Position numbers and translations under genes: made by a program. 64,000 bases of DNA from Clostridia bacterium. GTDB lineage: Bacteria; Bacillota; Clostridia; RGIG7378. The stretch covers positions 36,087 through 100,086 of the forward strand of contig JAFYSJ010000002.1 in NCBI GenBank assembly GCA_017559445.1, given 5' to 3'. Below the pieces are notes generated by a model that made no database searches, had not been told where the DNA came from, and saw nothing but the letters and a program-made list of their open reading frames with translations. Positions 1-64,000 of the stretch are shown in pieces (the first letter of the stretch is position 1; each line of letters begins with the position of its first letter).

Positions 1-277
1 TTGTTCCAGGTCCTACGATAAAGGGGCGCTTGCCACAAATGGACTGCATAGCAGAAGCCAAAGATCCAGTTACCTGAGGCACTACTGAGGAAATGATAAC
101 ATCATCTACAGCATCAAAAGCAACACCGTAGTTACCTAAAACTGCGGAGATAGTAGCTGCATATTCATCTGATGTCTTATGGGTATTGGTGTGGATCCTG
201 GCTTGGAAAATCAAAGTTTCACCACGGAAACCACCGAGAACTATGTTGGTATTACCAACGTCGATTGCTATAAGCAT
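1..277 (-). CDS. coaX: Type III pantothenate kinase CoaX. N-terminal part only; the C-terminus lies beyond the window start.
   Basis: Reverse-strand translation from the ATG (cat at 275-277) reads MLIAIDVGNTNIVLGGFRGE..., the hallmark CoaX N-terminus. The ORF runs off the window edge. Confidence 0.8.
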   Translation of the reverse strand, partial: MLIAIDVGNTNIVLGGFRGETLIFQARIHTNTHKTSDEYAATISAVLGNYGVAFDAVDDVIISSVVPQVTGSLASAMQSICGKRPFIVGPGT

Positions 278-346
278 ATTTACTTCCTTTCTACTGTTGC
301 TCACACCATGCAGGTGGATGCAGCGAAGAACTTCGGCATGATTTTA

Positions 347-1138
347 CTATTGTTTTTTTAGTTTTGCAACAACTACAACTGCTACTGTAATTACTGTCAC
401 TGACACAACAGCACAAATATAATAAATAATGTTGCTGTCTTTAAACGGTTTCTCTTCCTGATTATTATACTCCGTAAGCTTTGCTATATCAGCATTGCCT
501 ATTAACTGAACAATTTCCTCACTATTTAGAGCATAAGAACTTCCTACTGTGCAATCAAAGATACATACAATATAGATATCCTTGTATTTCAAATAACCAG
601 TCCAAGAATAACTATCACTTTCTGCAGAAGTCCAATTGTTTTCAATGACGTTATACAAATACAGATTCTTTCCTAATTCTTTAGGTACTCTTATTTGATA
701 TTGTCCCCTTCTAATCAATTCTTCTGTATCAGCTGGATCTAAATATACAGTACAACGTCTTAAATTTACTCCCTCACCAATATATATCCACTCAGTTCTA
801 ATAAACCCATATACCGCGTTGTAATATAAGTAGTCCGGTCCTTCTTCGCCCAACAATATAAAATCTAGGTTTTCAATCCCCTCAATAAATTCTAATACAA
901 ATTGGTTTCGTTCCTCTAAAGTATTACCATGGGGATACTGAACAACTGCTATTTCCTCTGCTAATTCTGCTAAATTATCTGCTTCTTTATCTAAGGCTAA
1001 AAACTCTTGAACTTTACTAAATTCCAGTTTCAATGCATACATTATAGGCATATTTGCCTCAGAAGGCACAGCTACGCAGATCATAGACATCATAATTGCA
1101 ATGCTAAATATGCATAACAGCAATCTGTATTTCTTCAT
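347..1138 (-). CDS. Hypothetical exported protein with an N-terminal signal peptide and a C-terminal transmembrane anchor
   Basis: 263-aa ORF. N-terminus MKKYRLLLCIFSIAIMMSMICVAVPSEA is signal-peptide-like. The C-terminus is a hydrophobic stretch followed by KLKKQ. No recognisable catalytic motif. Confidence 0.45.
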   Translation of the reverse strand: MKKYRLLLCIFSIAIMMSMICVAVPSEANMPIMYALKLEFSKVQEFLALDKEADNLAELAEEIAVVQYPHGNTLEERNQFVLEFIEGIENLDFILLGEEGPDYLYYNAVYGFIRTEWIYIGEGVNLRRCTVYLDPADTEELIRRGQYQIRVPKELGKNLYLYNVIENNWTSAESDSYSWTGYLKYKDIYIVCIFDCTVGSSYALNSEEIVQLIGNADIAKLTEYNNQEEKPFKDSNIIYYICAVVSVTVITVAVVVVAKLKKQ

Positions 1139-1444
1139 AAACCCTCCTTTTTAATCTCTATGATGGTCCTCTAAATGTCTAAGCATTCCACATGGAAATG
1201 AATGAAATATGCACATTTTTCATAATGTCATCATATAAAAATATTTTCCAAAAGCACAAAGAGCGCCTACACTCTTCTCCAGAGTACAGCCGCTCCCACA
1301 TAAGTCTATCTAATATTATTTAGGACTATGGTGGTAGAGCCTCTCCTCTGCCAAGCAAGCAATCACTTCTCGCCTAATTTGTCCTTTACATTTTCTTTAT
1401 AACATATTTATGTATCTTTGAAAACTATTGATCTGCTTCCTAAC

Positions 1445-1478
1445 ACAAAAAACCTTCCACGTATTTCTACATGGAAGG
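1445..1478 (-). terminator. Rho-independent terminator downstream of the M20 hydrolase/ABC operon
   Basis: Hairpin ccttccacgtatttctacatggaagg followed by a T-run on the minus strand. Confidence 0.5.
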
Positions 1479-1520
1479 CTCTAATTTTATATTCATCTGA
1501 TCTTAGGATCGTGGAGACAT

Positions 1521-1655
1521 TCACTAGCGCAGCGGCCTACTAGCGCTACAACGCGGCTCACTAGCGAATGCAATGAGCGGTTACTAGCAACGCAGTTGCG
1601 GCTCACTAGGCATAGCCGGTTCACTAACGAGCTTTGCTCGTGGTTCACTGACAAG
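1521..1655. repeat. Tandem array of CTAGTGAGCCGC-type mini-hairpin repeats (locus A, CACTAGCG orientation)
   Basis: Units cactagcgcagcggcc / tactagcgctacaacgcggctcactagcgaatgcaatgagcgg... The same family recurs at 15771, 18205, 20401, 42251 and 63537. This copy lies between the stop of the M20 gene and its terminator. Confidence 0.7.
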
Positions 1656-3042
1656 TTTTCTCGCAGAACTCTTCTCTAATCTTCACCAGCATCTCGGGCA
1701 TATGCAACAGGTCAACTGCAGTACCTGCCATTACCTTTGCTGCCAAGATCATACCCTTGTCACCAACAGAAGATGCACCACAAGATACATTCTGCCATGA
1801 GTGGCCTGGACAATTTGCTGGGAATGTGGCTGTCTCAACCTGTACTGTGGGGGTCTGCCAGCTTACATCACCTACGTCTGTGGAGCCCATGCGAACCTTA
1901 CGACATGGCTTGTATGGAACAACAAAGTTGTTAATTGCAGCCTTGCCCTTGTCAGACATCTGCCAAACCTTGTCATAGTCCTCAGTATCCAATTCATCTT
2001 CCAACTCCTTTATCTCAGGAATTGCAACAGGCGCCTCATATGACTTAATAAGGTCCTGTGCATACTGGAGTTCTTCCTTTGTGTACTCTGGAAGTCCAAC
2101 CTGAACAAAATTTTCATAAGTCAATCTCTCAAGTGGAGTGTTATTTACTGTGTTTGCTGTACTGTCTATCTGATGCACAGTAACCTGTGTCTCTGTCATA
2201 TCTGCAGCAGCTCTGGCAATTTTGTCCACGCGAGCAGCCAACTTAATGGTGTCGTGAATCTGTGGACATCTAACCATGTACACAACCTTAGCCTGTGCCT
2301 GAACTACATTGGGAGAAACTCCACCTGCATCTGTAATTGCATAGTGAATACGAGTGGAATCCGGCACATGCTCGCGCAAGAACTCAACTCCCATGTTCAT
2401 AAGCTGAATTGCATCCAGCGCACTTCTTCCACAGTCTGGATTGCCTGCCGCATGGGCTGAAATGCCGTTGAAAGTATATTCTCTCTGAATGCTTGCAATG
2501 TAAGAACCTGTTGTTACACGGTTCAAAGAACTAGGATGCCATGTAATAGCCACATCCAAATCTCTCCACACATTGTCCTCTGCCATGTAAGTCTTGGAAG
2601 CATATCCCTCCTCACCTGGGCAACCATAGAAAATAACTGTGCCTGGAAGATTGTTTTCGGTCAAATACTGCTTAACTGCACATGCTGCTGCCAAACTACC
2701 AGCACCTAACATGTTGTGACCACATCCGTGACCATTAGCACCTGCTTCAATAGGGCTGTGATATGTCTTTCCTGCCTCCTGAGAAAGGCCAGAAAGTGCA
2801 TCGAACTCGCCCAAAATACCGATGATTGGTCTACCACTACCATACCTTCCAAGGAAAGCTGTAGCCATACCAGAAAGGCCAGACTCTACTTCAAAACCCT
2901 GCTCAGCCAATACCTTGCAATAAAGCTCTGCAGATTTTGTCTCCATTAAAGAAAGCTCCGCCAGCTCCCATATTCTATGGCTGACGGAGATGAATAAATC
3001 CTGATTATTATCAATATAATTATATATGTCTTTTTTTGTCAT
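1645..3042 (-). CDS. M20 family metallo-amidohydrolase (AbgB / aminoacylase-like)
   Basis: 465 aa. Motifs GHGCGHN and the overall M20 peptidase/amidohydrolase layout are present. RBS aggag sits before the ATG at 3042. It is the last gene of an amino-acid ABC operon. Confidence 0.75.
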   Translation of the reverse strand: MTKKDIYNYIDNNQDLFISVSHRIWELAELSLMETKSAELYCKVLAEQGFEVESGLSGMATAFLGRYGSGRPIIGILGEFDALSGLSQEAGKTYHSPIEAGANGHGCGHNMLGAGSLAAACAVKQYLTENNLPGTVIFYGCPGEEGYASKTYMAEDNVWRDLDVAITWHPSSLNRVTTGSYIASIQREYTFNGISAHAAGNPDCGRSALDAIQLMNMGVEFLREHVPDSTRIHYAITDAGGVSPNVVQAQAKVVYMVRCPQIHDTIKLAARVDKIARAAADMTETQVTVHQIDSTANTVNNTPLERLTYENFVQVGLPEYTKEELQYAQDLIKSYEAPVAIPEIKELEDELDTEDYDKVWQMSDKGKAAINNFVVPYKPCRKVRMGSTDVGDVSWQTPTVQVETATFPANCPGHSWQNVSCGASSVGDKGMILAAKVMAGTAVDLLHMPEMLVKIREEFCEKTCQ

Positions 3043-3058
3043 TTTTTTGCTCCTAGGC

Positions 3059-3796
3059 TTACAAAACCTTTGACAAAAAGTCCTTAGTTCTTGGGTTCTG
3101 TGGGTTGCCGAAAATCTGCTCAGGTGTACCCTCTTCTACAACGTAACCGTCATCCATAAAGAGCACTCTGTCAGAAACTTCCTTAGCAAAGCCCATTTCG
3201 TGAGTTACGATAACAGATGTCATACCTGTCTTAACCAAACCCTTAATAACGTCAAGAACCTCTCCTACCATCTCTGGATCAAGAGCAGATGTGGGCTCGT
3301 CAAAAAGCATAACGTCAGGCTGCATAGCAAGTGCACGAACAATTGCAACTCTCTGCTTCTGACCACCAGACAATGTACCTGGCTTAACGTCTGCCTTATC
3401 TCTAAGGCCGATACGTGCAAGCAAATCCTCTGCCAATGCATTTGCCTCATCCACGGACATCTTGCCAAGAGTTGTGGGAGCCAATGTCAAATTCTGTCTA
3501 ACGGTCAAATGAGGGAACATATTGAACTGCTGGAAAACCATGCCCATCTTCTGACGGTGAATGTCGATATTAACCTTCTTGTCAGAAATATCTACGCCCT
3601 CAAAGAAAATCTGTCCCTTCTCAGGAGTTTCCAACATGTTAAGACATCTAAGGAAAGTAGACTTTCCGCTACCGGAAGGACCGATAATAGAAACAACCTC
3701 ACCCTTGGATACGTGCTGGCTAACACCCTTGAGAACGTGAAGCTTTTCGAAACTCTTGTGAATATCTACAGTTTGAATAATGTAATTGTTTTCCAT
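3059..3796 (-). CDS. Polar amino-acid ABC transporter ATP-binding protein
   Basis: Walker [10 protein letters not shown], signature LSGGQKQR and Walker [11 protein letters not shown] are present. Start chosen at MENNYI (RBS agagaggtgaataat), which overlaps the permease stop. Confidence 0.85.
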
Positions 3797-3797
3797 A

Positions 3798-4481
3798 TTA
3801 TTCACCTCTCTTAAGTCTCTTCTCAAAGGCTGATACAGCGCGTGAAAGAACGAATGTAACTACAAAATAGATCACACCAACTACAAGCAAGCACTCCATA
3901 GCCAAGAATGTGTTACCCTTAACAACCAAGTACTGAGTCATAAGGTCTCCAACGTAGAATGTGGAAGCCAAAGATGTTTCCTTGATAACTGCAACAAACT
4001 CGTTACCTAAAGCTGGCAAAATATTCTTAACAGCCTGTGGCAAAACAACCTTAGTCATTGTCTGTGCCTGAGAAAGACCAAGGCTTCGAGCGGCCTCTGT
4101 CTGACCCTTATCTACAGCCTGAATACCAGAACGAATAATCTCTGTAACGTAAGCTGCACTGTTAAGAACCAAAGCAATGCTTACACTAACAAACTTGTTA
4201 CTAGAAAGTGCAGGAATAAGCTGTGGTACCAAGAAATAACCAATGTAGAGCTGGAGCAACAATGGTGTGCCACGGATAACCTCTACAAAAGCTGTAACAA
4301 GCCATCTAAATGGTGGAATCTTGGACATCTTAAGCAATGCCAAAAGAGATCCCAAAATAGTACCGCACAAAACTGTAATCAAGGAAAGGAGCAATGTGTA
4401 TCCAAGTCCCTCAAAAACAAACAAATGCCAGTACTTTGGCAATATTTTTACAAAAATGTTTTCAATAATTTCTATAAACAT
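3798..4481 (-). CDS. Amino-acid ABC transporter permease (His/Glu/Gln/Arg family)
   Basis: Multi-TM protein with an EAA-like motif ([24 protein letters not shown]). Start set at internal MFIEII, which is preceded by RBS agaggg. Confidence 0.75.
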
Positions 4482-4567
4482 TTTACCCTCTTTACGCAAG
4501 ACGTCACCAGCTAGGTTCTTAGCTGGTGATGTCATCGGTTCATATATTAGACTAAATGGTTTCTAAA

Positions 4568-5494
4568 TTACTCTGCATCAACGATTGGGTTACCATTCTC
4601 GTCGAAGCTGATCTCAGCTGCTGTGTTGATACCGGAGAGAGCCTTGGAAGCCTCATACCACTCACCGTACAAACCAGCTGCATATGCCTTAGCAAGAACT
4701 GCGTTGATCTTGTTTGTCAAATCATCGTTACCCTTACCGATAAGAACAACGTTGTTCTCCTCTTCGGAAGATACCTCAAACTCGAAACCAGACAATGCAA
4801 CCTTGTCATTGTTTGCCATAATGGACTCTGCGTTACCCTTAGCAACTGCAACACCATCTACGATACCGGAGAGAAGTGCCTGAACTGCTGTGTTGATATC
4901 GCCGTAAACCTCAATCTTAGCACCTGTAAGCTGATCCTTGCAAAGGTTCTCCTGAAGGGAAGCGCCCTGAGCACCAATCTTCAAGCCTGCGAAATCATCT
5001 GCCTTGGAGTACTTGTTAGCCTTGTCAGCCTTAACGATGATAACCTGCTCTGTCTCGTTCTCACCAGCGTAGTAGTAATCAGAAAGGTTACAATTCTGCT
5101 TACGCTCATCTGTTACGGAGAAACCGGAAATAGAGCAATCTACAGTACCTGTCTGTACAGCAACCTGACATGCACCGAAGTCAAGTGTTACGATCTCGAG
5201 CTTCATGTTGAGCTCCTTAGCAATGTACATAGCCAAGAGAACGTCGAAACCAACAACCTTGTTCTTATCTGTCTCCATGAACTCCATTGGAGCAAAGTCA
5301 GGAGAAATAGCTACCTTAAGAACTTCTGTAGCACCATCATTCTTGTATGCCTCTTCGAATGCCCAGTACTTAGCAATCTGAGCCTCGTTATATGCCTTCT
5401 CGTTAGCGTCCAATGTATCAACATCACCGCCGCAACCAGCGAATACTGCCATGGACATAACCAATGCCAAAATCAAAGCTAAAATCTTCTTCAT
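4568..5494 (-). CDS. Amino-acid ABC transporter substrate-binding lipoprotein (family 3 SBP)
   Basis: Signal peptide with lipobox VFAGCGG. SBP_bac_3-like body. First gene of the minus-strand operon 5494 to 1645. Confidence 0.8.
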   Translation of the reverse strand: MKKILALILALVMSMAVFAGCGGDVDTLDANEKAYNEAQIAKYWAFEEAYKNDGATEVLKVAISPDFAPMEFMETDKNKVVGFDVLLAMYIAKELNMKLEIVTLDFGACQVAVQTGTVDCSISGFSVTDERKQNCNLSDYYYAGENETEQVIIVKADKANKYSKADDFAGLKIGAQGASLQENLCKDQLTGAKIEVYGDINTAVQALLSGIVDGVAVAKGNAESIMANNDKVALSGFEFEVSSEEENNVVLIGKGNDDLTNKINAVLAKAYAAGLYGEWYEASKALSGINTAAEISFDENGNPIVDAE

Positions 5495-5689
5495 ATGTAA
5501 AAACCTCGTATAAAAATAATGTACTCAAAAAGTGACTTTCACATAATACACCCGAAAAATAGATATTGCAATAGGCTTTTTGAATTTTTATTCAATTTTA
5601 TTTGTATTTCTTTTGTCTGTGCGTATTTTATGCAGTTATAATGCATATTTATTGAATTATATACAAAAATCCTGTGCATTAATTATAAT

Positions 5690-5810
5690 ATCTTACATAA
5701 TAGTGTTTTGTGTATGTCCATTACTTTGGAACGACCCAAAGTAATCAAAGGTCGCCCGCTACTTCCGAAGCGCGGGAGGCACGGGTCGCAATGCTATGCT
5801 TTGCATGCAC
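5690..5810. repeat. Structured element of about 115 bp, copy 1. An inverted near-identical copy lies at 20510-20625.
   Basis: The reverse complement of 5703-5778 matches 20540-20610 exactly over about 76 bp, and similarity extends to about 115 bp. The element contains two hairpins: CCCGCG-cttcggaagta-GCGGG and ATTACTTTGG-gtcgtt-CCAAAGTAAT. Confidence 0.6.
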
Positions 5811-5840
5811 AAAAAAGAAGCAGATCCTAAGACCTGCTTC
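5811..5840 (-). terminator. Rho-independent terminator immediately 3' of tRNA-Leu
   Basis: Hairpin gaagcaggtcttaggatctgcttc plus TTTTTT on the minus strand. Confidence 0.6.
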
Positions 5841-5841
5841 T

Positions 5842-5929
5842 TGGTGCAGCCGGGGGGACTTGAACCCCCATTAGCGTTACACTAACTAGTACCTGAAACT
5901 AGCGCGTCTGCCAATTCCGCCACGGCTGC
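5842..5929 (-). tRNA. tRNA-Leu (anticodon CAG), 88 nt, ending in an encoded CCA
   Basis: Minus-strand sequence GCAGCCGTGGCGGAATTGGCAGACGCGCTAGTTTCAGGTACTAGTTAGTGTAACGCTAATGGGGGTTCAAGTCCCCCCGGCTGCACCA. It has a 7-bp acceptor stem, anticodon stem CTAGT/ACTAG with loop UUCAGGU (anticodon CAG), a long variable arm typical of Leu, and T-arm GGGGG-TTCAAGT-CCCCC. Confidence 0.9.
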
Positions 5930-6118
5930 ATGTTTTTAGCGCAAATCATCTTAACACAGCGCCATTTTCGTGTCAACCAAACCGCAATTCTCCATATAGA
6001 TAATTCTTGTAATTTACTATTTATTACTTTACCGCCCATTTTCCTTGACTTTTGTGCAAATTAGTTGTCAAATATGTGAATCACACATTTTTTCTTATAT
6101 ATAAAGGAGATAGGAACA

Positions 6119-7084
6119 ATGAAAAATCTTAAGAAAATTCTTTCAATGGTTCTCGTAGTGGCTATGCTTGCTACTATGGCAACACTCTTTGCAGGATGTG
6201 GCAAGTCCACTTACACAGTTGGTATTTTGCAGCTTGTTGACCACGAAGCTCTTGATGCAGCTACTGAGGGCTTTAAGCAGGCACTCATCGATCGCCTTGG
6301 CGAAGAAAACGTTAAGTTCGATTACCAGAACGCTGCTGGAGACACAAACACATGTACAACTATTGCTAACAACTTCGTTACAAAGAACGTAGATCTTATT
6401 ATGGCTAACGCAACTCCCGCTTTGCAGGCTTGCGCAGGCGCTACAACAACAATCCCGATCCTTGGTACATCCGTTACTGAGTATGGCGTAGCTCTTAACA
6501 TCGAGAACTTCTCTGGTGTTACAGGTTACAACGTTTCCGGTACTTCTGACTTGGCTCCTTTGGATGAGCAGGCTCAGATGATCCTTGATCTCTTCCCTGA
6601 GGCAAAGACAGTTGGTATGCTTTACTGCTCTGCAGAAGCAAACTCTGCCTACCAGGTAAAGGTTGTTAAGGACTACCTTGAGAGCAGAAACATCACAGTT
6701 AAGGAGTTCAAGTTCTCTGACTCCAACGACGTTCAGGCTGTTACTGAGAACGCTGCTTCTAGCTGCGACGTAATTTACATTCCAACAGATAACACTGCTG
6801 CTTCTTGCACAGAGACAATCAACAACGTTTGCCAGCCTAAGAAGGTTCCGATCGTTGCTGGTGAGGCTGGTATCTGCTGCGGTTGCGGTACAGTTACACT
6901 TTCCATTAGCTACTATGAGCTTGGTTACAAGACTGGTGAGATGGCAGCTGACATCCTTGAGGGTAAGGCTTCTATCGAGTCCATGGCTATCGCATACGAT
7001 CCTAAGCCTGTTAAGAAGTACAACAAGGCTATCTGCGATGCACTTGGAATCACAGTTCCAGAAGGCTACACACCTCTCGACTAA
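6119..7084 (+). CDS. ABC transporter substrate-binding lipoprotein (COG2984/ABC_sub_bind type, TrpX-like)
   Basis: Signal peptide with lipobox LFAGCGK. 321 aa, with a GILQLVDHEALD start typical of this SBP family. Followed by its cognate permease and ATPase. Confidence 0.7.
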   Translation: MKNLKKILSMVLVVAMLATMATLFAGCGKSTYTVGILQLVDHEALDAATEGFKQALIDRLGEENVKFDYQNAAGDTNTCTTIANNFVTKNVDLIMANATPALQACAGATTTIPILGTSVTEYGVALNIENFSGVTGYNVSGTSDLAPLDEQAQMILDLFPEAKTVGMLYCSAEANSAYQVKVVKDYLESRNITVKEFKFSDSNDVQAVTENAASSCDVIYIPTDNTAASCTETINNVCQPKKVPIVAGEAGICCGCGTVTLSISYYELGYKTGEMAADILEGKASIESMAIAYDPKPVKKYNKAICDALGITVPEGYTPLD

Positions 7085-7105
7085 TTTTTTCGGAGTATTT
7101 AACTA

Positions 7106-8005
7106 ATGAACTTTTTTAACGCACTGCCAGGAGCTGTTGCCCAAGGTATTATCTGGGGCATTATGGCCATCGGCGTATATATTACTTACAAGATTCTAGA
7201 TATTGCAGACCTTACAGTAGATGGTTCTATCTGTACAGGCGCTTGCGTATGTACCATGCTTGTTATCAATGGCGTCAATGTTTGGCTAGCTATGCTAGCA
7301 GCCATGATCGTTGGAATGTTGACCGGTCTCGTGACTGGTCTCTTCCACACAGCACTTGGTATTCCACCAATCCTTTCAGGTATTTTGACACAGCTTATTC
7401 TGTGGTCCGTTAACCTTAAGATAATGGGCAAAGCTAACCAGGGCCTCAGCGCTCGTACATACAACGTTGTTATCACTCAGTTAGATAAGCTTGCATCTAT
7501 CTTAATCCTTTTGGGCATTATGCTAGTCCTTGTTGCCCTCTTGTACTGGTTCTTTGGTACAGAGCTTGGATGCTCCCTTAGAGCTACAGGTAATAACTTG
7601 GACATGTGCCGTGCACAGGGCATTAACACCAACATTAACAAGATTCTTGGTCTCGTTATTTCCAACGGTATCGTAGCTCTCTCTGGCGCTCTTCTTTGCC
7701 AGTATCAGGGTTTCTCAGATATCAACATGGGACGCGGTGCTATCGTTATCGGTTTGGCTGCTGTTATTATCGGCGAGGCACTGTTTGGCAAGATTGCAGG
7801 TAACTTTGCTCTCAAGCTTATGAGTGTAGTTGGTGGTGGTATTATTTACTACATCGTTTACCAGACAGTTATTTGGATGGGATTGGATACAGACCTCTTG
7901 AAGATGTTGTCCGCTATCGTGGTTGCAATTTTCTTGGCTGTTCCATACTGGAAGGGTAAGTACTTCTCAAAGCCTGTTAAAAAGGGAGGACATGCAAATG
8001 CTTGA
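7106..8005 (+). CDS. ABC transporter permease (COG4120-type, paired with the COG2984 SBP)
   Basis: 299-aa polytopic membrane protein placed between the SBP and the ATPase. It overlaps the ATPase start by 8 nt. Confidence 0.7.
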   Translation: MNFFNALPGAVAQGIIWGIMAIGVYITYKILDIADLTVDGSICTGACVCTMLVINGVNVWLAMLAAMIVGMLTGLVTGLFHTALGIPPILSGILTQLILWSVNLKIMGKANQGLSARTYNVVITQLDKLASILILLGIMLVLVALLYWFFGTELGCSLRATGNNLDMCRAQGINTNINKILGLVISNGIVALSGALLCQYQGFSDINMGRGAIVIGLAAVIIGEALFGKIAGNFALKLMSVVGGGIIYYIVYQTVIWMGLDTDLLKMLSAIVVAIFLAVPYWKGKYFSKPVKKGGHANA

Positions 8006-8792
8006 GTTAAAGAATATTTCTAAAACATTCTTCCCCGGTACAGTTAATGAGAAGTTGGCTCTCAACAACCTTAACTTGACTCTCAATGACGGCGATTTCG
8101 TAACAGTTATTGGTGGAAACGGTGCTGGTAAGAGTACAATGCTTAACGTTATTGCTGGTGTATTTGCTCCAGATGAAGGCTCCATCGTAATCGATGGCCA
8201 CGACGTAACTCATATGCCTGAGCACAAGCGTGCTAGCTTCTTGGGACGTGTTTTCCAGGATCCTATGAAAGGTACAGCAGCTGGCATGTGGCTTGAAGAA
8301 AACTTGGCTCTCGCATACAGAAGAGGCAAGCGTCGTACACTTCGCTGGGCTATTACAAAGGCTGAAAGACAAAAGTATCGCGACATGCTTAAGCAGTTGG
8401 ATCTTGGTCTCGACACAAGACTTACTACTAGAGTAGGACTTCTCTCTGGTGGACAGAGACAGGCTGTAACACTTCTTATGGCTACCATGAACAGCCCCAA
8501 GTTGCTGCTCCTTGACGAGCACACAGCAGCTCTTGACCCCAAGACAGCTGAAAAGGTTTTGGCTCTCACAGACAAGTTTGTTTCTGAGGAGAAGCTCACA
8601 ACTCTTATGATTACTCACAACATGAATGATGCTATTACCCACGGTAACCGTCTTATCATGATGAACGCTGGACAGATCATCTTCGATGTTAGCGGTGAGG
8701 AAAAGAAGAACCTTACAGTTGAAATGCTTTTGGAGCAGTTCTCCAAGGCAAGCGGTACTCAGTTTGCAAGCGACAGAGCATTGTTAAACTAA
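7998..8792 (+). CDS. ABC transporter ATP-binding protein (COG1101-type)
   Basis: Walker A GGNGAGKST, LSGGQRQ and LLLDEHTAALD motifs. Start set at MLELKNISK, preceded by RBS aagggagga. The ORF-track start at 7923 lies inside the permease. Confidence 0.8.
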   Translation: MLELKNISKTFFPGTVNEKLALNNLNLTLNDGDFVTVIGGNGAGKSTMLNVIAGVFAPDEGSIVIDGHDVTHMPEHKRASFLGRVFQDPMKGTAAGMWLEENLALAYRRGKRRTLRWAITKAERQKYRDMLKQLDLGLDTRLTTRVGLLSGGQRQAVTLLMATMNSPKLLLLDEHTAALDPKTAEKVLALTDKFVSEEKLTTLMITHNMNDAITHGNRLIMMNAGQIIFDVSGEEKKNLTVEMLLEQFSKASGTQFASDRALLN

Positions 8793-8808
8793 TTAAGTTA
8801 AAAATATT

Positions 8809-8842
8809 AAGGCAGACCGTAATGGCCTGCCTTATTTGTTTG
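8809..8842 (+). terminator. Rho-independent terminator after the COG2984-type ABC operon
   Basis: Hairpin aaggcagaccgtaatggcctgcctt followed by a T-rich tail. Confidence 0.55.
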
Positions 8843-8928
8843 GGTAAAAGTTTAATAAAGGCACACCCTCAGGTATGCCTTGCTGTTTCAAAAGTTGTCT
8901 ACTTGTTTGATTCTAATTCCAGATACAT

Positions 8929-9189
8929 TTACGCTGCATGTACGTGATTTCTAATCTGGTCTACATTCTGGAACTTGAATCCATTTGCAATTGGTGCTGT
9001 GCCGAACTGAGATACGTATTCGATAATACCTGCCTCTGCCAACTCGATAAGGTACCCCTTAATCTTAAGTCTGTCATAGGTGGATCCGTTTACGTACATA
9101 GTTACGATTGTACCGCTCAGAGGCTGATTGTGCTCTGTGCGCTGGTAAACTTCTCTAATGAAATCATATGCACCTTGAGTAATAATCAT
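8929..9189 (-). CDS. Small hypothetical protein (86 aa)
   Basis: ORF with good RBS (aggaggtgcacgct ATG) at MIITQG. No recognisable motif. Confidence 0.4.
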   Translation of the reverse strand: MIITQGAYDFIREVYQRTEHNQPLSGTIVTMYVNGSTYDRLKIKGYLIELAEAGIIEYVSQFGTAPIANGFKFQNVDQIRNHVHAA

Positions 9190-9319
9190 AGCGTGCACCT
9201 CCTAATATTATTTAAAGTTCGCTTTAGCTCTTCATGTCTTTAACACGCTAAAGAATTAAACTTTATGCCTGCATTATAGGTCTTGCAAATACCCTTTTCA
9301 ATACGCAGTTTTGATGAAG

Positions 9320-9351
9320 TTGCACAATTTAGACATTCCGTTTTGTGCATA
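9320..9351. promoter_or_regulatory. Imperfect palindrome TTGCACAA-N13-TTGTGCA about 100 bp upstream of engB
   Basis: gttgcacaatttagacattccgttttgtgcat. The same half-site recurs in the surface-protein promoters at 56407, 58133 and 61390. Confidence 0.3.
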
Positions 9352-9445
9352 TTGCACTATACATTCTTTTGTTTCTTTAGATTTGCCCACCTTTATTCTT
9401 TGTGGTAAACTTTCTTAGCACACTCTTTGAATTAGGAGCACGTAT

Positions 9446-10060
9446 ATGAACGTTAACAAGGTTAAATTTCTGTTGTCCGCTGTTAAACTTGCAGATTTCC
9501 CACAAGATGACAGGCCACATATCGTTTTCTCAGGCAGATCCAACGTAGGCAAGTCCTCCGTTATTAACCGCCTGCTTAATCGCAAGAACTTTGCCAGAGT
9601 AGGTGCTACTCCTGGTAAGACTCAGCATATTAACTTTTTTGATGTAGATGGACAGGTTTACTTTGTTGACCTGCCAGGCTATGGCTATGCAACAGTTTCT
9701 AAGCAGGAGCGTCAGCGCTGGGCTAATGTTATCGACACATACTTGGAGTTCGCCAAGGAGCGTGGTATCTGCGTTCAGATTGTGGATATTAGACACAAGC
9801 CTTCTGTAGATGACTGTTCCATGGTTAGCTGGATGGTTGCTAAAGGTATGCCATTCGTTATTTTGGCTAACAAGGCAGACAAGCTTTCTGCTCGCCAGCA
9901 GTCTGAGAGCATTAAGGTTATTAAAGAGACTTTGGGCCTTGAGAGTGCAGAGGGTATCCTTCCCTTCTCCGCCCTTAAGGGTACTGGATGCAAGGACCTT
10001 ATGGATCTCATTGAGAACTTTGCTGCATACCGCTCCGATGAGGGCGAAGTTGAGGACTAA
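9446..10060 (+). CDS. engB: Ribosome biogenesis GTPase EngB (YsxC/YihA)
   Basis: G1 GRSNVGKSS, DLPGYG and NKADK motifs. 204 aa. Confidence 0.9.
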   Translation: MNVNKVKFLLSAVKLADFPQDDRPHIVFSGRSNVGKSSVINRLLNRKNFARVGATPGKTQHINFFDVDGQVYFVDLPGYGYATVSKQERQRWANVIDTYLEFAKERGICVQIVDIRHKPSVDDCSMVSWMVAKGMPFVILANKADKLSARQQSESIKVIKETLGLESAEGILPFSALKGTGCKDLMDLIENFAAYRSDEGEVED

Positions 10061-10743
10061 TCTTCTCTGAAGGCCTCTTTTATACTCTGAATAATTTCGA
10101 CTATCTTAAACCTGACCTGTACACGGACAGGTTTTTCTTTTGCTGTTACAGTGATCATCTCAACTGTATCTGTGGAAAGGGTATCCTCTATATACCCTTC
10201 CTCCTCGGGGCCTAATTTGCCTACTATGCCCTCTTTGAAGCAGAGCTGCGGAAAGAGCACGCACCACCAATTCTGGCCTTCTCCCGCTCCAATATCCACT
10301 CGTAGACAGTCATAGTCCCATGCCGGTAAGGTTAGGCTCAAATACTCCTTGGTCGGGAAAGCCTGATTACAGACCATGGCGGTTACCTGGTAGTCAAAAC
10401 CTGCTTCCTCCACTATGCTCTGTCCTATATTTTGGAAGGTTTCAATGTTCTCTGTAACTAGATCCATGGTCTCTTCCTTAGTCGGATTTTCCTGAGTTTC
10501 AAGGAGCTTTTCCATCTCCACCGCAATAGCATCACGGACCTTCAACTTCAGTTCCTGGTCCACTGTGGAATCGCTGTTGGCTACAATGTGTAGACGAAAC
10601 ACTGCCTGGGACAGTTCCTCCGCCTGTTTCACCGCAATTCCTGCTTCGCACATCAATATCCCCAATGCAAGAAACAAAAAGGCCAGGGTCACAAAACAAA
10701 CTACTGTCCTTTTGCGGCCCCAGCCACTGTTTTTTTTACTCAT
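10057..10743 (-). CDS. spoIIR: Stage II sporulation protein R (SpoIIR)
   Basis: Motif FRLHIVANSDSTVDQELKLKVRD, an N-terminal TM segment, and RBS gggagg before MSKKNSG. Convergent with engB, overlapping by 4 nt. Confidence 0.8.
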   Translation of the reverse strand: MSKKNSGWGRKRTVVCFVTLAFLFLALGILMCEAGIAVKQAEELSQAVFRLHIVANSDSTVDQELKLKVRDAIAVEMEKLLETQENPTKEETMDLVTENIETFQNIGQSIVEEAGFDYQVTAMVCNQAFPTKEYLSLTLPAWDYDCLRVDIGAGEGQNWWCVLFPQLCFKEGIVGKLGPEEEGYIEDTLSTDTVEMITVTAKEKPVRVQVRFKIVEIIQSIKEAFRED

Positions 10744-10890
10744 TTGGTATCCTCCCATTATTTTAAGTATATGGGAAGTGTTCCACCATTTTGTAAATCT
10801 ATTCAATTTGTAAAATTGGTTCTTCAACAAAAATTCATCGATGTAATACTTTTTATGTACCTTTTCTATTCTATTCCTATGGTATTGAAA

Positions 10891-10955
10891 GGGGTGTTAC
10901 ATATTTTCGCCGCAGTCCAGCACAGGGGGTGTTACATATTTTCGCCGCAATCCAT
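10891..10955. repeat. Two tandem copies of a 30-bp sequence (period 35 bp) in the spoIIR upstream region
   Basis: GGGGTGTTACATATTTTCGCCGCA(G/A)TCCA occurs at 10891-10920 and at 10926-10954. Confidence 0.55.
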
Positions 10956-10957
10956 CT

Positions 10958-10995
10958 AAGAAAAAAACCGCCTACAGACATTAATCCGTAGACGG
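10958..10995 (-). terminator. Putative terminator downstream of rsmA/ksgA
   Basis: Imperfect hairpin ccgtctacgg...ccgtaggcgg followed by TTTTTTT on the minus strand. Confidence 0.4.
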
Positions 10996-11012
10996 TGATA
11001 AACTCTATGAAT

Positions 11013-11846
11013 TTACTTTTTGAAAACCTCAGCCAGGTCTGCAAGCTGCTGCAAAGTAAGCTTTTCTGCTCTAGCAGATGGCTCAACGCCAGCCTTTACA
11101 ATTGCCTCCTGAATCTGTGCCTTGTCGCCGCCAAAATATCCTGCTGCAGCTAAGGAGTTAAGGAGAGTCTTACGTCTTAAGAGAAGTGCGTCCTTGATAA
11201 ATCTAAAGAGGTGCTGCTCGTCAGAAGTAACTGCTCTAGGCTTGTCCAAAATACGAATGTGCAATACTGTGGACTGAACTGGTGCAGGTGGGAAGAAGTT
11301 TGAACCGTCTACATTAGTTACAACTTCAACCTCGCCATAGTTTGCCGCCATAATAGACATAAGACCATAGCCGTCCTGTCCTGGCTTTGCAACTACCTTA
11401 TTAGCTACCTCAGTCTGCATCATAACCGTGATGTCGGAGATGTACTCGTGGTATGTAAAAAGCCTCTTCATTATCTCTGTTGTAATGTAATAAGGAAGAT
11501 TGCCAACAACCTTAATCTTAGGGCCAAAGGAACTAAAATCTGCCTCTAGGACGTCCTGATTAATGATTTTGTAGTTGTTATACTCAGAAAGTCTACTTTC
11601 CAATGCAGGCAAAACTCGCTTGTCCAGCTCGATGCCAATCAACTGGCCTGCCTCTGCGCAAAGCTCATATGTAAGAGCGCCAATACCGCATCCAATCTCA
11701 ACAACTGTATCCTCTGGACCTGCCTCTACGCTATCTACAATATCCTCAATAACCTGTTGGTTAATAAGGAAGTTCTGGCCTAAATTTTTGTCTGGGTGTA
11801 TGCCACTAACCTTGCAAAGGTTAAGGCAAATATTTTTGTTCATCAT
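11013..11846 (-). CDS. rsmA: 16S rRNA (adenine1518/1519-N6) dimethyltransferase RsmA/KsgA
   Basis: Motif HPDKNLGQNFLI and SAM-binding VVEIGCGIGALT. 277 aa. Confidence 0.9.
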   Translation of the reverse strand: MMNKNICLNLCKVSGIHPDKNLGQNFLINQQVIEDIVDSVEAGPEDTVVEIGCGIGALTYELCAEAGQLIGIELDKRVLPALESRLSEYNNYKIINQDVLEADFSSFGPKIKVVGNLPYYITTEIMKRLFTYHEYISDITVMMQTEVANKVVAKPGQDGYGLMSIMAANYGEVEVVTNVDGSNFFPPAPVQSTVLHIRILDKPRAVTSDEQHLFRFIKDALLLRRKTLLNSLAAAGYFGGDKAQIQEAIVKAGVEPSARAEKLTLQQLADLAEVFKK

Positions 11847-11855
11847 AAGATCACC

Positions 11856-12938
11856 TTAGAATGGATATCCTGTCTGCTCATACAAAACGTAAGCATATCC
11901 GTACTTACATCCGAATCCATCTGATTCTTCCTGCGTGTTTACGTAAAGGTCCAAGTGGTCACCCTTAACACCTCCACCAATATCTCCTGTCCAACAGAAT
12001 CCGTAATCCGGAAGTCCGTCAATGGTTACATAAAGGTTAGTATTAAGTGGGATATATGCTGGGTCACATGCTACAATGCCAATTCGAGCCATATATCCAG
12101 AATATGTGATTCCAAACTCTGGGTGGTCAGGATGCTTGCCTGTATCCTTGTAGCTGGCTGTGTAGCAAGTAAGACGTACACGAATCTTCTTGGAATAGCG
12201 AACCTTAGTTCCGTTGGAAGCATAGAATACTGGAACTGTACCTACCTCAACGATTGCATTTGTTGGGTAGCTTACAACCTGAGTGGACACTTTTTCCTTA
12301 GAAACAACCTGGCCATTTTCACGGATAACCTTATATGTCTCCACAGTCTTACCGTTTACACCCTTCTGTACAACCTTAGTTGTTCCCTTGTCCATGGTGT
12401 TATTGTCTCTGTATGTTGTGGTGTATGCAACTACAACTTCCTGCTGAACGTACTCGCTGTCTACTCGAACTACATTAATTACCATGCCGTCCTCAATGGG
12501 GCTGCTGCTGGACAAAACTCCTGATGCTGCTTCGCTCCATGTGTACTCTCTCTTTTCAAGTCTGTCAGATGAATCGATATAGACTCCTGCCAACTGGAAA
12601 AGCTCGCCAACTGTGTCCTCCATGCAGTAAACCTTGGTTGTAATACCGTCTGCAATATATGTTACTAACTTTGCGGATGAATCCTCTGTTTCTTCCTTGG
12701 TTTCCTGCTGGATATAGAACTCGGGCTTAGTAATCTCTCCTCTAGATTCCAAATATCTATTAACTTCTTGTGTCTTAACAACAGTCTCTGTCACCTCTGG
12801 AGAAACGCTAGAGTCCGGTGTTAACAAGGCCTTGTTAACCGTTGCAGAAATGGCAAAGCCTAAGCCAACTGCCACAAGCACGGCCAAACAAGCAGTCAAT
12901 ATATCGTTTTTCTTAAGGAAATCGATAATTTTCTTCAT
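11856..12938 (-). CDS. YabE-like cell-wall protein with an N-terminal TM segment, a G5 domain and a C-terminal 3D (RlpA-like) domain
   Basis: 360 aa. The C-terminus YTASYKDTGKHPDHPEFGITYSGYMARIGIVACDP...DGFGCKYGYAYVLY is characteristic of 3D domains. The tatD-yabE-ksgA neighbourhood matches Bacillus. Confidence 0.7.
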   Translation of the reverse strand: MKKIIDFLKKNDILTACLAVLVAVGLGFAISATVNKALLTPDSSVSPEVTETVVKTQEVNRYLESRGEITKPEFYIQQETKEETEDSSAKLVTYIADGITTKVYCMEDTVGELFQLAGVYIDSSDRLEKREYTWSEAASGVLSSSSPIEDGMVINVVRVDSEYVQQEVVVAYTTTYRDNNTMDKGTTKVVQKGVNGKTVETYKVIRENGQVVSKEKVSTQVVSYPTNAIVEVGTVPVFYASNGTKVRYSKKIRVRLTCYTASYKDTGKHPDHPEFGITYSGYMARIGIVACDPAYIPLNTNLYVTIDGLPDYGFCWTGDIGGGVKGDHLDLYVNTQEESDGFGCKYGYAYVLYEQTGYPF

Positions 12939-12952
12939 TTAATGCTTCTTTC

Positions 12953-13720
12953 TTAAATCTTAAATAGCTTTTTGCCATTGTCATATGTAATATTCTCTAC
13001 CATTTCTGGAGAAACATTCCAAATGCTGGCAATTTGCTCTATTACATAGGCTATGTAATCGGAGCGATTTCGATGACCTCTGTGTGGTACAGCTGTCAAA
13101 TAGGGGGCGTCTGTCTCCACAATAAGTCTGTCGTGAGGCAAGGCCTCAACCACCTCTCTAACCTTAACTGCGTTCTTAAATGTGACCACACCACCGATTC
13201 CGATGTGCATATTGATGTCAAATACCTGGCGGAGCATTTCTTTGCTGCCGCTATAGCAGTGCATTACACCTCCAACTTCCCATGCTTTTTCTTGCTTAAG
13301 GATAGTCAAAGTGTCCTGATGAGCCTCTCTGTCGTGAATAACCAGAGGTAGGCCCAACTCACGGCTAATGCCTATTTGACGGATAAACAGCTTGTGTTGT
13401 TCGTCCTTGTCGCCGCCATTAACATAGTCCAACCCCACTTCGCCTATGGCCTTGATCTTAGAGTTAGATGTTGCCATCTGCTGAATGCTGCTAAGGTTCT
13501 CATCCGTGAGCTCCTCAACCCTCTCAGGGTGAATGCCCAAGGCGCCGTACACAAAGTCATACTTGTCACAAAGGTCCATAATCTTGTGGCAGGACTCAAT
13601 ACCATCTGCGCAGTTCAAGATAAGGCCCACATTGCCGCTGGCATGCATTTCCTGCAGCAACGCGTCTCTATCTAAATCATAAGCATCACAGTCATAGTGA
13701 GCGTGGGTATCAAAAATCAT
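12953..13720 (-). CDS. tatD: TatD family metal-dependent deoxyribonuclease (YabD)
   Basis: Starts MIFDTHAHYD and carries the histidine motifs of TatD. 255 aa. Confidence 0.9.
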   Translation of the reverse strand: MIFDTHAHYDCDAYDLDRDALLQEMHASGNVGLILNCADGIESCHKIMDLCDKYDFVYGALGIHPERVEELTDENLSSIQQMATSNSKIKAIGEVGLDYVNGGDKDEQHKLFIRQIGISRELGLPLVIHDREAHQDTLTILKQEKAWEVGGVMHCYSGSKEMLRQVFDINMHIGIGGVVTFKNAVKVREVVEALPHDRLIVETDAPYLTAVPHRGHRNRSDYIAYVIEQIASIWNVSPEMVENITYDNGKKLFKI

Positions 13721-15652
13721 TTAGCAAACCTCAGATCCAAGAGGAATGTCCTTCTCGGGAGTTACGATGCAAAGCTGGCCATCCTGAGATGCGCAAAGCA
13801 CCATACCGTTAGACTCAACGCCGCAAAGTTTAACTGGCTTAAGATTTGTTACAACAACTACTCTCTTGCCTACCATTTCCTCTGGTGTGTAGTACTGAGC
13901 AATACCGGAAACTACCTGTCTTACCTCGTAGCCAAGGTCAATCTGGCTGCAGAGAAGCTTCTTGCTCTTAGCAACGCGCTCACATGCCTTGATCTGGCCA
14001 ACTCTCATCTCAAGCTTAGAGAATGCCTCGTAGTCAATAAGTTCCTTGGGCTCTGGCTTAGGCTGTGCCTTAGGTGCCTCTGCCTGTGCCAAAAGCTCGT
14101 CTACCTGCTGGTTAACAACTGCAGGGTCAAGTCTTGCAAAGAGAATCTCTGGCTTGTCTGTAACCTGTCCGCCGTTGTAAAGGCCGAATGTGGAGAGCTC
14201 CTCAAGCTTTCTAGCAGGGCTGTTGAGCATCTTGAGAATCTTAGCAGATGTCTCTGGCATGAAGGACTCCAACAAAGATGCGCCAATAACAAGGCTCTCT
14301 ACCAAGTTGTAAAGTACTGTCTTAAGTCTATCTGCTGTCTCAGGATTCTTAGCCAATACCCATGGTTCTGTCTCGTCGATATACTTGTTGCATCTCTTGA
14401 ACAAGTTAAAGATCTCAGTAATAGCATCTGCTACTCTAAGCTCCTCCATCTTAGCTGTTACCTTGTCTACACATGCTGTAGCAACTGCCTTAAGCTCTGC
14501 ATCTACATCTGCAGAAACACCGCCGTCTACAACCTGTCCACCAAAGTACTTGTTGCTCATGGCGATTGTACGATTAACAAGGTTACCCATTGTGTTAGCA
14601 AGGTCAGAGTTAACTCTCTCAACCATAAGGTCCCAAGTAATGGAGCCGTCGCTCTCAAATGGCATTTCGTGAAGAACAAAATATCTAACTGCGTCTACGC
14701 CGAAAAGCTTAACCAAATCGTCTGCGTAAATAAGGTTTCCGCGGGACTTGGACATCTTGTCGCCGTTTTGCAGAAGCCAAGGATGACCGAATACCTGCTT
14801 AGGCAATGGCAAATCCAAAGCCATGAGGAAAATAGGCCAGTAAATTGTATGGAAACGAATGATGTCCTTTCCGATAAGGTGAAGGTCTGCAGGCCAAAGT
14901 TCGCCAAACTGCTCTGTGCTGTCGCCAAGTGGATTGTATCCAATACCTGTGATGTAGTTTGTAAGAGCATCTAGCCATACGTATACAACGTGTCTTGGAT
15001 CGAATGGAACCTGAATACCCCACTTAAAGGAGCTACGAGAAACGCAAAGATCCTGAAGTCCTGGCTTAAGGAAGTTGTTCATCATCTCGTTCTTACGGGA
15101 AACTGGCTGGATGAACTCAGGGTGTGCCTCAATATGGTCAATAAGACGCTGAGCGTACTTGCTCATACGGAAGAAGTAAGCCTCCTCCTTAGCTGGCTGG
15201 CACTCTCTGCCACAGTCTGGGCACTTGCCATCTACCAACTGAGACTCTGTCCAGAAGGACTCACATGGTGTGCAGTACATACCCTCGTATGCACCCTTGT
15301 AAATATCACCCTGCTCGTAAAGTCTTGTGAAAATTTCCTGTACGCACTTTTCGTGATAATCGTCTGTTGTTCTAATAAATTTATCGTAAGAGGTGTTAAG
15401 CATGTCCCAAAGGCCGCGAATAACACCTGCTACGTTATCTACGTACTCCTTGGGTGTAACGCCTGCTGCGGCTGCCTTCTCCTCAATCTTCTGTCCGTGC
15501 TCGTCTGTACCTGTCTGGTAGAAAACGTTGTAGCCCTGGAATCTCTTATAACGGGCAATGGCGTCTGCCAAAACTGCCTCGTAGCAGTTGCCTATATGAG
15601 GCTTGCCAGATGTGTAAGCAATAGCTGTTGTAATGTAATAATTCTTTGCCAT
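13721..15652 (-). CDS. metG: Methionine--tRNA ligase with a C-terminal tRNA-binding (EMAP-like) domain
   Basis: HIGN motif (AYTSGKPHIGN), KMSKS, and a C-terminal tRNA-binding domain. Start set at MAKNYYITT, which is internal to the ORF-track call. Confidence 0.9.
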   Translation of the reverse strand: MAKNYYITTAIAYTSGKPHIGNCYEAVLADAIARYKRFQGYNVFYQTGTDEHGQKIEEKAAAAGVTPKEYVDNVAGVIRGLWDMLNTSYDKFIRTTDDYHEKCVQEIFTRLYEQGDIYKGAYEGMYCTPCESFWTESQLVDGKCPDCGRECQPAKEEAYFFRMSKYAQRLIDHIEAHPEFIQPVSRKNEMMNNFLKPGLQDLCVSRSSFKWGIQVPFDPRHVVYVWLDALTNYITGIGYNPLGDSTEQFGELWPADLHLIGKDIIRFHTIYWPIFLMALDLPLPKQVFGHPWLLQNGDKMSKSRGNLIYADDLVKLFGVDAVRYFVLHEMPFESDGSITWDLMVERVNSDLANTMGNLVNRTIAMSNKYFGGQVVDGGVSADVDAELKAVATACVDKVTAKMEELRVADAITEIFNLFKRCNKYIDETEPWVLAKNPETADRLKTVLYNLVESLVIGASLLESFMPETSAKILKMLNSPARKLEELSTFGLYNGGQVTDKPEILFARLDPAVVNQQVDELLAQAEAPKAQPKPEPKELIDYEAFSKLEMRVGQIKACERVAKSKKLLCSQIDLGYEVRQVVSGIAQYYTPEEMVGKRVVVVTNLKPVKLCGVESNGMVLCASQDGQLCIVTPEKDIPLGSEVC

Positions 15653-15770
15653 GTTGTGGGTTTTGCGACAAATGTGCCGCTCTCCTTTTCCAATTGTTCC
15701 ATGTCTGTACATAGATGGTGTTATTATATGATAGATAAAGACATCACGCAAGAAATAGTACGATGTCTTT

Positions 15771-16195
15771 AGTGAACCGCTACGCTAGTGACCGCTCATT
15801 GCATTCGCTAGTAGGCCACGAGCAAAGCTCGTTAGTGAGCCGCAAGCAAAGCTTGCTAGTATACGCTCGTTTCACTCGCTAGTGAGCCGCTACGCTAGTA
15901 ACCGCAACTACGTTGCTAGTGAACCGCAAGCGGGGCTTGCTAGTATACGCTCGTTTCACTCGCTAGTGAGCCGCTACGCTAGTGGCCGCGCTGTCGCGCT
16001 AGTGAACCGCAAGCGGGGCTTGCTAGTATACGCTCGTTTCACTCGCTAGTGAACCGCTGCGCTAGTAGGCCGCAACTACGTTGCTAGTGAGCCGCTACGC
16101 TAGTAGGCCGCGCTGTCGCGCTAGTGAACCGCAAGCGGGGCTTGCTAGTATACGCTCGTTTCACTCGCTAGTGAGCCGCTACGCTAGTGAGCACA
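15771..16195. repeat. Largest tandem array (about 425 bp) of CTAGTGAGCCGC-type mini-hairpin repeats (locus B), with a higher-order period of about 90 bp
   Basis: At least 20 units of CTAGT(G/A)(A/G/T)(G/A)CCGC separated by 4-13-nt GC-rich spacers, many of which are palindromic (GCAAGCGGGGCTTGC, GAGCAAAGCTCG). The block ctagtgaaccgcaagcggggcttgctagtatacgctcgtttcactcgctagtgagccgctacgctagtNgccgcgctgtcgcg repeats three times. Confidence 0.8.
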
Positions 16196-16284
16196 GCGAA
16201 CCTTCCACGTGCACAGCACATTCCCAATTCATCATTTCTCATTAACACACATACACTTTTCCCAAACCTACTTTGGAGTTTTAC

Positions 16285-16911
16285 ATGCTAGATTTTGTTT
16301 GGCTTTTCCTACTACTTTCCGGGGCAATTTATGGCATGGTTACAGGACATCCTGGTGACATTTCCCAAGCCATACTCCAAGGAGCTGGGGATGGCATCCA
16401 AATTACCATTGGCCTTGCTGGAATGTTTTGCCTATGGAGTGGACTTACTGAAATTGCTTCACGAGCAGGGATTTTGACCTGGCTTAGCAACCTTTTATGG
16501 CCAGTAATCCATATTCTAATGCCAAACCTGCCCAAAGACTGTGATGCATCGCGAGCCATTTCCATGAACCTTGTGGCTAATATGCTTGGTGTAGGCAACG
16601 CTGCCACTCCCTTGGGAATAAAGGCAGTGCAGGAGTTAAAGATTCAAGAACGCACAGGTGACACAGTCTCCAATTCCATGATCATGTTCCTACTTTTGAA
16701 TGTGGCTGGACTACAATTGGTTCCTACCATGGTGCTTTCCATCCGCCAAGGTTGCGGTGCCACTGTAGCTTCATCTGTTCTTCCTAAGATTTGGGTTGTG
16801 CAAATCGTTTCCCTGCTGTGCGGAATAATCACCTGCGCCATATGTAGCTGTATTTCCTCCGTATCTAAAGCTCGTTTTCACAAAAAAGAGGCCCTTGTAT
16901 GTCAGGCATAA
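16285..16911 (+). CDS. spmA: Spore maturation protein A (nucleoside-recognition/Gate-domain membrane protein)
   Basis: About 208-aa polytopic protein. Size and organisation fit SpmA, and SpmB follows immediately. ATG at 16285 with RBS ttggag. Confidence 0.75.
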   Translation: MLDFVWLFLLLSGAIYGMVTGHPGDISQAILQGAGDGIQITIGLAGMFCLWSGLTEIASRAGILTWLSNLLWPVIHILMPNLPKDCDASRAISMNLVANMLGVGNAATPLGIKAVQELKIQERTGDTVSNSMIMFLLLNVAGLQLVPTMVLSIRQGCGATVASSVLPKIWVVQIVSLLCGIITCAICSCISSVSKARFHKKEALVCQA

Positions 16912-17405
16912 CTGAAATCATAGGGGCTTATGCCTTGCCTGTTATTGTGCTTCTCATTTTGGTAATTGGATTTGCCAAAAAGGTCCCCCTTTTTGACGCC
17001 TTCGTGGACGGAGTGAAACAAAGTTTGCCATCACTTGTTCGACTGATTCCTGTAATGGTGGGGCTCGTCACTGCAGTTACGGTTTTCCGTGCAGGTGGAG
17101 CGGCTCAGTTTATTAGCACCCTAGTTTCTCCAATTGCAAAATTCATGGGGTTTTCTTCAGAATTAATTTCCTTAGCAATTCTAAAACCCATTTCAGGATC
17201 CGCCTCTGCCACTTTAGCTGCAGACATAATGGAACAATTTGGACCCGATTCCATCACCGGCGTACAAGCTGCAATTTTACTGGGCTGTGGCGACACTGTC
17301 ATGTATGTAATCTCCGTATATTTTGGTTCTGCGGGCATAAAAAAACTGCGCTATGCCATACTTCCTATTCTGGTCTCTAGCGCAGTAGTTATTTTGTTAT
17401 TGTGA
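16899..17405 (+). CDS. spmB: Spore maturation protein B
   Basis: 168-aa Gate-domain membrane protein that overlaps spmA by 13 nt. RBS aaagagg. Confidence 0.75.
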   Translation: MSGITEIIGAYALPVIVLLILVIGFAKKVPLFDAFVDGVKQSLPSLVRLIPVMVGLVTAVTVFRAGGAAQFISTLVSPIAKFMGFSSELISLAILKPISGSASATLAADIMEQFGPDSITGVQAAILLGCGDTVMYVISVYFGSAGIKKLRYAILPILVSSAVVILLL

Positions 17406-18176
17406 TTTCTTGGTTTTCCATGCCTTTACAAAGAATGGAAGATAGAACAAGGCGGCTATTACGATAACCATTGTTCCAATTACGCCCAAATATATGAACC
17501 AATGGGTCTCCGTGGTCAAAGGAATATTAATTGGAGGTCTGTTTGTAAAAAAGAAGTTTGTAGCATAGTCTACACTAACAAGTTCTCCATTAATGTATGT
17601 AGGGGACGCAAATACTGAGTTAAGGAAAATGGATACAAATCCCATGGCTCCCAAAAGTCCCACTGTAGACAAATAGTGTCTTGGCTTTATCTCAAACTCT
17701 TTTGAGAATGGGATGTACAAACCCAATAAAATCAGCATTACATGGTACAAAAAGTACTGGTATGCCAATGGGTGTGTAAATGCCTGAGAAACTGTTATTG
17801 TCTCGTCAAAAACAATGGGAATAAACAAAGAAAATGCCGCTCCAACTCCACATGTTGGATACATAAAAGCAAGAAGATTCTCCCTGAATTTACAATCCTT
17901 TGCAAATCTTGTGTAGAAAATGAAGATCATTTGTATTGAACAAAGATGTAATGGCAACTGACCCACATCCAAATATGGATACATCATACTTCCGTCAGTG
18001 GAAGGAACCATTTCTACTGTGCTGAATAACCTTATTGCTTCTGCAACAACGGCAAAAATGCTGGCCCACTTAAGAACAAGGCGCAAAGGCGGTCTTTTCT
18101 TAAGCAGGAAATATAATCCCGCTCCAATTAACAAGAAACTTATAATCAGCCAAATAATGTGATTTGTTGTAAACAT
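17397..18176 (-). CDS. Polytopic integral membrane protein of unknown function (possibly YwaF/TIGR02206-like). A paralogue-like protein lies at 61603.
   Basis: 259 aa with 7-8 predicted TM segments. Motif PLHLCSIQ. Architecture resembles the ORF at 61603 (FPFQLCG). Confidence 0.45.
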   Translation of the reverse strand: MFTTNHIIWLIISFLLIGAGLYFLLKKRPPLRLVLKWASIFAVVAEAIRLFSTVEMVPSTDGSMMYPYLDVGQLPLHLCSIQMIFIFYTRFAKDCKFRENLLAFMYPTCGVGAAFSLFIPIVFDETITVSQAFTHPLAYQYFLYHVMLILLGLYIPFSKEFEIKPRHYLSTVGLLGAMGFVSIFLNSVFASPTYINGELVSVDYATNFFFTNRPPINIPLTTETHWFIYLGVIGTMVIVIAALFYLPFFVKAWKTKKSQ

Positions 18177-18204
18177 CGTCTATTCCTTTCACCATTAAGA
18201 CAAT

Positions 18205-18372
18205 TCACTAGCGAATGCAATGAGCGGCCACTAGCACAGCGGCTCACTAGCGAATGCAATGAGCGGCCACTAGCGCAGCGGTTCACTAGCAACGTAGTTG
18301 CGGCCTACTAACGAGCTTTGCTCGTGGCTCACTAGCGAATGCAATGAGCGGCCACTAGCGCAGCGGCTCACT
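18205..18372. repeat. CTAGTGAGCCGC-type mini-hairpin repeat array (locus C)
   Basis: cactagcgaatgcaatgagcggccactagcacagcggctcactagcgaatgcaatgagcgg..., lying between the rsmI stop and the next gene. Confidence 0.7.
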
Positions 18373-19219
18373 TCTCACTATCTAAATAAATCTGATAAGC
18401 ATCTCTTGCCGGGATTCCCAATGCCTTTGCTGCTTCCTTGGATGCATCCTTAAGTCTCATGCCAGCGTCGATTCTTTCCTGAATAGCTGCCACAATACCC
18501 TCGTTGGTGAGCTCCGCAGTTTCTTCCACTTCCTCGCCACCTGCCACGACAATTACGAACTCACCCTTTGGTGGAACTTCCTCGTACATTGCCAAGGCCT
18601 CGCCAATGGTCACGCGAACAATCTCCTCGTGGAGCTTAGTGAGCTCTCTACAAAGCGCAATCTTGCGCTCCGCTCCCCATGTTTCCTGCATGTCCTCCAA
18701 AGTGTTAACCAACTTGTGTGGTGCCTCGTAGAAAATCATGGTACGTGTCTCATTTGCCAACTGAGCCATGCGAGCACGCCTATTCTTTTTGTTAAGGGGC
18801 AAAAATCCCTCAAAAGTAAATCTATTTGTGTCCATTCCAGACAAAACAAGGGCCTGAATGCATGCAGCAGGACCTGGTGCCATGGTTACCACATAACCTG
18901 CCTCAGTAGCTGCCTGAATAAGAACCTGACCTGGGTCGCTGATTCCTGGTGTACCTGCATCGGAAACAAGTGCTATGTTTTGTCCCTGCTCCAAAAGAGA
19001 AAGCATATAGTCAACGCGAGCCTCCTCGTTATGTCTGTAGTAGCTAATGAGGTTATTCTTAATACCCAAGTGGTTAAGTAGCTGCAATGTTCTACGTGTG
19101 TCTTCGGCTGCAATTACATCTGCCTCTGCCAAAGTTTCCACAGCTCTAGGGGTGATGTCGCCCAAATTGCCAATGGGGGTGGCAACAACTGTTAATACGC
19201 CCAATGTATTGTTATCCAT
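18368..19219 (-). CDS. rsmI: 16S rRNA (cytidine1402-2'-O)-methyltransferase RsmI (YabC)
   Basis: N-terminal tetrapyrrole-methylase-like motif LTVVATPIGNLGDITPRAVETL. 283 aa. Confidence 0.9.
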   Translation of the reverse strand: MDNNTLGVLTVVATPIGNLGDITPRAVETLAEADVIAAEDTRRTLQLLNHLGIKNNLISYYRHNEEARVDYMLSLLEQGQNIALVSDAGTPGISDPGQVLIQAATEAGYVVTMAPGPAACIQALVLSGMDTNRFTFEGFLPLNKKNRRARMAQLANETRTMIFYEAPHKLVNTLEDMQETWGAERKIALCRELTKLHEEIVRVTIGEALAMYEEVPPKGEFVIVVAGGEEVEETAELTNEGIVAAIQERIDAGMRLKDASKEAAKALGIPARDAYQIYLDSEK

Positions 19220-19976
19220 TTGTCTCTCCCTCTCCCTTGTTGTAAATATCTAATAGTTCAGCTGTATATGTACCATCTGCATTATACACCACAAGCTCTG
19301 GATGTATTGCCAAACTGCCTGGCCTTCCGCCGCACACTGCTTTGATCAGCATGACGTTGGGAGCTTTGCCCTTATGGGAAACCACAAATCTAATGGCCTT
19401 TGGTTCCAACTTGTTTTTGCGCAAAAGATACATTAAATCTGTCAATCTGTCTGGCCTATAAACCATGTACAAGGCGCCACCCTGCTTAAGCAACATGGCT
19501 GCTGTCCTTACGAAATCCTCAAGTCCCCCTGCAACTTCATGTCGAGCCATGTCCACAGATGGATTAGCATTGGGTAGACCTGCCTGAGCCTTCATGTAAG
19601 GTGGATTGGCAGTCACTATATCCTGAGTTTGATTCATTTCCTTAAGGTCCCTAAGATCTTTACAAAGAATGGTTACCCTTTCCTGCAAACCATTAAGCTC
19701 CACACTTCGACTTGCCATGTCAGCCATCTGTGGTTGGATTTCCACAGCTGTAATATGCTGGCACTGTGTCTTGCCTGCTAGCAAAATTGGAATAATGCCA
19801 GTACCAGTTCCTAAGTCACAAATATGTTTGTTGGCATAACCCTGTCTCTCGCCACCGACCGCTCCAGCTCTAGCTGCAAAATCGGACAACAAAACAGCAT
19901 CCATGCCAAATTTGAAACCTTGGTCTGACTGGATTATCTTTAGTCCCTTAAGTTGTAAATCGTCAATATATTCCAT
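19212..19976 (-). CDS. Class I SAM-dependent methyltransferase, YabB/TrmN6-like (tRNA m6A37 methyltransferase family)
   Basis: SAM-binding motif DLGTGTGIIPILLA and an NPPY motif (TANPPYMKA). Start set at MEYIDD (cat at 19974-19976). Confidence 0.7.
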   Translation of the reverse strand: MEYIDDLQLKGLKIIQSDQGFKFGMDAVLLSDFAARAGAVGGERQGYANKHICDLGTGTGIIPILLAGKTQCQHITAVEIQPQMADMASRSVELNGLQERVTILCKDLRDLKEMNQTQDIVTANPPYMKAQAGLPNANPSVDMARHEVAGGLEDFVRTAAMLLKQGGALYMVYRPDRLTDLMYLLRKNKLEPKAIRFVVSHKGKAPNVMLIKAVCGGRPGSLAIHPELVVYNADGTYTAELLDIYNKGEGETNG

Positions 19977-19981
19977 ACTAA

Positions 19982-20010
19982 TAAAAAAAGACCGGGTTAT
20001 TAGCCCGGTC
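19982..20010 (-). terminator. Rho-independent terminator after the ferredoxin gene, directly abutting the methyltransferase start
   Basis: Hairpin gaccgggctaataacccggtc plus TTTTTTT on the minus strand. Confidence 0.6.
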
Positions 20011-20025
20011 AAAACTGGTTAAAAA

Positions 20026-20196
20026 TTATGCCTCAACAGGTGCTCCAACAGGGCATGTCTCTGCGCAGTTGCCGCAATCGATGCATGTATCTGCGTCGAT
20101 AACGTACTGACCATCACCCTCTGTGATAGCGCTTACTGGACAATCTGCTGCGCATGCGCCGCAAGAGATGCAAGCATCAGTAATCTTATATGCCAT
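20026..20196 (-). CDS. 2[4Fe-4S] clostridial-type ferredoxin (56 aa). It is absent from the ORF track because it falls below 60 aa.
   Basis: Manual translation gives MAYKITDACISCGACAADCPVSAITEGDGQYVIDADTCIDCGNCAETCPVGAPVEA, with two CxxCxxCxxxCP motifs. RBS ggaggt. Confidence 0.8.
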   Translation of the reverse strand: MAYKITDACISCGACAADCPVSAITEGDGQYVIDADTCIDCGNCAETCPVGAPVEA

Positions 20197-20400
20197 AATC
20201 ATGTACCTCCAAATATTCTATGTGGTCTATAAATAATACTCCAAAAAAATGACTTTGTCCATAAGTGGACATAGTTTCGCAAATCGAAACTGGTGTTTAA
20301 TATTGAATAAAAGTCTTTGTGTTACTATGCAAAAGACCCTTGGAACACAGCGACCAGCACTAATCACTCAACACTAAACACTAGATGCAAAGTGAAGAGT

Positions 20401-20495
20401 GATCCGCTACGCTAGTAGGCCGCAAGCAAAGCTTGCTAGTAACCGCAACTGCGTTGCTAGTGAAACGAACGCGTTGCGTTCTAGTGAAATGACCA
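20401..20495. repeat. CTAGTGAGCCGC-type mini-hairpin repeat array (locus D)
   Basis: gctagtaggccgcaagcaaagcttgctagtaaccgcaactgcgttgctagtgaaacgaacgcgttgcgttctagtgaaatgacc. Confidence 0.65.
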
Positions 20496-20509
20496 CTGCA
20501 ACATAGGTA

Positions 20510-20625
20510 CCAGCACTAAACACTGCAAAGCAAAGCTTTGCGAACCGTGCCTCCCGCGCTTCGGAAGTAGCGGGCGACCTTTGATTACTTTGGGTCGTTC
20601 CAAAGTAATGGACATACACCAAACA
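20510..20625. repeat. Structured element of about 115 bp, copy 2, inverted relative to the copy at 5690-5810
   Basis: gcaaagcaaagctttgcgaaccgtgcctcccgcgcttcggaagtagcgggcgacctttgattactttgggtcgttccaaagtaatggacatacacc matches the reverse complement of 5690-5810. Confidence 0.6.
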
Positions 20626-20654
20626 CTAAATAAGAAGCTCGCTCCGCGTTCAAT

Positions 20655-21467
20655 TTACTTCTTAATAACCTTAACCTCGTCTGCCTTGAACACAATCTGG
20701 TCGCTCTCAGACTTTCCGTCAATGCGCACCTTAACTTGTTCTCTCAAAAGATTTACCTCAGTAACAACGCCTCTGCCACAGTCTGTCTCAACCATAGAAC
20801 CTGCCTTAGGCACTCTAGCAAGCAAATCCTCATATGCCTCAGACTCGTACTTGAGACAGCACATAAGTCTGCCACATGTACCGGAGATCTTAGTAGGGTT
20901 CAAAGAAAGATCCTGTTCCTTGGCCATCTTAATGGATACGGGATGGAAGTCGTCCATGTAAGAATGGCAGCATACTGGTCTACCACAGATTCCAAGTCCA
21001 CCCATCATCTTAGCCTCATCTCTAACGCCTACCTGACGAAGCTCGATTCTTGTCTTAAAGATTGTTGCCAAATCCTTAACCAAATCTCTAAAATCTACTC
21101 TGCCCTCTGCAGTGAAATAGAAGAGAATCTTGCTGCTATCCAATGTATATCCAACGTCAATGAGTTTCATCTCAATGCCGCGAGAAATAATCTTTTCCTT
21201 ACAAATTCTGAAAGCTTCCTTTTCCTTAATACGGTTAGCCTCGTAGTTATCCAAGTCCTCCTGAGTTGCCACACGGAGTACTGTCTTAAGGGGCTGTGTG
21301 ATACGGCTATCGTCCATCTCTGTGGGGCCGAACGTAATCTTGCCACACTCAAGACCTCTGGAAGTTTCTACCACGCAGGAATCGTTAACCTTGAGAGTCA
21401 ACTCACCTGGATCAAAGTAATATGCCTTGCCTGAATTTCTAAATCTAACTCCAACTACTGTTGTCAA
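20655..21467 (-). CDS. ricT: PSP1-domain protein RicT (YaaT, stage 0 sporulation/RNA maturation complex)
   Basis: Conserved Cys cluster GICGRPVCCHSYM...CGRLMCCLKYE. 270 aa. Confidence 0.8.
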   Translation of the reverse strand: MTTVVGVRFRNSGKAYYFDPGELTLKVNDSCVVETSRGLECGKITFGPTEMDDSRITQPLKTVLRVATQEDLDNYEANRIKEKEAFRICKEKIISRGIEMKLIDVGYTLDSSKILFYFTAEGRVDFRDLVKDLATIFKTRIELRQVGVRDEAKMMGGLGICGRPVCCHSYMDDFHPVSIKMAKEQDLSLNPTKISGTCGRLMCCLKYESEAYEDLLARVPKAGSMVETDCGRGVVTEVNLLREQVKVRIDGKSESDQIVFKADEVKVIKK

Positions 21468-21517
21468 TGTTAATTACCTCTTTAATTTAATCTGTAAATT
21501 ATATCCTATGCTGCGAC

Positions 21518-22282
21518 TTAGTGCAAAACTCGTGAAATACAGCCCTTTCGTGCCAATTCCTCCACTGCAAAATCAGGCGTGTTTGCCATTGCCTGATCTG
21601 CCACTTCCTGTCCGTACTTGCCAACCAAAGCTCTGCTAATCAGCAAGTCTGTAAGTCTATAATTCTTTGGAAGCAAACTGCCGTGCAAATATGAGCAAAA
21701 AATGTTGCCCACAACTGCGCCTTCGGTACCATCTGTTCCATTATTTCCCTGTCCTACCAAAACCTTTGCAAGGGGTTCCACACCCTCCCCCAAATAAGTT
21801 CTGCCGCTGTGACTTTCAAAGCCAACCACATATGTGTCCTGATCCTCTACGCCACCTACTAAATTGCACTCTGCAACTACGTCACCTTGGATTTTGTTCT
21901 TTGAAGCTTCTGTCCAAAAGTCCACCGCTCCAAGGCCTTGTATCTTTTCGCCCTGGGAGTTTACATAGTACTTTCCCATGATTTGCATGCCGCTTGAAAT
22001 GCAAAGCCAAACCTTTCCCTGGGCCAAAGAAGCCTTTATGGAATCTGCCTTATCGATCATATCCTGGCAAACTGTTGCCCGTTCGCGCTCCTGACCGCCG
22101 CCAATACATACAATGTCGTACTGATCCGGGTCAAAGGCATCTCCCAAAGATACTGGAACTACCTCTGCTTCAATGTTTCTCCACTGGCATCTCTTAAGCA
22201 GTGCTGTGACGTTGCCCTTATCTCCATATGTGTTCAGGAGGTCGGGGTACAGGTGACAAATTCTAATGCTAAGTCCATCCAT
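21518..22282 (-). CDS. gatD: Lipid II isoglutaminyl synthase glutaminase subunit GatD (CobB/CobQ-like GATase)
   Basis: N-terminus ICHLYPDLLNTYGDKGN. Sits directly downstream of murT and overlaps its stop. Confidence 0.75.
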   Translation of the reverse strand: MDGLSIRICHLYPDLLNTYGDKGNVTALLKRCQWRNIEAEVVPVSLGDAFDPDQYDIVCIGGGQERERATVCQDMIDKADSIKASLAQGKVWLCISSGMQIMGKYYVNSQGEKIQGLGAVDFWTEASKNKIQGDVVAECNLVGGVEDQDTYVVGFESHSGRTYLGEGVEPLAKVLVGQGNNGTDGTEGAVVGNIFCSYLHGSLLPKNYRLTDLLISRALVGKYGQEVADQAMANTPDFAVEELARKGCISRVLH

Positions 22283-22283
22283 A

Positions 22284-23663
22284 CTAATTCCAGAACTCCT
22301 TCATCTTGATTTTATCTTGCAAGAAGCTGCGCACCTCAAACATGGCTGTATAGGAAGGCAATACGAGCAATGTCTCGCCATCCTCCATTTGCTCAAGGAT
22401 CTGGTTCATGACCTCTGCAACGGACTTTGGTGTCTCCTGATACTCCACCTCAAGGCCTGCGTACTTTAATCGAACTGCCACGTCTGCTCCACGCATTCCA
22501 CAAGTGTACATGCCCTTTAGGTCATCTCCCAACTTCTCCAAATTCTCGAAGTTTACGTCCCAAAGCCATGAAATGTCCACTCCGTCTGCAATGTTGTCGT
22601 TTAAGGCAAAGCAAATGCGAAGGGGCTGCTTAACTTCCAACAAATAGTTAATTACCTGATTGTATCCCATGGGGTTCTTAACCAAAACTGTACGAACAGC
22701 CTTATTTCCAATGCGAACTGTCTCCATTCTGCCAAAACCAGGATTGCTGCTCTCCAAGGATGCTGACACCTGATCCCTGTCAAAGCCAAGTGCCTCACCA
22801 AAACCGATGGCGCCCATGGCGTTGTAAACGTTATAAAGGCCAGAAACCTTGATTGTGCAGTTATGTCTTGACTCTCCAATTGCATACGCAAACTCTGCGG
22901 AGTCAATGCTAAGCTTGTAGGAATCCATTTCCACCTGTAGTTCAGGTCTTGCATATCCACAAGCAGGACAATGGAACTTGCCCAAATGGCCGTAGGATGT
23001 GAATGCATACTCGAGCTTGGACTGGCATTTGATGCAATATCCTGCCTCCACCTCGCTGTTGCCACCATCCTTCACCTTAGCAGTGGAGTTGTCCATGCCG
23101 TAGTAAATAGCCTTGTTTGGCAAATCCGCTCCGATAGAAGCGCAGAGCTGGTCATCTCCGTTTAATACAAAGATTGCTTCCTTTGCCTTAGATGCACCTG
23201 TCTTAACAAGCTCCAAGGTATGTGTAACCTCGCCGTATCTATCTAGCTGGTCCTTAAAGAAATTGGTAACAACCAAAACCTTGGGGTTAAGTTTGTCTGC
23301 CACCTTTGCAAAAGCTGCCTCATCGCACTCAATTACTGCATGTGTGGGACCCTTTGGCTTGCCCATGACTGTAACGCCCTCAGCAAAGCATGCCACGATG
23401 CCTCTCTCCAAATTAGAGCCAGATCTGTTACTAATATATGGGATGCCCTGTCCGTCCAAAACGGCAGACATGAGCAAAGCTGTTGTTGTCTTACCATTTG
23501 TGCCTGAAACCACATATACATCGAAATCCTTGGCTAAACTGGTCAAAATGTCTGGACACACCTTCAGTGCCAACTTGCCGGGCAAAGCAGTGCCACCCCT
23601 GTGCAAAGTTCTCAGAACCCAGGTGGTAAATTTACATATCCATAGCGCTAATAAGTATCTCAT
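22284..23663 (-). CDS. murT: Lipid II isoglutaminyl synthase MurT (Mur ligase middle domain plus DUF1727)
   Basis: N-terminus MRYLLALWICKF...GGTALPGKLALKVCPD, P-loop SGTNGKTTT and Cys motif CIKCQ...CPACG. Start set at MRYLL. Confidence 0.75.
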   Translation of the reverse strand: MRYLLALWICKFTTWVLRTLHRGGTALPGKLALKVCPDILTSLAKDFDVYVVSGTNGKTTTALLMSAVLDGQGIPYISNRSGSNLERGIVACFAEGVTVMGKPKGPTHAVIECDEAAFAKVADKLNPKVLVVTNFFKDQLDRYGEVTHTLELVKTGASKAKEAIFVLNGDDQLCASIGADLPNKAIYYGMDNSTAKVKDGGNSEVEAGYCIKCQSKLEYAFTSYGHLGKFHCPACGYARPELQVEMDSYKLSIDSAEFAYAIGESRHNCTIKVSGLYNVYNAMGAIGFGEALGFDRDQVSASLESSNPGFGRMETVRIGNKAVRTVLVKNPMGYNQVINYLLEVKQPLRICFALNDNIADGVDISWLWDVNFENLEKLGDDLKGMYTCGMRGADVAVRLKYAGLEVEYQETPKSVAEVMNQILEQMEDGETLLVLPSYTAMFEVRSFLQDKIKMKEFWN

Positions 23664-23758
23664 GTGGTCTCCACTTCTGTGCAATTACACATATCTTAAC
23701 TGGAATATTATATACTTCCTACAGCATAAAGTAAACGAAGTAACGTGGGAGACACCCC

Positions 23759-25342
23759 TTGTCCTATCGCAAAATAAGCCTAAACACAAATTCTGTTGCA
23801 TATGGGGCCAGCATCCTCATGGGGTCCTCCATTGTGCTCAATTTGCTTGGGGTTATTTACCGCCTCATCCTAGCACGAGACCTTGGTTCTCAAGGCTTAG
23901 CACTTTACCAACTGACAATCTCCATTTACACCATTTTGTCCGGCATTGCTATTTCTGGATTTACAAGCAGTGTTTCCCAAGGTGCCTGCATTTTAAAAGG
24001 GTCTGGCCATAGCAAGGACATTCCATCCCTACTGCGTCACTGTGTCTTCTATTTCTTCGCCATTTACTCCATATTGTTGGTTGTGGTCTTGCCTCTTAGT
24101 CCATTCTTGGCCGAAACTTTTCTGGGAGGTAAAAGTCGCGCCACCTTAATTGCCCTGCTTTTTCCTTATATGCTTTTGACAGGAGTGGAAAACATCCACA
24201 AATCCCTGTTTCTAGGATTGGGTAAAAGTCTCCTTCCCAGTATTTCAGAAATTGTTGAACAAACAATCCGTATCCTTTTGTTCCCACAAATAATTTGGGT
24301 TGCCCATGCCTACTCACCAGACGCCAAGGCTACATGCCTTTTGGTTACCATGTTTTTAGGTGAAATCTTTGCCTCATCTTTTATGCTCTTGTCTTTCGCC
24401 CGGCACAAAGGAGAAATAACCACCGAAAAAGCTTTAGCCACTGCACCATGCGCAACCATTCCTAAGCTCATTCTCTCTATTGGCATACCAACTGCCACTG
24501 CTGGACTTGGAATTCGCATAATCTCCTCTGCCTGTAGCATCTTTATGCCCCAATGTCTCATGTGGTCAGGCCTTAGTCAACAGGAGGCTAACCATATATT
24601 TGGAACTTTTACTGGCATGACCATGCCCCTGATGACCATGTGCACTACGGTAACCTTGCCCCTCTTTACTGCTGTTATGCCTAAGATTAGTCAAGCAATG
24701 GCCGCTGGAAACATGGCCGTTTGCAGGCGAAAGTGCGGCAAATTTTTGCACATCAGTAGCATTGTTGTTTTGCCCTGCATGGCCATTCTCCTAATCTGCC
24801 CCAAGGAAATCTCTACCCTTTTGTATGGAGTCCCCTACCCAGGTGCCTTATGCCCCATGTTTGTCCCATGCATAACCCTATCACTTTTTGCCGGAGCTAC
24901 TACTTTTATGCTTTCTTCCATGGGATTCAATGGTATTTCTGGCGTTTTAGCAATTTCCAGTGGCATATTGCAACTTCTTAACCTGTGGTTGGGACCTGTA
25001 TTTCTTGGAAAAGGGCTTTTAGGTTATGCAATTTTAGAAACTCTTAACGACCTTACCATCCTTTCCATAGGGCTAAGACTCGTGTGCAAAAAAAGTGGTC
25101 TCAAAATCATGTGGCATAACTGGTTTATTAAGCCTATTCTAGCCCTACTGCCTGCTTTGCTTATGGCATATGGAGCATACTACTATTTGCGTAGCTACTC
25201 CCTATGGCTACAGGTCATAGCTACTTGCATTTTGCTATTTGGAACATATTTCTTTCTACTTATTTGCGTATGGAAAGTAAACATACGCCAATACCTTTTC
25301 TCGTTGCTGGACAAAAAAACACCCGAGGTTTCTCGGGTGTAG
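23759..25342 (+). CDS. MOP-superfamily flippase (SpoVB/MurJ-like polysaccharide or lipid II flippase)
   Basis: 527-aa protein with 14 predicted TM segments. The N-terminal helix LMGSSIVLNLLGVIYRLILARDLG is typical of this family. Probable TTG start at 23759 with RBS gggaga. Confidence 0.65.
   Translation: MSYRKISLNTNSVAYGASILMGSSIVLNLLGVIYRLILARDLGSQGLALYQLTISIYTILSGIAISGFTSSVSQGACILKGSGHSKDIPSLLRHCVFYFFAIYSILLVVVLPLSPFLAETFLGGKSRATLIALLFPYMLLTGVENIHKSLFLGLGKSLLPSISEIVEQTIRILLFPQIIWVAHAYSPDAKATCLLVTMFLGEIFASSFMLLSFARHKGEITTEKALATAPCATIPKLILSIGIPTATAGLGIRIISSACSIFMPQCLMWSGLSQQEANHIFGTFTGMTMPLMTMCTTVTLPLFTAVMPKISQAMAAGNMAVCRRKCGKFLHISSIVVLPCMAILLICPKEISTLLYGVPYPGALCPMFVPCITLSLFAGATTFMLSSMGFNGISGVLAISSGILQLLNLWLGPVFLGKGLLGYAILETLNDLTILSIGLRLVCKKSGLKIMWHNWFIKPILALLPALLMAYGAYYYLRSYSLWLQVIATCILLFGTYFFLLICVWKVNIRQYLFSLLDKKTPEVSRV
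25313..25340 (-). terminator. Terminator for the PC4-like gene, embedded in the 3' end of the flippase CDS
   Basis: Hairpin cacccgaggtttctcgggtg plus TTTTTTT on the minus strand. Confidence 0.55.
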
Positions 25343-25345
25343 GTG

Positions 25346-25672
25346 TCAGAAAGGCTGATTGTCTGGTGTTGGGAAATCTGCATCTCCCTTAGAACTACCA
25401 TTTTGACCTGTTGCCATATCTGCTGGCAGCAAGTCCATGTTAATGCCATTTAAGATATCGCGAAGATTACGCATTTCCTCCTTAGTAAGAGTAATTCCCT
25501 TGCCTGCCTTATCGCCGTTCCACTCGCGAATATCGAACTTAGCGGGGCGATCGTTCCAGCTAACAAGTCTTACGCATCTGGCCCAGCCCTGCTTATCATT
25601 AGCTGAAACCTGACCATACTCTACCAAAACATGGCTTGTAATCTTACGTTCTGTATTCATTTGTTCTGACAT
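25346..25672 (-). CDS. PC4/YdbC-like single-stranded DNA-binding protein (108 aa)
   Basis: Motif WARCVRLVSWNDRPAKFDIREWNGDKAGKGITLTKEE resembles bacterial PC4-fold (YdbC) proteins. Start set at MSEQ with RBS ggaggt. The ORF-track start is upstream. Confidence 0.55.
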   Translation of the reverse strand: MSEQMNTERKITSHVLVEYGQVSANDKQGWARCVRLVSWNDRPAKFDIREWNGDKAGKGITLTKEEMRNLRDILNGINMDLLPADMATGQNGSSKGDADFPTPDNQPF

Positions 25673-25763
25673 ATTGTATACCTCCAAAATCTGGAGATTA
25701 CCGCATGTCCTATTATATTCTTTGTCGAACGAGGTTATCAACCAACTAAACCGACAAGAATCG

Positions 25764-27146
25764 TCAATTACCGCTTTGCAAGACCGAAATTGCGTCCACA
25801 ATAGGCTGAAGACTAGTTCTATAGAACAGTAGACCTGTTGCAAAGCCGTCGTCGTAAAGGAGATATTGTGCCCCCTGGTCGTCTAGACTTCTAAACTCAA
25901 GCTGTCTAGTCGTTCCATCTTTAAAATAATATGTAATCGCAAGATAATCTGTCTCCTCTACGGTGAGCAAGAAAATCTCATCTGCCTGTATCCATACGCC
26001 ACTTGTGTAAAGGCTAATAATGTCCTCGTAAGCAACTACTTTGTCGTTAAGCTTATAGATGAACTCGTCGCCCTCCTTAGAAATATCGACTCTGTATGTC
26101 AAATCTCCAAGCTTGTACTCAAATCCTGCCAAGGTCTTAATCTCAGCATAGTAGGCAACAGATGCAACTAAGCTAAAGGTTGTAATGTCCAAGAATCCCA
26201 TGTCGTACTGGTTGATCAAGAAAACATCGTCTTCGCCTTCATAGCAAGCATACATTTTACCATTACCACCAGTCTCTCTAGCAGAAACAAGTAATACTGT
26301 GGGGCTCTTGCCGTACTCCTGAACGTAGAGCTTATAAGATGGATTATCTAGACCGTACTTGGACAAGTCCTGACAATCCTTTTCCTCGATTGTCTGGTAC
26401 TGCAAGTTAACAAGATCTACAAGAAGACTATCCTCGATTGTTGTACGCTCTCCAAGGGCTGTAACTGGTGCAATTACCGCCCAGTTCTTTTCGCCCATTA
26501 CTTCGCGGCGAATATGCCAGATAAGCTCACCATTTCTAACAAAGGCAACTTCCTGTACTCTATCTTTTCTGTTAACGAACAAATAATCGGATGCAAGATT
26601 CTCAACAGTAAAAGCTTCGATGCTTTCAAAAACAGAATTTGAAACGATGTAAACTGTCCTACCACTATCTACTGTTGCGTAGTATCCACTGTTAGTAGGT
26701 GTAGCAGATCCAATGATTAACTCAACAACACCTTCCTCTGTACCATATTTAACCTGTGCTGTTGGCTTATCAAAACCATATACAGAAATATCTGCAGATA
26801 CCTCATCAAATTTAGACATGCCAACTACTGTAAGCAATGCAGAACAATACTTGTACGCATAGTAAGGATACTCTTCAAAAGTATTTGGATGTTCCTTAAT
26901 CCACTTAAAGTCCAAGGATTCATCATCTGAATAAGAGAAAATATATGTATCATTGCTATTTACAATAGTAATCTGCTTAAGTTCGCTTTCCTTGAAGTTA
27001 ATAATTGTCAAATCATCTCCGCCCTGAGTTACTTCAGGAGTTTTATCCCCAAAAATATCAAATACCTGGAATAGCAAGAAATAAACACCAACCATTAGAA
27101 TGGCGACAAACAATGTAATTATCAAAATCAAATTAGATTTCTTCAT
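25764..27146 (-). CDS. DUF4340-like protein with an N-terminal TM anchor
   Basis: 460 aa. N-terminal hydrophobic anchor and beta-rich repeats. Resembles DUF4340 proteins that usually accompany ABC-type export systems. Confidence 0.45.
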   Translation of the reverse strand: MKKSNLILIITLFVAILMVGVYFLLFQVFDIFGDKTPEVTQGGDDLTIINFKESELKQITIVNSNDTYIFSYSDDESLDFKWIKEHPNTFEEYPYYAYKYCSALLTVVGMSKFDEVSADISVYGFDKPTAQVKYGTEEGVVELIIGSATPTNSGYYATVDSGRTVYIVSNSVFESIEAFTVENLASDYLFVNRKDRVQEVAFVRNGELIWHIRREVMGEKNWAVIAPVTALGERTTIEDSLLVDLVNLQYQTIEEKDCQDLSKYGLDNPSYKLYVQEYGKSPTVLLVSARETGGNGKMYACYEGEDDVFLINQYDMGFLDITTFSLVASVAYYAEIKTLAGFEYKLGDLTYRVDISKEGDEFIYKLNDKVVAYEDIISLYTSGVWIQADEIFLLTVEETDYLAITYYFKDGTTRQLEFRSLDDQGAQYLLYDDGFATGLLFYRTSLQPIVDAISVLQSGN

Positions 27147-27222
27147 AAACTTATCCTTTTCAAATACGTTCTTTATATTTTACCACATTCTACTCATAAG
27201 CATAAATGGAATTTTTGTAAAC

Positions 27223-27254
27223 AAAAAAGCGTCCCTGTATTTCTACAAGGACGC
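27223..27254 (-). terminator. Terminator closing the carbohydrate-uptake locus
   Basis: Hairpin gcgtccttgtagaaatacagggacgc plus TTTTTT on the minus strand. Confidence 0.55.
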
Positions 27255-27272
27255 CAATTTATGTTTTACAAA

Positions 27273-28319
27273 TTATCCTACGATACCGGATCTCTCAACA
27301 GACTCAACGAAGAATCTCTGAGTGAAGATGTAGAGTACCAACAATGGAGCAGCTACGAGGATGCTACCAATGTTGTTAATCTGAGAAGCAAGAGCGTTAG
27401 GAATGTTGCCCTGCTCCAAAGCAGACTTGAATGCTACCCAGTATGTCTGTGCCAAGGAGTTCAATACCTTAGACATAACCTTTGTATTCTCAAGGAATAC
27501 GCCAGAGTAATATGTATCTGTCCACTGCCATACGAATGCGAACAAGAAGATAGATACGAGGATAGATACTGCGGAAGGAAGCATAACCTGAACGAAAGTT
27601 CTAAGGTTACCTGCGCCGTCTACGTATGCAGCCTCTTCAAGCTCCTTAGGAAGGTTACGGAAGTTCTGTCTAATCATGTAAATGTAAAGACCGTTCTTGT
27701 AACCCTGAGCTGTAAGACCAATCAATGCGAATGGAAGTGCGCTATCCAAAAGGTTTACTCTTGTGCAGAACAAGTAGTTAACGATTCCGAAGAAGTCGAA
27801 GTTCTGCATGTGCAAGGAGTATGTCAACTGGATTGTCTGTGGAGGAACAACCAAGCAAAGGATAACCAATGCGAATACAACGTTCTTACCAGGGAACTTA
27901 AATCTTGCAAAACCATAACCAACCAATGTACATGCAATTGTCTGTGTTACAGCAGCAAGGAGAGAAGTCCAAACTGTATTAACAATGATGTTGTTCTCCA
28001 TAGTTACTACCTGATCCTTAAGAACCAAGTCCCAGATACTCTTAAAGGTCTCAAGGGAAAGGTGCTTAGGAATGTAGATAACTGTTGTGTCATAAAGGTC
28101 AGCCTGTGATCTGATTGCTACTGAGAACTTAACAAACAGAGGATACAGGATGATGAAGCAGATACCGAATACGATTACGAAAAGGCCGATACCAACTCCA
28201 ACTTTGCCAAGCTTCTTCTTAATCTTAGCCTTCTGTCTTGTCCTATATTCTTCGGGAGTAAGGACTTCGTGAGTTACAGGATCAATGTACTTGCTTTTTA
28301 CTTCTGTAGTAGTAGACAT
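27273..28319 (-). CDS. Carbohydrate ABC transporter permease (MalG/BPD_transp_1-like)
   Basis: EAA motif LEEAAYVDGAGNLRTFVQVMLP. 348 aa with 6 TM segments. Confidence 0.8.
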   Translation of the reverse strand: MSTTTEVKSKYIDPVTHEVLTPEEYRTRQKAKIKKKLGKVGVGIGLFVIVFGICFIILYPLFVKFSVAIRSQADLYDTTVIYIPKHLSLETFKSIWDLVLKDQVVTMENNIIVNTVWTSLLAAVTQTIACTLVGYGFARFKFPGKNVVFALVILCLVVPPQTIQLTYSLHMQNFDFFGIVNYLFCTRVNLLDSALPFALIGLTAQGYKNGLYIYMIRQNFRNLPKELEEAAYVDGAGNLRTFVQVMLPSAVSILVSIFLFAFVWQWTDTYYSGVFLENTKVMSKVLNSLAQTYWVAFKSALEQGNIPNALASQINNIGSILVAAPLLVLYIFTQRFFVESVERSGIVG

Positions 28320-28336
28320 AATCTCTTCTCCTTTCC

Positions 28337-29818
28337 TTATCTCTCGTCGTAGTAGAATACGAACTTATTAACGATTGCAACAATCACAACCATGATCAAA
28401 CCAATGCAGAGGAAGTAAATCCAAGACATTGCGGAACCCAAACCGTAATCCATGTTTACGAAGCTGATGTCATAAATGAAGTCAAGGATTGAGCTGTAGG
28501 AGCTGTACTTATCTCCGATCTTAGCTGCGGATGTGAAGCAGTCTACAACAGTATAAACGATGTTTACAACGAAGTAGGGAGATACCATAGGAAGTGTAAT
28601 CTTCCAGAAATCTTCCCAACCTGTAGCACCTTCAATACTGGATGCCTCGTACAAGGATCTTGGAACTGACTGCAATGCTGCAAGGAATACCAAAATCTGT
28701 ACACCGGAAGCAGAAATGATGGAGTACAAGTTGTTAACAACTGCCATAACTACTGTAACGATTTTCTCAGGAATATTGAGGGCTGTGAGCATTGTCTGAA
28801 GCTCGAAAGCCTGCATGCCTGATGAACCACTGCTTGCTACCTGATTCTGGAAGCTGGCCTGCATTGCTGTCATCAATACGTCAGATGTCTCAATTGCAAG
28901 GATAACACCAGAAGTCAAAATAACTGGCATGAAGAATACGGCACGAACAAAACCTCTACCCTTGAAGGATCTGTTAAGCAATACAGCAGCGAAGAAGCTG
29001 AAGATTACAACAAGAGGAAGTGTTGTTGCCATGTTTGTGATAGATGTCAACAAGTAAGAAGAGAAGTTAACATCTACAAACAAAGCTCTGTAGTAGTTGT
29101 ATGGAACATAAATTGTTCCTGTAGCTGCCTGATACCAACCTGCGTTTGTGATTGTGTAACCACCAGTACCGTGTACGTCTACGATACTAAGGCTGAATAC
29201 CAAGGACTTAACAACAGGTGTAAGGAAGAAGAGCAAGAAACCAATGATAAATGGCAACAGGAACAAATAACCTGTAATAGCTCTCTTCTGAACCAATGTT
29301 GTCTGAACCTCATTGATGGGGCTGAAAATGTTAGCAAGAATTCCGATTACAAGCTGTAATGCGAATACTCCCACCATAACGAAGAGCCAAATTGTGAATG
29401 TGAACTTTGGCCAAGATGTGAAGCTATACTGAGTGTCTGCAGACAACTGAGCAATCTTCATTGCAAGACCATTATTCATCTCAACCATCAAGAGGACGGA
29501 AGCCAGGACTCCCACTCCGGATGCAGCAGCACCGAAGCGGAGACCATACTTGTTTTTAATGAAAAATGCAACTGTTGCAAGGATGGCACATGCTACGATT
29601 AAGATGCCGATATCCATTGTAACTGTCTGTGTTGAATCTCTAAGAATATCAAGAGAAGCAGCAAAATCGATGCCGGAAATCAGCTTCCAACCTGTGTAGC
29701 TTGTGAAGAACTTTCCACCATTAGTAACATTAACAAGTGGGAAGAACATGCATGCAATTGCTACGATTGAGCAAACTGTAACCAGTAAAGAATACGGTAA
29801 TTTCTTCAAAAATTTCAT
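28337..29818 (-). CDS. Carbohydrate ABC transporter permease (MalF-like, long form with an N-terminal extension)
   Basis: 493 aa. EAA-like motif SLYEASSIEGATGWEDFWKITLP. Carries extra N-terminal TM segments. Confidence 0.75.
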   Translation of the reverse strand: MKFLKKLPYSLLVTVCSIVAIACMFFPLVNVTNGGKFFTSYTGWKLISGIDFAASLDILRDSTQTVTMDIGILIVACAILATVAFFIKNKYGLRFGAAASGVGVLASVLLMVEMNNGLAMKIAQLSADTQYSFTSWPKFTFTIWLFVMVGVFALQLVIGILANIFSPINEVQTTLVQKRAITGYLFLLPFIIGFLLFFLTPVVKSLVFSLSIVDVHGTGGYTITNAGWYQAATGTIYVPYNYYRALFVDVNFSSYLLTSITNMATTLPLVVIFSFFAAVLLNRSFKGRGFVRAVFFMPVILTSGVILAIETSDVLMTAMQASFQNQVASSGSSGMQAFELQTMLTALNIPEKIVTVVMAVVNNLYSIISASGVQILVFLAALQSVPRSLYEASSIEGATGWEDFWKITLPMVSPYFVVNIVYTVVDCFTSAAKIGDKYSSYSSILDFIYDISFVNMDYGLGSAMSWIYFLCIGLIMVVIVAIVNKFVFYYDER

Positions 29819-29838
29819 AATTTCACCTCTCCTACTGT

Positions 29839-32418
29839 TTACTTAGTTACCAAATAGCCCTGAGCATCAACAACAAATCCCTCACCGATGTAAGCGTCCT
29901 TGTTGTAGTTAACGATGATCTTAGTACCATTTGCGTATGTTGTACGGAATACATTATCTGCAAGAATCTCGTGGTTAGTGATCTCAACTGTCTGCAAATC
30001 CTTGAGAATGTTGTTAATCTCAACGTACTCCTCAGCAATTCTGCTTACCCAACCCTCATAATTTACGGAGTAGAGGAAGGAGAAGTCTGTCTTGGAAACG
30101 ATAGAGTTCTCAACATAAATCAATGTAGCGCTAAGAGAAGCACCAGTCTCAATAGTCTTGAGAATATTCTTTGTGTAGTTTGTGGACAAGTTCATATCTG
30201 CACCTGTGTAATCAACGTAGTTATGAACTACGATCTGATAGAATGGAACAGATACGTCTGTGCTGTTGAACTCGTTGCTTGTAAGAGAAGAATTAAGAAT
30301 AACGTCTGCACTTGCAAGTGTGTAATCATTACCTGTAAGAGTCATTACCTTATAGTTCTCAGCCATCTTTGCAAACAATGTTGTGTACAAATCTGCAGCC
30401 ATAGTTCTATCAAATGTGCTCTTTACATAGAAGTCAGAGTTAACATCCTTACCAAGAGTTCTAGCACTGATACCACCAATGTTGCCATAATCGTTCAAAA
30501 TCTCGATGTAGCTCTCTACATACTTCTGAACAGATGTTGGCTTTACGATGAACTTCTTGAAAAGCTTGTTATGCTGGTATGTTGCGATATCCAAGTCATA
30601 AGCAGGCTTTGTTGTTCTATCCAAGAAACGAATACTGTCTCTGAATGTTGTAAATCCATCGAACATCTTATCCTTGTGTGCATACTCGAAAGTTGCATCA
30701 AGGAACAATGTTTCATTCTTGCTGTTAAGGTAATCTGCCAATGCAAGCAAGTCCTTCTCGCCGCCCAAGCTCTTCTCTACCTTAACATTGTTTGTTACAT
30801 AGTGATTGTAACCGCCGTTCATCCATCCTACATAACGAACATCCAAGTTGAGAACACCAGCATTATACAATGCCTCTGTAATCTCCTTAGCCTGATCGAA
30901 TGTTGTCAATGGCTCACGAACTTTAACTGGCATACCGAATACAGTCTTAACTCTATCGATAGCACCTACGTATGTAACATAAAGTTCTGTGTTGTCATCA
31001 TAATCAGTCTGGTTAAGAAGGTTATTCTTAAGCAAGTACTCTCTGTATGCCTTAGCCATGCCTGCGTAAGATGCTTCATCACCAGACAAGAATGTGTAGT
31101 TAAGCACGATATTTGTCTGACAGATTGTCTCCTGATATACGTTTCTGGAGTTCTTACCATCCAAGCTGGACAAGTCAAGGGAGTTGAACTGAATCATGTA
31201 GAATGTTGCATATACGTTGTTATAGCTGTATCTATAACCTGCAACCTCTGCGGAAATCTTAGCAACTGCTGCACCATCTTCAATAATTGTAAGGAATGCA
31301 TTGTTACCTTCCTTAATACCATATACTGGCATTGTAATCTGGTCGTAAGACTGGAAAGTCTCCTTAATGTTTGTGGACTTATCCAAACCATATACGTTGT
31401 TCATATATGTAGGAGCAACCATGTTGCCATTGTTGAGATAAATCAATGCGCCAGAAGCATCTGGAACGAAGATATATCCCTCTTCCTCTGTCTCAGCATA
31501 TGCTGCGTCAAAGAAAGGTGCAACGGAAATTGTGTACAATGGGAATGTTGGATTGTACTGAATATCCTTTGCCTTGCAGTCGATAACGAAATTGCCATCA
31601 ACAAGCTTGTAATCAACTGTAACAATGAAGTAGGGAGTTGTAATTTCCTTCTCATCACCAAGTGTGATATCGAGCTTATTATCAATCTCCTTCTGCTCCT
31701 CTGTGTAGTTAAGAGTTGCAAAAACGGCCTCAACTTCATCCTTAATATAATCCTGCAAACCGTTACGCAAGATTCTCAAGTTCTGCTCTGCCAATGTTGG
31801 GAACTGTGCAAGATCCTCTGGTGTTGCTGTATCTGCTGTTGCAAGACGATATCTCTTCTTAAGAGTCTTAGCACCCTCGTCATCGCCATTTGCTTCCAAT
31901 GTAGCAACATAAGCATCAAAGTCTGCCTCTGTCATAACAGAAGGCATGAGCCAAAGCTTCTGGAATACACCAAGTGTATAAACAGCTCTTACACCATCCT
32001 CAATAGCATAATACTTTGTAGCATCCTTATACTCATTAGAGTACATGTTCTTAGCTGTTGCGCTGTCAAAGTAAGACAACAAAATTGGAGACTTCTGAGT
32101 GAGCTTGTTAATACCAGATGTTGCTGTAACAGAATCTGTATCCAATGTTGCTGGGAACAAATAGTGATACTCACCTGTTGTCTTATCAAGAATAGCAATG
32201 TTGGAATCATCCTGCTTAAGGAACATAGCCAACTTATCATTCTCGTAAGCACCCTCAAAACCATCCAAGGAAGTGGAGAGTTTAACAGCTGTAAACTCTT
32301 CCAATCCTTCAGCAGGATCAAACATCTCTCCTGCCTCTGCTGCAAATGCAGATGTGAATGTTGTGAACAACATTCCAAGTACAAGCAGCATACTGATTAA
32401 AGATTTAAAATTCTTCAT
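29839..32418 (-). CDS. Large secreted protein of unknown function (859 aa), possibly carbohydrate-active
   Basis: Signal peptide MKNFKSLISMLLVLGMLFTTFTSAFA. No LPXTG motif and no TM segment. Embedded between sugar permeases. No recognisable catalytic motif was identified. Confidence 0.55.
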   Translation of the reverse strand: MKNFKSLISMLLVLGMLFTTFTSAFAAEAGEMFDPAEGLEEFTAVKLSTSLDGFEGAYENDKLAMFLKQDDSNIAILDKTTGEYHYLFPATLDTDSVTATSGINKLTQKSPILLSYFDSATAKNMYSNEYKDATKYYAIEDGVRAVYTLGVFQKLWLMPSVMTEADFDAYVATLEANGDDEGAKTLKKRYRLATADTATPEDLAQFPTLAEQNLRILRNGLQDYIKDEVEAVFATLNYTEEQKEIDNKLDITLGDEKEITTPYFIVTVDYKLVDGNFVIDCKAKDIQYNPTFPLYTISVAPFFDAAYAETEEEGYIFVPDASGALIYLNNGNMVAPTYMNNVYGLDKSTNIKETFQSYDQITMPVYGIKEGNNAFLTIIEDGAAVAKISAEVAGYRYSYNNVYATFYMIQFNSLDLSSLDGKNSRNVYQETICQTNIVLNYTFLSGDEASYAGMAKAYREYLLKNNLLNQTDYDDNTELYVTYVGAIDRVKTVFGMPVKVREPLTTFDQAKEITEALYNAGVLNLDVRYVGWMNGGYNHYVTNNVKVEKSLGGEKDLLALADYLNSKNETLFLDATFEYAHKDKMFDGFTTFRDSIRFLDRTTKPAYDLDIATYQHNKLFKKFIVKPTSVQKYVESYIEILNDYGNIGGISARTLGKDVNSDFYVKSTFDRTMAADLYTTLFAKMAENYKVMTLTGNDYTLASADVILNSSLTSNEFNSTDVSVPFYQIVVHNYVDYTGADMNLSTNYTKNILKTIETGASLSATLIYVENSIVSKTDFSFLYSVNYEGWVSRIAEEYVEINNILKDLQTVEITNHEILADNVFRTTYANGTKIIVNYNKDAYIGEGFVVDAQGYLVTK

Positions 32419-32450
32419 AATTTCTTTCCTTTCTCAAAAAACCGCTTGTA

Positions 32451-34829
32451 TTATCTAAATGAAAGTTCACGATAGATAACGTATACGAAGCCCCATACCT
32501 GCTGCAAGATACTGAAGAACAGTACGCCGATGAAGATAATAATTACGGCTGCAAGCAAGATTACGAGAGTTACCAACATTGTCTTAGCAAATGAGTACTG
32601 GTGAGTAATCATTGTACCAACAACAATCAGCAAACCTGCCCAAACCAATCCGAAGATTGCGAGGAATGAGTGGATAGCACCTTCCTCAAGTGTTACACAG
32701 TAGCTGAGCAATACATTTGGAATGTAGAGCACTGGGATTGGCAACAATGCGTAGCAGGATGCCATAAAGATCTGCTTCATGTTTCCTTCGCCGTCCAACA
32801 AAGTTGTTGTACACCAGTTAGCAATTACCCACAAAGCCAAAGGTGCAAGTACTGCCAAGAACTCAATCCAAATATTAATCTTAGTTACATCGTTCTTGTT
32901 AAATGTGAATGATGTAAGCTGCTTCTGAAGAATCAAGGAGAAGATTGTAAGGGCAACGATGCCAATTGCAATCCAGATGTTTCCTCTGTTTTCCATCTTA
33001 AGTTCATAGAATCCCTTAACTGGGTTAAGCATATTCCTAAATGCAAATTTGATCTTCTCGCTTAAGCACTGTGGATCCTTAGCGGGCTTACCCTCTGGAC
33101 CATACTTCTTAAGAATCTGCTTCTTGCGAATTGCCTTGAATACTGCAATAGCAATTACAAGTACGAGAGCACATGTCATGAATGGACCGAATGCGTCATC
33201 AATCAACTCACTTCTTCTCTGCTTCCAAGCATTGGAGTAGTTTGTCTTCTTGTCGCCCAGCTTGAAGTACTTCATAGCTGTGTCGTAGTTCTTGTTCATG
33301 TACTCAACTCGGCCTACACCGATGTAAGCAAGCTGGAAGTTTGCGTTGTGGTAATCAATAATCTCCTGCCACAACTTTGCTGCATCATCCCACTTACCTT
33401 CATCCTGAAGTGCAAGAGCCTGGAGGATGTATCCGCCGTACTCAGTAATCTGGAACAAGGATACATAACCAGTTGTCTGGTCAAGTACCATCATGTCTGT
33501 ACCAAGGTACTCAATGGATACTGGCTTCTTGAATGTACCAGCTCTGATACCCAAGCCGCCGAAAATATAGAGGAGGTTACCATCCTGGTCGTATGTGAAA
33601 ACACGTCCTCTTGTGGAGTCCAATACGGAGTATACACCGTTGTTGGAACCATTGTTCAAAAGTGCTACGTCAACAATTCTGGATACACCAGCCTGCTCTG
33701 TTGCGTAGTAGTCAACCTGAACGTCTCCACCAGGAGCGAACCATGATGTTCTATAAAGAACGTCATTACCCAATGGGTTAAGTCTCTTTACAGAAGCATA
33801 ACGGTCGTCGTCTGTACCTGATGTAATATGTGCCTGGAACTCATACTGAGATACAGAAGAAGATGTTACGTAGATGAAGGACTTATCATCAATAGCAACG
33901 GAACTGTACTCAGAAGGAGTGAATGTAGCCTGTCTAGCTCTCTGCTCTCTGGTCATGAACCATCTCTTAATAACCTGGAAAATGGAAACACGAACCTTAG
34001 CTCTGCCGAAGAATGCTGTGAAGTTACCATCAGCATCAAACTTAAGCAAACCAGAAGTTACGTTCTTAGCAGCTACATAAAGTCTACCACCATCATCAAC
34101 TACCAAGGAGATTGGATAGTAAACATAGCCTGCTTCGAAGAGGTCGGACTCTGGAGCACCCAAAAGTCTTAAAACATCGTACTCCTTAGTCTCTTCGTTT
34201 AATCTGAAATGTACGATTCTAGAGTTGTTTGTATCACAAACATAGAATGTACCATCATTATCTACGAACATACCCTGAGGCTCACAGAACTGATACTGCT
34301 TACCCTCAAATGTATAGCCTGTAATTTCTCCAACAAGTGTCCAAGCATCTGGGTTCTCAGTCTTGTAAGAGAAAATCAAAAGACGACCCTTAGGAGTTGT
34401 ATCTACAACATCCTCTGTTGAGTCTGTTGTAACATCTGTTGTTACGTCTGTTGTTGCATCAGTTGTAACGTCTGTTGTTACATCACCTGTCTCATCAACA
34501 GTAGCAACACCCTCATCTGTTGTTACATCAGTTGTTGTATCACCTGTTACAGGAGCAATCCACTTAGAATCCAAGTAGTAGATCAAGTTGTTTGCTTCGT
34601 CACAAATAATAGCAACTGGATAAACAACAGGAGAATCTACGCCTTCAATCTTAGATACATCGATAACGGATGATACCTCGTATGCTGGTGGAGCGTAGAG
34701 AACATTCTTTGTAGAACTATATGTATAGTTAGAGAATGCTGCTGTTTCAGCAAAAGCTGGATAACAGCTAGATACCAACATAACAACAAGGAGAATTAAT
34801 GTTGAAATTTTAATTAATGCTTTCTTCAT
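32451..34829 (-). CDS. Fusion protein: signal peptide, a (T-D-V-T)n linker, an NHL-like beta-propeller, and a C-terminal Yip1-like multi-TM domain
   Basis: 792 aa, starting at MKKALIKIST with RBS aggagg. NHL-like blades (YVCDTNNSRIVHF, LYVAAKNVTSGLLKFDADGN). The C-terminal roughly 230 aa has 5 or more TM segments, Yip1-like. Low-complexity TTDVTTDATTDVTTDVTTD stretch. Confidence 0.5.
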   Translation of the reverse strand: MKKALIKISTLILLVVMLVSSCYPAFAETAAFSNYTYSSTKNVLYAPPAYEVSSVIDVSKIEGVDSPVVYPVAIICDEANNLIYYLDSKWIAPVTGDTTTDVTTDEGVATVDETGDVTTDVTTDATTDVTTDVTTDSTEDVVDTTPKGRLLIFSYKTENPDAWTLVGEITGYTFEGKQYQFCEPQGMFVDNDGTFYVCDTNNSRIVHFRLNEETKEYDVLRLLGAPESDLFEAGYVYYPISLVVDDGGRLYVAAKNVTSGLLKFDADGNFTAFFGRAKVRVSIFQVIKRWFMTREQRARQATFTPSEYSSVAIDDKSFIYVTSSSVSQYEFQAHITSGTDDDRYASVKRLNPLGNDVLYRTSWFAPGGDVQVDYYATEQAGVSRIVDVALLNNGSNNGVYSVLDSTRGRVFTYDQDGNLLYIFGGLGIRAGTFKKPVSIEYLGTDMMVLDQTTGYVSLFQITEYGGYILQALALQDEGKWDDAAKLWQEIIDYHNANFQLAYIGVGRVEYMNKNYDTAMKYFKLGDKKTNYSNAWKQRRSELIDDAFGPFMTCALVLVIAIAVFKAIRKKQILKKYGPEGKPAKDPQCLSEKIKFAFRNMLNPVKGFYELKMENRGNIWIAIGIVALTIFSLILQKQLTSFTFNKNDVTKINIWIEFLAVLAPLALWVIANWCTTTLLDGEGNMKQIFMASCYALLPIPVLYIPNVLLSYCVTLEEGAIHSFLAIFGLVWAGLLIVVGTMITHQYSFAKTMLVTLVILLAAVIIIFIGVLFFSILQQVWGFVYVIYRELSFR

Positions 34830-34839
34830 TTTGTCCTCC

Positions 34840-35751
34840 TTACTTAATACCTGAAGATGCCATTGTCTCAACAACGTTGGACTCTGTCAGCATGAACATT
34901 ACGATAGGAACGATCATGATGAATACGGCTACAGCAGAACCTGCACCCTGTCTAGCTACACCACCAGCCAAAATCTGGTTAAGAGCATAAGGCAAAGTCT
35001 TGAACTGCTCACTGAATACGTATACACCACCAGTTGTGTTCCAGAGAGACTGGAAGGAGAAGATAATCAATGTGAGCCAAGCTGGCTTAACGTTGGGCAT
35101 CGCAATGCTCCAGTAAACTCTGAACTCGTTTGCACCGTCGATACGAGCGGATTCGCAAAGAGCTGTTGGAAGTCCTTCCATGAACTGCTTCATAAGGAAG
35201 AGACCCATTGTGCTGGCAAATGCTGGAACTACAAGAGCAAGGTATGTATCCAACCATCCCAAACCAGAAAGAATCAAGTAGTTAGGAATGTATGTAACAG
35301 TTGCTGGGAACATCAAAGCCCAAATAACAGCTGTGAACAAGAAGTTCTTGCCAGGGAACTCATGCTTAGCCAATGCGAAAGCTGCCATTGAAGCCAAGAA
35401 CAAGTGTCCAATTGTACCGCATGCTGTAATGAATACGGTATTGAAAATGTATCTTGAGAATGGAACCCAAGACTCAGACATGATAATGAACAAGTCACTA
35501 AAGTTGTCCAATGTAGGGTTACGAGCAAAGAATCTCGGAGGGAATGCGAACAGCTCATCCATAGGCTTAACGGAGTTACTGATTGCATATACGAAGGGCA
35601 AAAGCATGAAGATACCTACGCCGATAAGCATTGCCATAATTGCTACGTCGCCGCCAACGGATCTGTTAGGCTTTCTTCTGCGGATAAACTTGCCTCCGAT
35701 CTTTGTTACTTTTTCTTCTTTAATTTTAGGTTCTTTAGCTTTTCTTGCCAT
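34840..35751 (-). CDS. Carbohydrate ABC transporter permease (MalG-like)
   Basis: EAA-like motif ESARIDGANEFRVYWSIAMP. 303 aa. Confidence 0.8.
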   Translation of the reverse strand: MARKAKEPKIKEEKVTKIGGKFIRRRKPNRSVGGDVAIMAMLIGVGIFMLLPFVYAISNSVKPMDELFAFPPRFFARNPTLDNFSDLFIIMSESWVPFSRYIFNTVFITACGTIGHLFLASMAAFALAKHEFPGKNFLFTAVIWALMFPATVTYIPNYLILSGLGWLDTYLALVVPAFASTMGLFLMKQFMEGLPTALCESARIDGANEFRVYWSIAMPNVKPAWLTLIIFSFQSLWNTTGGVYVFSEQFKTLPYALNQILAGGVARQGAGSAVAVFIMIVPIVMFMLTESNVVETMASSGIK

Positions 35752-35752
35752 A

Positions 35753-36700
35753 TCAAGTACCTACTTTCTGGAGAAGATTTTGAATCAGTCTGTTAAGACC
35801 GAGACAAGCGCCAAACAACAGAACGGCGATTGCAGATGCGTAGCCCATTTCGAATCTAACATCACCATAGTCCTGAAGGTGGTTAACAATTGTGTGTACC
35901 GCATAGTCTGTGCTGGGGAATCCACACATAGCTGTCATGATGTCTGCTGCACCGAATGTGGATGTAATAGACATAACAGCTGCGAACAACAACTGAGGCT
36001 TCATTGAAGGAAGTGTGATATACCACAACTCCTGCCATCTGTTGCTGATACCGTCAACATATCCAGCCTCGTAAAGCTCCTTATCGATACCCTGCAAACC
36101 AGCTACGTGAGACAAGAAGCCAGCGCCCAAGGAACTCCAAAGAGCAACAACGATACATACAAACATCATAGTCTTAGTATCTGTTGTCCACTGAACGGCC
36201 TTGTTGATAATACCCCAGTTCATAAGAACACCGTTAATCCAACCGTAAGAGTCACCAGAGAACATGATGCTCCATACCATGTAAACCTGACCTGAAATTG
36301 TAGGTGCATAGAATACAAGGATCATGATAGCTCTTACCTTAGGAGGAAGTTCGTTAATGAACCATGCAAATACGAATGCTGCCAAATAGCCCAAGGGGCC
36401 AGTAATAATAGCGAAAATAAATGTATTCTGAATAGCGAGGATGAATACATCGTCATGCAGGAAAAGGTTGAGGAAGTTAGTCCAACCTATAAACTGCGGT
36501 GCCTCCAAGATATTATAGTAAGTAAAGCTATAATATACGGAGATAATAACAGGTACGATTGTGAACATTACGAAGAGAATGTAGTAAGGCATCAAGAACA
36601 AATAGGATGCCTTGCTCTCCTTAATGCGACCCCAGAGAGTCCATTTCTTCTCGTAATCTTTGAGTTCACGTCTTTTCTTTGTAGCAACTGCTGTACTCAT
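35753..36700 (-). CDS. Carbohydrate ABC transporter permease (MalF/UgpA-like)
   Basis: EAA-like motif ELYEAGYVDGISNRWQELWYITLP. 315 aa. Confidence 0.8.
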   Translation of the reverse strand: MSTAVATKKRRELKDYEKKWTLWGRIKESKASYLFLMPYYILFVMFTIVPVIISVYYSFTYYNILEAPQFIGWTNFLNLFLHDDVFILAIQNTFIFAIITGPLGYLAAFVFAWFINELPPKVRAIMILVFYAPTISGQVYMVWSIMFSGDSYGWINGVLMNWGIINKAVQWTTDTKTMMFVCIVVALWSSLGAGFLSHVAGLQGIDKELYEAGYVDGISNRWQELWYITLPSMKPQLLFAAVMSITSTFGAADIMTAMCGFPSTDYAVHTIVNHLQDYGDVRFEMGYASAIAVLLFGACLGLNRLIQNLLQKVGT

Positions 36701-36725
36701 TGTTTACTCCTTTCGAAATGTCTCT

Positions 36726-39700
36726 CTAGTTTCCGTTCTTACCAGCTGCAATATCATCAGCAGTTGGAAGTCCGAACTCAATACGCTTATTTGTAATTTC
36801 GTCATTGATTGTACGCAAGTACTCAATCAATGTTTCACGAGGGTCAACCTTGTTATATACGCACTTTCTGAATGCGTTAGAAAGGTGACGGCTTGTGAAG
36901 TAGCTACCAGGCAACTGTGGAATACCCTGTGCCCAATCCCACTGCTCAAGAATCATTGCGTGATCCTTAGTTGTCCAGGAGATCTGGTCAAATGCCTCAA
37001 GGTTTGCTGTTGCATATCTTGCAGCAGAACCCATAACGGACTCAAGGTTCTTACCGAACTTAACCTGAGTATCTGCAGATGTCCACCACTTCATGAACTC
37101 CCAAGATGCATCAGGATCCTCTGTAGCAGCAAGCATCATACATGCATTACCTGCAGAAGCAACGCTTCTGTCGATATATGTGTTACCGTTCTCGTCTACG
37201 CGCTCAACGCCAGGAACGAGGGACCAGTTCCACTTACCTCTGATTTCGGGAGCGAATACAGACAATGTGTTGTACAAGCTGTAGTCGGAAATACCAATTG
37301 GCATCTCACCGATTCTGAAACGGTTAAGGAAGTCATAAGTTACTTCGCAACCGTAGTCTGTATAGAACAAGCAAAGAAGCTTAAATGCCTCGATAGCCTC
37401 ATCGCTATCCATAGCTGTCTGTGTACCATCATCTGTATAAAGCTGTCCGCCATGCTGATACAAGAACATGGAGTAAATAGACAATGTAGTAGCTACGTCA
37501 GACATGGAAGCAAGACCGAATGCCAAGTTGTGCTCAGCCAAGTCAGGAAGGATGTTAATAACATCTGTCCATGTGTTAGGAACCTCAATGTTAAGTTCGT
37601 CCAAAACGTCTGTTCTGTAGAACAACATTGGGAATGTCTCTGTCTCAGGCAATCCGTAAACACCAACGTGTCCATTTGCGCCCTCAAACTTAAGAGCCTC
37701 AAGAGCACTGTCGTTAAATCTCTTAGCGATTTCCTCATAATCATCGAACTGAGTCAAATCGTAAGCTGCGCTACGGATAGCATAGTTAACAGGTTCTGTG
37801 CACCATACCTGAACAACAACGTCAGGACCGATACCAGCAACTACAGCAGGAAGAAGGTTACCACCTGTAACCAACTGAAGGTTAACGTAGATGGGGTGAC
37901 CAGATGCCTCTGTGTTAGGAACAAATGTATCGTCGATCAAAGCCTTAAGGATGTTGGACTGGTCACGACCAGTTGTGATCCAAACTCTAACGCTAGAAGA
38001 ATTACCATCCTCCTCGTAAACGTTACCGATAGAGCTGTAATCGTTGAAGAAGGAGTTAATAAATGCGCTAAACTCGTGAGCAATGCTCTGCCACCATCTA
38101 TCGTGTGCACGAGGAAGCTCAGCAATCTGATCCTCAGATGTTACATAGAAGCAATCCATCTCCAATGGAGTAGATGCCATGTTAATCATCCATGTAGACA
38201 AAGAACCGATGTTTGTCTTGAGCTGATCCAAAGCTTTTGGAATATTCTCAGGCTTTGCAACCAACTGTCTAAGCTGCTTAGAAAGAGTCTGAAGTGTACC
38301 TACCTTATCACCCTTTTCACCATCTGTAAGGATAAGGAGGTCTTCAATCATCTTATCAAGTTCGTTTGCTGTATTCTCGAAGATGAGGATAACGCCAGGA
38401 AGCTTCTTATCAAGCTGATAGTCAGCATATGTATCAGGAGTTGTACCTGTAATCATCAAAATCTTACGATAGCAAACGTTAAGCAAGTTAACGAGCTCGT
38501 TAGCCTTAGTGATCAATGTTGTCATGTCACCAATAGAAGCCTCGAGTCTGATTGTATGTGTACCCTTTGTCAAATAGAAAGTATATGGATTACCTGCATC
38601 GTCGCCGATTGTCATGTTAACCCACTTATTTTCGTACTCAAACTGAAGATTCTCGCACTCTGCAAATGGTACGGAACCATCAATTGTAAGGATACGTGTA
38701 GAATAGTTACCTCTTGCGATATTCTGTCTGTACTTAAGAGTCAAGCAGTAAAGGCCATCCTCTGGTACTTCAATAACGTACTCAATCCACTGACCAGATG
38801 TATTCCAAGTCTCACCACCAATTGTGTTGTATCTAATCTTGGAAACGCTGTAAGGTGTAACGTTAGCAGAAGATCTGTTGCTCTGAGCAATCAAAGTTGT
38901 GGAGGATGTGCGGTTTGTAAGCTCAGCCTCATACTTCTTGAAATAACCATCAACAACGTTCTTGTTTGTCAACTGACTAAGATATGTCTCGTATGTAGGT
39001 GCAGATACTCTATTTGCAATAGTAATCTGACCAATAACAACGGGCTCCTTAGTAGCCTCAAATGTAATTGTGTTCTCGCCTGCCTCAAGGTAGAAGTAAT
39101 ATGGCTCTACATAATAACCGTTAGGGTCAGTAATGTATGCGCCATTCCAAATTGGATCTTCAACCAGTCCAGGACGAATGTCATTGTCTCTGTTATCTAC
39201 TGCAAATCCTGTAACGGGATTCTTGTTAGTTGCAGTAACTTCCTTATTCTTCCATGTGCGCACGAACAACACTGTACCTGCATCAAAGAAAGGCAACTCG
39301 CCGTTGATCAAGAACTTACGCTCTGCATCAGATCCCTTGCCCTCTGTGGGAGAATATTCTACGAATACCTGGTAAAGTCCAGATGTCTGAACAGTGAACT
39401 TGTATGTAACACTGGATACCTCGTCTGTCTTGACTGCAGATCCGCCCTTATAACCGTTGTAATTATCAACAACGGAGAAACCATAAGAGTTCTCTGTATC
39501 CAAGTCAGCAGGTGTTACCTTAATAACATCTGTAGGCTTAACTGTAGACTTAACATGGCTAATGTAGTATGCATAAGAATTCATATCGATGTACGCAGGG
39601 TCATTCAATATGCTCTCAATAGTAATACCTTCGCCTGTAAAGTCGTCAGAGCCTACATCTCCAGTGGAATCAACTTCACCATTCGCTGAATTTCCTGCAT

Positions 39701-39791
39701 CTGTGTCTGCTGCAAATGAAACTGCTACACCTGCAACACAAACAATTGTCAATGCCAAGAAAACAGCAATGAATTTGGTCCATTTTGACAT
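36726..39791 (-). CDS. Giant secreted protein (1021 aa): N-terminal unknown domains of about 560 aa fused to a C-terminal domain resembling a family-1 carbohydrate solute-binding protein
   Basis: Signal peptide MSKWTKFIAVFLALTIVCVAGVAVSFA. The C-terminal half (VRVWITTGRDQSNILKALIDDTF...WNWSLVPG...) resembles sugar solute-binding proteins. It is the first gene of the locus, with RBS gaggaagaga. Confidence 0.6.
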   Translation of the reverse strand: MSKWTKFIAVFLALTIVCVAGVAVSFAADTDAGNSANGEVDSTGDVGSDDFTGEGITIESILNDPAYIDMNSYAYYISHVKSTVKPTDVIKVTPADLDTENSYGFSVVDNYNGYKGGSAVKTDEVSSVTYKFTVQTSGLYQVFVEYSPTEGKGSDAERKFLINGELPFFDAGTVLFVRTWKNKEVTATNKNPVTGFAVDNRDNDIRPGLVEDPIWNGAYITDPNGYYVEPYYFYLEAGENTITFEATKEPVVIGQITIANRVSAPTYETYLSQLTNKNVVDGYFKKYEAELTNRTSSTTLIAQSNRSSANVTPYSVSKIRYNTIGGETWNTSGQWIEYVIEVPEDGLYCLTLKYRQNIARGNYSTRILTIDGSVPFAECENLQFEYENKWVNMTIGDDAGNPYTFYLTKGTHTIRLEASIGDMTTLITKANELVNLLNVCYRKILMITGTTPDTYADYQLDKKLPGVILIFENTANELDKMIEDLLILTDGEKGDKVGTLQTLSKQLRQLVAKPENIPKALDQLKTNIGSLSTWMINMASTPLEMDCFYVTSEDQIAELPRAHDRWWQSIAHEFSAFINSFFNDYSSIGNVYEEDGNSSSVRVWITTGRDQSNILKALIDDTFVPNTEASGHPIYVNLQLVTGGNLLPAVVAGIGPDVVVQVWCTEPVNYAIRSAAYDLTQFDDYEEIAKRFNDSALEALKFEGANGHVGVYGLPETETFPMLFYRTDVLDELNIEVPNTWTDVINILPDLAEHNLAFGLASMSDVATTLSIYSMFLYQHGGQLYTDDGTQTAMDSDEAIEAFKLLCLFYTDYGCEVTYDFLNRFRIGEMPIGISDYSLYNTLSVFAPEIRGKWNWSLVPGVERVDENGNTYIDRSVASAGNACMMLAATEDPDASWEFMKWWTSADTQVKFGKNLESVMGSAARYATANLEAFDQISWTTKDHAMILEQWDWAQGIPQLPGSYFTSRHLSNAFRKCVYNKVDPRETLIEYLRTINDEITNKRIEFGLPTADDIAAGKNGN

Positions 39792-39916
39792 GTCTCTTCC
39801 TCGCTTTGTGTGTATTTCTTAGGCTTTCGTCGCTTTCTACAAAAACAAAGAAAACCCCGTTCAGTTTAGCACGGGATTTGGGAAAAGTCAACAATTAAAA
39901 GGGGGAAAATATATCA

Positions 39917-39938
39917 ATTGTGACAAAAAAGTCACAAT
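39917..39938. promoter_or_regulatory. Perfect inverted repeat ATTGTGAC-N6-GTCACAAT in the divergent promoter region between the sugar locus and the M23 peptidase gene
   Basis: attgtgacaaaaaagtcacaat, with 8-bp arms (TGTGA-N8-TCACA core). Confidence 0.45.
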
Positions 39939-40106
39939 TTAGGAATTAACATAAATATAGATTTGTATATAAGAATAATACCCCTACAGTTATTCAATGT
40001 CAATAAAACAAGGGCCTTCTTTTGCACTTATTTTTGTGAATTTACAATATCTTTGACACCGCCATTTTGTATATATATAATTTTCCTTCAGGAGGATTAT
40101 GGAAAC

Positions 40107-40976
40107 ATGACATCAAACCGCAGATTTTTCGCCATTTGGGCCCTTATTTCTACATCTATATGTATTATATTAGCAGTTTCGCTAGTTGTTTTTACGACAA
40201 ATTCCGACAAGGTTATTAAGAATCTTGAACAACAAAATTCCACAAGTGCCAGCACATCAGCTTCACTGTCACAGGAATTGTCTAATTTGCAGACAGAACT
40301 TGACCTTTACCAAAATGCACAAGATTTATTTAACCTAAATTTTGCTACAACTTCCAATTCTAGCTCCATCCACAGCTATTCACAGGTAGCATTGCAAAAC
40401 GGAATCAGCGGATCTTTAGCAACTCCCAGCATTCCAGGCGTTGAGGCCTCTATCGATACTGTTTGGGAAGCCCTGCAGGTAATCAAATGGGCATATACAG
40501 AGAATTCTCTTTCTCATAAGTACGTTTCATCTGCAGATGTCTCCTCTGTTCTTAACGGAACAACCAATATTATGAACACCTTGGAGCATTATCCTGATCT
40601 GTGGCCCACAGATGGTGGTTACATAACATCCTACTTTGGATATCGAGCAGACCCCTTCACTGGCCAGACTAAATACCACAGCGGTGTGGATATTGCAGTT
40701 AACACTGGCACAAACGTATATGCATCAGGTGCTGGTAAAGTTTACTACGCAGGCTACGACGAGGGTGGATATGGTTATTTTGTTATGATTGACCACGGCA
40801 ACGGCCTTATTTCCCTGTACGGACACCTTTCCAAGATTAAGGTTACCACAGGACAGACTGTTTCAAAGGGACAAGTTATTGCTCTTTCAGGTAACACAGG
40901 TCGAAGCACAGGTCCTCACCTTCATGCCGAGCTTAGAATTAACGGTGTAAGGTCAACTCCAAAATTTCCACATTAA
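40107..40976 (+). CDS. M23 family (LytM-like) peptidoglycan endopeptidase with an N-terminal TM anchor
   Basis: HSGVDIA...GYGYFVMIDHGNGLISLYGHL...GNTGRSTGPHLHAELRING. Start set at MTSNRRFF with RBS ggagga. Confidence 0.8.
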   Translation: MTSNRRFFAIWALISTSICIILAVSLVVFTTNSDKVIKNLEQQNSTSASTSASLSQELSNLQTELDLYQNAQDLFNLNFATTSNSSSIHSYSQVALQNGISGSLATPSIPGVEASIDTVWEALQVIKWAYTENSLSHKYVSSADVSSVLNGTTNIMNTLEHYPDLWPTDGGYITSYFGYRADPFTGQTKYHSGVDIAVNTGTNVYASGAGKVYYAGYDEGGYGYFVMIDHGNGLISLYGHLSKIKVTTGQTVSKGQVIALSGNTGRSTGPHLHAELRINGVRSTPKFPH

Positions 40977-40983
40977 AAGCAAA

Positions 40984-41020
40984 AAGACGAGTTGGAATAT
41001 TTCCTTCTCGTCTTTTTTAG
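40984..41020 (+). terminator. Rho-independent terminator after the M23 peptidase gene
   Basis: Hairpin aagacgagttggaatatttccttctcgtctt plus TTTTT. Confidence 0.6.
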
Positions 41021-41068
41021 TATTTAGTGTTGGACGTTTAGTGTCCCGTCTTATGCTAGAACTGGAAT

Positions 41069-41605
41069 TTACTTAGTTCTATTTTCAGCCCATTCATCAA
41101 TTTTATCGCGGATGAAAATATAACTATCACCTACAACAAAATATGTTCCCTCGAGTTCTCCTGAAGACAATAGTTCATCTATATCGTCACTATAGATGCC
41201 AAGGTATCGAGCCACATCGTACTTGTCCATATAGTTGTCAAATTGCTCTCCCTGGTCTTCTAGGTCTACAGATATATATCCAGGCACCTGTGTTGTTTCG
41301 GGCAGCTCTTCGCTAATAAGATACCCTGCTACAATAATGCTGATACCAATAACACATGAACCCAAAAATGTTGCAACACCACTATTCTTCATACTTTTCT
41401 TTCCTTTCGAATCAGTTTTTTCCATTGGATACTTAATTCTAATGTACAACAGCAATCCCGAACACGCCAAAACCAAAGCAAGATAAGCGCAATATAATCC
41501 AAAGTTCCCATATGGATTTACAATAGACACTATAATTACGATTGCTCCAGTGACAAGCATAAGCATTAATAGTCCTACGATAAGGTTTCTTTTGTTGTTT
41601 TCCAT
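41069..41605 (-). CDS. Membrane protein (3 TM segments) with a C-terminal excisionase/MerR-like helix-turn-helix
   Basis: 178 aa. C-terminus DKYDVARYLGIYSDDIDELLSSGELEGTYFVVGDSYIFIRDKIDEW resembles the HTH_17 pattern (xxYLGvSxxTIyrlixxGeLPaxKIGxxwRIxxxxLdeW). Confidence 0.45.
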   Translation of the reverse strand: MENNKRNLIVGLLMLMLVTGAIVIIVSIVNPYGNFGLYCAYLALVLACSGLLLYIRIKYPMEKTDSKGKKSMKNSGVATFLGSCVIGISIIVAGYLISEELPETTQVPGYISVDLEDQGEQFDNYMDKYDVARYLGIYSDDIDELLSSGELEGTYFVVGDSYIFIRDKIDEWAENRTK

Positions 41606-41612
41606 TCTGATT

Positions 41613-41813
41613 TTACTCCGTTACTTGTTCTGACTTTGATTTCTTCTTTTTGCGGATCTTGTTTATACAGCGCAGAAGCCATGCCCAACATATCAAAAAC
41701 CACAAACACATAAGTAGTGCATTCTCGTTATGCATGTATTTCAGGAGAATCACCATTCCGAATCCAATTGCTCCAACTGCAAACAAGATAACGCAAATTA
41801 TATCTTTTTTCAT
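41613..41813 (-). CDS. Small membrane protein (66 aa, 2 TM segments)
   Basis: MKKDIICVILFAVGAIGFGMVILLKY... ending in a KKKKSK tail. Directly upstream of the HTH membrane protein. Confidence 0.35.
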   Translation of the reverse strand: MKKDIICVILFAVGAIGFGMVILLKYMHNENALLMCLWFLICWAWLLRCINKIRKKKKSKSEQVTE

Positions 41814-41836
41814 AACAATCTCCTTTTCTTACACGG

Positions 41837-42010
41837 TCAAGTTTGCTTGTTCTTACACTTCTTAATAGCCATGCCTATTCCATAACCCGCAGCTATTCCT
41901 GCCAAAATACAAATCAGCGCCTTAACGATGTTGGTCAGAGCGATATATATAATTGCACAAACCACTCCCAACAAAAGATACAGCAGAATTTTCTTAGCAT
42001 TGTCGCTCAT
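41837..42010 (-). CDS. Small membrane protein (57 aa), absent from the ORF track
   Basis: Manual translation gives MSDNAKKILLYLLLGVVCAIIYIALTNIVKALICILAGIAAGYGIGMAIKKCKNKQT. No clear RBS, so confidence is low. Confidence 0.3.
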   Translation of the reverse strand: MSDNAKKILLYLLLGVVCAIIYIALTNIVKALICILAGIAAGYGIGMAIKKCKNKQT

Positions 42011-42250
42011 AAACGTCTCCCTACAAATCAGCTTGATATGTTTTAACGCAGAATAGTCCTGTAAAAAACCAATGTCAATTCAAAGAAAGACCATTTTCTA
42101 TTTCAATCCATTTTCGTTTCCATTTATTTCCAGTTATTATTCTGGCTGTCGACAAATTGAGACATTCACTTTTCCACGATTTCGAAGACAAAATAAAAAG
42201 ATCGAGCCCGGTTTAATCCCAAACTCAATCCTTGATTGTTATTTTGTTTT

Positions 42251-42432
42251 AGCAAGCTTTGCTTGCGGCCACTAGCCGAAGGCGATTCACTAGCGAATGC
42301 AATGAGCGGATACTAGCAAGCTCTGCTTGCGGCTCACTAGGACCGAAGGTCCGGCCTACTAGGCGTAGCCGGCTCACTAGCGCAGCGGCCTACTAGGCGT
42401 AGCCGGTTCACTAGCGCGAAGCGCGACCACTA
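42251..42432. repeat. CTAGTGAGCCGC-type mini-hairpin repeat array (locus E), abutting the pncB stop
   Basis: agcaagctttgcttgcggccactagccgaaggcgattcactagcgaatgcaatgagcggatactagcaagctctgcttgcggctcactagg... Confidence 0.7.
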
Positions 42433-43875
42433 TCTCTTAGACTTACTGCCTTCTCTAAGCAAGTTCCACTTAAGGTCGTACAACTTCTGAGACAAGTCAA
42501 CGTAGTACTTGTGAGGATTCTCAAATCTAAGAACGGAATCCCACATTGTTGCTACCTGCTCCTTGCAGTATGCCTGAATCTCCTGAGTTGTCTTGCGCTC
42601 GCATACTAACTGGCCCTTTTCAAAAAGCTTAACTCTAAGCTTCTTTGCGTGGAAGTCATATACGTCCTTGCGCTTCCATGTGTTCTCTGGATCGAAGATC
42701 TCATAATCCTGGCTATCGTCAATAACCTCGTCTGCCAATGTAATAACGTCAGCCAAAGCCTTGCCTGTCTGGTTATCGTAAAGTCTCCAAAGCTCCTTAA
42801 CACCTGGATTGTTAATCTTACCAATGTTTTCGCTGAGCTTAATCTTAGGCTCAATTGTTCCGTCCTGGTGTTCAATAGCGCAAAGCTTGTAAACACCGCC
42901 AAAAATAGGCTCAGACTGAGATGTAATAAGTCTCTCACCTACGCCGAAGGAATCAATAGGAGCTCCATCGCGAATAAGTTCACGAATTACATACTCATCA
43001 AGGGAGTTAGAAACGCAAATCTTACAATCTGGGTATCCAGCCTCGTCCAACATTCTGCGCACTTCCTTAGAAAGCCAACCCAAGTCACCGCTGTCGATAC
43101 GAACGCCTGCAGGTCTAGCACCCAAGGGCTTAAGGATTTCGTCAAAGCAACGAATTGCATTGGGAACACCAGACTTAAGAACGTTATATGTGTCGATAAG
43201 CAATGTACATGCATGAGGATATGTTCTAGCGTATGCACAGAAAGCCTCATACTCACTTGGGAAAGTCTGTACCCAGCTATGAGCCATTGTTCCCAAAGCA
43301 GGAATACCATACTCTCTGTCGGATAAAGTACATGCTGTTCCAGAACATCCGCCAATATATGCTGCTCTTGCACCCAAAATAGCTGCGCCAGAAGACTGAG
43401 CACGTCTGGAACCAAACTCCAAAACAGGTCTACCCTCTGCAGATCTGCAGATACGGTTAGCCTTTGTGCAAATCAAACTCTGATGGTTAATAACCAAGAG
43501 CACCATTGTTTCGATGAACTGAGCCTGAATAATAGGACCACGAACTGTCAAAATTGGCTCGCCTGGGAAAATAGGTGTACCCTCTGGAACGCACCATACA
43601 TCGCACTCAAACTTGAAGTTGCGCAAGTAATCCAAGAACTCAGGTGAGAAAATCTCCTTAGACTCAAGATATGCAATATCCTCATCTGTAAATGTGAGCT
43701 CCTGCAAATACTCGATAAGCTGGTCTACGCCACACATAATAGCCAAACCGCCTCCATCTGGAACTCTGCGGAAGAACATGTCAAAATATGCAATCTTCTC
43801 TGCCTGGCCCTGCTCCAAGTAGCCATTAGCCATAGTTAACTCATAAAAATCTGTAAGTAATGTTAAGTTCATCAT
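42430..43875 (-). CDS. pncB: Nicotinate phosphoribosyltransferase
   Basis: N-terminus LLTDFYELTMANGY. 481 aa, NAPRTase family. Confidence 0.85.
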   Translation of the reverse strand: MMNLTLLTDFYELTMANGYLEQGQAEKIAYFDMFFRRVPDGGGLAIMCGVDQLIEYLQELTFTDEDIAYLESKEIFSPEFLDYLRNFKFECDVWCVPEGTPIFPGEPILTVRGPIIQAQFIETMVLLVINHQSLICTKANRICRSAEGRPVLEFGSRRAQSSGAAILGARAAYIGGCSGTACTLSDREYGIPALGTMAHSWVQTFPSEYEAFCAYARTYPHACTLLIDTYNVLKSGVPNAIRCFDEILKPLGARPAGVRIDSGDLGWLSKEVRRMLDEAGYPDCKICVSNSLDEYVIRELIRDGAPIDSFGVGERLITSQSEPIFGGVYKLCAIEHQDGTIEPKIKLSENIGKINNPGVKELWRLYDNQTGKALADVITLADEVIDDSQDYEIFDPENTWKRKDVYDFHAKKLRVKLFEKGQLVCERKTTQEIQAYCKEQVATMWDSVLRFENPHKYYVDLSQKLYDLKWNLLREGSKSKR

Positions 43876-43876
43876 A

Positions 43877-44896
43877 CTATTCGGCCCTCTTACTCAATTC
43901 TGAAAGATTATCCATTGCAACACCTGTACCCTTTGCTACGCACATTTCGGGCTCATCTGCCACAATAACTCTAATACCAGTTCTATTCTGCAAGTACTTA
44001 TCCAAACCCTTAAGTCTAGCAGCACCGCCTGTCATGATAATGCCTCTCTCACTAATGTCTGCAGAAAGTTCTGGTGGAATCTTCTCCAAAACCATGCAAA
44101 CTGTGTCGGTAATTGTATCTGCGATTTCGTTAAGTGGCTCGTAAAGGTCTTCTGCTGAAACCTTAACAGACATTGGAAGTCCAGTTGCTGTGTTACGGCC
44201 CCTAACGTCCATGGTGTCGTCCTTGGATGGAGATGACAATGTACCAATTCGAATCTTAATATTTTCGGCTGTTCTGTCACCGATAAGAATGTTAAATCTC
44301 TTACGAAGGAATCTAACAATGGCCTCATCGAACTTATCGCCTGCAATCTTAACTGAGCTGCTCTCTACGATACCGCCCATGGAAATAACAGCAACGTCTG
44401 TTGTACCACCTCCGATATCTACGATCATGGAACCGCATGGCTTGGAAATATCAAGCCCCGCTCCCAACGCAGCTGCAACAGGCTCTTCCAAAATATATGT
44501 CTTACGTGCTCCACAATATTCTGCTGCCATAACTACAGCTCGCTTTTCTACCTCTGTGATACCGCAAGGAACACAAATAACAATACTTGGCCTGAACAAA
44601 ATTCTGCTGATATTGTTTTGACTTGTGGCTGTGTCCACAAATGTCTTGAGCATCTTCTTGGTAATCTCGTAGTCAGAGATAACACCATCTCTCAAAGGCT
44701 TAATGGCAACAACGTTACCTGTTGTTCTGCCTAGCAATCCATATGCTGCCTCGCCAACCTTGATAATTTCGTCAGTATCCTTGTTAACGGCAACGATGGA
44801 CATGTCGCTTAAAACGACGCCCTTATTCTTGTTATAGATTAAAACTGTGGATGTTCCCAGGTCGATACCCAGGGTAATACCAAAATCTATTTTCAT
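43877..44896 (-). CDS. Rod-shape-determining actin homologue of the MreB/Mbl family
   Basis: GIDLGTSTVLIY and DIGGGTTDVAVIS motifs. 339 aa. Confidence 0.85.
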   Translation of the reverse strand: MKIDFGITLGIDLGTSTVLIYNKNKGVVLSDMSIVAVNKDTDEIIKVGEAAYGLLGRTTGNVVAIKPLRDGVISDYEITKKMLKTFVDTATSQNNISRILFRPSIVICVPCGITEVEKRAVVMAAEYCGARKTYILEEPVAAALGAGLDISKPCGSMIVDIGGGTTDVAVISMGGIVESSSVKIAGDKFDEAIVRFLRKRFNILIGDRTAENIKIRIGTLSSPSKDDTMDVRGRNTATGLPMSVKVSAEDLYEPLNEIADTITDTVCMVLEKIPPELSADISERGIIMTGGAARLKGLDKYLQNRTGIRVIVADEPEMCVAKGTGVAMDNLSELSKRAE

Positions 44897-44906
44897 ATTT
44901 TCCTCG

Positions 44907-45386
44907 CTATCCCTTTACGCCAGTGCTGCCAAATCCGCCGCCTCTGTCTTCGCCAATAGATGCTACATCCTCACAAGGGATAATGTCAATTACTTCATAT
45001 TTATTAAGCACAAACTGTGCAATTCTATCTCCCTTTGAAATCACATATGTGCCAGGTCCACCTTCGGAAAGTGTGCGTCTCTTACGCTGCCATGGCCAGG
45101 ATGTGTTGTGGATAATAACTCCAACCTCTCCTCTATAGCCACTGTCTACTGTGCCGACGCCATTTGCAACTCTCAAAGGAGTCTTAAGGGATACGCCACT
45201 TCTGGCCCTCACCTGGAGCTCATATCCAACTGGTACTGCAACCTTGAGTCCTGTGGGAACAATGCATGTTTCGCCTGGCTTAATAACCATGTCCACGCAG
45301 GATGTCACATCCATACCTGCATCACCTGTGTGCTTGTACTGTGGAATCGCAGCATCTAGATGAATTTTCTGAAAATATACGTCCAT
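44907..45386 (-). CDS. dut: dUTP diphosphatase
   Basis: Motifs AGMDV, RSG and GTVDSGYRGE. 159 aa. Confidence 0.85.
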   Translation of the reverse strand: MDVYFQKIHLDAAIPQYKHTGDAGMDVTSCVDMVIKPGETCIVPTGLKVAVPVGYELQVRARSGVSLKTPLRVANGVGTVDSGYRGEVGVIIHNTSWPWQRKRRTLSEGGPGTYVISKGDRIAQFVLNKYEVIDIIPCEDVASIGEDRGGGFGSTGVKG

Positions 45387-46300
45387 TATAGTCCCCTTTC
45401 TCTTAGCATCTTAAGTGCCTCTTCCATATATCCTGGAACTCCTGAATCTATGGCCATGGGCTCCCCTGTAATTGGGTGATCAAATTCAATATGTTTTGCG
45501 TGGAGCAACTGTCCTCCAGCCTTAGCAAAAAGCTTATCCCCCTTGCCATAAAGTGGATCTCCTGCAACTGGATGGCCAATGTGGCTCATATGAACTCTAA
45601 TCTGATGAGTTCTACCTGTCAAAATCTCCACGTCCAAAAGCGTGTACTTATTAAATCTCTCCACAACAGTGTACAAAGTAATAGCCTGTCTACCATCTGG
45701 AAAAACGCCGTACTTAAGTCGGTTGCGAGGGTCTCTGCCAATAGGCTCCTCAATACGACCGCTGTCCTCTGTCCTGCCACAAACAAGAGCCAAATAATGT
45801 TTATGCACCTGTCTCTCTGCGAACATCTGAGACAACGCCTCGTGGGTTGGGTTATCCTTAGCAGAAATAATAACTCCAGAAGTATCCTTGTCCAGTCTAT
45901 GTACAATACCCGGTCTCACAACACCTCTAATGTCGGACAATCTACCCTGACAATGGTGAAGCAACGCATTGACCAATGTGCCATCGTGGTTGCCCGCTCC
46001 TGGATGCACTACCATGCCCTTAGGCTTATTAATTGCAATAAGGTGATGGTCCTCGTACAAAACATCCAATGGAATGTCCTGTGGCTCTGCCTCGTCTGGT
46101 ATTGGCTCTGGCAAATCTACCTGAACCTCCATGCCCACCTCAACCTTAAGACTAGGCTTAACAGGCTTACCACCAACAGACACCAACCCATCCTTAATGA
46201 GCTGCGCCACGTAGGATCTGGAATATCCATCCATCTGTCCTGTAAGCCATGCGTCTATGCGAAGGCCCTCTGTATTACTAACAAATAAGCATTGTTCCAT
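45386..46300 (-). CDS. rluD: RluA/RluD-family 23S rRNA pseudouridine synthase
   Basis: S4-like N-terminus and catalytic HRLDKDTSG motif. 304 aa. Confidence 0.85.
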   Translation of the reverse strand: MEQCLFVSNTEGLRIDAWLTGQMDGYSRSYVAQLIKDGLVSVGGKPVKPSLKVEVGMEVQVDLPEPIPDEAEPQDIPLDVLYEDHHLIAINKPKGMVVHPGAGNHDGTLVNALLHHCQGRLSDIRGVVRPGIVHRLDKDTSGVIISAKDNPTHEALSQMFAERQVHKHYLALVCGRTEDSGRIEEPIGRDPRNRLKYGVFPDGRQAITLYTVVERFNKYTLLDVEILTGRTHQIRVHMSHIGHPVAGDPLYGKGDKLFAKAGGQLLHAKHIEFDHPITGEPMAIDSGVPGYMEEALKMLRERGL

Positions 46301-46302
46301 AA

Positions 46303-46806
46303 TTAAGCCTGTCCCTTAAGGGCTGCAACCTCTGCCTCATCCTGCTCCTGACGACGCTTTTCGGCCTTGTCAAAGAAGAAAATAATATATACGCAAAGGA
46401 AAATAGTTCCACAAACAACGAGAATATCTGCAATGTTAAATGTGGGGAAATCGTATCCAAAAATATCGAATGCAAGGAAATCAACAACCTTACCCTGCCA
46501 TACTCTATCGATCAAATTACCGAGAGCTCCGCTAATAATAAGGCTCAAGCTCATCTTAACGTACTGGTCTCTAGAGAAAACCATGTATCTAACCATAACT
46601 GTAACCATAAGCAATGAAACCATTGTAAGAATCCATGTATGGTCTGCCAAAATAGACCATGCTCCTCCGGAGTTGGTCACATAATATATATCGAAAAAGC
46701 CGTTTATTACTGGGACGGTCTCGTAGAGATCCATAAATGCTCTAATCAAGAACTTAGAACCCTGATCAAGCAAAAGACCCATTATTATAATAAGTGCGGA
46801 TGCCAC
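46303..46806 (-). CDS. lspA: Lipoprotein signal peptidase (signal peptidase II)
   Basis: Motifs NSGGAW and FNIADI. 167 aa. The lspA-rluD adjacency is conserved. Confidence 0.85.
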   Translation of the reverse strand: MASALIIIMGLLLDQGSKFLIRAFMDLYETVPVINGFFDIYYVTNSGGAWSILADHTWILTMVSLLMVTVMVRYMVFSRDQYVKMSLSLIISGALGNLIDRVWQGKVVDFLAFDIFGYDFPTFNIADILVVCGTIFLCVYIIFFFDKAEKRRQEQDEAEVAALKGQA

Positions 46807-46871
46807 TAACTTTTCCTCCGAAACGTATAATCAAAATAATTTTATCAAATAGGATGGTCCGTTGCAATTAC

Positions 46872-47663
46872 TCACAACTCCACAACCCTATTTATCCTAA
46901 TAATCTCTCTACAAATACCCTTAACTGGATCAAGGTCAACCACAACTGCATTCACATGGCCCCTGCCTGTTGCTGGCTTATATCTGCACATCATACCTGT
47001 TGTAAGCTTATAAATAGAAAGCTCAGGCTCAACGCCCAAAATGCTGTCGTATGGTCCTGTCATACCAACATCTGTCAAAAGAGCTGTGCCCCTGGGGAGA
47101 ATTCTCTCATCTGCTGTCTGAACGTGAGTATGTGTACCAACTACTGCACCAACTCTACCATCAAGGTGCCATGCCATGGCTCCCTTTTCGGATGTGGCCT
47201 CTGCGTGAAAGTCCACGAAGATCATGTTTGTCTGTGTCTTAGCCTCCTTAACAAGCTTATCTGCACATGCAAATGGATCTCCCTGATTAAGTTCGCCACA
47301 GTTATGTCTACCAATCAAGTTTATGATGGCCACCTTTTCGCCATTTGGCAGTGTAAAAATCACCAATCCCTTACCTGGAAGATTCTCTGGCAAGTTGCCT
47401 GGTCTAATGAGTCTAGGATTGTTACTTACAAGATCATACGTATCATCCTTGGACCAAACATGGTTACCCAATGTAATAACATTTACACCTGCATCAAAGA
47501 TTTCTCTCATGGACTGGGCGTTGATACCAAGTCCTCCTGCAGAGTTTTCGCCATTGGCAACTACCATGTCCACGTTGAACTCTTTCTTCAGTTCTGGCAA
47601 TGTAGCCTTAAGGATGTCCTTTCCTGATTTTGCAACCAAATCTCCGTAAAATAGAAGTCTCAT
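46872..47663 (-). CDS. ymdB: YmdB-like metallophosphoesterase (TIGR00282)
   Basis: MRLLFYGDLV...GNH...GTHTHV motifs. Sits directly downstream of rny, as in Bacillus. Confidence 0.8.
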   Translation of the reverse strand: MRLLFYGDLVAKSGKDILKATLPELKKEFNVDMVVANGENSAGGLGINAQSMREIFDAGVNVITLGNHVWSKDDTYDLVSNNPRLIRPGNLPENLPGKGLVIFTLPNGEKVAIINLIGRHNCGELNQGDPFACADKLVKEAKTQTNMIFVDFHAEATSEKGAMAWHLDGRVGAVVGTHTHVQTADERILPRGTALLTDVGMTGPYDSILGVEPELSIYKLTTGMMCRYKPATGRGHVNAVVVDLDPVKGICREIIRINRVVEL

Positions 47664-47733
47664 TTTGTCTCCCTCTAGTTATAGAAAAGGACGTGAATTA
47701 ACACGCCCTGTCCATTTCGTAAATTGTATTGTA

Positions 47734-49311
47734 TTACTTAGCGTATCCAGTGGCTCGAGTCTCTCTAACCATAGTAACCTTGATCTGACCGGGATATTCC
47801 ATCTCTTCCTCGATCTTCTTAACAATGTCACGAGTCTTAAGAATCATCTCGTCATCGTTAACGACCTCAGGCTTAACCATGATACGAATCTCTCTACCTG
47901 CCTGAATTGCGTAGCACTTGTCGATACCCTCGAAGGACATCGCGATGCCCTCAAGCTTCTCCAAACGCTTAATGTAGTTCTCCAAGCTCTCTCTGCGAGC
48001 ACCTGGTCTAGCACTGGAAATAGCATCTGCTGCCTGTACCAAAACTGCGATAACAGACTCTGGCTCTACGTCGCCGTGGTGAGCCATAATTGCGTTAACA
48101 ACAATATCGCTCTCCTTGTACTTACGTGCCAAATCTGCACCGATCATGATATGTGTACCCTCAACCTCGTGGTCGATAGCCTTACCAATATCGTGGAGCA
48201 AACCAGCTCTCTTAGCAAGTACAGAATCAACACCAAGCTCATCTGCCATGATACCAGCCAAAATAGCTACCTCAACGGAGTGTCTCAATACGTTCTGGCC
48301 GTAACTTGTTCTGTACTTAAGCTTACCAAGAGTCTTAATAATCTCTGGATGAAGTCCGTTAACGCCTGTCTCAAATGCTGCGTCCTCACCGGCCTTCTTA
48401 ATAACGGAGTCAACCTCTCTACGAGCCTTGTCCACCATTTCCTCAATACGAGTTGGGTGAATACGTCCGTCAAGAACAAGCTTCTCCAATGCAATTCTAG
48501 CAACTTCTCTTCTAACTGGATCAAAACCAGAAAGGATAACTGCCTCAGGTGTATCGTCGATAATCAAATCAACACCTGTCATTGTCTCAATAGTGCGGAT
48601 GTTACGTCCCTCACGACCGATGATACGTCCCTTCATCTCGTCGCTAGGAAGTGCAACTACAGATACTGTAACCTCGGAAGCCTGATCAGCAGCACATCTC
48701 TGAATAGCTGTTGTGATGATCTCGCGAGCTCTAGCCTCGCCCTCTTCCTTAGCCTTGGACTCGATGTCACGGATAATGGCTGCTGCCTCTCTCTTAACAT
48801 CGTTCTCAACGTTCTTAAGCAAGTACTGCTTAGCCTCTTCAACGGTAAGGCCTGCAATCTTCTCAAGTTCTGCGAGCTGCTGTGCGTAAACTTCCTTAGT
48901 CTTAGCCTCGATATCAAGGATCCTAACCATACGCTCTGCGTAAGCCTCTTCCTTGCGATCCTGCTGCTCAATCTTACGATCCAATGTCTCCTCGCGCTGT
49001 GCAAGACGGTTCTCTGTACGAGCCAACTCAGCCTTACGCTCACGAAGCTCAGACTCCCACTCTGTACGAGAGCGATGAATCTCCTCCTTAGCCTCAAGCA
49101 AAAGTTCACGCTTACGAGCCTCTCCGCTCTTCTCGCCCTCAGCTACGATACGACGAGCCTCCTCCTCGGCACTGCCGATAGCCTGCTCTGCAACTTGTTT
49201 TCTGTACTCTACGCCCTTATTAAAGGACTTCTTTGAATTGATCTTAAGCAAGATCAAACCTATAACTAGGCCAGCGACTGCGCCGATGGCCGCATAAATC
49301 CATTCGTTCAA
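47734..49311 (-). CDS. rny: Ribonuclease Y
   Basis: N-terminal TM segment, KH domain ([12 protein letters not shown]) and HD domain (HSVEVA...LLHDIGK). Probable TTG start with RBS aaaggggag. Confidence 0.9.
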
Positions 49312-49545
49312 AGTCTATGCTCCCCTTTCGGAAAATTGATACATAGCACATGGATCACGAAATATGCAACTTAATAAGGTATATTGGCTGTGACAACGCC
49401 CAAATCACCCCTATGCGAGGCTAGATTAAAACTAAACAGCTAACTATAACAATAATTGTATATATCTAACACCAAAATGGTGAACTTAGTTTCCACGAAA
49501 CTATGTAATCTTCATTATAGTAAAGTTTTATAGTCAATTTGTCAA

Positions 49546-49579
49546 TAAAAAAACGGGCTTTCGCAGTCAAAAGCCCGTT
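49546..49579 (-). terminator. Rho-independent terminator after ftsK
   Basis: Hairpin aacgggcttttgactgcgaaagcccgtt plus TTTTTTT on the minus strand. Confidence 0.6.
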
Positions 49580-49587
49580 CTAAAACT

Positions 49588-52239
49588 TCACATTTTTGAT
49601 TTTAATTCCATCCACTCAGAGTGGGATATACGCACCTGGCGAGGCTTACTACCCTCAGAAGGACCAACAATTCCTCTCTCCTCCATCTGGTCGATAATAC
49701 GGCCAGCACGTGAATGTCCAACCTTAAGCCTACGCTGCAAATAAGATACAGAAATTGTCTGTGCCTCTACTGCAATGTCAATGGCCTTTTCGAGGAATTC
49801 GTCTGCCTCATCATCAAAATCACCATCATCGCTGGATCCTGTGGAACCATTTCTATCGATCTGGTCCTGAATCTCTTCGTCGTACTCATCCTCGTAGTTT
49901 TTCTTAAGGTACTCTACAACATCCTCTACCTCTTGGTCGGAAACAAATGCGCCCTTAACACGGATAGGGTTCTGCTCACCAATTGGATAATAGAGCATAT
50001 CACCGCGACCCAAAAGTTTCTCTGCGCCAGCCATATCCAAAATAGTTCTGGAGTCGATCTGGCTCTTAACAGCAAATGCAATACGAGATGTAATATTCGC
50101 CTTAATAATACCTGTAATAACGTCAACAGATGGTCTCTGTGTAGCTACGATAAGGTAAATACCAGCTGCTCTTGCCTTCTGTGCTAAACGGCAAATTGCA
50201 TCTTCAACACCTGTTGGAGCAACCATCATAAGGTCTGCCAACTCGTCGATGATAATAACAATCTTTGGCAAAATTGCCTCTGGATCGCGCTTGCGCTTCA
50301 TGATCTCGTTGTAACCAGCCAAATCACGAACGCCTTTTTCGCTAAACAAAGCATATCTGCGCTCCATTTCGTTAACTCCCCAACCCAAGGCACCTGCTGC
50401 CTTCTTAGGGTCTGTAACTACTGGAACCATAAGGTGGGGAATGCCGTTATACACGCCAAGCTCTACAACCTTAGGGTCAATCATAATGAGCTTAACCTGG
50501 TCTGGGCTAGACTTGTAAAGCAAACTCATAATAATGCAGTTAATGCAAACAGACTTACCAGAACCTGTGGCACCTGCAATAAGCAAGTGGGGCATCTTAG
50601 CAAGATCGGAGATTACGATGTCGCCTGTAATGCTCTTGCCGAGAACAACTGCCAAATTAGAAGGGTTGTTGTTGAATGCCTCGGACTCCAAACCCTCACG
50701 GAGCATAACGTTATCTACGTGCTTGTTAGGAATCTCAATACCAACTGCTGCCTTACCTGGAATTGGAGCCTGAATACGGATGCCACCTGCTGCCAAGTTA
50801 AGGGCAATGTCATCTGCAAGGCTTGTAATCTTGTTAACTCTAACGCCCTGGTTAGGTGTGAGCTCGAATCTAGTAACAGCTGGTCCTCTTGTAATGTTCT
50901 TAACTGTGGCTGCAACGCCAAAGTTAGCCAATGTGGTCTCCAAAACCTTAGCCTGCTCCATGGCTTCCCTACGTGCCATCTCCATATCTCTAGCTGCATT
51001 TGCTGCTGGAGCCTTAAGAAGTGCTACGTCAGGCTTAACATAGTCACTACCTGTGTGCTTACGCTTAACCTTAACTGCCTCAACTGGCTGGTCTGCCACT
51101 ACAAATGTAATATTTGCGTTATCCTCTGTGGTCTCTGCCTCAGGCTGTCTGAGACTAGATACGTCGAGAATCTTGACTTCATTGGACTTTTCGTCAGGTT
51201 GCTCTGAATTCTCCTCAGAAACTGCCTCCGTTACCTTAGGCTCATCATCCACAATGTTCATTGTAGAAATAGGTCTATTTCCGCCGTATGTTGTCATAAC
51301 GGGCTGCTCATCTGGATCAAAGGAGTATGGGCTGTTTGCGTTGTCCTCTGGAATAATTGGTTCATCTCCCATGTCCGGAATCTTGAACTTTTTCTTGGGG
51401 GCATTGTTGCCGTACTGCTCTTCCTTGCGGTTAACGCCATTAAATGTAATCTTTTCTCTCTTAACTACATCATCGCCAAAGTCATATTCTTCTTCGGTTT
51501 TGCCATTATATGTAGGCTTTTGGCTCTCCTTAAGCTGTCTCTTGTCACGGCGGCTATCTGACTTCTGCTTAGTCTGCTTAGCCTGACGGCGAATAGCTCT
51601 ATAAATAGCTGAAATTACTCTACCAATTGCCACGGCAATTGTCTTAATAACGTACCAAATGTCTCCGAGAGTAACCTCTGTCACAATCATAAGACCACCA
51701 AATGCAAACAAGCCAAGAAGCAATACTGCAAATGGAATCTGCACCAACTTAACCAATGGCACTGCCAAAATGCCACCCCATGCACCACCTGCAGCCATCT
51801 GTGCGTACAAGTCCTTAAATGCCTGAGCTGTTGTGGATCCTGCGTATGCATCGCCTACCATGATTGCGGAAATGATTGCTGCCACGAACCAGTGAACGAA
51901 CATTGCCACAACCCACTTAATTGCGAACAAATCTCCATCCTTTTTAACAAAAATGAGACCAATACCTGCTACCAAAAGGAAAATGGGGGTTACATATGCT
52001 GTAACTCCAAACATACCAAAGAGGAACTTGGAGAACAAAACTCCCAATGTTCCGGACTTGTCCAACGCGAACAAGCAAATAGCTGCGAAAATCGCAATTA
52101 GGCAGCACAAAGAGCCTAGTCCCTCATGGAGGAAATAGCTGAGCTTGGTCCTCTTGCGGCGACGACGCTTAGCCTGAGCCTTGTTAGATGACTCGGGCTT
52201 ATTCTTTTTAACTGTATCCTTTGCCTTAGTCTCTGCCAT
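49588..52239 (-). CDS. ftsK: DNA translocase FtsK/SpoIIIE
   Basis: N-terminal TM segments, Walker A GATGSGKS and a C-terminal winged-helix gamma domain. Start set at MAETKAK. Confidence 0.9.
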
Positions 52240-52343
52240 AATGTATCTCTCCAAAATTTAGTAAATACTACGAAAAATAAATAAGGGTTATCCTACCTCG
52301 GATAACCCTTACATTATATGATACCTATCTTTTTACTGTCAAA

Positions 52344-54125
52344 TCACAGAGTAGCCAAAACATCTCCGGAGTTAACTGTTGCGCCCTTCTGTACGCAAAC
52401 TGCAGATACTGTGCCATTCTCAGGAGCAACAATCTCGTTCTCCATCTTCATAGCCTCGAGGATCATGAGAACCTGACCCTTAGTAACTGTCTGACCAGCA
52501 GAAACCTTAACATCAAGGATTGTGCCGGGCATTGGGCAAACTACCTTAACGCCGCCTGCTGCAGGTGCTGCAACTGGTGCGGGTGCTGCTGCAGGAGCAG
52601 GAGCTACTGCTGGAGCAGCAGGTGTTGCGCCAGGAGTATACTCCTCAACATCTACGATGTACTCTACGCCGTTAACCTTAACGCTGTAGGAACGCTCAAC
52701 TGTGTCTGTAGTCTTCTTAGCCTTAGGAGCCTCTTCCTTCTTCTCTTCTAGAGCAACGTATGTGCCATTCTGCATAGCAAGTCTTGTCTCGAAGAACTTA
52801 GGAGCTACCTTTGGGAACAATGCATAAGTGAGGATATCCTCATCCTGCTGAATCCAACCCTCTGGCATCTTGGAGCACTCTTCGCGAAGGGAAGGAAGCT
52901 CAGGTGCAATGTTGTCTGCAGGACGGCATGTAATGGGCTGCTCGTCGCCAATAATCTTAGTTCTGATTTCCTCAGAGATAGGAGCTGGTGTCTGACCGTA
53001 CTTACCTCTTACGATATCCTTGGACTCAACTGGAACCATCTTGTAACGCTCACCTGCAATTACGTTCATAACTGCCTGTGTACCTACGATCTGGCTGGAA
53101 GGAGTAACGAGTGGTGGGAAACCCATGTCCTCTCTAACTCTTGGAACTTCCTTAAGTACATCCTCGAGCTGATCAAGCTTACCTGCCTGAGAAAGCTGAG
53201 AAACCAAGTTGGAAAGCATACCGCCAGGAACCTGGTACTTAAGTGTGTTAACGTCAACGCCCATAACCTTGGGGTTAAGGAGCTTATTTGCCAAGTACTT
53301 CTCACGAAGAGGCTTGAAGTAATCTGCAATCTCTGTAAGGAGGTTGAGATCCAAACCTGTGTCGAACTCTGTGCCCTGCAAGGAAGCAACCATAGGCTCT
53401 GTAGCAGGCTGAGATGTACCAAGTGCCAAGGGGCTCATAGCACAGTCAACAATGTCTACACCAGCCTCAATAGCCTTGAGGTATGTCATGGAAGCAACAC
53501 CACTTGTGTAGTGTGTATGAAGCTCGAGAGGAAGATCTACGTTCTCCTTAATAGCCTTAACGAGCTCATATGCATCGTAGGGAAGAAGAAGACCTGCCAT
53601 GTCCTTAATACAGATGGAGTCTGCACCCATCTCCTTAAGGAGCTTACAGTCAGCAACATACTTCTCAATGCTGTGGTAAGGAGAAATTGTGTAGCTGATA
53701 CAACCCTGAGCGTGACCGCCCTCCTTGTGAGTTGCCTTCATTGTGCGCTCGATGTTTCTGTAATCGTTAAGAGCATCGAATACGCGGATAATATCAATAC
53801 CGTTAGAAACTGCCTTCTGTGTGAAGTAGTCTACTACGTCATCTGCATAGTGCTTGTAACCGAGGATATTCTGACCTCTGTAAAGCATCTGCAAAGGAGT
53901 CTTCTTAGCAACTGCCTTAATCTTGCGAAGTCTCTCCCATGGATCCTCGTTAAGGAATCTCATACATGCATCGAATGTAGCACCACCCCATGCCTCGAGA
54001 GCGTTATATCCAACGTTGTCGAGCTTCTCCAAAATGGGAAGCATCTCTTCTGTAGTCATACGAGTCGCGATCAATGACTGATGAGCGTCTCTCAAAACTG
54101 TTTCCGTAATTCTAACCTTAGCCAT
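52344..54125 (-). CDS. Biotin-dependent carboxyltransferase/decarboxylase alpha subunit with a C-terminal biotinyl domain (OadA / pyruvate carboxylase subunit B-like)
   Basis: TIM-barrel carboxyltransferase N-terminus (VRITETVLRDAHQS), Ala/Pro linker and AMKM biotinylation motif. Start set at MAKVRI with RBS aggaga. Confidence 0.8.
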   Translation of the reverse strand: MAKVRITETVLRDAHQSLIATRMTTEEMLPILEKLDNVGYNALEAWGGATFDACMRFLNEDPWERLRKIKAVAKKTPLQMLYRGQNILGYKHYADDVVDYFTQKAVSNGIDIIRVFDALNDYRNIERTMKATHKEGGHAQGCISYTISPYHSIEKYVADCKLLKEMGADSICIKDMAGLLLPYDAYELVKAIKENVDLPLELHTHYTSGVASMTYLKAIEAGVDIVDCAMSPLALGTSQPATEPMVASLQGTEFDTGLDLNLLTEIADYFKPLREKYLANKLLNPKVMGVDVNTLKYQVPGGMLSNLVSQLSQAGKLDQLEDVLKEVPRVREDMGFPPLVTPSSQIVGTQAVMNVIAGERYKMVPVESKDIVRGKYGQTPAPISEEIRTKIIGDEQPITCRPADNIAPELPSLREECSKMPEGWIQQDEDILTYALFPKVAPKFFETRLAMQNGTYVALEEKKEEAPKAKKTTDTVERSYSVKVNGVEYIVDVEEYTPGATPAAPAVAPAPAAAPAPVAAPAAGGVKVVCPMPGTILDVKVSAGQTVTKGQVLMILEAMKMENEIVAPENGTVSAVCVQKGATVNSGDVLATL

Positions 54126-54156
54126 TATTGTTCTCCTTATCTGCTTCAACAGCTAA

Positions 54157-54528
54157 TTATGCCAAATCAACCAAAATATCACCGGAGTTAACTGCAGCGC
54201 CCTTAGTAACGCGAACACCTGCAACAGTGCCGTCCTGGGGAGCAACAATCTCGTTCTCCATCTTCATAGCCTCAAGAATCAAAAGTACCTGACCCTTAGT
54301 AACTGCCTGACCAGCAGAAACCTTAACGTCAAGGATAGTGCCAGGCATAGGGCATACTACCTGTGCACTGCCAGCTGCTGCGGGTGCAGGTGCTGCTGCA
54401 GGTGCTGCCACTGGAGCTGCAGGTGCGGGTGCTGCAACTGGTGCGTTGCTTGCAACTACACGGGAGTCAAGCTCTGTAATTTCAATATCAAACTTCTGTC
54501 CATTAACACTAACAATGTACTTATTCAA
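54157..54528 (-). CDS. Stand-alone biotin carboxyl carrier protein (OadG/GcdC-like N-terminus plus a biotinyl domain)
   Basis: Ala/Pro linker plus an EAMKMENEI biotinyl domain nearly identical to the C-terminus of the preceding gene. Probable TTG start (MNKYIVSVNG) with RBS agagagg. The start is uncertain. Confidence 0.6.
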   Translation of the reverse strand: MNKYIVSVNGQKFDIEITELDSRVVASNAPVAAPAPAAPVAAPAAAPAPAAAGSAQVVCPMPGTILDVKVSAGQAVTKGQVLLILEAMKMENEIVAPQDGTVAGVRVTKGAAVNSGDILVDLA

Positions 54529-54602
54529 ATCAATCAGCCTCTCTTTCGCCAAATTATAGTCATTATATAATAAGCCTTTGATTGTATCAACCCTATATAT
54601 AT

Positions 54603-54630
54603 AAAAGACGGGCCCTTTTAAGGCCCGTCT
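54603..54630 (-). terminator. Terminator after surface-protein paralogue A
   Basis: Hairpin gacgggccttaaaagggcccgtc followed by a U-rich tail on the minus strand. Confidence 0.45.
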
Positions 54631-54653
54631 CACTGCTAAATTTTAACTATGTA

Positions 54654-55517
54654 TTACTTTTTCTTCTTAGCAACAACAATTACAACAACTGCTGCTACGA
54701 GAACTACGCCAACAACTGCGCCTGTGATAATCCAGATTTTGCCAGCGCCCAAATCGTCGGCCTTATCATCTGCCTTGTCGTCTGTCTTATCGCCAGTTGC
54801 ATCTGTCTTGTCATCTGCACCTGTATCTGGTGTTACATCACCTGCAGATGCATTAGGATTTGTAGACTCCTCTGCCTTAATAGCCATTGTCCAATCCATC
54901 TGATATGCCTTAGCTGCTGTGAACTCTGTGCCATCATCAAACTTAAATGTAGCTGTATTTGTCTCACCAATTGCTACTGCGTTTGTCTCGTTGAAAGAAC
55001 AAACCTTGTCACCAACCTTAAGATTGTCTACGTCAAACTTAAGAACTGTGCCTACCTCATATGCTGCTGCATCACCATAGTAGAATCTTACGAAGAAGCC
55101 CTCTTCCAAATCGGATGCTGCTGTGAATGTAACATTTGTCCATCCATCATAACCTGCTGTAATAATGATTGAATCCTCTGCTGCGAACTCTTCATCAATG
55201 CACTCAATATAGTAAGCTGTAACATTGTTGTTATCATCATACTCTTCTGGAATAACGTTGAATGCCTTAGATGCAGCCTGGAAGAAACGAATGGAAAGGC
55301 CGTTATACATCAGATCATCTGTCAAGTAGGGTCTAAAGTCAAAGCTAACTGTCTGACCAGTAGTAACAGGAGTAGCGAAGTCTACCTGCAATGCGCACAT
55401 GTTCTCCTCGTCAACAGTACCGGAGATCTCCATGTAGGAGTTAGTGCCTGCAAATGCAACTGGGGCTACAGACAATGCAAGTGCCAAAATTGTAAGAATA
55501 GCAATTAATTTTTTCAT
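54654..55517 (-). CDS. Surface-protein paralogue A (287 aa): signal peptide, K/D-rich linker, and anchor module type 1 (KIWIITGAVVGV...KKKK)
   Basis: MKKLIAILTILALALSVAPVAFA signal peptide. The YYIECI core is shared with the paralogues. C-terminus DLGAGKIWIITGAVVGVVLVAAVVVIVVAKKKK. Confidence 0.7.
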   Translation of the reverse strand: MKKLIAILTILALALSVAPVAFAGTNSYMEISGTVDEENMCALQVDFATPVTTGQTVSFDFRPYLTDDLMYNGLSIRFFQAASKAFNVIPEEYDDNNNVTAYYIECIDEEFAAEDSIIITAGYDGWTNVTFTAASDLEEGFFVRFYYGDAAAYEVGTVLKFDVDNLKVGDKVCSFNETNAVAIGETNTATFKFDDGTEFTAAKAYQMDWTMAIKAEESTNPNASAGDVTPDTGADDKTDATGDKTDDKADDKADDLGAGKIWIITGAVVGVVLVAAVVVIVVAKKKK

Positions 55518-55625
55518 GTTCCACCTCTAGTGTGTTTTATTTTTATACTAAAGATTTTACCATGGCATAATTTGTAGTCAATGGTAGAAATACCTTTGTA
55601 TTCACAATTTGTTCACTTTCTACTC

Positions 55626-55657
55626 AAAAAAAGAAGACCTAATTTCTTAGGTCTTCT
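55626..55657 (-). terminator. Terminator after paralogue B
   Basis: Hairpin agaagacctaagaaattaggtcttct plus TTTTTTT on the minus strand. Confidence 0.55.
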
Positions 55658-55679
55658 TGAGTGACTATCTAACTTTAAA

Positions 55680-56321
55680 TTAGAACTCTCTCTTCTTGAG
55701 AACTACTGCACCACCGATAACTGCTGCAACTGCAACAACTGCGATAGATACAACGCCTGTCTCCTCAACTGGTGCATCCTCTGTCTCAACTGGTGTCTCC
55801 TCAACAACAACTGGCTCCTCCATAGCTGTAGCTGTAAGAGCCTCGCCAGAGTTGTATGCGTTAAGAGCAACCTCAACACCGTTAACCTTAACGCCAGCAA
55901 TCTGAGCACCTGTCATTGTGCCACCAGCAACGTTACCGCAGTCAACAGAAAGCTCGTAACCTGTGGAATCAGACATTGCTACGCACTCAATGTAGTACCA
56001 ACCATCAACCTCAGCAAGAGCGTTGTCTGTGATGTGCTTACCAGAGTAAACTTCCTTACCTGTATCGTTGCCCTCTGCATCAAGGTAGTGAGCCTTAGCA
56101 CCATCTCTAGCATACATATCAGCATTCTCAATTGTAGCAGGCTTTACCCAGAATGTGATCTTATCACCAGTCTTAACCTCACCTGCAATCTTAGCGGACC
56201 ATCTAGAACCATCACCGTTCTTGTCTTCCATATCATAGCTGTTGATAGAAGCTGCGAATGCAACGGACATGCAAGAAACTACCATAACAACTGCAATAAG
56301 AGCTGCCAAAATCTTCTTCAT
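55680..56321 (-). CDS. Surface-protein paralogue B (213 aa): signal peptide, GWYYIECV core, anchor module type 2 (PVEETGVVSIAVVAVAAVIGGAVVLKKREF)
   Basis: N-terminus MKKILAALIAVVMVVSCMSVAFA. C-terminus ...ETEDAPVEETGVVSIAVVAVAAVIGGAVVLKKREF. Confidence 0.7.
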   Translation of the reverse strand: MKKILAALIAVVMVVSCMSVAFAASINSYDMEDKNGDGSRWSAKIAGEVKTGDKITFWVKPATIENADMYARDGAKAHYLDAEGNDTGKEVYSGKHITDNALAEVDGWYYIECVAMSDSTGYELSVDCGNVAGGTMTGAQIAGVKVNGVEVALNAYNSGEALTATAMEEPVVVEETPVETEDAPVEETGVVSIAVVAVAAVIGGAVVLKKREF

Positions 56322-56406
56322 ATTTGTTTACCTCCAAAATATTTTGAATAGAAATTAAATTTCTCCCTAGATTTTAACAATGTAAATATATGGTGTCAAT
56401 GGTCCT

Positions 56407-56439
56407 TTTGCACAATTTACTTCTCTGTTTTTGTGCAAA
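56407..56439. promoter_or_regulatory. Palindromic operator TTTGCACAA-N15-TTGTGCAAA upstream of the -35 box of paralogue B
   Basis: ttttgcacaatttacttctctgtttttgtgcaaaa. On the coding strand it is followed by TTGACA-N16-TGTTAAAAT. Confidence 0.5.
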
Positions 56440-56468
56440 AAGCAAGATTTCACTTGAAATCTTGCTTT
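56436..56468 (-). terminator. Terminator after paralogue C, overlapping the paralogue-B operator half-site
   Basis: Hairpin aagcaagatttcaagtgaaatcttgctt plus T-run. Confidence 0.5.
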
Positions 56469-56483
56469 AAAAAAATTGCTTAA

Positions 56484-57233
56484 TTATGCCTTTTTCCTCT
56501 TAAGAATAATCGCAATAACTGCTGCAATAAGGGCCACACCTACCACAGCACCTGTGATAATCCACACTTTGTCTACGGACAATCCATCGTCTACTTTATT
56601 TTCATTGTTATCGTTCTTATCTGTTTCCGTATCATCTGCGATATCACCAGAAGTGTCATCTGTTGGTTCTAAATCTGAATATGGGCTTGTCATCTTAATT
56701 TTCTCTGCTTCAAGAACAAGATTGGATCCCTCAAACAAATCTGCATCAAGAGCCAACTCTACGCCGTTTATTGACATGGATGCAAAATAAATAACGGAAC
56801 CGTCTGCAGGTCGTACCTCCTTACCTGTCTCTGTGCCGTCTTCATAGAAATAGAAGAATCCCATTGTTATACCCTCTGACTCAACGGTAACATCAAAGGT
56901 AATCTTGTACCAATCATTACCGAGGAACTCTACCCAAGTCTCATCAAAAGTTTTTTCATCTGTCCACTTCTCACCAGCACCATAAACTCTAGCTGTAAGA
57001 TTTCTAACAGTAGCTTCTGTTCCTGTTTCCTGTTCCAAAATATTTGGAAGATTAATCAGAATTTCTACCTTAGCCCCTTCTACAAATTCACCCTCTGCAT
57101 AATGGAACTGAATTCTAGACTGTTCACCATCTGTAACTGTAAGCTTACAAACCTCTATTTCCTGTGCAGAAGCAAATGATGACATAGACAGCACCATTGC
57201 CATTACTGTAAGGATAGCTAATACCTTTTTCAT
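56484..57233 (-). CDS. Surface-protein paralogue C (249 aa): signal peptide, WYKITFDV core, anchor module type 1 (KVWIITGAVVGV...KRKKA)
   Basis: Start set at MKKVLAILTV with RBS aggagg. C-terminus SVDKVWIITGAVVGVALIAAVIAIILKRKKA. Confidence 0.7.
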   Translation of the reverse strand: MKKVLAILTVMAMVLSMSSFASAQEIEVCKLTVTDGEQSRIQFHYAEGEFVEGAKVEILINLPNILEQETGTEATVRNLTARVYGAGEKWTDEKTFDETWVEFLGNDWYKITFDVTVESEGITMGFFYFYEDGTETGKEVRPADGSVIYFASMSINGVELALDADLFEGSNLVLEAEKIKMTSPYSDLEPTDDTSGDIADDTETDKNDNNENKVDDGLSVDKVWIITGAVVGVALIAAVIAIILKRKKA

Positions 57234-57287
57234 GTTTTCCTCCTGAAGTTTTTGCGACATATCTATCGTCTTATATATATTACCTAA

Positions 57288-57318
57288 AATAAAAGAAGGC
57301 TCCAAAACGGAGCCTTCT
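57288..57318 (-). terminator. Terminator after paralogue D
   Basis: Hairpin gaaggctccgttttggagccttc plus TTTTATTTT. Confidence 0.55.
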
Positions 57319-57339
57319 TCAATATGTATCTAACTTAGA

Positions 57340-58050
57340 TTAGAACTCTCTCTTCTTGAGAACTACTGCACCGCCGATAACTGCTGCTACTGCAACAACT
57401 GCGATAGATACAACGCCTGTCTCCTCAACTGGAGCGTCCTCTGTCTCTGCAGGTGTCTCTGTTGCTGCGGATCTAGGATCTGCCATAGTTGTCTTAGCTG
57501 CCAATGTAGTTGCTGCAGAACCATCGAATCCGTAAACTCTAGCTGGATCTACTGCAACGCCGTTAACTGTAATGCCTGCTACCAAGCACTCTGCTACCTG
57601 AGCGTCAGGATATGTGGAGCTCTCGCCCTCATCATATGTTACAACTGCCAAGAAGTTGTCTCCGTCCTTCTGGATCTCTGCCTCGATGTAGAACCAACCA
57701 TCATCGTTCTTCCAGAGATATGCATCCTCGCTATCGAACCAAATGTCATAGCAAAGCTTATCTGTGATGTTGCCCTCAGCATCAAGTCTCTTACCCTTTG
57801 TAGAACCGCCATCAACGTGTCTTACATACATCTTAAGCTGACCAACGCCATCAATACCTGTGCCAGGAACTGCCTTTACGTAGAAACCTACGATATCGCC
57901 CTGCTTCATATCCTTAATTGCAACGCCTTCTCTGCGTCCGCCCTGATAGGACTCCATCTCATAGCAATCAATCTCATCTGCTGCAAATGCAACGGAAGAC
58001 ATAGAGAGAGCCATAGCGAGAACCAAAAGAACTGCTAAAATCTTCTTCAT
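57340..58050 (-). CDS. Surface-protein paralogue D (236 aa): signal peptide, GWFYIEAE core, anchor module type 2
   Basis: MKKILAVLLVLAMALSMSSVAFA. C-terminus PAETEDAPVEETGVVSIAVVAVAAVIGGAVVLKKREF. The 3' roughly 110 nt are nearly identical to those of B and E. Confidence 0.7.
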   Translation of the reverse strand: MKKILAVLLVLAMALSMSSVAFAADEIDCYEMESYQGGRREGVAIKDMKQGDIVGFYVKAVPGTGIDGVGQLKMYVRHVDGGSTKGKRLDAEGNITDKLCYDIWFDSEDAYLWKNDDGWFYIEAEIQKDGDNFLAVVTYDEGESSTYPDAQVAECLVAGITVNGVAVDPARVYGFDGSAATTLAAKTTMADPRSAATETPAETEDAPVEETGVVSIAVVAVAAVIGGAVVLKKREF

Positions 58051-58132
58051 TTTTGTTACCTCCATATATTAGAAAAATTACTTTCTCTTTAGTTGCATTT
58101 TACCAACGCCCACATGCATAGTCAATCATCCT

Positions 58133-58165
58133 TTTGCACAATTTTTACAATACAATTTGTGCAAA
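58133..58165. promoter_or_regulatory. Palindromic operator TTTGCACAA-N15-TTGTGCAAA upstream of the -35 box of paralogue D
   Basis: tttgcacaatttttacaatacaatttgtgcaaa, immediately 5' (on the coding strand) of TTGACT-N17-TGGTAAAAT. Confidence 0.5.
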
Positions 58166-58190
58166 GCAACAAAACCTAAGTTTCCGCATC

Positions 58191-58217
58191 AAAAAAGAGA
58201 GCCTGTAATAGGCTCTC
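58191..58217 (-). terminator. Terminator after paralogue E
   Basis: Hairpin gagagcctattacaggctctc plus TTTTTT. Confidence 0.55.
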
Positions 58218-58247
58218 CCGTGTTTGCAATATTGATCTAATTTAAAA

Positions 58248-58931
58248 TTAGAACTCTCTCTTCTTAAGAACTACTGCACCACCGATAACTGCTGCTACTG
58301 CAACAACTGCGATGGAAACAACACCTGTCTCCTCAACTGGTGCATCCTCTGTAGCTGCATCCTCTGTCTCAGCAGGTGTCTCTTCTGTTGCGCCAGGAAG
58401 AGTTACCTTAACTGCCTCAGCTGCAAGAGTAAGACCCTTACCTGTGAAGTTAGCTGCATCAAGAGTAACGTCTGTGCCGTTAACCTTAATACCTGCAACT
58501 GTCATAACAGAACCATCTGCAGGCTGAGCCTCTGTGTTGTCCTCTGTGTAGTAGAAGAATGCAACCATCATACCCTCACATGCTGCTGTTGCCTTGAATG
58601 TAAGCTCATACCAGCCATCGCCAAGGTCCTTTGCCCATGTCTCATCAATTGCCTGTCCGTTGATGAACTTGTCACCACCGTCATAAACTCTAGCTGTAAG
58701 GCTCTTAACCTTAGCTGTAGCGCCAGTAGCTACGTCTGTGATGTCAGGAAGCTGTACTGTAAGTACTACTTCATCATTAGCTGCAAGTGTAACGCCTGCA
58801 ATGTTGTACTGGAATCTTGTCTGTGTTGTAGCTGTAGCTGTAAGCTTAACTGCGTCAACGTCTGCGAATGCAACTGCAGATACAGAAAGAACCATAACAA
58901 CTGCAATAAGAGCTGCTAAAATCTTCTTCAT
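58248..58931 (-). CDS. Surface-protein paralogue E (227 aa): signal peptide, GWYELTFK core, anchor module type 2
   Basis: MKKILAALIAVVMVLSVSAVAFA. C-terminus ATEDAPVEETGVVSIAVVAVAAVIGGAVVLKKREF. Confidence 0.7.
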   Translation of the reverse strand: MKKILAALIAVVMVLSVSAVAFADVDAVKLTATATTQTRFQYNIAGVTLAANDEVVLTVQLPDITDVATGATAKVKSLTARVYDGGDKFINGQAIDETWAKDLGDGWYELTFKATAACEGMMVAFFYYTEDNTEAQPADGSVMTVAGIKVNGTDVTLDAANFTGKGLTLAAEAVKVTLPGATEETPAETEDAATEDAPVEETGVVSIAVVAVAAVIGGAVVLKKREF

Positions 58932-59031
58932 TTTTGTTACCTCTCAAAATATTAATTAATATTAGGGTATTCCCCTAATGCGAATTTTACATCATGAATC
59001 CAATGAAATCAACATTTAATTTTCTTGCACG

Positions 59032-59060
59032 AAAAAGAGGCAGAGCCTAAGCCCTGCCTC
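59032..59060 (-). terminator. Terminator after paralogue F
   Basis: Hairpin gaggcagggcttaggctctgcctc plus TTTTT. Confidence 0.55.
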
Positions 59061-59088
59061 AAATAACCTAAAACTTTATCGTTCTAAA

Positions 59089-61335
59089 TTAGAACTCCTT
59101 CTTCTTAAGAACAACTGCGCCGCCCATAATTGCTACCATAGCAACTACTGCGATAGAGATAGCACCTGTCTCCTCAGGTGTAACATCCTCTGTAATCTCA
59201 GCTGTAACAACCTCAACTACAAGGCCCTCTACTACGATAACTGTTGTGCCTGCCTCATATGCCTCACCGTTTACTGTAACGGATACAAGCTCATAACCCT
59301 CAGCAACCTCAACCTCAACTACAACCTCTGTGCCTTCGTCAATATCGCCCTCAAGAACATTACCCTCAGCATCCTTAAGAACAACTGTAGCATTCTCAGC
59401 TGTTACGTCAGGAGCGAAGATTCTAGTTGTAGCAACCATAACCTCAATACCTTCGTCTGCAATGATGCTCTTGCCAGACTCGAACTCTTCGCCGTTTACC
59501 AAGATGCCTGTAACAACGAAGCCCTCTAAAGCCTCAACCTCAATTGTGTACTCATACTTCTCTGTAAGAGCTTCCTCACCTGGGTTAACTACGTTGCCGT
59601 CAATATCCTTTACAACAACAGTAGCGCCTGCGCCTGTTACGATAAGCTGAAGAGCATCTCTTGTTGGAAGCTCAACACCTGTTGCATCAAGGAGATCTGG
59701 TTCAACAACATTGCTGTTGTTGTCTGTAACAACAGTTGTCTCGTCAAGAGCAACACCATTCACTGTAATGTTGGCAACTGCTGTTGCACCGATAGCACCA
59801 TCTGTTACATTGCCTCCATCTACAGAGAACTCAAGCTTAGAGACATCCTCTTGGAGAACGCACTCAATGTAGTACCAACCTGTCTCTTCTCCTTCGTAAA
59901 GCAAAGGAAGTGCATAGTCTACAATGTGCTTACCACTATAAACTTCATCATCTGTTCCAAGATACAATGCCTTAGCACTCTTACGAACATACATATCTGT
60001 CTTGTCAACCTCTGCTGAATCTCCAATATATACAAGGAATGTAACAACATCACCTGTCTTGAACTCATACTCTACAAAGATAGTATTTCTGCTGGAACTC
60101 TTTGCTGGCATCTCGTAGCCCAACCACCAAATTGTCTCTGTGTCCTGTGCCTGCCAATAGAAAACTGCAGAAATCCAATTAATCTTTGTATACTTCTCAA
60201 CAATTACAAGTTCAGAACCGTCGTCCCATGTATATGTAACTGTGTTCTCCTGAGAATTATCAACTACCTGATCATCATTGAAGGAAGCTGTCTTATCGCC
60301 GATCTTAAGATCGTCAATAATAATAATGCTTGCATCTGGATCAGAAACAACAAATCTAAAGAAAATACCTGTCTGCTCTGCAAGGTTCTTATATGTAACC
60401 TTATAGAAACCATCTCCCAAATCCTCAATAACAAGGTCAGAAGCAAGAGAAGCAGTCTTAATAGAGCCACTCAATCCTTCTGCATTAGCAGTAACTGCAA
60501 TAAGCTTGTTATTTGCGCTTGCATCTCTTACAGAAATCTCAGAGAAGGAGAATTCACTTTCAGAGTCATTGTAAACAACAAAAGAAACCTCTGCGTCTGC
60601 AGCAACGGACTCTTTAACAACGAACTGAATGTACTTATCATTCTCGCCCTCTGCCATACCGTTAGCCATAAAGCCTACCAAATAGTTAACTTCTAACTCT
60701 GCTCCACCCTCAACTACAAGAGATGCTGCCCAATCAAAGCCATTAACACTTCTCTCGATTGTGAACTCTGTACCATCATCATACTTAAGGGATGCGGCGT
60801 TCTTGTCTGCGAACTCTACAACATTTGCCTCGCCAAAAGAGCAAACTTTATCACCAACTGTAAGATTATCTACATCCAATGCAGCATAACCAAATGCAAT
60901 GTGAAGACCATCAGCAAGGTCTACTGTGATCTGGAAGGATACTCTGTACCAACCATCCTCAAGTGCTGTGAAAGATACTGTATCCATCGCAACAGTACCA
61001 TTATTCTTTGCCTCACCAACCTGCTCATTTACACTCCATGTGCCAGGAGTAGAAGAGCTAGGCTTTGCATAGAACAACTTTCTAGCGCCATTGTGTGTAC
61101 GAACGTCAAAAATACCACCATCATTAGTTGCTTCACCAATAGGTCTAAAATCAAATGTAACTACATCTCCTGCTGCAATTGACACAACCATGTTTAACTG
61201 GTTCTCGGGTCTGCTTGGGTAATCTTCCAAAGCTTCAACATGCATGTAAGATGTTGCCTCATCAGCAAATGCCATAGTTGGAACCAATGTCATAACCATT
61301 GCAACTGCAAGAAGAATAGCTAAAAACTTCTTCAT
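59089..61335 (-). CDS. Surface-protein paralogue F (748 aa): signal peptide, several beta-rich repeat domains, GWYYIECV core, anchor module type 2 variant (TPEETGAISIAVVAMVAIMGGAVVLKKKEF)
   Basis: Start set at MKKFLAILLAV with RBS ggagga. Carries internal Ig-like repeats (VVTGILVNGEEFESG / LVSVTVNGEAYEAG). Confidence 0.7.
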   Translation of the reverse strand: MKKFLAILLAVAMVMTLVPTMAFADEATSYMHVEALEDYPSRPENQLNMVVSIAAGDVVTFDFRPIGEATNDGGIFDVRTHNGARKLFYAKPSSSTPGTWSVNEQVGEAKNNGTVAMDTVSFTALEDGWYRVSFQITVDLADGLHIAFGYAALDVDNLTVGDKVCSFGEANVVEFADKNAASLKYDDGTEFTIERSVNGFDWAASLVVEGGAELEVNYLVGFMANGMAEGENDKYIQFVVKESVAADAEVSFVVYNDSESEFSFSEISVRDASANNKLIAVTANAEGLSGSIKTASLASDLVIEDLGDGFYKVTYKNLAEQTGIFFRFVVSDPDASIIIIDDLKIGDKTASFNDDQVVDNSQENTVTYTWDDGSELVIVEKYTKINWISAVFYWQAQDTETIWWLGYEMPAKSSSRNTIFVEYEFKTGDVVTFLVYIGDSAEVDKTDMYVRKSAKALYLGTDDEVYSGKHIVDYALPLLYEGEETGWYYIECVLQEDVSKLEFSVDGGNVTDGAIGATAVANITVNGVALDETTVVTDNNSNVVEPDLLDATGVELPTRDALQLIVTGAGATVVVKDIDGNVVNPGEEALTEKYEYTIEVEALEGFVVTGILVNGEEFESGKSIIADEGIEVMVATTRIFAPDVTAENATVVLKDAEGNVLEGDIDEGTEVVVEVEVAEGYELVSVTVNGEAYEAGTTVIVVEGLVVEVVTAEITEDVTPEETGAISIAVVAMVAIMGGAVVLKKKEF

Positions 61336-61389
61336 ATTTGTTTCCTCCATTTATTTATTGGATTAATTTCCATTTAAAAGAATATCACT

Positions 61390-61415
61390 CTGCACAATAC
61401 AATTCAATGTGCAAA
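61390..61415. promoter_or_regulatory. Palindrome TGCACAAT-N10-TGTGCAAA upstream of paralogue F
   Basis: ctgcacaatacaattcaatgtgcaaac. Confidence 0.4.
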
Positions 61416-61602
61416 CAAGCTTTTTGTCACTTTCTACAATCTGCAATCTAATAATTTATGCAAAACAACAACTCTTCTTATCTGTTTCACAATATAACCA
61501 ATTTTTTGTCATTATTTTTGTACACAATTTAGTCATATTTCTGTGCCATTGATCACATTTTTTGGTATAATTCCTTTATATACCTTATATATGGAGGTAC
61601 AT

Positions 61603-62418
61603 ATGAATTTTTGGGCTAGGTTAATAGAAATTCTTCAAACAGAAGCAACATGTCCCACCAGTTACGGTTGGTTCCACCTTGTTTGGGTAGCGATTATTAT
61701 TGCCTCAACCGTTTCCTTGTGTTACTTCTACCGCAACGCAGATGACAAACAATATCGTAAGATTATGCTTATTATGTGGGTGGCAATGGTTGCCTTCGAG
61801 ACATTTAAGCAGCTCATGTATATATTCTCCGTTTCCGATGGTGTCGTGGAAGCAGACTATAGTTGGTACGTGTTCCCATTCCAGCTTTGTGGTACACCTC
61901 TTTTTGTTCTTCCTTTTATCATTTGGGGTAAGGATAGCTCATTTAGAGACGCCATCATGGCATTCATTTGTATATTCTCTTTCTTTGGTGGATTAGTAAC
62001 ATATATCTACCCCGAGGATGTTTTCATCGCAGAGGTTGGCATTAGCCTTCAGTCCATGTTCCATCACGGATCTCAGATTGTTATGGGCATTTTCACCATC
62101 ACACATTTGAGGAAAAGATATGACCTTTCCCTGTACAAAAAGGGCGCAATTGCATTTGCTGCACTTTGTGGAGTGGCGCTTATTCTCGATGTAGTTGGCT
62201 ATAAACTTTTAAGAGCAGCTGGCATGGATGATACATTCAACATGTTCTTTATTAGTCCTTACTTTGAGTGCTCTCTTCCAGTTCTTAACAAGATCGATCA
62301 GGCTTTGCCATACGTACCTTTCTTGGCACTCTACATTTTTGGATTCTTGCTCATCGGCTTTGTAATGTTCTGGATTCAGAAGGGCTGCATCAAATTGGCA
62401 ACAAGAAAGCATTCTTAA
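61603..62418 (+). CDS. Polytopic membrane protein of unknown function, paralogue-like to the protein at 17397-18176
   Basis: 271 aa. RBS ggaggt before MNFWARL. Motif FPFQLCG and 7-8 TM segments. Confidence 0.45.
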   Translation: MNFWARLIEILQTEATCPTSYGWFHLVWVAIIIASTVSLCYFYRNADDKQYRKIMLIMWVAMVAFETFKQLMYIFSVSDGVVEADYSWYVFPFQLCGTPLFVLPFIIWGKDSSFRDAIMAFICIFSFFGGLVTYIYPEDVFIAEVGISLQSMFHHGSQIVMGIFTITHLRKRYDLSLYKKGAIAFAALCGVALILDVVGYKLLRAAGMDDTFNMFFISPYFECSLPVLNKIDQALPYVPFLALYIFGFLLIGFVMFWIQKGCIKLATRKHS

Positions 62419-62496
62419 ATAGACAACTTTAGTATATCTTTTTAGCGTGCTGTCTTTTATAATCGAAATATAAATAATAAACGGAGGAACCCACAC

Positions 62497-63528
62497 ATGA
62501 CACCAAAGATGTTTTGTTATCATTGCTATATGAAGACTCCAGAGGATTTAACTGGTTTTGTCGCATTAGCTCTTAACAACCTTATCCCCATGGGATATGA
62601 CACCTTTATTGCCGAAATCGGACACAACGTAATTACTAGAAGCCATCCTGAGATCGCAGGTGGCACAGTACATATCGACCAGGTTAAGGAAGCTGCTGAG
62701 GCTATTGCTAAGGCTGGCGGACAGTTGATCCCATTGTTCAACTGCTTTGGTCATCAGGGTTGGCAGTGTGAGCGTAACGGTTTGCTTCAGGCATATCCTG
62801 AGTTTGACGAGACACCTGAGTATACAGAGGAGTCTCACCCAGACAATTTCTACACACCTTCCTGGTGCGGAAACAAGCCTGAGATTTACAACATTGTACT
62901 TCCTGTAATCGACGAGCTTATCGACGCAACAAATTGTAAGTACTTCCACGTTGGTATGGATGAAATTTTCGAAATGGCACATTGCCCTGCATGTAAGGAT
63001 ATTCCTCGTCCAGAGCTTATGGCCAAGAACGTTAAGATTCTTCATGACCACCTTACTAAGCGCGGCGTTCGTATGATGATGTGGGGTGATAGACTTATCG
63101 ACACAAATATCTGCTTCGGCCACACATGGGAGGCAGATATCTACGGCACATGGCCTGCAGTAGATATGATTCCAAAGGATATTATCATCACAGACTGGCA
63201 CTATGAGCACACAGAGTTCCCATCTGTTCATATGTTCATGGAGAAGGGCTTTGACGTAATCCCATCCACATTCATGACAAACCACAGCGTAAAGGCTATG
63301 AGCAATATGGTTTATGGTAGCGGCGCTCCTGGTGAAGTGCCACTTATCAACAATGAGCATATGTTGGGTATGTGCGTAACTAACTGGATTGGTGGCAACA
63401 GCAACAGCGAGATTGACACAATGCTTACAACAACACGTCCAGGTGTTAGCCAGATGGGTCAGACAATCCGCGACGTAGCAGCATGGCATACAGCATACCT
63501 TGATCCTTCCAAGAGAAGAAGATGGTAA
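62497..63528 (+). CDS. Cytoplasmic protein with a GH20-like (beta-N-acetylhexosaminidase-like) catalytic-core motif. Function uncertain.
   Basis: 343 aa. RBS ggagga. Motif FHVGMDEIFEMAHCPAC resembles the H-x-G-x-D-E catalytic stretch of GH20-fold enzymes. No signal peptide. Confidence 0.4.
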   Translation: MTPKMFCYHCYMKTPEDLTGFVALALNNLIPMGYDTFIAEIGHNVITRSHPEIAGGTVHIDQVKEAAEAIAKAGGQLIPLFNCFGHQGWQCERNGLLQAYPEFDETPEYTEESHPDNFYTPSWCGNKPEIYNIVLPVIDELIDATNCKYFHVGMDEIFEMAHCPACKDIPRPELMAKNVKILHDHLTKRGVRMMMWGDRLIDTNICFGHTWEADIYGTWPAVDMIPKDIIITDWHYEHTEFPSVHMFMEKGFDVIPSTFMTNHSVKAMSNMVYGSGAPGEVPLINNEHMLGMCVTNWIGGNSNSEIDTMLTTTRPGVSQMGQTIRDVAAWHTAYLDPSKRRRW

Positions 63529-63536
63529 GTCATTAG

Positions 63537-63562
63537 TTAGCCGCTCGTTTCACTCGCTAACG
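63537..63562. repeat. Short remnant of the CTAGTGAGCCGC repeat family (locus F)
   Basis: ttagccgctcgtttcactcgctaacg matches the unit tacgctcgtttcactcgctagtg of locus B. Confidence 0.35.
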
Positions 63563-63734
63563 AAAATAAATTATCTAAAGCAATCGTTAAAAGACGGTTG
63601 CTTTTTTGTTTGTCGAACGAGTATAGTGACCTTGGCAGAAACGGGAGGTGGAATTTCCCACAAGCGCAACTTTGACTCACGCACATTATTTCTATATAAT
63701 ATATTGTGCGAATGTCACAAAAGGGGGTGCGCAT

Positions 63735-64000
63735 ATGGACAATAAAGAGTTAATCAGCAACATATTAGAAGCATCAACAAATGGAGTAATTACTACCAAA
63801 GATATTAATTCCGCAGGATTACATCGCAATGTATTGCAAAAACTTGTTATTACAGGAGAGCTTACGCGCTTTGGAAGAGGATTATATATTCGCAACAATG
63901 TTTGGGAAGATGATTTTTACATGCTCCAATCCAAATATAGTCGCGGTGTTTTTTCTCACGAAACTGCCCTATATTTATGGGGATATACTGATCGAACTCC
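63735..64000 (+). CDS. AbiEi-like antitoxin (N-terminal AbiEi_4 domain). The 3' end is truncated by the window end.
   Basis: MDNKELISNILEASTNGVITTKDINSAGLHRNVLQKLVITGELTRFGRGLYIR matches the AbiEi N-terminal HTH-like pattern (..vitskda..lGisrsaLsrLvksGeLervsrGvY). RBS aaggggg. Confidence 0.55.
   Translation, partial: MDNKELISNILEASTNGVITTKDINSAGLHRNVLQKLVITGELTRFGRGLYIRNNVWEDDFYMLQSKYSRGVFSHETALYLWGYTDRT

Follow-up and report, generated by a model that had tools for sequence, protein, structure and literature searches.

An inverted repeat upstream of -35 boxes in Clostridia and phage contigs is a predicted binding site of a general regulator

Two surface-protein genes carry a perfect inverted repeat

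The window, as we call the whole 64,000-nucleotide stretch of DNA analyzed here, belongs to a metagenome-assembled Clostridia bacterium of gut- or rumen-type samples, as judged from exact protein matches. It holds core chromosomal genes (spoIIR, ksgA, metG, engB, ftsK, RNase Y, and mreB) and an oxaloacetate-decarboxylase-like biotin enzyme. It also contains six paralogous genes, A to F, which encode small secreted proteins with a C-terminal membrane anchor and for which no confident Pfam family was found. Only 28 homologues of these paralogues occur among 5.8 billion proteins, so the family is lineage-restricted. Neither gene calls nor Pfam searches across the whole 64 kb revealed a transcription factor or an obvious regulator gene. 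The features that matter for the analysis are given below, and all promoters here and throughout are predictions made by matching consensus sequences.

8947-9207, minus strand: 86-aa orphan gene, driven by the predicted promoter at 9273..9301 and divergent from engB
9273..9301, minus strand: best predicted promoter beside the third repeat copy, TTGAAA-17-TATAAT, 11/12 matches, the only strong one beside that copy
9319..9351, no strand assigned: third N15 copy, GTTGCACAA-N15-TTGTGCATA, with two mismatches, one per arm, in the divergent intergenic region between the 86-aa orphan gene and engB
9343..9359, no strand assigned: 17-bp palindrome TTGTGCA-TAT-TGCACTA, one mismatch, formed by the right arm of the third copy and an outer half-site
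55680..56321, minus strand: paralogue B, a 213-aa secreted protein with a C-terminal membrane anchor, the gene behind the repeat-bearing promoter
56371..56399, minus strand: predicted sigma-A promoter of B, TTGACA-17-TG-extended TAAAAT (56376-56371), 11/12 matches
56407..56439, minus strand: inverted repeat TTTGCACAA-N15-TTGTGCAAA upstream of paralogue B, center at about -59; proximal arm 56407-56415, distal arm 56431-56439
56441..56468, minus strand: terminator hairpin of paralogue C, read from the sequence, with a T-run that overlaps the TTT of the distal arm
57340..58065, minus strand: paralogue D, surface-protein gene
58097..58125, minus strand: predicted sigma-A promoter of D, TTGACT-17-TG-extended TAAAAT, 10/12 matches
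58133..58165, minus strand: second perfect TTTGCACAA-N15-TTGTGCAAA, upstream of paralogue D
61389..61415, minus strand: repeat with an N9 spacer near paralogue F, overlapping a predicted -35 and not counted as a member
61431..61464, minus strand: weak N16 copy with three mismatches upstream of paralogue F, a doubtful member

Scanning the window for the motif, we found perfect inverted repeats at 56407-56439 and 58133-58165, which read TTTGCACAATTTACTTCTCTGTTTTTGTGCAAA and TTTGCACAATTTTTACAATACAATTTGTGCAAA, respectively, on the plus strand. The genes around both repeats lie on the minus strand, and the repeats are on their upstream side; in the minus-strand reading, the preceding paralogue's terminator comes first and then the repeat. 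Seven nucleotides separate the proximal arm from TTGACA (56399-56394) in B and from TTGACT (58125-58120) in D. Downstream of either -35 box, a 17-nt spacer leads to a TG-extended TAAAAT, beyond which lie a ribosome-binding site and ATG. Assuming that transcription starts about 7 nt after the -10 box, the center of the repeat falls near -59. The original prediction had described near-perfect repeats just 5' of the -35 and centered 55 to 60 bp upstream, and on both the existence of the repeats and their placement it was right.

Chance is excluded as the source of these repeats. In second-order Markov shuffles of the window, which served as our null model, sites with at most one mismatch never appeared, while the window has two; with up to two mismatches and spacers of 8 to 20 nt, the four observed sites compare with a shuffle mean of 0.08. 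A single 8-mer half-site is not enriched in the window, with 78 matches at no more than one mismatch where 94 are expected. The isolated half-sites at 6052-6059 and upstream of paralogue E, listed in the original prediction, do exist and are not above chance.

The repeat is carried by only two of the six surface-protein paralogues, B and D, and their copies are accompanied by weak outer half-sites only. We checked the regions upstream of paralogues A, C, and E and found no copy. The inverted repeat reported before paralogue F with an N10 spacer proves to have N9 and to overlap the predicted -35, and N9 lies outside the enriched spacings (N10 to N23 tested). The copy ascribed to engB is a real N15 site. 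The best promoter beside it, however, drives the divergent 86-aa gene, with the arm core 19 nt from the -35 box, one helical turn beyond the distance at B and D. The third copy thereby fits a 19- to 20-nt distance class of the wider site set described below, and judging from this arrangement, the repeat more likely serves the 86-aa gene than engB.

The element is widespread in Clostridia and phage contigs

To place the repeat in a wider setting, we scanned one genome per species across 185,579 species for exact TTTGCACAA-N12..18-TTGTGCAAA matches, which yielded at least 120 loci. Among the matches listed, spacers N12 to N18 occur 14, 12, 8, 24, 47, 13, and 7 times, respectively, and four of the 24 N15 matches are the source organism's own contigs. 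Clostridia, as identified from the titles of metagenome-assembled genome records, account for 37 of the 47 N16 matches listed versus about 8 of the 54 listed with other spacers. The N16 Clostridia among these include Acutalibacteraceae, Ruminococcus/Ruminococcaceae, Oscillospiraceae, some Lachnospiraceae, and Acetivibrio. Additional imperfect sites in the listed loci again favor N16 (n = 11), with 0 to 3 for each of the other spacers from N10 to N21. About 61 of 69 N15/16 sites fall outside long reading frames, which makes them roughly 90% intergenic.

We also scanned viral contigs, a label that here denotes IMG/VR contigs, with the 7-mer cores TGCACAA and TTGTGCA. N16 occurs at least 110 times and N15 at least 24 times, where chance predicts a ratio of about 1:1, and several viral contigs bear three or four sites each. 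An Eubacteriales contig (L039) contains a phage- or plasmid-like early region with six sites in 8 kb and a perfect parS site. Five of these six sites belong to a repeated promoter cassette, in which 7 nt separate the site from a -35-like hexamer downstream (four times TTGACT), and comparison of the contig with annotated phages and plasmids gave tiny matches only. Arms with an N16 and less often an N15 spacer are thus far commoner than expected in the genomes of Clostridia, mainly Oscillospirales, and in phage contigs. The motif core is TGCACAA-N15/16-TTGTGCA, usually TTTGCACAAA...TTTGTGCAAA, with a spacer that is A-rich beside the left arm and T-rich beside the right arm. Collection relied on exact pattern matches, so the perfection of the inner arms in this set is built in. 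The spacer range of N15 to N17 put forward originally survives as N15 in the source lineage and N16 elsewhere, and N17 is not part of the motif.

The genes downstream of the Clostridial sites share no common pathway. Reading their translations by eye, we recognized veg, ylmC/ymxH, secA, carA, fabH, short-chain dehydrogenases, gpr, and cinA, along with MATE and sugar/peptide transporters, lipoproteins, antitoxins, small phage-like genes, and phage early genes. In an Oscillospiraceae genome, the promoter ahead of the S10 ribosomal-protein leader and rpsJ has the repeat 5 nt upstream of its TTGACA. Of 68 related metagenome loci, 15 have degenerate N15/16 copies upstream of rpsJ, versus 1 to 8 for control spacer pairs. 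The S10 operon and the diversity of the other targets indicate that the element is general and often attached to strong vegetative promoters. The repeat is a stronger observation than was first reported, and its interpretation as an operator of the surface-protein family is wrong in scope: just two of the six paralogues have it, and the same element precedes unrelated genes in many Clostridia.

The arms are conserved while the spacers drift

We recovered syntenic surface-protein clusters from four related organisms (L253, L255, L256, and L257). In L253, which has an 80% identical orthologue, and in L256 (55%), four promoters have perfect arms, an N15 spacer, and a 7-nt gap to TTGACA; among them are promoters of same-family paralogues in L253 (gene at 9412) and L256 (gene at 8856). 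The 15-nt spacers vary among the four promoters and are unlike those of B and D, and in the orthologous L253 promoter of paralogue B, the arms are perfect and the spacer has diverged. Retention of the arms while the spacers drift marks the arms as being under selection. The core promoter is also present in L255 and L257, where the repeat is degenerate, which shows that the element is an add-on to the promoter and not a core part of it.

These comparisons bear on the barely credible alternative that the repeats have no function as promoter elements and are leftovers of tandem duplication or an RNA hairpin or terminator. B and D are indeed paralogous, with about 25 nt around the proximal arm and -35 alike, and the repeats can fold, at -13.8 and -10.6 kcal/mol. 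Yet the arms are identical where the spacers differ, across species as well, and there are a third copy and hundreds of non-homologous ones in other places. The hairpin would have a 15-nt loop and no U-run, its z-scores range from -0.9 to -3.0, it lies upstream of the promoter that it accompanies, and it has no Rfam match. An RNA or terminator role is therefore unlikely.

The element occupies fixed positions relative to the -35 box

We next related the wider site set to promoters. Within 60 nt of 210 unique sites, there are 152 good sigma-70-type promoter matches; control flanks at a distance of 400 nt have 23. The gap between the arm core (TTGTGCA) and the -35 box has its peaks at 9 nt (n = 34) and 10 nt (n = 24), where the control is flat, and further classes occur at 19 to 20 nt (n = 18) and 30 nt (n = 5). 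These offsets of 9 to 10, 19 to 20, and 30 nt correspond to repeat centers at about -59.5/-60.5, -70, and -80, which are helically phased. Smaller off-phase classes exist at 25 and 45 to 46 nt, and another at 33 to 35 nt. The N15 and N16 sites are alike in the 9- to 10-nt distance, which identifies the proximal arm as the one in register with the polymerase. Many phage sites also have a mirrored -35 on the other side, so that one repeat lies between divergent promoters. The genome-wide scan that the original prediction had called for thus shows a strong positional bias relative to promoters in addition to strong enrichment.

A second layout became apparent around the repeat. In reversed order, the same 7-mers form a 17-bp palindrome, TTGTGCA-N3-TGCACAA, which with at most one mismatch occurs at 10 Clostridial and 26 viral sites at N3 only, versus 0 to 3 at other spacings. 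This palindrome usually has one half in common with the N16 repeat, and a typical phage promoter reads [TTGTGCA-N3-TGCACAA]-N16-[TTGTGCA]-N9-[-35]. Weak outer half-sites are also visible in the flanks, as TG(C) at +4 to +6 past the proximal arm and CA-NNN before the distal arm; that the inner arms look stronger than the outer ones is partly a consequence of retrieval by perfect inner arms. We regard an apparent direct-repeat peak at N18-19 as spurious, produced by the overlapping word TGCA within the inverted arm.

Two binding geometries could account for these layouts. A single dimer or oligomer might place its reading heads about 24 to 25 bp apart and leave the central 12 to 14 bp untouched. 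Alternatively, two dimers might occupy TTGTGCA-N3-TGCACAA palindromes that are centered at about -43 and -76 and have degenerate outer half-sites; such palindromes would be 32 to 33 bp, or three helical turns, apart.

The same sites might instead bind a repressor or silencer, for example a global repressor tied to growth phase or sporulation, or a protein that silences mobile DNA. It would block access of the alpha C-terminal domain (alpha-CTD) or sigma region 4, or bridge two operators, at intrinsically strong promoters. Many core promoters beside the sites come close to consensus, the proximal 17-bp palindrome extends with its outer half as far as the first base of the -35, and in some elements an arm abuts a TTGCAC that is used as the -35. 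Sites are also dense in phage- or plasmid-like early regions, one of them with a parS site, and phi29 uses the host Spo0A and Spo0J. Most sites, however, are wholly upstream of the -35 rather than over the -35, -10, or +1, and the helical phasing at -59, -70, and -80 is a class-I activator pattern. In many phage promoters that carry the element, the -35 box is weak (e.g., TAGACA, TTGCAA, TTCCCA, and TGGACG), as it is in activator-dependent promoters, and the S10 operon and veg are among the targets. We consider repression unlikely on this evidence, though far from negligible.

Comparison with known regulatory sites

The placement of the element resembles that of CRP/FNR sites. E. coli CRP activates from class I sites at -61.5, -71.5, and -82.5 and from class II sites at -41.5. 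The element is likewise symmetric and upstream of the -35, with helically phased centers at about -59/-60, -70, and -80; its half-sites begin with TTGTG, as in CRP sites, and a palindrome centered at about -43 would match class II. The CRP/FNR consensus, however, is TGTGA-N6-TCACA (or TTGAT-N4-ATCAA), whereas the element reads TGTGC-N5-GCACA or CACAA-N16-TTGTG, and no Crp/Fnr-family gene is encoded in the window. LysR-type regulators use a 15-bp T-N11-A dyad near -65 with an activation site near -35, usually beside a divergent LysR gene. In contrast, the element is a 33- to 34-bp repeat with 9-bp arms and no divergent regulator gene.

In architecture, the nearest systems besides class I/II activator sites are inverted-repeat operators with long spacers. 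These include the BirA operator bioO, TTGTAAACC-N16-GGTTTACAA, which has the half-site TGTWAAC and overlaps biotin-gene promoters, NikR sites (GTATGA-N16-TCATAC), phi29 p4 sites (CTTTTT-N15-AAAATG), and the 6-N25-6 site of SPbeta AimR. In all of them, one oligomer spans more than two helical turns and leaves the middle, 15 to 16 bp here, uncontacted; the 9-N15/16-9 inverted repeat is shared with BirA, and action on polymerase from upstream would be shared with p4. BirA and NikR differ in being narrow, single-pathway repressors that sit over promoters, and their arm sequences are not those of the element, which lies upstream of the -35 of unrelated genes. Unlike p4 and AimR, which are phage specific with one or few sites, the element has dozens of host and phage targets.

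In sequence, the PhaR/AniA box comes closest among the described sites that we found. In Sinorhizobium meliloti, the best such sites are TTGTGCA-n-TGCACAA with AT-rich arms (YGCRNYGCR core), and two copies flank the -35 of phasin promoters (PMC12542648). The half-sites are identical to those of the element. Their spacing, however, is N1, and N1 counted 0 in our spacing scan of the palindrome; moreover, PhaR is a proteobacterial repressor that senses polyhydroxybutyrate (PHB), and no such protein or pathway is evident here.

Several other compact palindromes for helix-turn-helix dimers have half-sites one or two bases from TGCACAA/TTGTGCA, namely, those of NtrC (TGCACCA-N3-TGGTGCA), TraR (tra box ATGTGCAGATCTGCACAT), and Rex (18 bp, TTGTGAA-N4-TTCACAA or TTGTTAA-N4-TTAACAA). 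NtrC works with sigma-54, TraR serves proteobacterial quorum sensing, and Rex represses fermentation genes. Their sites deviate from the element in orientation or by 1 to 13 bp in spacing, and in comparison with Rex, the element's palindrome is 17 bp with GCA inner bases and is not enriched at the N4 spacing. Rodionov and Gelfand reportedly described in 2005 tandem NrdR boxes, two 16-bp palindromes that are 31 to 32 bp apart center to center. If two dimers bind the element, it would likewise consist of two palindromes three turns apart, and the half-site ACACAAT resembles GCACAAT. Inside one NrdR box, however, CACAA and TTGTG are about 4 bp apart, and the NrdR regulon comprises ribonucleotide reductases only.

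Direct-repeat and single-word elements fit less well. The 0A box of Spo0A is TGTCGAA, usually in tandem direct repeats, whereas the element has inverted TGTGCAA arms with GC for CG, which makes this a resemblance only. LytTR sites are two 9-bp direct repeats 12 to 13 bp apart just upstream of the -35; the element's repeats are inverted with N15/16. The Spx/alpha-CTD cis element is a single AGCA at -45 to -42. In trxB, position -45 is an A, as seen from an A-45T mutagenic primer (PMC2801614). The element differs in that its TGCA, at about -48 to -45, has an inverted partner.

Beyond these, cre, CodY, Rex, Spo0A, Fur/PerR/Zur, CIRCE, NrdR, and LexA operators were provisionally set aside on sequence or spacing, as were ArgR, TnrA/GlnR, the PurR PurBox, FabT, the MarA marbox, LuxR/TraR boxes, NtrC, and lambda CII. 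The original prediction had likewise seen no match to the common Firmicute operators, and we found none among them either. Literature searches by sequence words returned only primers and the PhaR paper, and keyword searches for such an element in Ruminococcaceae or Faecalibacterium returned none, in coverage that leaves most subscription journals outside. Since no known system that we compared fits, we class the element as a predicted operator or upstream activating site.

Which component of the cell might read the arms

A different possibility is that RNA polymerase itself reads the arms as a clade-specific, symmetric UP-like element, so that no dedicated regulator would be involved; contact would be made by the two alpha C-terminal domains or by a stoichiometric subunit that associates with the polymerase. 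UP elements are A/T-rich stretches from -38 to -59 that are bound by the alpha-CTD and have no conserved G/C. As with UP elements and Fis boosting, the element stands upstream of the -35, accompanies very strong promoters (S10, veg, and phage early), and has an A/T-rich interior; Fis is not known from Firmicutes. The element's span from -43 to -76 is where alpha-CTDs bind, its spacer edges are A- or T-rich, and AAAATTTTGTG resembles the distal UP subsite, whose consensus is AAAWWTWTTTT. Unrelated host genes and many different phages also share the element universally, while the boxes specific to each mobile element vary. The alpha-CTD, however, reads A/T minor grooves and not GTGCA, and the invariant GTGCA/TGCAC in inverted, G/C-containing arms is foreign to UP elements. 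Compact 17-bp palindromes and arrays are typical of dimeric regulators, and only a minority of promoters have the element, with about three sites in 64 kb and two of six paralogues. Direct reading by the polymerase is thus improbable.

The arrangement of phage- and plasmid-like promoters is informative about the reader. Their 16-nt spacer holds a 10- to 16-nt box that is specific to each mobile element and repeated in both flanks. Variable boxes nested within invariant arms suggest that hosts and mobile elements share the factor reading the arms, which favors a general host factor, or with lower probability the polymerase itself, over a mobile-element regulator; the nesting also indicates that the spacer center is free of contacts. 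The variable boxes are predicted to be the natural operators of each element's own repressor.

It is accordingly very improbable that the arms are read by a regulator from a mobile element, such as an Arc-like ribbon-helix-helix or a MarR-like winged-helix protein, with chromosomal copies under the control of a resident element. Such a regulator would explain why 13 of 17 Arc-like genes (phrog_13890) lie 58 to 111 nt, mostly 69 to 75 nt, downstream of a site, a layout suited to autoregulation, and why a MarR-like family recurs in site-carrying elements. The nested element-specific box, however, is a better operator candidate for the Arc-like protein than the invariant arms are, and the winged-helix gene lies at no fixed distance from sites, with only two or three sites in the 20-kb region around it in an element of about 200 kb. 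The S10, veg, and secA sites in many species point to a host factor, and neither an Arc-like nor a MarR-like gene is present in the window.

We considered three proteins as specific candidates and set each aside. The MarR-like winged-helix family, with 3196 homologues on contigs of about 200 kb and no relative with a solved structure, shows no positional link to sites. Arc-like proteins do show a tight link of this kind and more likely read the nested variable boxes. The 86-aa protein has a winged-helix look by eye, no Pfam match, and only 5 homologues, which does not suit a general factor. Clustering of the first genes downstream of 60 to 80 Clostridial sites revealed only pairs and no recurrent regulator.

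A host-encoded regulator acting on polymerase is the favored reading

From its sequence, enrichment, conservation, and geometry, we infer that the element is bound by a protein, that this protein contacts polymerase, and in which direction it acts. The element is probably the binding site of a symmetric, host-encoded, general regulator acting on RNA polymerase from upstream. That the regulator is encoded by the host is most likely, and activation is more likely than repression. Stimulation is favored because the sites are upstream of the core promoter and not over it, because the series at -59, -70, and -80 follows the class-I pattern, and because the -35 box is poor in many of the phage promoters that bear the element. 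Mechanistically, a symmetric, sequence-specific protein would dock on a fixed face of the helix just upstream of sigma-A -35 boxes, contact RNA polymerase via the alpha-CTD and/or sigma region 4, and boost or recruit the polymerase in a class-I/II-type activation. The type of site originally proposed, that of an activator or dimeric regulator, appears right in kind, and the element is a selected inverted repeat of the protein-binding type, placed directly upstream of the -35 as such sites are. The core promoters of B and D count against stimulation, since they are near consensus with an extended -10 and have no obvious need of an activator.

A more speculative and distinctly unlikely reading is that the arms are a third, clade-specific, core-promoter-associated element of Oscillospirales-type Clostridia, read by the polymerase or by one abundant Fis-like factor. 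On the polymerase side, the readers would be the alpha C-terminal domains or a stoichiometric subunit. If so, the S10 operon, veg, secA, surface proteins, and unrelated phage and plasmid early promoters would all plug into the same element, and mobile elements would nest private operators in its uncontacted spacer.

Almost nothing is known of transcription control in the uncultured Oscillospirales-type Clostridia that dominate the gut and rumen. Should a host-encoded general regulator indeed read the arms, a signal shared by host, surface, and phage genes would open the way to a global regulator or to a promoter code at the level of the polymerase. The motif could then serve as a sequence marker for linking phages to hosts and as a ready part for promoter engineering in these Clostridia, and a 33-bp oligonucleotide could be used as bait for the binding protein in extracts.

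At the locus itself, the repeat would modulate the two strongly promoted surface-protein genes, B and D, and at 9319-9351 probably the small orphan gene beside engB. Two of the six surface-protein paralogues would thus be wired into a general circuit and the other four not. Around the proximal arm and -35, B and D are similar over about 25 nt. Among the related clusters, the core promoters that persist in L255 and L257 with a degenerate repeat count against the favored reading.

The surface-protein cluster and other features of the window

The genes and sites of the window that concern us here are as follows.

5845-5929, minus strand: tRNA gene
6046-6076: lone half-site TTTGTGCAAA, upstream of an ABC substrate-binding gene (6119-7084)
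8947-9207, minus strand: gene for an 86-aa orphan protein, divergent from engB
54654-61350, minus strand: tandem array of six paralogous genes for small secreted proteins

The predicted products of the six paralogous genes share a layout of signal peptide, variable beta-rich body, acidic linker, and C-terminal membrane anchor with a basic end, and four of the six terminate in ...VVLKKREF. Every one of these genes has its own terminator and predicted promoter. Pfam gave no confident family for the six proteins, and only 28 homologues are present in the protein collection. In related MAGs, the cluster is found in the same order and adjoins TMEM164-like and GH20 genes. The 86-aa orphan protein has only five homologues, and a copy of the inverted repeat (general core TGCACAA-N15/16-TTGTGCA) lies one helical turn upstream of its predicted near-consensus promoter.

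The half-site TTTGTGCAAA falls between the two hexamers of a possible TTGACT-17-TCAAAT promoter; we did not count it as a site because single half-sites occur at chance frequency. The tRNA gene sits in the long intergenic region that separates the COG2984-type ABC operon from the amino-acid ABC operon.

The repeat at an S10 operon and a look-alike in Prevotella

L115 3047-3229 (Oscillospiraceae MAG): S10 ribosomal-protein operon promoter region
L019, L042, L079, and L092 (Prevotella MAGs): same 9-mer arms as TTTGCACAAAGGGGTCTGACCCCTTTGTGCAAA

A perfect N16 repeat precedes the TTGACA of the S10 promoter by 5 nt, and the operon leader is the S10-Clostridia leader (Rfam RF03136). Degenerate versions of the repeat occur in related metagenome loci. 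In the several Prevotella contigs with TTTGCACAAAGGGGTCTGACCCCTTTGTGCAAA, a G+C-rich hairpin that is near-identical across loci forms the spacer. It is a different sequence, repeat-element-like or terminator-like in character, with only the arms in common.

The repeat in phage, plasmid-like, and gut elements

L150 9291-9627, L175 3780-4092, L134 5700-5800, L169 5570-5660, and similar viral loci: Arc-like promoter module
L039 1-8000 (Eubacteriales MAG contig JBNMKO010000061.1): run of small orphan genes resembling an early region
L258-L260 (human-gut contigs of about 195-200 kb): MarR-like winged-helix gene

In this promoter module of phage or plasmid-like elements, a TGCACAA-N16-TTGTGCA site is followed at about 70 nt by an Arc-like ribbon-helix-helix gene (phrog_13890). 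The spacer of this site holds a 10-16 nt box specific to each element, and further copies of the box occupy the two flanks, roughly three helical turns from one another. The module looks like a set of private operators nested within a shared element.

At five of the six repeat sites of L039, the repeat forms part of a recurring promoter cassette, in which it is followed by TTGACT-17-TATACT and, about 70 nt downstream, by a second consensus promoter. A perfect parS site, TGTTTCACGTGAAACA, is located near position 710. This stretch recalls phages that exploit host partition and sporulation factors.

The MarR-like family of L258-L260 has 3196 homologues, with an identical sequence on more than 300 contigs, and is a marker for a prevalent gut element some 200 kb in size. 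The 20 kb surrounding the MarR-like gene are made up of about 45 tiny orphan genes, a style reminiscent of a jumbo-phage early region, and the repeat is present at a few of the predicted promoters in this region.
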